From assembly GCA_000004985.1 (NCBI GenBank), contig GG739178.1: DNA of 4,609 bases. One strand, given 5' to 3'. Positions 1 to 4,609 of the stretch are shown here, one piece after another. The position numbers and the translations under genes were made by a program. How positions within the stretch are numbered: the first letter of the stretch is position 1; each line of letters starts with the position of its first letter. The notes beneath the pieces are model-generated. The model saw nothing but the letters and a program-made list of their open reading frames with translations, had not been told where the DNA came from and made no database searches. This stretch comes from Naegleria gruberi. Taxonomy: Eukaryota.

Positions 1-115
1 TGTCTGGAATATTTCTAGCAAAGTCGTCAATCAATTCATAATTCTTGTGTGATAGATAATAGTCTGGATCGGCAGAGAAAGGTTCAACGTTGGAATTTTT
101 GCTCTTCTTAACCAT
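1..115 (-). CDS. 5' end (start codon plus first 38 codons) of a transglutaminase-like (TGL) domain protein, paralog A. The CDS continues past the left edge of the window.
   Basis: Reverse-complementing 1..115 gives ATG GTT AAG AAG AGC ..., translating to MVKKSKNSNVEPFSADPDYYLSHKNYELIDDFARNIPD. This aligns with the N-terminus of the gene at 2936 (…KKVSLTGAPFSSDAEYYKTLRNYELADAHARNAPKD). Shared residues are KK, PFS-D, YY, NYEL, ARN-P-D, roughly 45% identity. The start context CACAAAATGG has A at -3 and G at +4. The ORF is open to the window edge. Confidence 0.55.
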   Translation of the reverse strand, partial: MVKKSKNSNVEPFSADPDYYLSHKNYELIDDFARNIPD

Positions 116-282
116 TTTGTGTTGATTTAGTTGATTTTGTTTTTTTGTTATATGTAAAATCAGAGGATGCTTCTACACTGTAAATATGAATGATTGAGCA
201 AGTTCCAAGGTTTGGATTGTTGTAAAATATTGAGGGTTCATTCCTCATAAACGTTCTATTAAGGTGGGCATGTTAAACTTTT

Positions 283-290
283 ATAAATAA
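283..290. promoter_or_regulatory. TATAAATA element, a candidate TATA box in the divergent intergenic region between paralog A (ATG at 115, minus strand) and the His-rich gene (ATG at 679, plus strand).
   Basis: The plus strand reads TATAAATA at 283..290, about 170 bp upstream of the minus-strand ATG at 115. The call rests on sequence pattern only. Confidence 0.2.
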
Positions 291-313
291 CTACAAATTA
301 GAAAAATAGCTCA

Positions 314-337
314 ATTTCTGAAAATCACCAAATGGGT
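314..337 (+). promoter_or_regulatory. Copy 1 of the 24-bp motif ATTTCTGAAAATCACCAAATGGGT, a candidate shared cis-element or short repeat family.
   Basis: It matches copy 2 (374..397) at 21 of 24 positions, 60 bp downstream in the same orientation. It also matches the inverted copy at 3305..3327. It sits 200-285 bp upstream of the paralog A start codon. Confidence 0.45.
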
Positions 338-373
338 ATGTTGTAAAATGTGCCCCGAAAAAGCTTTGCAAAT

Positions 374-397
374 ATTTCTGAATTTCACCAAATTGGT
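374..397 (+). promoter_or_regulatory. Copy 2 of the motif: ATTTCTGAATTTCACCAAATTGGT.
   Basis: It is a direct repeat of 314..337. The 13-nt core TCACCAAATTGGT is identical to the reverse complement of 3305..3317. Confidence 0.45.
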
Positions 398-466
398 GTT
401 CAGTTCGCAAGTTCTTCTTAGTTCATTCATTGCCTTAATATCCTTGTATCCAAAACAACAATTTTG

Positions 467-474
467 TATATAAA
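467..474 (+). promoter_or_regulatory. TATATAAA, a candidate TATA box for the plus-strand His-rich gene.
   Basis: It is a perfect TATATAAA, about 205 bp upstream of the ATG at 679. That distance is long, so it would imply a 5' leader of roughly 100-170 nt or an intron in the leader. Confidence 0.3.
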
Positions 475-678
475 TTTGTAGATATTTTCCAAGTCTCAAC
501 AGAAAAATCTTATTTTGAAACTTTCAAAATTAGAGAAATTAGAAGAGAGAAAGGCACAGGAACAGTAAACAACAAGATATTTACAAACCAGAGTCAACTT
601 GATGTTCAATGAACAATATTGGAAACGTATTTGAGAATGATTGTATAACTGATCAACAGCAATAATACAATTAAAAAA

Positions 679-846
679 ATGTCTGAACAACCAACTCAAC
701 CAGTCCAACCACAAGGTGAAGAACATAAGGAAAAGAGATGTGCCAAGCACGTTCATGGTGAAGAACACAAGCACGAAGGTGAACACGTTCATTGCAGCAA
801 GCACGTTCACGAACATGAAGTCAAGCCAGAATCTGATATGGAATAA
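679..846 (+). CDS. Small (55 aa) histidine-rich, Glu/Lys-rich protein, a putative metal-binding peptide. Translation: MSEQPTQPVQPQGEEHKEKRCAKHVHGEEHKHEGEHVHCSKHVHEHEVKPESDME.
   Basis: The ORF runs ATG(679) to TAA(844..846). It is the first ATG after an in-frame stop at 646..648. The context AAAAAAATGTCT is the classic highly-expressed fungal start context. Codon choice is strongly biased (CCA, CAA, GAA, AAG, GGT, GTT, CAC, TCT), unlike the antisense frame. The protein has 10 His in 55 residues, arranged as repeated KHVH / EEH / EH units, plus 2 Cys. AATAAA hexamers sit at the stop (842..847) and at 867..872. The six-frame track missed it because of its length. Confidence 0.6.
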   Translation: MSEQPTQPVQPQGEEHKEKRCAKHVHGEEHKHEGEHVHCSKHVHEHEVKPESDME

Positions 847-866
847 ATTTCATTACTATTAAGCTT

Positions 867-872
867 AATAAA
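867..872 (+). terminator. AATAAA polyadenylation-signal-like hexamer downstream of the His-rich CDS.
   Basis: AATAAA lies 21 nt after the TAA stop. A second AATAAA overlaps the stop itself (842..847). Confidence 0.3.
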
Positions 873-934
873 TCAGTACTTGATCGACTTTCATATTTCC
901 TATTTGTTGGTATCTATCCATCATTAATCTTATT

Positions 935-2337
935 NNNNNNNNNNNNNNNNNNNNNNNNNNNNNNNNNNNNNNNNNNNNNNNNNNNNNNNNNNNNNNNNNN
1001 NNNNNNNNNNNNNNNNNNNNNNNNNNNNNNNNNNNNNNNNNNNNNNNNNNNNNNNNNNNNNNNNNNNNNNNNNNNNNNNNNNNNNNNNNNNNNNNNNNNN
1101 NNNNNNNNNNNNNNNNNNNNNNNNNNNNNNNNNNNNNNNNNNNNNNNNNNNNNNNNNNNNNNNNNNNNNNNNNNNNNNNNNNNNNNNNNNNNNNNNNNNN
1201 NNNNNNNNNNNNNNNNNNNNNNNNNNNNNNNNNNNNNNNNNNNNNNNNNNNNNNNNNNNNNNNNNNNNNNNNNNNNNNNNNNNNNNNNNNNNNNNNNNNN
1301 NNNNNNNNNNNNNNNNNNNNNNNNNNNNNNNNNNNNNNNNNNNNNNNNNNNNNNNNNNNNNNNNNNNNNNNNNNNNNNNNNNNNNNNNNNNNNNNNNNNN
1401 NNNNNNNNNNNNNNNNNNNNNNNNNNNNNNNNNNNNNNNNNNNNNNNNNNNNNNNNNNNNNNNNNNNNNNNNNNNNNNNNNNNNNNNNNNNNNNNNNNNN
1501 NNNNNNNNNNNNNNNNNNNNNNNNNNNNNNNNNNNNNNNNNNNNNNNNNNNNNNNNNNNNNNNNNNNNNNNNNNNNNNNNNNNNNNNNNNNNNNNNNNNN
1601 NNNNNNNNNNNNNNNNNNNNNNNNNNNNNNNNNNNNNNNNNNNNNNNNNNNNNNNNNNNNNNNNNNNNNNNNNNNNNNNNNNNNNNNNNNNNNNNNNNNN
1701 NNNNNNNNNNNNNNNNNNNNNNNNNNNNNNNNNNNNNNNNNNNNNNNNNNNNNNNNNNNNNNNNNNNNNNNNNNNNNNNNNNNNNNNNNNNNNNNNNNNN
1801 NNNNNNNNNNNNNNNNNNNNNNNNNNNNNNNNNNNNNNNNNNNNNNNNNNNNNNNNNNNNNNNNNNNNNNNNNNNNNNNNNNNNNNNNNNNNNNNNNNNN
1901 NNNNNNNNNNNNNNNNNNNNNNNNNNNNNNNNNNNNNNNNNNNNNNNNNNNNNNNNNNNNNNNNNNNNNNNNNNNNNNNNNNNNNNNNNNNNNNNNNNNN
2001 NNNNNNNNNNNNNNNNNNNNNNNNNNNNNNNNNNNNNNNNNNNNNNNNNNNNNNNNNNNNNNNNNNNNNNNNNNNNNNNNNNNNNNNNNNNNNNNNNNNN
2101 NNNNNNNNNNNNNNNNNNNNNNNNNNNNNNNNNNNNNNNNNNNNNNNNNNNNNNNNNNNNNNNNNNNNNNNNNNNNNNNNNNNNNNNNNNNNNNNNNNNN
2201 NNNNNNNNNNNNNNNNNNNNNNNNNNNNNNNNNNNNNNNNNNNNNNNNNNNNNNNNNNNNNNNNNNNNNNNNNNNNNNNNNNNNNNNNNNNNNNNNNNNN
2301 NNNNNNNNNNNNNNNNNNNNNNNNNNNNNNNNNNNNN
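935..2337. other. Assembly or scaffold gap: a run of 1,403 N.
   Basis: N characters run uninterrupted from 935 to 2337. The 3' portion of the TGL paralog B gene, which runs leftward on the minus strand from 2338, is lost in it. Confidence 0.99.
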
Positions 2338-2492
2338 TACATCAACAAATCTGAGAGTACCATCATCAATTTCAATGGCATTATACTCGTGATCAGGAGT
2401 AAAATTGAATTCCTCAAATGGGTCAATTTCTGGCCCACGTCCTTTTCCTGCAATACGGAAAACATTTGGAACACCAGCTTGCTTTAAGAGAC
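2338..2492 (-). CDS. Exon 2 (partial, truncated by the N gap) of TGL-domain protein paralog B. It encodes (G)LLKQAGVPNVFRIAGKGRGPEIDPFEEFNFTPDHEYNAIEIDDGTLRFVDV.
   Basis: After the intron is removed, the frame continues from exon 1 as GAA G|GT CTC TTA AAG CAA GCT. It is open for 51 codons up to the N run. It carries the TGL LLKxAGIPAR-like segment (LLKQAGVPNVFR). It also carries the predicted catalytic His (DHEYN, about 43 residues after the Cys) and Asp (RFVDV, 16 residues after the His), matching the Cys-His-Asp spacing of the transglutaminase-like superfamily. Confidence 0.6.
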
Positions 2493-2539
2493 CTTATATA
2501 AATTTGCCTAAGATTCCATAGTGGAATAGAAGTACTTAC
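2493..2539 (-). other. Spliceosomal intron (47 nt, phase 1) in TGL paralog B. Donor is GTAAGT, acceptor is TATAAG|G.
   Basis: The minus-strand sequence reads GAAG|gtaagtacttctattccactatggaatcttaggcaaatttatataag|GTCTCTTAAAG. Unspliced read-through ends in GKYFYSTMES*, a stop inside the intron. Splicing at this acceptor restores the conserved motif GVCxxFAxLFxxLLKxAG. A 62-nt alternative with an acceptor at 2478 is also in frame but deletes LLKQ. Confidence 0.5.
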
Positions 2540-2936
2540 CTTCGAATAATCCAGCAAAACCAGTACAAACACAGGTCTTCAAGTAGAAAGCACAGAGAGC
2601 AAAATCATTATAGATCTTTTTTTCTTCTTCACTAAAGGATGGTCCCATAACTTCAGCATTATACTTTGGAAGAGTGTGATTCTTTCTATTAACCTTGTCA
2701 TAGGTAAGATTCAAGCAGAGCCAAACATAGACAGATCTGGCCTTTTCTTCAATATTATCAAAAGGGCTACAAAGATACTTGGAAGTTTCAGTGAGGGTTG
2801 GAATATCCTTTGGTGCATTTCTAGCATGAGCATCAGCAAGTTCGTAATTTCTCAAGGTTTTATAATATTCGGCATCAGAACTGAATGGGGCACCAGTAAG
2901 CGAGACCTTTTTGAATTTTGGAACAATGTCGGACAT
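2540..2936 (-). CDS. Exon 1 of TGL-domain protein paralog B (start codon at 2936..2934): a putative cysteine protease or transglutaminase-fold enzyme.
   Basis: The track ORF 2508..2936(-) starts MSDIVPKFKK…. It contains …EEKARSVYVWLCLNLTYD… (the TGL pre-core motif, AxxIYxWVxxNIxYD-like). It also contains …TCVCTGFAGLFEG (the GVCxxFAxLF catalytic-Cys motif). The start context is AAAAAAAAAATCAACAACAACAACC-ATG-TCC, with A at -3. The exon ends at a GTAAGT donor. Confidence 0.75.
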
Positions 2937-2937
2937 G

Positions 2938-2961
2938 GTTGTTGTTGTTGATTTTTTTTTT
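2938..2961 (-). repeat. Simple-sequence 5' leader immediately upstream of the paralog B ATG: A10 followed by (CAA)4 on the minus strand, which is (GTT)4..T10 on the plus strand.
   Basis: The plus strand reads GTTGTTGTTGTTGATTTTTTTTTT. On the coding (minus) strand this is AAAAAAAAAATCAACAACAACAAC directly abutting the ATG. Confidence 0.5.
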
Positions 2962-3304
2962 AAATTTTAATCCAAGAAATCAACCAAGGCATTAAGATTC
3001 TATTTAAGAACCATAGAAACATTTCAAAATCATCCAAAATTCTAGAAAGAAAATAACATGTCCATAGGGTTACATAATATGAAACAACTTGATGGAATAT
3101 CGTGGCAATCTGCAGAGTGTATAACATTTCTTGTGAGCGTGGAATTAAGGCCATGCAAAATTAACGTGTGAACTAGCTTTGAAACGTAAGGCTTCATTTC
3201 AAAAAGGTGTTTGGACAATAAAGATTAATTAATGCATGTGGTTGTTGATATGGACACAAAATTATTAAGGCAATGAAAGAACTTTGGAACAATAGGGAAA
3301 AAAA

Positions 3305-3327
3305 ACCAATTTGGTGAATCCAGAAAT
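3305..3327 (-). promoter_or_regulatory. Inverted copy 3 of the motif. The reverse complement is ATTTCTGGATTCACCAAATTGGT. It lies in the paralog B promoter.
   Basis: The plus strand reads ACCAATTTGGTGAATCCAGAAAT. Its reverse complement matches copy 2 (374..397) with one 1-nt deletion and one substitution, and the 13-nt core is identical. It sits about 370-390 bp upstream of the paralog B ATG (2936, minus strand). Confidence 0.45.
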
Positions 3328-3958
3328 ATATACTTCAGAGCTAATTTGGGGCTACAACAAACTCTCTATGGAGAACGCAGCAACATGTGGAATGGTTGAA
3401 GAGAGGCCTTTGTCTGTGTGTTATTTTGCATTAATATCACTATGACCACTATCAAAGAAGACAATTTAGGATATTGGCAAATTGATGGAATGTAAAGCAA
3501 AATATGTTGATAATGGTGATAGTAAATTCACACATTGTTTCCCGACTATCATCCACACTAAAAGTTCTACAATTAAAACTGATGGAAAATGTTGGTGGTG
3601 AATGATCCGATTATGATAATATGAAAAATAAATTCCAATTTCATGATTATCATCCTAAAACTAATAAAAATTACTATTATTACTACGAAGCAATTTATAT
3701 TTATAAAAAATCATCACATACTAGTAAACAACAATTCATGAGTATTTTTAATATTATGTGATAGATTTTTGAAACACAATTATTATTATTACTTTCAATA
3801 TCTTCGTATCTTCGTTGTCAAAATTCAAAAACAAAAAAATATTGAGGGCAATCATGTAAATACTCCTCGGAACCTCCAGTAATTTCAAAGGAGTAACATC
3901 ATTTAATTGCTGGATAAATTTCATCATCATCAACTAATCAAGTTTTCAAAATCAAAAA

Positions 3959-3964
3959 TTTATT
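3959..3964 (-). terminator. AATAAA hexamer on the minus strand directly abutting the TAG stop of the EGF-repeat gene.
   Basis: The minus strand reads …ATT AAT TAG AATAAA TTTTTG…. The hexamer follows the stop codon with no spacer. Confidence 0.3.
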
Positions 3965-4609
3965 CTAATTAATTATAAAGATCACCAACAAGCTTGTAAT
4001 GAACACAAACAAGGCATGATAAACTCCCAAACCAGATACAAATGTTGATCCGGATACAACATATTGTTCACATCCTTTTCCAAAATATCCGACAGCACAG
4101 CTACAGGCACCAGAGACACAATTACCATGTCCATTACAAACAGTATTGTTGCTTGATGAAATTCCATTACAATATGTAATATCACACCAAGATCCTTCAG
4201 CATGGGAAGCACATGAACAAATGTTAGGTGCTGTACAATTACCATTTCCAGAGCAAACAACAGTTGAATTTGAGAAGAGAATTCCATTGCAAGTGTATTG
4301 CTCACAATTGGATCCACTATATCCTGCACGACATTCACAAGTATCGACATTGGTACAATTACCACGTGCTGAGCAAGAGTTTGGATTGTTATTGGCAACA
4401 CCAAAACAAGTACGAAGTTCACAATCACTTCCTGTATAACCAGATTTACATTCACAAACATTGAGTGATTTGCATGTACCATGTCTAGAACATACAGAGC
4501 TATTGTTATTGGCAATGCCAAAACATGACCATTGATTGTCGGCATTATTAGTATTATTAGTATTACCAGAATTGGTACCATTGTTACTATTATTAGTATT
4601 GTACTGTAT
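3965..4609 (-). CDS. 3' portion (214 codons plus stop) of a secreted or surface protein with four tandem EGF-like modules. It has an N-terminal Asn-rich low-complexity linker, EGF/tenascin-type 6-Cys repeats, and a C-terminal hydrophobic tail (likely a GPI-anchor signal or TM). The gene continues beyond the right edge.
   Basis: The reverse complement in frame 1 from 4609 gives IQYNTNNSNNGTNSGNTNNTNNADNQW-SCFGIANNNSSVCSRHGTCKSLNVCECKSGYTGSDCELRT-CFGVANNNPNSCSARGNCTNVDTCECRAGYSGSNCEQYT-CNGILFSNSTVVCSGNGNCTAPNICSCASHAEGSWCDITY-CNGISSSNNTVCNGHGNCVSGACSCAVGYFGKGCEQYV-VSGSTFVSGLGVYHALFVFITSLLVIFIIN*. It is open all the way to the window edge. There are four ~39-aa modules with the pattern C-x9-10-C-x4-5-C-x3-5-C-x-C-x8-C, ending in GY-x-G-x-x-C-E. 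Several N-x-S/T sequons are present. The final 19 residues are hydrophobic, preceded by a small-residue stretch (SGS), which is GPI-omega-like. The stop TAG is at 3967..3965. The track ORFs over this span are other frames or the antisense strand of the same DNA. Confidence 0.75.
   Translation of the reverse strand: MQYNTNNSNNGTNSGNTNNTNNADNQWSCFGIANNNSSVCSRHGTCKSLNVCECKSGYTGSDCELRTCFGVANNNPNSCSARGNCTNVDTCECRAGYSGSNCEQYTCNGILFSNSTVVCSGNGNCTAPNICSCASHAEGSWCDITYCNGISSSNNTVCNGHGNCVSGACSCAVGYFGKGCEQYVVSGSTFVSGLGVYHALFVFITSLLVIFIIN

What the first reader, a model, noticed from the sequence alone, without database searches (positions are those of the whole stretch)
1..2936. Duplicated transglutaminase-like (Cys-His-Asp) genes in the same orientation flank the His-rich gene, and paralog B retains a complete catalytic triad.
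The two minus-strand genes (ATGs at 115 and 2936) have clearly homologous but diverged N-termini, about 45% identity over 36 residues. Paralog B carries the TGL superfamily signature elements. The AxxVYxWLxxNLxYD pre-core and the catalytic-Cys motif CVCTGFAGLF, at about Cys124, are in exon 1. Exon 2 adds LLKQAGVPNVFRIAG, the GIPAR-like segment, then DHEYN (His ~167) and RFVDV (Asp ~183), with canonical C-to-H of about 43 and H-to-D of about 16 spacing. An intact triad suggests an active protease or transglutaminase-fold enzyme, not a degenerate scaffold such as the budding-yeast Cyk3 TGL domain. A tandem arrangement with a small metal-binding-like gene between the two copies is unusual local organisation.
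Basis: partly seen in the sequence, partly recalled or inferred. Interest (0 to 1): 0.5.

Follow-up and report, generated by a model that had tools for sequence, protein, structure and literature searches.

The report
Partial KY-like transglutaminase-fold gene pair, Naegleria
This small Naegleria gruberi scaffold carries the first 184 codons of an ordinary KY-type transglutaminase-like (papain-fold) gene with an intact Cys-His-Asp triad, plus the first 38 codons of a second related copy; the reading is correct but the family is already known, also in this genome.

Summary
The window is a 4609-nt Naegleria gruberi scaffold with a 1403-N gap at 935-2337.

**Gene B.** On the minus strand, gene B has exon 1 at 2936-2540, a 47-nt GTAAGT..AG intron at 2539-2493, and exon 2 at 2492-2338, which runs into the gap. 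The 184 spliced residues place C124, H167 and D183 in the Cys, His and Asp/Glu columns of 39 homologues. These columns are conserved in 40/40, 38/38 and 39/39 sequences.

**Family.** The homologues pass Pfam PF01841, and several also carry the KY-type Ig-like domain. The closest is the unlinked N. gruberi paralogue XP_002671414 (E 4e-23). Its AF2 model best matches Chlamydomonas central-pair protein FAP246 and S. pyogenes TglA.

**Gene A.** Only 38 codons lie in the window (115-2). Its homology to B is real (15/26 identical, 0/2000 shuffles), but its enzyme core is off-scaffold.

**What is not supported.** An intact triad does not prove activity: vertebrate KY keeps its triad and has no demonstrated activity. 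The "unusual organisation" claim has no support, and A and B look like old copies.

**Extras.**
- The His-rich ORF looks like a real orphan gene.
- A 145-nt non-coding element lies upstream of both B and the His-rich gene, in inverted copies.

The finding is a new member of a known kind, of low interest.

The parts
1..115 (-). Gene A, 5' end only: ATG at 115, 38 codons, running off the left end of the scaffold. It is the N-terminal 'PFxxDxxYYxxxxNYExxDxxARNxP' region of a KY-like TGL paralogue. The catalytic core is not in the window.
   Evidence: Translation. BLASTP against B gives 15/26 identical, E 5e-9. There is an in-frame stop upstream with no earlier ATG.
352..492 (+). Copy 1 of a non-coding element of about 145 nt. 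It lies 187 nt upstream of the His-rich ATG and contains the palindrome CACCAAATTGGTG at 386-398. A partial tandem copy lies at 314-337.
   Evidence: the repeat finder I1, I2, I4 and D4. Alignment. blastn gives 69% over 144 nt, E 1e-16, minus orientation. No Rfam or tRNA hit.
679..846 (+). His-rich ORF of 55 aa (10 His, 12 Glu, 2 Cys) with an internal repeat GEEHK..C[AS]KHVH. It is probably a real orphan gene, convergent with gene B.
   Evidence: ORF. Codon use is entirely the locally preferred set (AAG 6/0, GAA 12/0, CCA 4/0, GGT 3/0, CAA 4/0), and GC is 44% against 29% intergenic. No Pfam hit. The exact sequence is not in the protein collection, and no homologue was found.
935..2337 (.). Scaffold gap of 1403 N. 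It must hold the 3' half of gene B: about 260 codons if B resembles the 443-aa paralogue P0046.
   Evidence: Gap. Paralogue length.
2338..2492 (-). Gene B exon 2, residues 133(part)-184. His167 codon is 2391-2389 and Asp183 codon is 2343-2341. The exon is cut by the gap one codon after the Asp.
   Evidence: Exon 2 alone matches P0003 residues 139-186. The His and Asp columns are conserved.
2493..2539 (-). Gene B intron, 47 nt, GTAAGT...AG, phase 1.
   Evidence: Reading through gives stops. Both exons are colinear with the intronless paralogue gene in L001.
2540..2936 (-). Gene B exon 1, residues 1-133(part): the N-terminal KY-like region, the W72/Y79/D80 motif and the catalytic-Cys motif CVCTGFAGLF. 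Cys124 codon is 2567-2565.
   Evidence: phmmer against 1.84 billion representatives gives 31 hits. The Cys column is 40/40. The existing database model P0001 (142 aa) reads through the intron.
3211..3352 (-). Copy 2 of the ~145-nt element, inverted relative to copy 1. It lies 275 nt upstream of the gene B ATG, so it has the same polarity towards B as copy 1 has towards the His-rich gene.

Best explanation
Gene B is the 5' 40% or so of a cytosolic KY-type transglutaminase-like (TGL, papain-fold) protein of Naegleria gruberi. It is one of at least five paralogues in that genome: A, B, XP_002671414, XP_002677361 and XP_002678577.

**Shown.**
- It has a canonical short intron.
- The family's N-terminal helices are present.
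- The full Cys124-His167-Asp183 triad is in the family's conserved positions.

**Inferred.**
- The missing 3' half in the gap encodes the rest of the core plus a KY-type Ig-like domain, as in the 443-aa paralogue.
- The protein has no signal peptide, unlike its bacterial relatives, so it probably acts in the cytosol. This comes from my reading of the N-termini, not from a predictor.
- It most likely acts as a thiol enzyme. Cys124, activated by His167 and Asp183, would attack a peptide or glutamine amide on a protein substrate, giving peptidase, deamidase or transglutaminase chemistry. The substrate would probably be on a cytoskeletal or flagellar structure, by analogy with KY (Z-disc), Cyk3 (division ring) and FAP246 (central-pair C1b).

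Gene A is the start of another old paralogue. The two copies and the interposed His-rich gene are ordinary neighbours, not a functional unit.

The confidence of 0.8 is for the family assignment, the gene structure and the ordinary-neighbours reading. For the sub-claim that the protein is catalytically active I put only about 0.5-0.6.
For: **Organism and existing model.** A 100% match to an N. gruberi 'predicted protein' on a 4609-nt contig.

**Family.**
- An exhaustive phmmer with exon 1 finds N. gruberi paralogues P0003 (E 4e-23) and P0004 (E 6e-15), plus 27 further TGL proteins.
- All 10 homologues tested pass the PF01841 gathering score. P0005 passes PF23265 Ig-like_KY there, and P0049 passes it.
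- Full spliced B against P0003 scores 130 bits, compared with 98 bits for exon 1 alone.

**Triad.** The Cys column is 40/40, the His column 38/38, and the Asp column 33 D plus 6 E. The unusual 'DHEYN' form of the His motif recurs in P0049.

**Fold, tested on paralogue P0003 (core pLDDT about 90).**
- Foldseek: FAP246 E 1e-13.
- Profile against PDB sequences: 9crn_A 5e-16, FAP246 6e-13.

**Literature.** Active TGL domains are peptidases, PNGases, transglutaminases or deamidases. Inactive ones, such as Rad4 and Cyk3, bind peptides (PMC3495828).
Against: - The direct Pfam score of the B fragment is below the curated cut-off: 18.0 against 23 bits.
- Enzymatic activity is inferred only. KY keeps its triad yet no activity has been shown, and a protein-binding role has been proposed (PMC6078408).
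- Six relatives have Glu instead of Asp.
- The C-terminal architecture of B is unseen because it lies in the gap.
- No expression or localisation data were found for any Naegleria paralogue.
Confidence: 0.8

Rival explanations
1. B is a KY-like TGL domain that works as a non-catalytic protein-binding module despite its intact triad, as proposed for vertebrate KY and shown for Cyk3.
For: - KY has conserved catalytic residues but no demonstrated activity, and co-option for protein-protein interaction has been proposed (PMC6078408).
- The Cyk3 TGL domain is essential without a catalytic Cys (PMC3386208).
- The best structural relative, FAP246, is a structural component of the central-pair C1b projection (bioRxiv 10.1101/2021.06.16.448709).
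Against: - The Cys is invariant in all 40 family members aligned, and the His in all 38 with sequence there. That is what purifying selection on catalysis predicts.
- Inactive TGL lineages such as Cyk3, band 4.2 and Rad4 typically lose triad residues (PMC3386208, PMC3495828).
Confidence: 0.3
2. A and B are a recent local tandem duplication that forms a functional cluster with the His-rich gene, for example a metal-binding partner of the thiol enzyme.
For: - Both genes lie on the minus strand of one scaffold, with start codons 2.8 kb apart.
- Direct DNA similarity extends about 90 nt upstream of both ATGs: 11-208 against 2817-3028.
- Copies of the same ~145-nt element lie upstream of B and of the His-rich gene with the same polarity.
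Against: - The A/B DNA similarity is only 58%.
- The B N-terminus is closer to unlinked P0003 (score 99) than to A (score 82).
- The P0003-type paralogue in L001 has a Ras/Roc GTPase neighbour, with no tandem TGL gene, no His-rich ORF and no element.
- The His-rich ORF has no homologue anywhere, so no conserved linkage can be shown.
- Order and orientation across the gap rest on an unverified scaffold join.
Confidence: 0.1
3. Gene B, or the whole small scaffold, is a pseudogene remnant or an assembly artefact such as an unplaced haplotype or repeat scrap, not a working gene.
For: - The scaffold is only 4.6 kb, with 30% Ns.
- The only database model is a 142-aa read-through fragment.
- No gene position is on record for it.
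Against: - The reading frame is open across 184 codons and needs only one canonical in-frame intron.
- All family-invariant residues (W72, Y79, C124, H167) are kept.
- Codon use matches the neighbouring genes.
- The sequence is unique at the protein level, a cluster of one member, so it is not a duplicate of a placed gene.
Confidence: 0.07

Closest known systems
KY (kyphoscoliosis peptidase)-type transglutaminase-like proteins: Pfam PF01841 core followed by PF23265 Ig-like_KY
   Same: - Same core motifs: W..N..YD, then C-x-G-[YF]-[AS]-x-L-F, then H-[AE]-[WY]-N, then x-[LIV]-D/E-x-[TC]-W-G.
- An intact Cys-His-Asp triad.
- Relatives P0005 and P0049 pass PF23265. The nearest full-length paralogue P0046 hits it weakly, 21 against 27 bits.
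- The paralogue's C-terminal half matches filamin-type Ig domains structurally.
   Different: - B's own C-terminal half is unseen.
- The Naegleria proteins are short (about 440 aa) and have a lineage-specific insert (B residues 81-120) shared by P0003 and P0004.
- Vertebrate KY itself was not aligned here. The link is through the Pfam family that bears its name.
Fungal Cyk3 (SH3 + inactive TGL domain, cytokinesis)
   Same: Same TGL superfamily and cytosolic. The His and Asp of the triad are retained in both.
   Different: - Cyk3 lacks the catalytic Cys and is considered non-enzymatic (PMC3386208). B has it.
- B has no SH3 domain at its N-terminus.
Chlamydomonas FAP246 / mammalian LRGUK-1 (ciliary central-pair C1b protein; PDB 7n6g chain 6E, 7sqc chain X0)
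   Same: - The profile match is E 6e-13.
- Naegleria also builds 9+2 flagella (my background knowledge).
   Different: - FAP246 is a 1138-residue protein with LRRs, a guanylate-kinase-like region and EF hands (PMC11244166; bioRxiv 10.1101/2021.06.16.448709).
- No such domains were found in the Naegleria paralogues.
- The profile alignment to FAP246 starts after the Cys motif, so its Cys status was not established here.
Bacterial secreted TGL proteins: S. pyogenes TglA (9crn) and the Cytophaga hutchinsonii putative cysteine protease (3isr)
   Same: - Most of the sequence hits appear to be signal-peptide-bearing proteins. One is named as Bacteroidota.
   Different: - The bacterial proteins carry signal peptides, whereas B starts MSDIVPKFKK with no hydrophobic leader. 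This is my reading of the sequences, not a predictor result.
- No published function for TglA was found.
Animal transglutaminases (factor XIII, TG2, TG3)
   Different: - No transglutaminase N- or C-terminal beta domains.
- Much shorter Cys-to-His and His-to-Asp spacing than in the animal enzymes (PMC3386208, Fig. 1 legend).
- Only a distant relationship.

Membership tests
Transglutaminase-like superfamily (Pfam PF01841, papain-like fold) | Match to the PF01841 profile at or above the curated gathering score (23 bits) | tested here: inconclusive
   The B fragment scores 18.0 bits, E 0.0035, covering profile positions 12-71 only. The fragment ends one residue after the Asp and carries a 40-residue insert. 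Homologues found with B all pass: P0003 24.5, P0032 47.5, P0005 50.7, P0011 59 bits.
Transglutaminase-like superfamily (Pfam PF01841, papain-like fold) | Cys, His and Asp/Glu in that order in the conserved motif columns | tested here: met
   C124 sits in a 40/40 Cys column and H167 in a 38/38 His column. D183 sits in a column with 33 D and 6 E.
Transglutaminase-like superfamily (Pfam PF01841, papain-like fold) | Papain-like alpha+beta fold, with the Cys on a helix and the His and Asp on successive strands | tested here: inconclusive
   [not shown]
KY-type TGL proteins (PF01841 + PF23265) | C-terminal KY-like Ig domain (PF23265) | not testable with these tools
   This part of B lies in the 935-2337 gap. 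Among relatives, P0005 scores 35.5 and P0049 33.7 bits (both pass the cut-off of 27), P0026 26.0, P0048 22.4 and P0046 21.1 bits (all below it).
Fungal Cyk3 | N-terminal SH3 domain and a TGL domain that lacks the catalytic Cys | tested here: not met
   No SH3 hit in B, and B has the Cys. The Cyk3 features are taken from PMC3386208.
FAP246 / LRGUK central-pair proteins | LRR plus guanylate-kinase-like and EF-hand regions around the TGL module | tested here: not met
   Pfam finds only TGL and Ig-like_KY domains in B, P0003 and P0046. The resemblance is limited to the TGL + Ig module.
Animal transglutaminases (EC 2.3.2.13) | Transglut_N and Transglut_C beta domains flanking the core | tested here: not met
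   No such Pfam hits in B or its paralogues.
Gene A as a TGL gene | Presence of a TGL core with a triad | not testable with these tools
   Only 38 N-terminal residues lie in the window. No full-length A appears in either protein library (reasoned). The 38-aa query is too short for the locus search.

The most novel reading that the evidence does not exclude
The Naegleria KY-like paralogues, B included, could be active cytosolic thiol enzymes that modify cytoskeletal or flagellar central-apparatus proteins. That would be the first catalytic KY-type TGL in a eukaryote. The ~145-nt element, with its CACCAA(A/T)TTGGTG palindrome, lies upstream of both B and the orphan His-rich gene with the same polarity. 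It could be a shared cis-regulatory module that co-expresses a metal-binding peptide with the enzyme.
Probability: 0.08. Interest if true: 0.45.

Novelty: new member of a known kind. Interest (0 to 1): 0.15.

Why it matters
**Practical value.** This is mainly an annotation fix.
- The public model for this locus is a 142-aa 'predicted protein' with no domain. It reads through a 47-nt intron and stops.
- The locus is really the 5' part of a KY-type transglutaminase-like gene with an intact triad.
- A second paralogue starts at the scaffold edge.

**Biological value.** This is modest.
- No KY-type TGL protein of a eukaryote has a demonstrated enzymatic activity (PMC6078408).
- An amoeboflagellate has several short, triad-intact paralogues, and their best structural relative is a ciliary central-pair protein.
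- These proteins could therefore be a convenient system to test whether the family is catalytic.
- Nothing in the window shows a new kind of system.

Tried and rejected
1. **Spliced B in the large searches.** Exon 2 was checked separately.
2. **P0002.** This 4333-aa Trypanosoma melophagium protein was hit at E 2e-34 through 22 repeated stretches. Pfam shows it is a coiled-coil repeat protein, so I rejected it as a compositional false positive.
3. **Genomic context of paralogues.** No gene position is on record for P0001 or P0003. Only the 3.4-kb metagenome contig L001 could be read.
4. **JGI metagenome scans.** The scan for relatives of B found nothing. The 38-aa A query was too short.
5. **The ~145-nt element as an RNA gene or coding exon.**
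   - No Rfam or tRNA hit.
   - Folding z-scores disagree between the two copies, -2.8 against +1.7.
   - The indels are not multiples of three.
   - A 21-nt core probe hit two metagenome contigs with no extension beyond the probe, about the chance expectation by my estimate.
   - The element is absent from L001.
6. **His-rich ORF.** No Pfam hit, not in the protein collection, and no homologue.
7. **AFDB Foldseek library.** Unavailable.
8. **Literature.** Nothing found for 9CRN, TglA or the Naegleria locus tags.


Full report
**What the window is.** Protein P0001 matches the longest minus-strand ORF at 100%. It is a 142-aa 'predicted protein' of Naegleria gruberi, and its longest contig is 4609 nt, the window length. 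The window is AT-rich: 33% GC overall and 29% between genes. A run of exactly 1403 N lies at 935-2337. It is therefore a small scaffold made of two contigs, 1-934 and 2338-4609. Their order and orientation rest on a scaffold join that I cannot check.

**Check of the observation.**
- **Gene A.** The minus-strand ATG at 115 is the first ATG after an in-frame stop. It opens 38 codons that run off the left end.
- **Gene B.** The minus-strand ATG at 2936 starts gene B. Read straight through, the frame stops ten codons after ...GLFE. At that point the sequence is G|GTAAGTAC...TATATAAG|GT.
- **Intron.** Removing 47 nt (2539-2493) keeps the frame and gives 184 residues before the gap.
- **Motifs.** The motifs and positions are as stated: ARSVYVWLCLNLTYD at 66, CVCTGFAGLF at 122 (Cys124), LLKQAGVPNVFRIAG at 134, DHEYN at 166 (His167) and RFVDV at 180 (Asp183). 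The spacings are 43 and 16.
- **A against B.** The N-termini share 15/26 identities (BLASTP E 5e-9). None of 2000 shuffles of A reaches that score.

**Is the splice real?** Two independent checks say yes.
- Exon 2 was not used in the large search. On its own it aligns to residues 139-186 of the paralogue P0003, immediately after the stretch (6-133) matched by exon 1. Adding it raises the phmmer score against P0003 from 98 to 130 bits.
- At DNA level both exons are colinear with the intronless paralogue gene on metagenome contig L001. The window carries about 47 extra bases between them.

The public model P0001 is therefore a read-through truncation.

**What gene B is.**
- **Direct Pfam test.** The scan of the fragment is sub-threshold: PF01841 scores 18.0 bits against a cut-off of 23, E 0.0035, and covers only the first two-thirds of the profile. 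The fragment ends one residue after the Asp and carries a 40-residue insert.
- **Exhaustive search.** It gave 31 hits at E <= 0.001 among 1.84 billion representatives.
- **Naegleria paralogues.** The best real hits are P0003 = XP_002671414 (393 aa, E 4e-23), P0004 = XP_002677361 (183 aa, E 6e-15) and P0006 = XP_002678577. UniRef already names P0006 a transglutaminase-like domain protein.
- **Other hits.** The rest appear to be mostly bacterial proteins with signal peptides, plus unnamed metagenome sequences. One is named as Bacteroidota.
- **Pfam on the homologues.** All ten homologues scanned pass PF01841. P0005 also passes PF23265, the KY-like Ig domain, and P0049 passes it.
- **A rejected hit.** The 4333-aa Trypanosoma protein at E 2e-34 is a coiled-coil repeat protein and a false positive.

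**The triad.** In a 40-sequence alignment, B's Cys124 lies in a column that is Cys in all 40. His167 lies in a column that is His in all 38 sequences that reach it. Asp183 lies in a column with 33 Asp and 6 Glu. W72 and Y79 are also invariant. The slightly unusual 'DHEYN' His motif recurs exactly in P0049. The claim of a complete triad in canonical positions is therefore supported by homology, not only by motif recall.

**Fold.** B could not be modelled, so I modelled the nearest paralogue P0003 with a 12-row alignment. Mean pLDDT is 72 and the TGL core is about 90. The low-confidence region 242-303 coincides with about 50 residues that the P0003 gene model skips relative to the intronless 443-aa P0046.
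- **Foldseek.** It agrees, with FAP246 at E 1e-13.
- **Sequence profile.** The family profile hits 9crn_A at 5e-16 and FAP246 at 6e-13.
- **FAP246 itself.** It is a C1b central-pair protein with LRRs, a TGL domain and EF hands. Its mammalian homologue is LRGUK-1 (PMC11244166; bioRxiv 10.1101/2021.06.16.448709).

**Mechanism.**
- **Shown.** B has the sequence hallmarks of a TGL thiol active site.
- **Inferred.** Cys124, activated by His167 and Asp183, would attack an amide in a protein substrate. Active TGL domains are peptidases, PNGases, transglutaminases or deamidases, whereas inactive ones such as Rad4 and Cyk3 bind peptides (PMC3495828).
- **Location.** B has no hydrophobic leader, whereas its bacterial relatives do (my reading), so I expect a cytosolic role. 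KY, Cyk3 and FAP246 all act on cytoskeletal assemblies, so a cytoskeletal or flagellar target is the best guess. That guess is analogy only.
- **Caveat on activity.** [quoted passage not shown] The contrast with Cyk3 is correct: fungal Cyk3 proteins keep His and Asp but lack the Cys (PMC3386208).
- **Weighing.** The absolute conservation of Cys and His across 40 relatives favours catalysis. I put an active enzyme at roughly 0.5-0.6 and a scaffold role at about 0.3.

**The 'duplicated genes' and 'unusual organisation' claims.**
- Gene A shows only the N-terminal module. Its homology to the family is real: 15/26 with B, 13/26 with P0003, 17/37 with P0005. That module is seen here only in front of TGL cores, so A is very probably another paralogue. 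Its core and triad are off-scaffold.
- A full-length A does not appear in either protein library. It would have surfaced.
- The copies are old. Direct DNA similarity (11-208 against 2817-3028) is 58%. In the comparable region B scores higher against unlinked P0003 (99) than against A (82).
- The one other paralogue locus I could read, L001, has a Ras/Roc GTPase gene upstream. It has no second TGL gene, no His-rich ORF and no shared element.
- In my judgement, two old paralogues 2.8 kb apart with a small gene between them is not remarkable.

**The His-rich ORF (679-846, +).**
- It has no Pfam hit, is not in the 15-billion-protein collection and has no detectable homologue.
- It still looks like a real gene. 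Every Lys, Glu, Pro, Gly and Gln uses the codon that gene B also prefers: AAG 6/0, GAA 12/0, CCA 4/0, GGT 3/0, CAA 4/0.
- Its GC content is 44% against 29% in the flanks. An AATAAA overlaps the stop codon.
- It contains an internal repeat, GEEHK..C[AS]KHVH.
- 'Metal-binding-like' is a fair guess from composition, nothing more.

**Seen in passing: an inverted non-coding element.**
- **Extent.** Positions 352-492 and 3352-3211 are inverted copies, 69% identical over 144 nt (E 1e-16). That is better conserved than the A/B coding and 5' region.
- **Not a scaffolding artefact.** Each copy lies on the same contig as its neighbouring gene start, so the opposite gene-to-element orientation does not depend on the scaffold join.
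- **Polarity.** Copy 1 points towards the His-rich ATG, 187 nt away. Copy 2 points towards the B ATG, 275 nt away.
- **Palindrome.** The element contains the palindrome CACCAAATTGGTG, with a partial tandem copy at 314-337.
- **Not an RNA gene or coding exon.** It has no Rfam or tRNA match. Folding does not agree between the copies. The indels break any reading frame.
- **Open question.** I could not decide whether it is a shared promoter module or a dispersed repeat, because no Naegleria genome is searchable here. A 21-nt probe gave only two non-extending metagenome hits.

**Also in the window.** The right end (4609-3965, minus strand) is the C-terminus of an unrelated protein. It has four EGF_2 repeats (PF07974, E 9e-17) and a terminal hydrophobic segment.

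**Verdict.** The family assignment and the triad are supported. The activity claim is plausible but unproven, and the 'unusual organisation' claim is not supported. This is a new, mis-modelled member of a known family that is already recognised in the same genome, so interest is low (0.15).

Noticed in passing
window 352-492 (+) and 3211-3352 (-); partial tandem copy 314-337: A ~145-nt non-coding element is present as inverted copies, 69% identical over 144 nt (E 1e-16). That is better conserved than the A/B coding region. Each copy points towards a downstream gene: the His-rich ATG 187 nt away and the gene B ATG 275 nt away. It contains the palindrome CACCAAATTGGTG. It has no Rfam or tRNA hit, no consistent fold and no reading frame. 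It could be a promoter module or a dispersed repeat; this is undecided.
   Followed up: partly
window 679-846 (+): The 55-aa His/Glu-rich ORF has an internal GEEHK..C[AS]KHVH repeat. Its codon bias is very strong (AAG 6/0, GAA 12/0, CCA 4/0), its GC is 44% against 29% in the flanks, and an AATAAA overlaps the stop. It is absent from the protein collection and has no homologue. It is probably an unannotated orphan gene.
   Followed up: yes
window 3965-4609 (-): This is the C-terminal 214 residues of an unrelated gene running off the right end. It starts with an Asn/Thr-rich low-complexity stretch, then has four EGF_2/teneurin-type EGF repeats (PF07974, E 9e-17), and ends in a hydrophobic, probably transmembrane, tail before the stop at 3967-3965.
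   Followed up: partly
P0003 (XP_002671414) against P0046 on L001 1584-2915: The public N. gruberi gene model for the closest paralogue lacks about 50 residues (ISTHGFADG...STGEE) that are present in the intronless 443-aa version on an ENA metagenome contig. The missing stretch lies in the KY-type Ig-like domain and coincides with the low-confidence part of the AF2 model. It is likely a spurious intron in the model. P0004 (183 aa) likewise looks mis-spliced relative to P0032, which restores the His motif.
   Followed up: partly
[not shown]
   Followed up: partly
P0002 (Trypanosoma melophagium, 4333 aa): It scores E 2e-34 against exon 1 through 22 repeated stretches matching only query residues 34-75. 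Pfam shows coiled-coil repeat families only. It is a compositional false positive that would mislead an automated homology list.
   Followed up: yes

What the first reader, a model, noticed from the sequence alone, without database searches (positions are those of the whole stretch)
314..3327. A 24-bp motif is shared by the promoters of both transglutaminase-like paralogs: twice direct upstream of paralog A, once inverted upstream of paralog B.
ATTTCTGAAAATCACCAAATGGGT (314..337) and ATTTCTGAATTTCACCAAATTGGT (374..397) are 21 of 24 identical and 60 bp apart. The reverse complement of 3305..3327 (ATTTCTGGATTCACCAAATTGGT) shares the identical 13-nt core TCACCAAATTGGT plus the ATTTCTG arm. All three copies lie 200-400 bp upstream of the start codons of two paralogous genes, the minus-strand ATGs at 115 and 2936. 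There is also weak extended similarity about 20 nt to one side, CAAATTAG..CTC, in both loci. A 24-mer recurring three times in 4.6 kb by chance is very unlikely. This looks like a transcription-factor binding site, or promoter module, retained since the gene duplication, and possibly a palindromic half-site pair (ATTTCTG … CCAAATNGG). The 314..400 pair also sits in a divergent promoter with the His-rich gene, so it could co-regulate that gene.
Basis: seen in the sequence. Interest (0 to 1): 0.65.

Follow-up and report, generated by a model that had tools for sequence, protein, structure and literature searches.

The report
Shared upstream DNA block in Naegleria
Three copies of a 23-24-base sequence upstream of two related Naegleria gruberi genes are real and are the best-kept part of a roughly 115-base non-coding block shared by the two gene-upstream regions, most likely a binding site for an unknown gene regulator, but the genome-wide test needed to prove this could not be run.

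Summary
ATTTCTG-N3/4-TCACCAAATKGGT occurs at 314-337(+), 374-397(+) and 3305-3327(-), and shuffles give none.

The window is a whole 4,609-bp Naegleria gruberi scaffold with an N gap at 935-2337.

The 24-mer is not a free-standing motif in two of its copies. Copy A2 and copy B lie in a homologous non-coding block, 349-461(+) against 3242-3356(-). The block is 75% identical over 118 columns and holds a second perfect 15-mer, TTCATTGCCTTAATA, 27-28 nt downstream.

Nothing else in the two intergenic regions is similar beyond chance. The paralogs' coding DNA is barely similar either.

The block is inverted relative to the two transglutaminase-like genes. Simple retention since the gene duplication therefore does not explain it.

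Copy A1 shares only the 24-mer, and its flanks are at chance identity. All differences between A2 and B within the motif fall in the 3-4-nt spacer. The core ACCAA-A-TTGGT is an 11-bp palindrome.

Best reading (confidence 0.5): an orientation-independent upstream regulatory module with a site for a dimeric factor.

Rivals are a dispersed-repeat fragment and a neutral relic of a younger local duplication. They could not be excluded, because no tool holds the N. gruberi genome.

Interest is modest.

The parts
314..337 (+). Copy A1 of the 24-mer, ATTTCTG-AAAA-TCACCAAATGGGT. One arm of the palindrome is mutated (TGGGT). Its flanks are not detectably homologous to those of the other copies.
   Evidence: (D2)
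374..397 (+). Copy A2 of the 24-mer, ATTTCTG-AATT-TCACCAAATTGGT. It contains the perfect 11-bp palindrome ACCAAATTGGT at 387-397.
3305..3327 (-). Copy B (23 nt), ATTTCTG-GAT-TCACCAAATTGGT. The palindrome lies at 3305-3315.
349..461 (+). Homologous non-coding block, locus A. It carries copy A2 and box 2.
   Evidence: Local alignment score 78 against shuffles of mean 25, sd 3, maximum 43. 89 of 118 columns are identical.
3242..3356 (-). Homologous non-coding block, locus B. It carries copy B and box 2, and is inverted relative to block A and to the TGL genes.
426..440 (+). Box 2, TTCATTGCCTTAATA, 28 nt after copy A2.
3263..3277 (-). Box 2, TTCATTGCCTTAATA, 27 nt after copy B.
1..115 (-). First 38 codons of transglutaminase-like paralog A (ATG at 113-115). 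The gene runs off the scaffold end.
679..846 (+). His/Cys-rich 55-aa ORF, divergent from paralog A. It appears to be unannotated.
2338..2936 (-). Transglutaminase-like paralog B: exon 1 at 2540-2936, a 47-nt intron at 2493-2539, and exon 2 at 2338-2492 continuing into the N gap.

Best explanation
The 23-24-mer is the core of an upstream cis-regulatory module of Naegleria gruberi.

The module consists of:
- a composite site: ATTTCTG, a free 3-4-nt spacer, then TCACC-AAATTGGT, whose 11-bp palindrome ACCAA-A-TTGGT would seat a dimeric sequence-specific DNA-binding protein;
- a second box, TTCATTGCCTTAATA, 27-28 nt further on.

The module lies 200-430 bp upstream of the start codons. It is present once upstream of TGL paralog B. 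In the divergent intergenic region between TGL paralog A and the His/Cys-rich ORF it is present once, with an extra copy of the composite site 60 bp upstream.

Because it sits in opposite orientations relative to the two TGL genes, it would act like an orientation-independent upstream activating or repressing site, putting these neighbouring genes under common control.

Shown here: the copies, their homology, their position in 5' intergenic DNA, the palindrome, and the pattern of differences. Inferred: protein binding, the regulatory effect, and which genes are controlled.
For: - The copies are real and far beyond chance.
- The block is the only non-coding similarity between the two loci, and it is more similar than the paralogs' coding DNA. 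The proteins are only 15/26 identical in their best N-terminal stretch.
- Copy A1 keeps 21/24 and 20/24 identity to A2 and B. Its 36-nt upstream flank is at chance identity, 0.50 and 0.47 against shuffled means of 0.49 and 0.47 (Fisher p = 0.003-0.004). This is what selection on the 24-mer alone would produce.
- Between A2 and B, every difference inside the motif falls in the 3-4-nt spacer.
- The core is a perfect 5+1+5 palindrome. Only 1-6% of random 24-mers of this composition contain one.
- All copies lie in 5' intergenic DNA, upstream of every upstream ATG that would spoil a 5' UTR. They are therefore upstream elements and not transcribed leader sequence.
- No RNA family, tRNA or consistent fold explains the block.
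Against: - All evidence comes from one 4.6-kb scaffold.
- A2 and B are homologous by descent, so their recurrence alone says nothing about function.
- Within the A2/B block, the clustering of identical columns is not significantly different from uniform 25% divergence (P = 0.12-0.18).
- Outside the three longest perfect runs, identity is still about 64% (computed). This suggests the block is younger than the gene duplication, so it need not be conserved by selection.
- The Fisher tests use motif borders chosen after seeing the data.
- The inverted orientation requires an extra event.
- No orthologous promoter, no other genomic copy, no transcript data and no candidate binding protein could be examined.
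Confidence: 0.5

Rival explanations
1. The block is a fragment of a dispersed repeat or small non-autonomous mobile element of the N. gruberi genome. It landed independently, in either orientation, in two nearby intergenic regions. The 24-mer is simply its best-preserved part.
For: - The block is inverted relative to the two paralogs and is far more similar than their coding DNA, as expected for an insertion younger than the gene duplication.
- Its divergence is statistically compatible with uniform decay.
- The window is a very small unplaced scaffold, and such scaffolds are often repeat-rich (my own knowledge).
- N. gruberi does carry repeats and transposons (PMC12344493).
- The block ends share a short complementarity, TGTTGT...ACAACA.
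Against: - No target-site duplication is visible at the block edges, and the terminal complementarity is only about 6 nt (read).
- Copy A1 has the 24-mer without homologous flanks, which an element copy would carry.
- No further copy occurs in the remaining 2.9 kb of the window.
- No related sequence was found in JGI metagenomes or IMG/VR. The seven metagenome hits match the motif only.
Confidence: 0.2
2. The block is a neutral relic of a local inverted segmental duplication or ectopic conversion between the two neighbouring intergenic regions. It is more recent than the TGL gene duplication and has no function. The 60-bp repeat in locus A is a further local duplication.
For: - The two loci are about 3 kb apart on one scaffold.
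- Identity is 75% with no significant clustering of matches.
- Residual identity between the boxes is about 64%, above what shuffled flanks give (0.47-0.49).
Against: - The flanks of A1 are fully randomised while its 24-mer is 83-88% preserved. This is hard to obtain neutrally.
- All A2/B differences within the motif fall in the spacer.
- The conserved core is palindromic.
- A 115-bp inverted copy without its surroundings is an unusual product of segmental duplication.
Confidence: 0.2
3. The block is a directional, portable promoter module (upstream site, box 2 and a TATA-like element). It drives the gene it points to: the His-rich ORF in locus A and TGL-B in locus B. It does not serve TGL-A.
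For: - In both loci the block points towards a gene.
- An AT-rich, TATA-like element follows box 2 at almost the same distance: TATATAAA at 467-474, 27 nt after box 2, and ATTAATTAAT at 3224-3233(-), 29 nt after (read).
- This reading explains the inversion relative to the TGL genes without any extra event.
Against: - A start about 30 nt after these elements would give leaders of about 180 and 265 nt, carrying 3 and 10-11 upstream ATGs. That is implausible unless the leaders are spliced.
- There are no transcript data.
- The element in locus B is a poor TATA box.
Confidence: 0.07
4. The block encodes a small structured non-coding RNA present in two copies.
For: - It is a 115-bp conserved non-coding unit.
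- The minus strand of block A folds better than shuffles (z = -2.6).
Against: - There is no Rfam match at E <= 1 and no tRNA.
- The corresponding strand of block B folds worse than shuffles (z = +0.9), and the two predicted structures differ.
Confidence: 0.03

Closest known systems
Homotypic clusters of transcription-factor sites in upstream activating or repressing regions of compact eukaryotic genomes (yeast UAS type)
   Same: - Short conserved boxes lie 200-430 bp upstream of start codons.
- One locus has a repeated copy.
- The core is palindromic.
- The element occurs in either orientation.
- It sits in a divergent intergenic region shared by two genes.
   Different: No binding protein, no regulon and no expression data are known here. 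The copies are partly related by descent and are not independent sites.
Zinc-responsive element of S. cerevisiae Zap1, ACCTTNAAGGT (from my own knowledge)
   Same: It is an 11-bp palindrome of the form ACC-N5-GGT. It lies next to a His-rich ORF that could bind metal.
   Different: The central five bases are AAATT, not TTNAA. No Zap1-like factor was examined, and nothing links these genes to zinc. This is a resemblance only.
CCAAT box (NF-Y) and CArG box (MADS, CC(A/T)6GG) (from my own knowledge)
   Same: Copies A2 and B read ACCAATTTGG on the opposite strand, which contains CCAAT. The core is CC(A/T)5GG.
   Different: Copy A1 reads CCCAT, and the flanks differ from the NF-Y consensus. The A/T run is 5 bases, not 6; no CC(A/T)6GG exists in the window. 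Conservation also extends well beyond either box.
Miniature inverted-repeat transposable elements (MITEs)
   Same: It is a 115-130-bp non-coding unit in an AT-rich intergenic region, found in both orientations, with short complementary ends.
   Different: There is no target-site duplication, the terminal complementarity is only about 6 nt, and copy number is unknown.

Membership tests
Transcription-factor binding site / cis-regulatory module | Lies in non-transcribed 5' flanking DNA of genes | tested here: met
   The copies lie 199-391 bp upstream of the ATGs at 115 and 2936, and 282-365 bp upstream of the ATG at 679. They are upstream of all upstream ATGs. Transcription starts themselves are unknown.
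Transcription-factor binding site / cis-regulatory module | Conserved more than the surrounding neutral DNA | tested here: inconclusive
   For A1 against A2 and B, the 24-mer is 83-88% identical while the flanks are at chance (with borders chosen after the fact). For A2 against B, the clustering of matches is not significant (P = 0.12-0.18).
Transcription-factor binding site / cis-regulatory module | Enriched upstream of a set of co-regulated genes genome-wide, and conserved at orthologous loci | not testable with these tools
Searches found no orthologue of TGL-B or of the His-rich ORF.
Transcription-factor binding site / cis-regulatory module | Specific binding by a protein | not testable with these tools
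   This needs EMSA or DAP-seq.
MITE / dispersed repeat | Terminal inverted repeats and a target-site duplication | tested here: not met
   The ends show only about 6 nt of complementarity (TGTTGT/ACAACA), and the block edges have no duplicated flank.
MITE / dispersed repeat | Many copies scattered through the genome | not testable with these tools
   The window holds only these copies. Metagenome, viral and prokaryotic scans give motif-only chance hits.
MADS-box CArG box | CC(A/T)6GG | tested here: not met
   The window has no CC[AT]{6}GG. The core is CC[AT]{5}GG.
NF-Y CCAAT box | An invariant CCAAT pentamer in every functional copy | tested here: not met
   A2 and B carry CCAAT on the opposite strand, but A1 reads CCCAT.
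Zap1-type ZRE | ACCTTNAAGGT | tested here: not met
   The outer ACC...GGT and the 11-bp length match, but the centre is AAATT.
Known structured RNA families (Rfam) / tRNA-derived elements | A match to a covariance model, or a tRNA fold | tested here: not met
   There are no matches at E <= 1 and no tRNA. The folds of the two copies disagree.

The most novel reading that the evidence does not exclude
The palindrome ACCAAATTGGT, with its ATTTCTG companion, is the operator of a Naegleria-specific dimeric transcription factor. That factor controls a small regulon joining transglutaminase-like cysteine-protease-fold proteins with an unannotated His/Cys-rich, probably metal-binding, peptide. This would be a metal- or stress-responsive circuit similar in layout to the fungal Zap1/ZRE system. 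It would be one of the first defined cis-elements in Heterolobosea.
Probability: 0.1. Interest if true: 0.55.

Novelty: new member of a known kind. Interest (0 to 1): 0.3.

Why it matters
To my knowledge, very few cis-regulatory elements have been defined in Naegleria or any heterolobosean. If the site is real, a 24-bp composite site with a clear palindrome would give a handle for DAP-seq or pull-down of its factor. It would also define a regulon that may include an unannotated His/Cys-rich peptide. If it is a repeat fragment, it is ordinary. As it stands, it is a reasonable but unproven candidate resting on a single small scaffold.

Tried and rejected
1. Reaching the rest of the N. gruberi genome. 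Exact-protein look-ups failed for the His-rich ORF, for P0001 and for the N. gruberi paralog P0003.
   - Only a metagenome contig from a relative, carrying the P0003 orthologue at 87% identity, was obtained (L001).
   - It has no motif copy above chance. Because it belongs to a distant paralog, this says little.
2. Looking for orthologues.
   - The word-index search with spliced TGL-B found only its own gene model.
   - The His-rich ORF found nothing.
   - The exhaustive HMMER search found only distant relatives, at most 40% identity.
3. Scanning public collections for ATTTCTGN{3,4}TCACCAAATKGGT.
   - JGI metagenomes gave 7 loci: one bacterial-type sequence, and one gene-poor non-coding locus seen in six related contigs, probably a plant or moss host. 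Neither is similar beyond the motif.
   - IMG/VR gave 0.
   - GTDB genomes gave 14 scattered motif-only hits.
   - All of this is at chance level.
4. Non-coding RNA reading. It was rejected.
5. A decayed second His-rich gene between block B and TGL-B. No similarity was found.
6. Literature searches. Searches for Naegleria promoter motifs, for the core sequence, for transglutaminase, for histidine-rich proteins and for repeats gave nothing specific.
7. The prokaryotic promoter/terminator scan does not apply to a eukaryote.
Full report
**What the window is**

The exon-1 ORF at 2508-2936(-) is 100% identical to a 142-aa 'predicted protein [Naegleria gruberi]' whose longest contig is 4,609 bp. The window is therefore an entire small scaffold of the N. 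gruberi assembly. It has an assembly gap of N at 935-2337.

Gene content:
- **TGL-A.** Transglutaminase-like paralog A is on the minus strand, with its ATG at 113-115. Only 38 codons lie before the scaffold end.
- **His/Cys-rich ORF.** A 55-aa ORF lies at 679-846(+). Its GC is 44%, against 25-29% in its flanks.
- **TGL-B.** Paralog B is on the minus strand, with its ATG at 2934-2936. Exon 1 is 2540-2936, a 47-nt gtaagt...ag intron is 2493-2539, and exon 2 runs into the gap.
- **EGF-repeat protein.** The 3' part of an EGF-repeat membrane protein lies at 3965-4609(-).

The spliced TGL-B product aligns with the 393-aa N. gruberi protein P0003 across the splice junction, including the Cys, His and Asp positions (37% identity, E = 9e-43). 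P0003 carries the transglutaminase-like family PF04473. Paralog A matches paralog B at 15/26 residues, E = 2e-9.

**The observation**

All three copies are at the stated coordinates with the stated sequences.
- The 24-mer with up to 3 mismatches is found twice, against 0.00 in 200 shuffles.
- The 13-mer TCACCAAATTGGT with up to 2 mismatches is found at the three sites plus a palindromic self-hit, against 0.19 expected.
- As an outside baseline, ATTTCTGN{3,4}TCACCAAATKGGT occurs 14 times in 596 Gb of prokaryotic genomes, and there only the motif itself matches.

The true palindrome is ACCAA-A-TTGGT, at 387-397 and 3305-3315. Only 1-6% of random 24-mers of this composition contain a 5+1+5 or 5+5 palindrome.

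Copies A2 and B are embedded in a longer homologous block.
- 349-461(+) aligns with the reverse complement of 3242-3356. The score is 78, against shuffles of mean 25, sd 3 and maximum 43.
- 89 of 118 columns are identical.
- The block holds a second perfect 15-mer, TTCATTGCCTTAATA, at 426-440(+) and 3263-3277(-). It lies 28 and 27 nt after the first box.

Outside this block, no part of the two intergenic regions is similar beyond chance. The first 115 nt of coding sequence of the paralogs are barely similar too (score 22; shuffles mean 16, maximum 27). The block is therefore either much younger than the gene duplication or strongly constrained.

Both TGL genes are on the minus strand, yet block A matches the reverse complement of block B. 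The block is thus inverted relative to the genes. In locus A it points to the His-rich ORF, and in locus B it points to TGL-B. Each block lies on the same contig as its TGL gene, so this does not depend on how the two contigs were scaffolded.

**Evidence bearing on function**

In favour of constraint on the 24-mer:
- Copy A1 keeps 21/24 and 20/24 identity with A2 and B. Its 36-nt upstream flank aligns at 0.50 and 0.47 identity, exactly what shuffled flanks give (0.49 and 0.47). The A2/B flank is above chance, at 0.60 against a 95th percentile of 0.53.
- If A1 arose by a 60-bp tandem duplication, its flank has been randomised while the motif was kept.
- Between A2 and B, every difference inside the motif, including a 1-nt length change, falls in the 3-4-nt spacer between ATTTCTG and TCACC.
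- The core is palindromic.

Against:
- Within the A2/B block, the clustering of identical columns is not significant (P = 0.12 for the two longest runs, 0.18 for the sum of squared run lengths).
- Identity outside the three longest runs is still about 64%. Plain decay of a moderately young copy therefore cannot be rejected.
- The Fisher tests use borders chosen after seeing the data.

**Position relative to transcription**

On the relevant strands, upstream ATGs lie at:
- 602, 609 and 637, before the His-rich ATG;
- 241, 248 and 271, before the TGL-A ATG;
- eleven positions between 2992 and 3237, before the TGL-B ATG.

The mRNA starts are therefore probably close to the start codons. The motif copies would then be upstream elements and not leader sequence. 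This is an inference, as no transcript data were available.

An AT-rich, TATA-like element follows box 2 at nearly the same distance in both loci: TATATAAA at 467-474, and ATTAATTAAT at 3224-3233(-). This keeps alive a 'directional portable promoter' variant. That variant would, however, require long leaders rich in upstream ATGs.

**Other readings tested**

- RNA: there is no Rfam match at E <= 1 and no tRNA. The folds of the two blocks disagree, and only one of four strands beats shuffles.
- Mobile element: there is no target-site duplication, and the ends have only about 6 nt of complementarity.
- Dispersed repeat:
  - The window has no further copy.
  - Metagenome and viral collections hold no related sequence. 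The seven metagenome loci are one bacterial-type sequence and one gene-poor non-coding locus seen in six contigs, both similar only at the motif.
  - These collections do not contain the N. gruberi genome, so the decisive copy-number test was not possible.
- The genome could not be reached through exact-protein look-ups.
- No orthologue of TGL-B or of the His-rich ORF exists in the protein databases searched.
- The one contig obtained from a Naegleria relative (L001) carries a distant paralog. It has no motif copy above chance.

**Comparison with known sites** (consensus sequences are from my own knowledge)

- The core is CC(A/T)5GG, not the MADS CArG box CC(A/T)6GG.
- CCAAT is present on the opposite strand of A2 and B but not of A1.
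- The ACC-N5-GGT form resembles the yeast Zap1 zinc-responsive element ACCTTNAAGGT, but the centre differs.

None of these memberships is met, and the binding factor is unknown. The literature searches found no described Naegleria cis-element of this sequence.

**Verdict**

| Reading | Confidence |
|---|---|
| Orientation-independent upstream regulatory module with a palindromic site for a dimeric factor | about 0.5 |
| Dispersed-repeat fragment | about 0.2 |
| Neutral relic of a younger local duplication | about 0.2 |
| Directional portable promoter | about 0.07 |
| Small structured RNA | about 0.03 |

This would be a new member of a known kind and is of modest interest. A single genome-wide scan would settle most of the uncertainty.

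Noticed in passing
window 679-846 (+): The 55-aa His/Cys-rich ORF (two CxKHVH units, with internal 18-39-nt DNA repeats) has no counterpart in the 5.8-billion-protein database and no exact-gene record. It seems to be unannotated in N. gruberi. Its GC is 44%, against 25-29% in the flanks, which suggests it is coding.
   Followed up: partly
window 2493-2539 (-): The public gene model for TGL-B (P0001, 142 aa) reads through a 47-nt gtaagt...ag intron into a stop codon. The spliced product continues into the gap and aligns with P0003 across the junction, including the catalytic Cys, His and Asp.
   Followed up: yes
window 3143-3157 (-): A degenerate third copy of box 2 (TGCATGGCCTTAATT, 3 mismatches) lies 120 nt from box 2 of locus B, in the same orientation. 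It is not significant on its own, since 0.36 such hits are expected by chance.
   Followed up: partly
window 467-474 (+) and 3224-3233 (-): AT-rich, TATA-like elements (TATATAAA and ATTAATTAAT) follow box 2 at nearly the same distance, 27 and 29 nt, in the two loci.
   Followed up: no
window 224-236 and 3836-3848 (+): The exact 13-mer AAAATATTGAGGG is shared by the TGL-A upstream region and the DNA just downstream of the EGF gene. It is roughly at chance level for AT-rich DNA.
   Followed up: no
window 360-377 (+): Three overlapping 8-bp palindromes (AAAGCTTT, TTTGCAAA, AAATATTT) lie immediately upstream of copy A2. They are not conserved in locus B.
   Followed up: no
window 3965-4609 (-): This is the C-terminal part of an EGF-repeat protein with an Asn-rich stretch and a C-terminal hydrophobic helix. 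The DNA shows a 117-120-nt periodicity.
   Followed up: partly
P0002: A 4,333-aa protein matches residues 34-75 of the TGL-B N-terminal region in 22 separate stretches. It is a giant repeat protein built from this segment.
   Followed up: no
L003-L008 (e.g. L004 2799-2821): One gene-poor non-coding locus, seen in six contigs from related JGI metagenomes and probably from a plant or moss host, carries the exact 23-mer. It also carries a second ACCAAATTGGT about 590 bp upstream. No other similarity to the window exists, so this is taken as chance.
   Followed up: partly

Follow-up and report, generated by a model that had tools for sequence, protein, structure and literature searches.

The window, that is, the whole stretch of DNA that was analysed, is a small unplaced scaffold of 4609 bp (GC 33% overall and 25-29% in intergenic DNA), which holds a histidine-rich open reading frame of 55 aa (the mini-ORF) on the plus strand and, on the minus strand, two paralogous transglutaminase-like (TGL-like) genes and further reading frames (Table 1). 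A run of 1403 N at 935-2337 lies between the mini-ORF and the right-hand TGL-like paralogue and begins 88 nt 3' of the mini-ORF stop; because of this run (an assembly gap or a mask), the 3' portion of the right-hand TGL-like gene and whatever else is located there are not visible. Annotation of the window comprises a single protein, that of a 142-aa ORF at 2508-2936 (-), which is identical to XP_002668256.1 / NAEGRDRAFT_76833 and described as a 'predicted protein'. The flanking of the mini-ORF by TGL paralogues, part of the original prediction, was recovered, the left N-terminus (1-115, -) and the right-hand gene (2338-2936, -) being 58% identical over 26 aa (E 5e-9), and Pfam Transglut_core was detected in the right-hand gene at a sub-threshold score (18 bits vs 23, E 0.0035).

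Table 1. Features of the window, with coordinates counted from its first base.
Feature	Position	Strand	Details
24-nt motif ATTTCTGAAWWTCACCAAATKGGT	314..397	+	Two copies (314-337, 374-397), 282-365 nt 5' of the mini-ORF
Module of ~140 bp	352..492	+	Homologous to 3211-3352 (-), upstream of the right TGL-like gene
Antisense ORF, 106 aa	496..816	-	Overlaps the mini-ORF; codon score 0.07 bit/codon
A-rich start context of the mini-ORF	673..681	+	Six A, then ATG
Mini-ORF, 55 aa	679..846	+	Product MSEQPTQPVQPQGEEHKEKRCAKHVHGEEHKHEGEHVHCSKHVHEHEVKPESDME; from the ORF listing, re-derived
N-terminal Gln/Pro-rich segment MSEQPTQPVQPQ	679..714	+	CAACCA x3
Four in-phase 18-nt units	748..819	+	HxHxxx hexads HVHGEE, HKHEGE, HVHCSK, HVHEHE
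Stop of the mini-ORF and AATAAA hexamers	842..872	+	TAA 844-846; AATAAA at 842-847 and 867-872
Partial ORF, unannotated	3968-4609	-	Runs off the scaffold end; stop 3965-3967

Regarding the deposited NAEGRDRAFT_76833 model, it reads through a 47-nt GTAAGT...AG intron at 2493-2539, by which its last residues are encoded (KYFYSTMES). Splicing 2493-2539 out leaves the frame open for 52 further codons (GLLKQAGVPNVFRIAGKG...HEYNAIEIDDG) and continues the TGL-like core to the gap, and the model is, judging from this frame, truncated and mis-spliced. The partial ORF at the scaffold end is Asn-rich in its N-terminal part, carries EGF-like Cys repeats with a period of 117-120 nt and has a hydrophobic C-terminal segment; Pfam gave no match to it up to E 1, a homologue was not detected among 5.8 billion proteins, and the TGL-like gene had itself as the only match in the protein search. 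Every ORF of the scaffold is thus an orphan, so that the scaffold as a whole is either fast-evolving or poorly represented; it may be foreign or contaminant in origin, its assignment to N. gruberi being that of the deposited record. Rfam and tRNA scans of the window detected nothing, the match to Rfam ceN70 being a chance one (17.7 bits vs a cut-off of 65, E 0.78).

Reading frame and product of the mini-ORF

The mini-ORF is present as originally described, with 10 His among its 55 residues (18%) alongside 12 Glu (22%), 6 Lys and 2 Cys, and it was also correctly said to be unannotated, being without annotation and missing from the protein collection. The proposed A-rich start context and upstream in-frame stop were likewise found, as six A precede the ATG (AAAAAAATG, or in its wider form AAAAAAATGTCT at 673-684) and the nearest in-frame stop on the 5' side is a TAA at 646, 33 nt upstream. 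Further ATGs are located at 602, 609 and 637, the last of which is followed by the stop at 646, so that a translatable mRNA of the mini-ORF would probably begin within 638-678; the right-hand annotated TGL-like gene is arranged alike, its upstream ATGs coming as close as 56 nt to the start. AATAAA hexamers at and after the stop had also been claimed and lie at positions 842 and 867, the first overlapping the stop codon; the scaffold, with 3206 non-N bases, contains just 5 AATAAA, and the pair near the mini-ORF stop is a possible poly(A) signal.

The predicted product has a mass of 6.4 kDa, a calculated pI of 5.9 and a GRAVY of -1.79, and its calculated net charge passes from +2.6 at pH 5.5 to -5.6 at pH 7.0. 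On direct reading of the sequence the Gln/Pro-rich N-terminal segment is hydrophilic and contains no signal-peptide-like hydrophobic stretch. The predicted tryptic peptides include HVHGEEHK, HEGEHVHCSK, HVHEHEVKPESDME and SEQPTQPVQPQGEEHK. AlphaFold2, run without an alignment, gave a pLDDT of 47.9 and no secondary structure, which fits an intrinsically disordered product and a disordered binder, a single-sequence model being weak evidence.

The four hexads place His at residues 24/26, 30/32, 36/38 and 42/44/46, and five HxH occur in the product, including those of HVHEHE, an (HX)3. When aligned with one another, the four units are invariant at C1, A2 and C3 and at C7 and A8, which belong to the two His codons, and also at A17; at its third position the second His codon reads T/C/T/C across the units, a synonymous CAT/CAC variation, and the codons other than those for His have diverged between the units. 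Tandem Repeats Finder (TRF) detected zero tandem repeats in the mini-ORF DNA, which indicates that the hexad periodicity is kept at the protein level, and the pattern may weakly point to selection on the His positions. All spacings of the DNA repeats inside the mini-ORF are multiples of three (18, 36, 42 and 54 nt), the two Cys each stand in a C-[AS]-K-H-V-H context about 17-18 residues apart, and 10 His were reached in 0 of 200,000 shuffles of the mini-ORF's own bases. A repeat that had been reported to occur three times does so in a shorter form, the 8-mer CACGTTCA (748, 784 and 802); the 11-mer AAGCACGTTCA is exact only twice (745 and 799).

Coding-like statistics and searches for relatives

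The length of the mini-ORF alone is within chance: among mononucleotide shuffles, 24% of those of 116-934 and 40% of those of all intergenic DNA contain an ATG-ORF of 55 codons or more. Codon log-likelihood was scored against intergenic base frequencies using a table of 436 codons from the three other coding regions, and amounted to 0.61 bit/codon for the mini-ORF in its own frame, compared with 0.52-0.70 bit/codon for real CDS and -0.98 to 0.07 bit/codon for the other 17 intergenic ORFs with 25 aa or more; the shifted frames of the mini-ORF gave totals of -25.7 and -47.2 bits. Codon-position periodicity was likewise high (chi2 33.7, reached by 0 of 5000 shuffles), intergenic windows of equal length (n=1257) having a median of 5.0 and reaching at most 25.7 and CDS windows having a median of 33.2, these values applying to a sequence that is low-complexity and repetitive throughout, in which codon counts are not independent and in-phase repeats can inflate the periodicity. 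An island of elevated GC (0.43-0.50) from about 682 to 828 coincides with the mini-ORF, with 0.21-0.33 on either side. Lys is always encoded by AAG (P=0.0006 against intergenic base frequencies, which favour A) and the codons for Glu and Gln end in A throughout; the same combination of G-ending Lys and A-ending Glu and Gln codons is found in the CDS of the scaffold and does not reflect compositional drift. The mini-ORF therefore shares with protein-coding sequences an open frame with start and stop and CDS-like codon usage and periodicity.

The codons used are GAA (12/12), AAG (6/6), CAA (4/4), CCA (4/4) and GGT (3/3), with CAC for 6 of the 10 His and GTT/GTC in 5/5 cases, and the preferred codons of the scaffold's other coding regions include GAA (20/23), CAA (4/5) and CCA (12/16). 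AAG is used in 13/22 cases in those regions, so that the preference of the mini-ORF is nominally stronger (P=0.04); for GGT (P=0.09) and CAC (P=0.13) it is not. Of the proposal that the codons are highly optimised, the narrow preferred set stands, but this set is mostly the normal usage of the scaffold, with AAG alone nominally beyond it, and since it is largely ordinary for the scaffold's coding regions, the further suggestion of high expression is unsupported.

The antisense ORF that overlaps the mini-ORF was not found in the protein collection and, given its Phe/Leu/Val-rich translation and low codon score, is read as a shadow ORF and not as a gene; a sense frame composed of GAA, AAG, CAA, CCA and GGT is expected to cast such a shadow. 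It is longer than the sense mini-ORF and could mislead a length-based gene caller. On the same strand, a frame coming out of the gap (865-934) is open for 22 codons and ends in a stop at 865-867, 19 nt from the mini-ORF stop; if this frame were the C-terminus of the right TGL-like gene, the two genes could be convergent and nearly abutting, the open run itself not being significant.

Regarding relatives, the searches covered protein collections and metagenome, viral and prokaryote DNA, and unannotated copies may exist in other Naegleria genomes. The exact peptide is absent from a collection of 15 billion protein sequences, and a word-indexed search of 5.8 billion proteins gave no words common to any cluster representative. 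HMMER against 1.84 billion representatives returned no true relative; its single match (P0002, E 8e-6) was rejected as a translated tandem repeat, that is, a compositional match. Zero Pfam families were detected at E up to 1 and nothing in the PDB sequence search at E up to 10, NCBIfam yielded only the His-rich tail of UreE and no Hpn model, and pattern and tblastn scans of metagenome, viral and prokaryote contigs were all negative. Scanning with the TGL-like protein revealed no syntenic copy in metagenome or viral contigs, and the paralogous right-hand locus contains no copy of the mini-ORF. The hunt by tblastn and HMM for small His-rich relatives, which had been suggested together with the original prediction, thus came back empty in the protein collections and in metagenome, viral and prokaryote DNA. 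Literature searches on His-rich peptides, metallothionein, zinc or metal omics and unannotated small genes in Naegleria found nothing relevant, a metal-buffering peptide of such a kind was not found in the searched passages of Naegleria copper-homeostasis papers, and identifiers of the TGL-like neighbour do not occur in the supplementary data of the copper proteome study on N. gruberi. The idea of a real unannotated gene accordingly finds support in the intrinsic statistics (codon likelihood, periodicity, GC island, in-phase repeats and His codons) and none in the homologue searches, which were negative.

Upstream motif and shared module

The 24-nt motif upstream of the mini-ORF gave 2 matches against 0.01 expected, a number reached in 0 of 200 shuffles; its second copy (374-397) holds the perfect palindrome CACCAA-A-TTGGTG, and a third copy was detected at 3305-3327 (-). 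The two copies of the module share 100/144 identities by blastn (69%, E 1e-16) and face opposite ways with respect to the TGL-like genes: the left one points to the mini-ORF, the right one to its TGL-like gene. Both are located roughly equally far from the start of the respective TGL gene (about 240-420 nt). The core palindrome of the module is preceded by ATTTCTG. At the nucleotide level the module is better conserved than the coding DNA of the TGL paralogues (58%), which points to a selected cis-element or to recently moved sequence; a binding site for a dimeric transcription factor and a small segment that is mobile or inverted are both conceivable. From its position, the motif may be linked to the mini-ORF.

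Consensus sites of metal-responsive transcription include the MRE (TGCRCNC), the CuRE (TTTGCKCR) and the ZRE (ACCTTNAAGGT). No exact MRE, CuRE or ZRE was seen in the module when judged by eye against these consensus sequences. The sequence ACCAAATTGGT was considered as a ZRE and set aside, since its likeness to the yeast ZRE is limited to the outer ACC...GGT and a palindromic form of 11 bp, and no claim is made for it.

Candidate role and comparison with metal-binding systems

The explanation that we favour, tentatively and at somewhat below an even chance, is that the mini-ORF represents a real small gene, restricted to its lineage, whose product is a cytosolic peptide that binds divalent metals. 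From the observed frame, composition and coding-like statistics we infer transcription, translation, metal binding and a physiological role: translation appears reasonably probable, and metal handling as the role, a factor multiplied with that estimate, slightly better than even. The original description as a metal-buffering or metallochaperone peptide is based on the composition and the HxH spacing. Annotation would then have missed a 6.4-kDa, cytosolic, disordered His/Glu-rich peptide encoded at 679-846 (+) and expressed from an mRNA with a short 5' leader and a transcription start within 638-678. The core of this peptide would consist of the four HxHxxx hexads flanked by the two Cys in their C-[AS]-K-H-V-H context; each HxH pair, together with a neighbouring Glu or Cys, would form a site with bidentate imidazole ligation. 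A single chain could reversibly bind several ions of Zn(II), Ni(II), Cu or Co(II), the model predicting about 3-5 M(II) at micromolar affinities with a pH dependence around 6-6.5, and might serve as a low-affinity, high-capacity metal buffer or donor. Against this explanation speak the negative searches for relatives, the missing annotation, a length within chance, the repetitive low-complexity sequence, the absence of a copy from the right-hand locus and the location on a tiny gapped scaffold whose other ORFs are orphans too.

That the mini-ORF is instead untranslated low-complexity, purine-rich intergenic or 3'-flanking DNA, maybe transcribed only as the antisense 3' tail of a convergent right TGL-like gene, we regard as rather unlikely. 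Frames of at least 55 codons arise in 24-40% of shuffles, the sequence is built of short repeats and has neither homologue nor annotation nor a counterpart in the paralogous right-hand locus; the minus-strand frame from the gap, open to 865-867 (not significant), would moreover allow the right-hand gene to end about 20 nt from the mini-ORF. Untranslated DNA would, however, have to account for a codon likelihood, a periodicity and a GC island that match CDS and exceed those of all other intergenic ORFs or windows of the scaffold, for a third-base contrast between Lys (AAG) and Glu (GAA) that is not compositional, and for diverged repeat units whose conserved columns are His codons and which form no DNA-level tandem repeat by TRF.

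The same coding evidence would equally serve a real small protein with a role other than metal binding, such as a pH-switchable disordered peptide, a hydrophilin-like stress protein or a regulatory micro-peptide (IRONMAN/FEP-like), which we consider unlikely. The pI of 5.9, the charge swing between pH 5.5 (+2.6) and pH 7.0 (-5.6), the predicted disorder and the very hydrophilic composition (GRAVY -1.79) are all consistent with such a role, and the product presumably resembles hisactophilin, in its His titration, and the plant IRONMAN/FEP regulatory micro-peptides. Zero Pfam matches nevertheless argue against a hisactophilin-type beta-trefoil, Ser at residue 2 leaves no Gly for N-myristoylation, and the regular HxH pairs and CxKHVH fit chelation geometry better than mere titratable charge. 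Very improbable, finally, is that the mini-ORF is one exon, or a decayed remnant, of some larger gene, such as the part of a ZIP/CDF metal transporter gene that encodes its (HX)n loop, or of a gene that runs on into the gap at 935-2337: (HX)n runs are typical of transporter loops and the 1403-base gap starts 88 nt 3' of the stop, but in-frame TAA codons close the frame both 33 nt upstream and at its own end, the GC island stops at the stop codon, and HMMER against 1.84 billion proteins gave no transporter or other true match. Splicing into a larger gene is also unlikely because no donor-like GTRWG occurs within the mini-ORF, the one visible intron of the scaffold using GTAAGT.

If the gene is real, the window contains a gene that was missed in a model amoeboflagellate and whose product is a candidate for a His-based metal buffer, and provides a further example of a small, orphan, low-complexity gene overlooked by standard annotation and homology pipelines. 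If the gene is not real, the mini-ORF shows that in-phase low-complexity DNA can mimic coding statistics; with either outcome, the practical consequence is small until expression is demonstrated. A bolder version, which we consider a long shot, is that the product is the founding member of heterolobosean free-standing acidic (HxHxxx)n peptides, a eukaryotic functional analogue of bacterial Hpn that would be co-regulated with the TGL-like genes via the CACCAA-N-TTGGTG module. Were this co-regulation true, the module would be the first cis-element of a metal- or stress-responsive regulon described in Naegleria.

Among known His-rich and metal-binding systems, hisactophilin of Dictyostelium is a folded, N-myristoylated beta-trefoil of 118 aa, a His-rich, pH-sensing binder of actin and membranes. 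The mini-ORF product is likewise small, His-rich, from an amoeboid cell and endowed with a charge switch near physiological pH; it does not belong to this family, having 55 aa, predicted disorder, no Pfam match and Ser at position 2. Metallothioneins typically contain over 15% Cys in CxC or CxxC clusters. The proposed function, that of a small metal-buffering peptide, would be like theirs, but the product has no Pfam match and 2 Cys of 55 (3.6%) without CxC or CxxC clusters, and is not one of them; its ligands would be His and Glu and not thiolate. Residues 4-47 align to the His-rich end of NF009758, the C-terminal His-rich tail of UreE, at 12 bits against an NCBIfam curated cut-off of 237 (E 0.12), which is a compositional likeness only and does not make the product a UreE.

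The (HX)n His-rich cytosolic loops of the ZIP and CDF/ZnT zinc transporters bind Zn(II) transiently. The mini-ORF product shares with them the alternating His-X pattern, with five HxH, and differs from them as a free-standing peptide of 55 aa that is closed on both sides, has no transmembrane segments and carries its HxH in a regular hexad; Pfam and HMMER detected no transporter homology, so it is not counted among these loops.

Hpn and Hpn-2 (Hpn-like) of Helicobacter pylori are small cytosolic His-rich proteins that sequester and deliver nickel, and are characterised by a very high His content, by runs of consecutive His and by CC pairs; in Hpn-2, 16 His fall within the 34 residues of its His-rich part (PMC4671568). 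The mini-ORF product falls into the same size class (about 60-70 aa for Hpn and Hpn-2) and is, like them, predicted to be cytosolic, low-complexity, His-rich, poor in Cys, lineage-restricted and without a fold, and by analogy it would likely act as they do, with several weak imidazole sites buffering a divalent metal or passing it on. Unlike them, it has 18% His without an HH dipeptide, a poly-His run or a CC pair, its two Cys are isolated, it is strongly acidic (22% Glu) and eukaryotic, and HMMER and NCBIfam revealed no sequence relationship, so that it does not qualify as a homologue. We know of no nickel enzyme partner or NikR-type regulation for the mini-ORF product. By analogy, the product would thus work most like the Hpn-type peptides and the (HX)n loops of ZIP/CDF transporters while being a member of neither and, if real, would be an unrelated newcomer of an already known kind among the small His-rich metal-binding peptides.

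What the first reader, a model, noticed from the sequence alone, without database searches (positions are those of the whole stretch)
3965..4609. A GPI-anchor-like surface protein with four tandem tenascin-type EGF modules and an Asn-rich linker.
The four EGF-like modules have fully regular 6-Cys spacing. Modules 1 and 2 are near-duplicates at the DNA level (CFGIANNNSSVCSRHG… and CFGVANNNPNSCSARG…), which indicates recent internal duplication. The protein also has a poly-Asn/Thr/Ser linker and multiple N-glycosylation sequons. It ends in a 19-residue hydrophobic C-terminus right after a Ser/Gly-rich omega-like region. This architecture is typical of adhesion, cell-recognition or variant surface proteins in amoebozoan and other protist lineages, and it is uncommon in ascomycete yeasts. 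It is therefore also a clue to the organism's identity. A finished proteomic or phylogenetic interpretation needs the missing N-terminal part.
Basis: partly seen in the sequence, partly recalled or inferred. Interest (0 to 1): 0.5.

Follow-up and report, generated by a model that had tools for sequence, protein, structure and literature searches.

The report
Naegleria EGF-repeat surface protein fragment
This is the tail end of an ordinary, so far unannotated cell-surface glycoprotein gene of the amoeboflagellate Naegleria gruberi: four EGF-like modules followed by a probable lipid (GPI) anchor signal, cut off by the end of a tiny scaffold.

Summary
On the minus strand, 4609 to 3968 is an open frame of 214 codons, with its stop at 3965-3967. 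It encodes an Asn-rich linker, four six-cysteine EGF-like modules and a hydrophobic C-terminus. Pfam EGF_2 scores E=9e-17. An AlphaFold model has pLDDT 93.8, and all its fold matches are EGF arrays.

Two details fail. Cysteine spacing is nearly regular, not fully regular. Modules 1 and 2 are not near-duplicates: they share 54% of residues and about 65% of bases, with only one 24-nt block alike.

The window is a whole 4609-bp scaffold of Naegleria gruberi (Heterolobosea, not Amoebozoa). It cannot be extended, so the N-terminus and signal peptide are unavailable.

The fragment belongs to a very large family of teneurin/tenascin-type EGF-repeat proteins of Naegleria and Acrasis, with 2360 related clusters. 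At least six of these clusters are distinct N. gruberi paralogues, and four of those also end in a bare hydrophobic tail.

The tail fits most rules for a GPI attachment signal: S-G-S, a 10-residue spacer, then 15 hydrophobic residues with no cytoplasmic tail. Two relatives share the motif. No trained predictor was available, so a tail-less membrane anchor remains possible.

Verdict: an ordinary new member of a known kind, of low interest.

The parts
4529..4609 (-). Asn/Thr/Ser-rich low-complexity linker (aa 1-27 of the fragment, IQYNTNNSNNGTNSGNTNNTNNADNQW). It is cut by the scaffold end, so the rest of the protein (N-terminus, signal peptide) is missing.
   Evidence: Translation. 12 of 27 residues are N, with 3 sequons. 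The DNA has a 9-nt period.
4421..4525 (-). EGF-like module 1 (aa 29-63), C-x10-C-x5-C-x5-C-x-C-x8-C
   Evidence: The model has pLDDT above 95 here.
4304..4408 (-). EGF-like module 2 (aa 68-102), same spacing as module 1. It is 54% identical to module 1 in residues and about 65% in bases.
4184..4291 (-). EGF-like module 3 (aa 107-142), with 11 residues in the first loop
4070..4171 (-). EGF-like module 4 (aa 147-180), with 4 residues between Cys3 and Cys4
4046..4054 (-). S186-G187-S188: candidate GPI attachment (omega, omega+1, omega+2) site, 5 residues after the last cysteine
   Evidence: Rule check against the definition in PMC10491789. The same SGS sits just after the last EGF in P0146 and P0168.
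4016..4045 (-). 10-residue spacer TFVSGLGVYH (aa 189-198)
   Evidence: The length fits the 8-12 rule, but it is only partly hydrophilic (mean Kyte-Doolittle +0.82).
3968..4015 (-). C-terminal hydrophobic stretch ALFVFITSLLVIFII plus N (aa 199-214), with no charged cytoplasmic tail
   Evidence: Mean Kyte-Doolittle is 3.1 over 15 residues. Residues 187-213 are modelled as one helix.
3965..3967 (-). Stop codon TAG

Best explanation
The region is the 3' end of a real protein-coding gene of Naegleria gruberi that the protein databases searched here do not hold. Its product is a secreted, N-glycosylated cell-surface protein.

The four teneurin/tenascin-type EGF-like modules form a stiff, disulfide-bonded stalk next to the membrane. 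The last 28 residues most likely act as a GPI attachment signal. The protein would be cleaved after S186 (S-G-S) in the ER by GPI transamidase, leaving the stalk tethered to the outer leaflet by a lipid.

The missing N-terminal part should carry the signal peptide. By analogy with paralogues, it should also carry either more EGF modules or a ligand-binding head, such as an NHL or RCC1-type propeller. The Asn-rich linker would join that part to the stalk.

Shown: the reading frame, the EGF modules and their fold, the organism, family membership, and a C-terminus with GPI-signal features.

Inferred: secretion, GPI cleavage rather than a membrane-spanning anchor, the stalk role, and adhesion or recognition as the function.
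For: - Open frame of 214 codons, chance about 2e-7.
- Pfam EGF_2 scores 61.5 bits against a cut-off of 22.1, with 4 stretches. EGF_Teneurin scores 59.6 against 24.3.
- The AlphaFold2 model has pLDDT 93.8, with four repeated strand units and a terminal helix.
- The scaffold is from N. gruberi. The neighbouring ORF is 100% identical to XP_002668256.1, whose contig is 4609 bp.
- 2360 related clusters were found, 314 of them at E<=1e-30.
- Named relatives are N. gruberi, N. fowleri, N. lovaniensis and Acrasis kona proteins.
- Several relatives start with a hydrophobic signal-like N-terminus, for example P0145 and P0146.
- 13 of 194 relatives end in a bare hydrophobic tail. These include the N. gruberi proteins P0145, P0054, P0109 and P0125.
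- P0146 and P0168 have the same 'last EGF, then SGS, then hydrophobic end' layout.
- GPI-signal rules (PMC10491789): small omega and omega+2, a 10-residue spacer, 15 hydrophobic residues at the very end, and no basic residues after them.
Against: - No signal peptide can be examined, because the N-terminus lies beyond the scaffold end.
- No trained GPI predictor was available.
- The spacer is rather hydrophobic (+0.82).
- Only 5 residues separate the last cysteine from the proposed omega site, where about 10 polar residues are usual.
- The model shows one continuous 27-residue helix, which would also suit a membrane-spanning anchor.
- Most membrane-bound relatives are transmembrane proteins with a charged cytoplasmic tail.
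- There is no expression evidence.
- The gene sits on a small unplaced scaffold.
- Presence of the GPI transamidase in N. gruberi was not checked here.
Confidence: 0.68

Rival explanations
1. Same surface protein, but the C-terminal hydrophobic stretch is a permanent single-pass (type I) membrane anchor with essentially no cytoplasmic tail. It is not a cleaved GPI signal.
For: - The model gives one 27-residue helix, aa 187-213.
- F190-I213 is 24 mostly hydrophobic residues.
- The spacer is not clearly hydrophilic, and the linker before S186 is short.
- About 45 of 152 relatives are transmembrane proteins.
Against: - Those transmembrane relatives carry a charged K/R-rich cytoplasmic tail after the helix. 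Here only one Asn follows, with no positive residue.
- An S-G-S triplet sits at a suitable distance from the end, and it recurs in two relatives with the same ending.
Confidence: 0.22
2. A dead gene piece: a pseudogene fragment, or a redundant or orphan assembly piece that is not expressed.
For: - It lies at the very end of a 4.6-kb unplaced scaffold that also has a 1403-nt gap.
- No identical or near-identical protein is on record.
- No expression data were available.
Against: - The frame is intact over 214 codons (P about 2e-7).
- All 24 cysteines and the conserved glycines are in place.
- The structure model is very confident.
- The frame ends in a proper stop right after a well-formed membrane-anchor signal.
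- Lack of annotation is explained simply by truncation at the scaffold end.
Confidence: 0.07
3. A member of a fast-changing variant surface antigen family that diversifies by recent internal duplication.
For: The family is large, and the architecture is modular and repetitive.
Against: - The modules are only 36-54% identical to each other.
- The closest relatives are only 40-47% identical.
- There is no DNA-level tandem repeat.
- N. gruberi is free-living, so nothing points to switching or antigenic variation.
Confidence: 0.03

Closest known systems
Naegleria / Acrasis 'EGF-like domain-containing' predicted proteins. Examples: N. gruberi XP_002677892.1 (P0145, 550 aa), XP_002670765.1 (P0109), XP_002676640.1 (P0054), XP_002674088.1 (P0003, 4968 aa); N. 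fowleri XP_044560156.1 (P0191, a member of the cluster of P0018); Acrasis kona 'tenascin-X, partial'
   Same: - The module type and spacing are the same.
- Identity is 40-47% over four modules.
- P0145 has a hydrophobic N-terminal signal-like start, EGF arrays and a bare hydrophobic C-terminus.
- The organism or clade is the same.
   Different: - No relative is closer than about 47%, so there is no clear orthologue or allele.
- Many relatives are giant (1000-7000 aa), or have a transmembrane helix plus a cytoplasmic tail.
- The N-terminal domains of this protein are unknown.
Teneurin EGF region (metazoan teneurin-2/-3; Pfam EGF_Teneurin PF23106, EGF_TEN PF25024)
   Same: - This is the best-matching curated module type after EGF_2.
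- Teneurin-2 and teneurin-3 chains are among the top solved-structure sequence hits, with teneurin-2 at about 1e-7.
- Some relatives also carry teneurin-type NHL repeats.
   Different: - Teneurins are type II membrane proteins with an N-terminal anchor and a large YD-shell/toxin-like C-terminus. Here the protein ends right after the EGFs in a C-terminal anchor.
- The eight-EGF model EGF_TEN scores below its cut-off (54 against 65 bits).
Tenascins (chordate extracellular matrix proteins)
   Same: The EGF module is of the short 'tenascin-type' kind. It has 4-5 residues between Cys3 and Cys4 and the C-x-C-x8-C end (definition in PMC11401434).
   Different: - Tenascins are defined by a coiled coil, EGF, FN3 repeats and a C-terminal fibrinogen-related domain, and are confined to chordates (PMC11401434).
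- This C-terminus has no FN3 or fibrinogen domain.
- The first loop is longer (10-11 residues).
- Pfam EGF_Tenascin was not among the hits.
Plasmodium P25/P28 ookinete surface proteins (Pfs25, Pfs28)
   Same: It would work alike. Pfs28 contains EGF-like domains and is held on the surface by a C-terminal GPI anchor (PMC9664031 abstract). The layout of signal peptide, four EGF modules and GPI is from my own knowledge.
   Different: - No detectable sequence relationship: no P25/P28 chain is among the PDB sequence hits at E<=0.001.
- The lineage is different.
- The present protein has an additional Asn-rich linker and an unknown N-terminal part.
Giardia 'tenascins' (secreted EGF-repeat proteins) and the stramenopile tubular mastigoneme protein (PDB 9ufe)
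   Same: - These are protist extracellular proteins built from EGF-like repeats (PMC13020983).
- The mastigoneme protein is the best solved-structure sequence hit, E=8.7e-9.
   Different: - Giardia tenascins are reported as freely secreted, not anchored.
- The mastigoneme protein is a flagellar hair component.
- The similarity is confined to single EGF modules.

Membership tests
EGF-like domain (Pfam EGF_2, PF07974) | Six cysteines arranged C-x4-14-C-x3-8-C-x4-14-C-x-C-x8-14-C (as given in PMC13020983) | tested here: met
   All four modules are C-x10/11-C-x5-C-x4/5-C-x-C-x8-C.
EGF-like domain (Pfam EGF_2, PF07974) | Profile score above the curated cut-off | tested here: met
   61.5 bits against a cut-off of 22.1, E=9.3e-17, 4 stretches.
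EGF-like domain (Pfam EGF_2, PF07974) | EGF fold | tested here: met
Teneurin-like EGF (PF23106) / teneurin EGF region (PF25024) | Profile scores above the cut-offs | tested here: inconclusive
   PF23106 scores 59.6 against 24.3, so it is met. The 234-position region model PF25024 scores 54 against 65, so it is not met.
Teneurin proteins | EGF region followed C-terminally by NHL, YD shell and a toxin-like domain; N-terminal type II anchor | tested here: not met
   The protein ends 34 residues after the last EGF cysteine in a hydrophobic tail.
Tenascins | FN3 repeats and a C-terminal fibrinogen-related domain after the EGF repeats; chordate distribution (PMC11401434) | tested here: not met
   The C-terminus is present and contains neither domain. 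The organism is Naegleria.
GPI-anchored proteins | N-terminal ER signal peptide | not testable with these tools
   The N-terminus lies beyond the scaffold end. The window is the whole 4609-bp contig, and exact-sequence look-ups found no other contig.
GPI-anchored proteins | Small omega residue, omega+1 not Pro, small omega+2 | tested here: met
   S186-G187-S188. Rule taken from PMC10491789.
GPI-anchored proteins | Generally hydrophilic spacer of 8-12 residues | tested here: inconclusive
   TFVSGLGVYH has the right length (10) but a mean hydropathy of +0.82.
GPI-anchored proteins | 15-20 hydrophobic residues at the extreme C-terminus, with no cytoplasmic tail | tested here: met
   ALFVFITSLLVIFII has 15 residues and a mean of 3.1, followed by N and the stop.
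GPI-anchored proteins | About 10 unstructured polar residues before omega | tested here: not met
   Only EQYVV separates the last EGF cysteine (C180) from S186.
GPI-anchored proteins | Positive call by a trained predictor, or biochemical proof (PI-PLC release); GPI transamidase present in the organism | not tested
   No predictor is among the tools. GPI-T is described as conserved among eukaryotes (PMC9098846 abstract) but was not searched for in N. gruberi.
Plasmodium P25/P28 family | Sequence homology to Pfs25/Pvs25/Pfs28 | tested here: not met
   No P25/P28 chain is among the 10 PDB sequence hits at E<=0.001. The resemblance is architectural only.

The most novel reading that the evidence does not exclude
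The fragment could be the membrane-proximal end of one of the heterolobosean surface proteins that join a teneurin-type NHL (or RCC1-type) propeller head to a teneurin-type EGF stalk. In that case the stalk would be held by a GPI anchor with a conserved 'SGS' site directly after the last EGF. That would define a Naegleria-lineage class of lipid-anchored adhesion or recognition receptors. It would also show teneurin-like building blocks combined outside animals, in the opposite membrane orientation.
Probability: 0.15. Interest if true: 0.3.

Novelty: new member of a known kind. Interest (0 to 1): 0.12.

Why it matters
The finding matters little beyond annotation.

- It adds one unannotated, truncated member to an already very large family of EGF-repeat surface proteins in Naegleria.
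- It identifies the source organism of the window.
- Some Naegleria EGF-repeat proteins end in a GPI-like signal, sometimes with the same SGS motif. This could help anyone cataloguing the Naegleria surface or GPI proteome, for example for work on adhesion in the pathogenic relative N. fowleri.
- Nothing here is surprising to a specialist.

Tried and rejected
- Extending the contig. Exact-sequence look-ups of the 55-aa ORF and of P0002 found no encoding contig. The fragment and the 55-aa ORF are not in the protein collection. The window equals the whole scaffold.
- First homology search with the single sequence. The word index found only one weak relative. The exhaustive search and a profile search were needed.
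- Recent tandem duplication was rejected.
- The antisense (+ strand) ORFs inside 3965-4609 (4042-4179, 4146-4439, 4228-4464) are short by-products of the coding strand. They were not pursued.
- Rfam and tRNA scans of the window found nothing.
- The AlphaFold-database fold library was unavailable.
- Literature searches found no paper describing this Naegleria family, and none on GPI transamidase in Naegleria.
- Transglutaminase-like assignment of the neighbouring gene. Pfam Transglut_core is below its cut-off at E=0.0035, and there is no convincing PDB hit.

Full report
**What is in the sequence**

Reading the minus strand from the right end of the window gives one open frame of 214 codons (4609 down to 3968). 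It ends at TAG, 3965-3967. At this base composition a stop is expected every 14 codons or so. The chance of 214 open codons is about 2e-7, and none of 20,000 shuffles stayed open.

The product has three parts.
- It starts, already truncated, with an Asn-rich low-complexity stretch, IQYNTNNSNNGTNSGNTNNTNNADNQW.
- It then has 24 cysteines in four modules (aa 29-63, 68-102, 107-142, 147-180), separated by four-residue linkers.
- It ends ...CEQYVVSGSTFVSGLGVYHALFVFITSLLVIFIIN.

Nine N-x-S/T sequons are present.

**Check of the observation**

The EGF assignment holds.
- Pfam EGF_2 gives E=9.3e-17 (61.5 bits, cut-off 22.1) with four matched stretches.
- EGF_Teneurin gives E=3.1e-16.
- An AlphaFold2 model built on 36 aligned sequences has mean pLDDT 93.8. 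It shows four repeats of the same strand pattern followed by one C-terminal helix.

Two details of the finding do not hold.
- Spacing is nearly regular, not fully regular. Module 3 has one extra residue in the first loop, and module 4 has one fewer between Cys3 and Cys4.
- Modules 1 and 2 are not near-duplicates. They share 54% of residues and about 65% of bases, only a little more than other module pairs (36-49% of residues).
- Tandem Repeats Finder detects no 117-nt period. Only a 24-nt block encoding CFG(I/V)ANNN is 92% alike (family D4).

Recent internal duplication is therefore not supported.

**Where the window comes from**

The neighbouring ORF 2508-2936 (minus strand) is 100% identical to the predicted protein XP_002668256.1 / EFC35512.1 of Naegleria gruberi. 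Its only contig is 4609 bp long, exactly the window length.

The window is therefore a complete small scaffold of the N. gruberi assembly, with a 1403-nt gap (935-2337). Three things follow.
- The organism is a heterolobosean amoeboflagellate, not an amoebozoan.
- The contig cannot be extended with the data at hand.
- The EGF gene is missing from the protein collections searched. The likely reason is that it runs off the scaffold.

**The family**

An exhaustive search of 1.84 billion cluster representatives found 2360 related clusters at E<=0.001 and 314 at E<=1e-30. The best are proteins of 1000-7000 residues with up to 27 matching stretches, each 40-47% identical to the query.

Of twenty relatives whose sources I looked up:
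- six are distinct N. gruberi proteins (P0003, P0135, P0145, P0054, P0109, P0125);
- others come from N. fowleri, N. lovaniensis and Acrasis kona, where sources call them 'tenascin-X' or 'von Willebrand factor D and EGF domain-containing protein';
- the rest come from metagenomes.

A profile search added a 295-aa N. lovaniensis protein and many short metagenomic ones. No relative exceeds about 47% identity, so there is no allele or obvious orthologue.

Relatives pair the EGF array with different heads. These include NHL propellers of the teneurin type (P0109, P0087, P0117), RCC1-type propellers (P0132, P0001), or no recognised domain. They end in different anchors. About 45 of 152 have a transmembrane helix plus a charged cytoplasmic tail. 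About 10 of those 152 end in a bare hydrophobic stretch; with the profile-search hits added, the stricter check counts 13 of 194.

**The C-terminus**

I used the published description of GPI attachment signals (PMC10491789):
- a small omega residue;
- any non-proline residue at omega+1;
[quoted passage not shown] - 15-20 hydrophobic residues;
- about 10 polar residues before omega.

The tail fits with omega=S186 (S-G-S), a 10-residue spacer (TFVSGLGVYH) and 15 hydrophobic residues (ALFVFITSLLVIFII, mean hydropathy 3.1), followed only by Asn and the stop.

Two features fit poorly. The spacer is rather hydrophobic (+0.82). Only five residues lie between the last EGF cysteine and S186.

Support comes from relatives. 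P0146 ends ...CQNTTRISGSNINLYNKYIILIISLLFLFK and P0168 ends ...CQQISGSIQSFLSMFIVLVLILIQ. Both show the same 'last EGF, SGS, hydrophobic end' layout. Four N. gruberi paralogues also end in a bare hydrophobic tail.

Against it, the model draws residues 187-213 as one 27-residue helix, which could equally span a membrane. The absence of any basic residue after the helix contrasts with every transmembrane relative. This makes me favour a cleaved GPI signal, at roughly 0.6 to 0.25 over a tail-less transmembrane anchor. No trained predictor was available, and I did not check that N. gruberi has the transamidase. That enzyme is described as conserved among eukaryotes (PMC9098846). [quoted passage not shown]

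**How it most likely works**

The protein would enter the ER through a signal peptide that cannot be seen here. It would be N-glycosylated on the linker and on the EGF modules, and the 24 cysteines would form disulfides that make a stiff rod. The C-terminal 28 residues would be exchanged for a GPI lipid.

The rod would then hold whatever lies N-terminal away from the plasma membrane. That part could be more EGF modules or a propeller head, as in paralogues, joined through the flexible Asn-rich linker.

A role in adhesion or recognition of prey, substrate or other cells is an inference from the domain type only. Nothing suggests antigenic variation.

**Comparison with known families**

The module is of the short teneurin/tenascin type, with 4-5 residues between Cys3 and Cys4. 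Teneurin-2 and teneurin-3 and a stramenopile mastigoneme protein are the best solved-structure sequence matches.

It is not a tenascin. Tenascins need FN3 repeats and a C-terminal fibrinogen-related domain and are confined to chordates (PMC11401434).

It is not a teneurin either. Teneurins have an N-terminal anchor and a large C-terminal YD shell.

In architecture it resembles the Plasmodium P25/P28 proteins, which have EGF-like modules on a GPI anchor (PMC9664031). There is no detectable sequence relationship.

Giardia 'tenascins' are another protist EGF-repeat family, but they are reported as freely secreted (PMC13020983).

**Surroundings**

- The rest of the scaffold holds a transglutaminase-like gene on the minus strand. 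Its ATG is at 2936, it has a 47-nt GTAAGT...AAG intron at 2493-2539, and it continues into the gap.
- The start of a paralogue lies at the left edge, with its ATG at 115.
- A 55-codon His/Glu/Lys-rich ORF lies on the plus strand at 679-846.
- No RNA family or tRNA was found.

**Verdict**

The feature is real and correctly recognised as an EGF-repeat protein with a GPI-like end. It is an ordinary member of a very large known family in Naegleria. The claims of recent duplication and amoebozoan origin are wrong, and the key open points (signal peptide, actual GPI anchoring) cannot be settled from this scaffold.

Interest 0.12; new member of a known kind.

Noticed in passing
window 2338-2936 (minus strand), intron 2493-2539: The NCBI model XP_002668256.1 (142 aa) appears to read through a 47-nt GTAAGT...AAG intron. 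Its last residues, KYFYSTMES, would then be intron sequence. Spliced, the frame continues GLLKQAGVPNVFRIAGKGRGPEIDPFEEFNFTPDHEYNAIEIDDGTLRFVDV into the assembly gap. The product looks transglutaminase-like (C-x-G-F-A-x-L-F motif), but Pfam Transglut_core is below its cut-off at E=0.0035.
   Followed up: partly
window 1-115 (minus strand): The start of a second, unannotated paralogue of the transglutaminase-like gene runs off the left end of the scaffold: MVKKSKNSNVEPFSADPDYYLSHKNYELIDDFARNIPD. It aligns with residues 16-42 of the other copy, so the two genes are tandem paralogues.
   Followed up: partly
window 314-337, 374-397 (+) and 3305-3318 (-): A 24-nt motif, ATTTCTGAAWWTCACCAAATKGGT, occurs twice 60 nt apart, upstream of the left-hand paralogue. 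Its 14-nt core, TTCACCAAATTGGT, recurs exactly on the other strand upstream of the second paralogue. About 0.01 matches are expected by chance. It may be a shared regulatory element or a trace of the duplication.
   Followed up: partly
window 679-846 (+): A 55-codon ORF encodes a His/Glu/Lys-rich peptide, MSEQPTQPVQPQGEEHKEKRCAKHVHGEEHKHEGEHVHCSKHVHEHEVKPESDME, with internal 18- and 36-nt repeats. It has no Pfam match and is not in the protein collection. It may be a small metal-binding protein or may not be a gene at all.
   Followed up: partly
window 935-2337: A run of 1403 N is an assembly gap inside the scaffold. It removes the 3' part of the transglutaminase-like gene.
   Followed up: no
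relatives P0109, P0087, P0117, P0132 (not in the window): Naegleria and related proteins combine teneurin-type NHL propellers (Pfam TEN_NHL) or RCC1-type propellers with teneurin-type EGF arrays and a C-terminal anchor. This is a teneurin-like set of parts outside animals, in the opposite membrane orientation.
   Followed up: no
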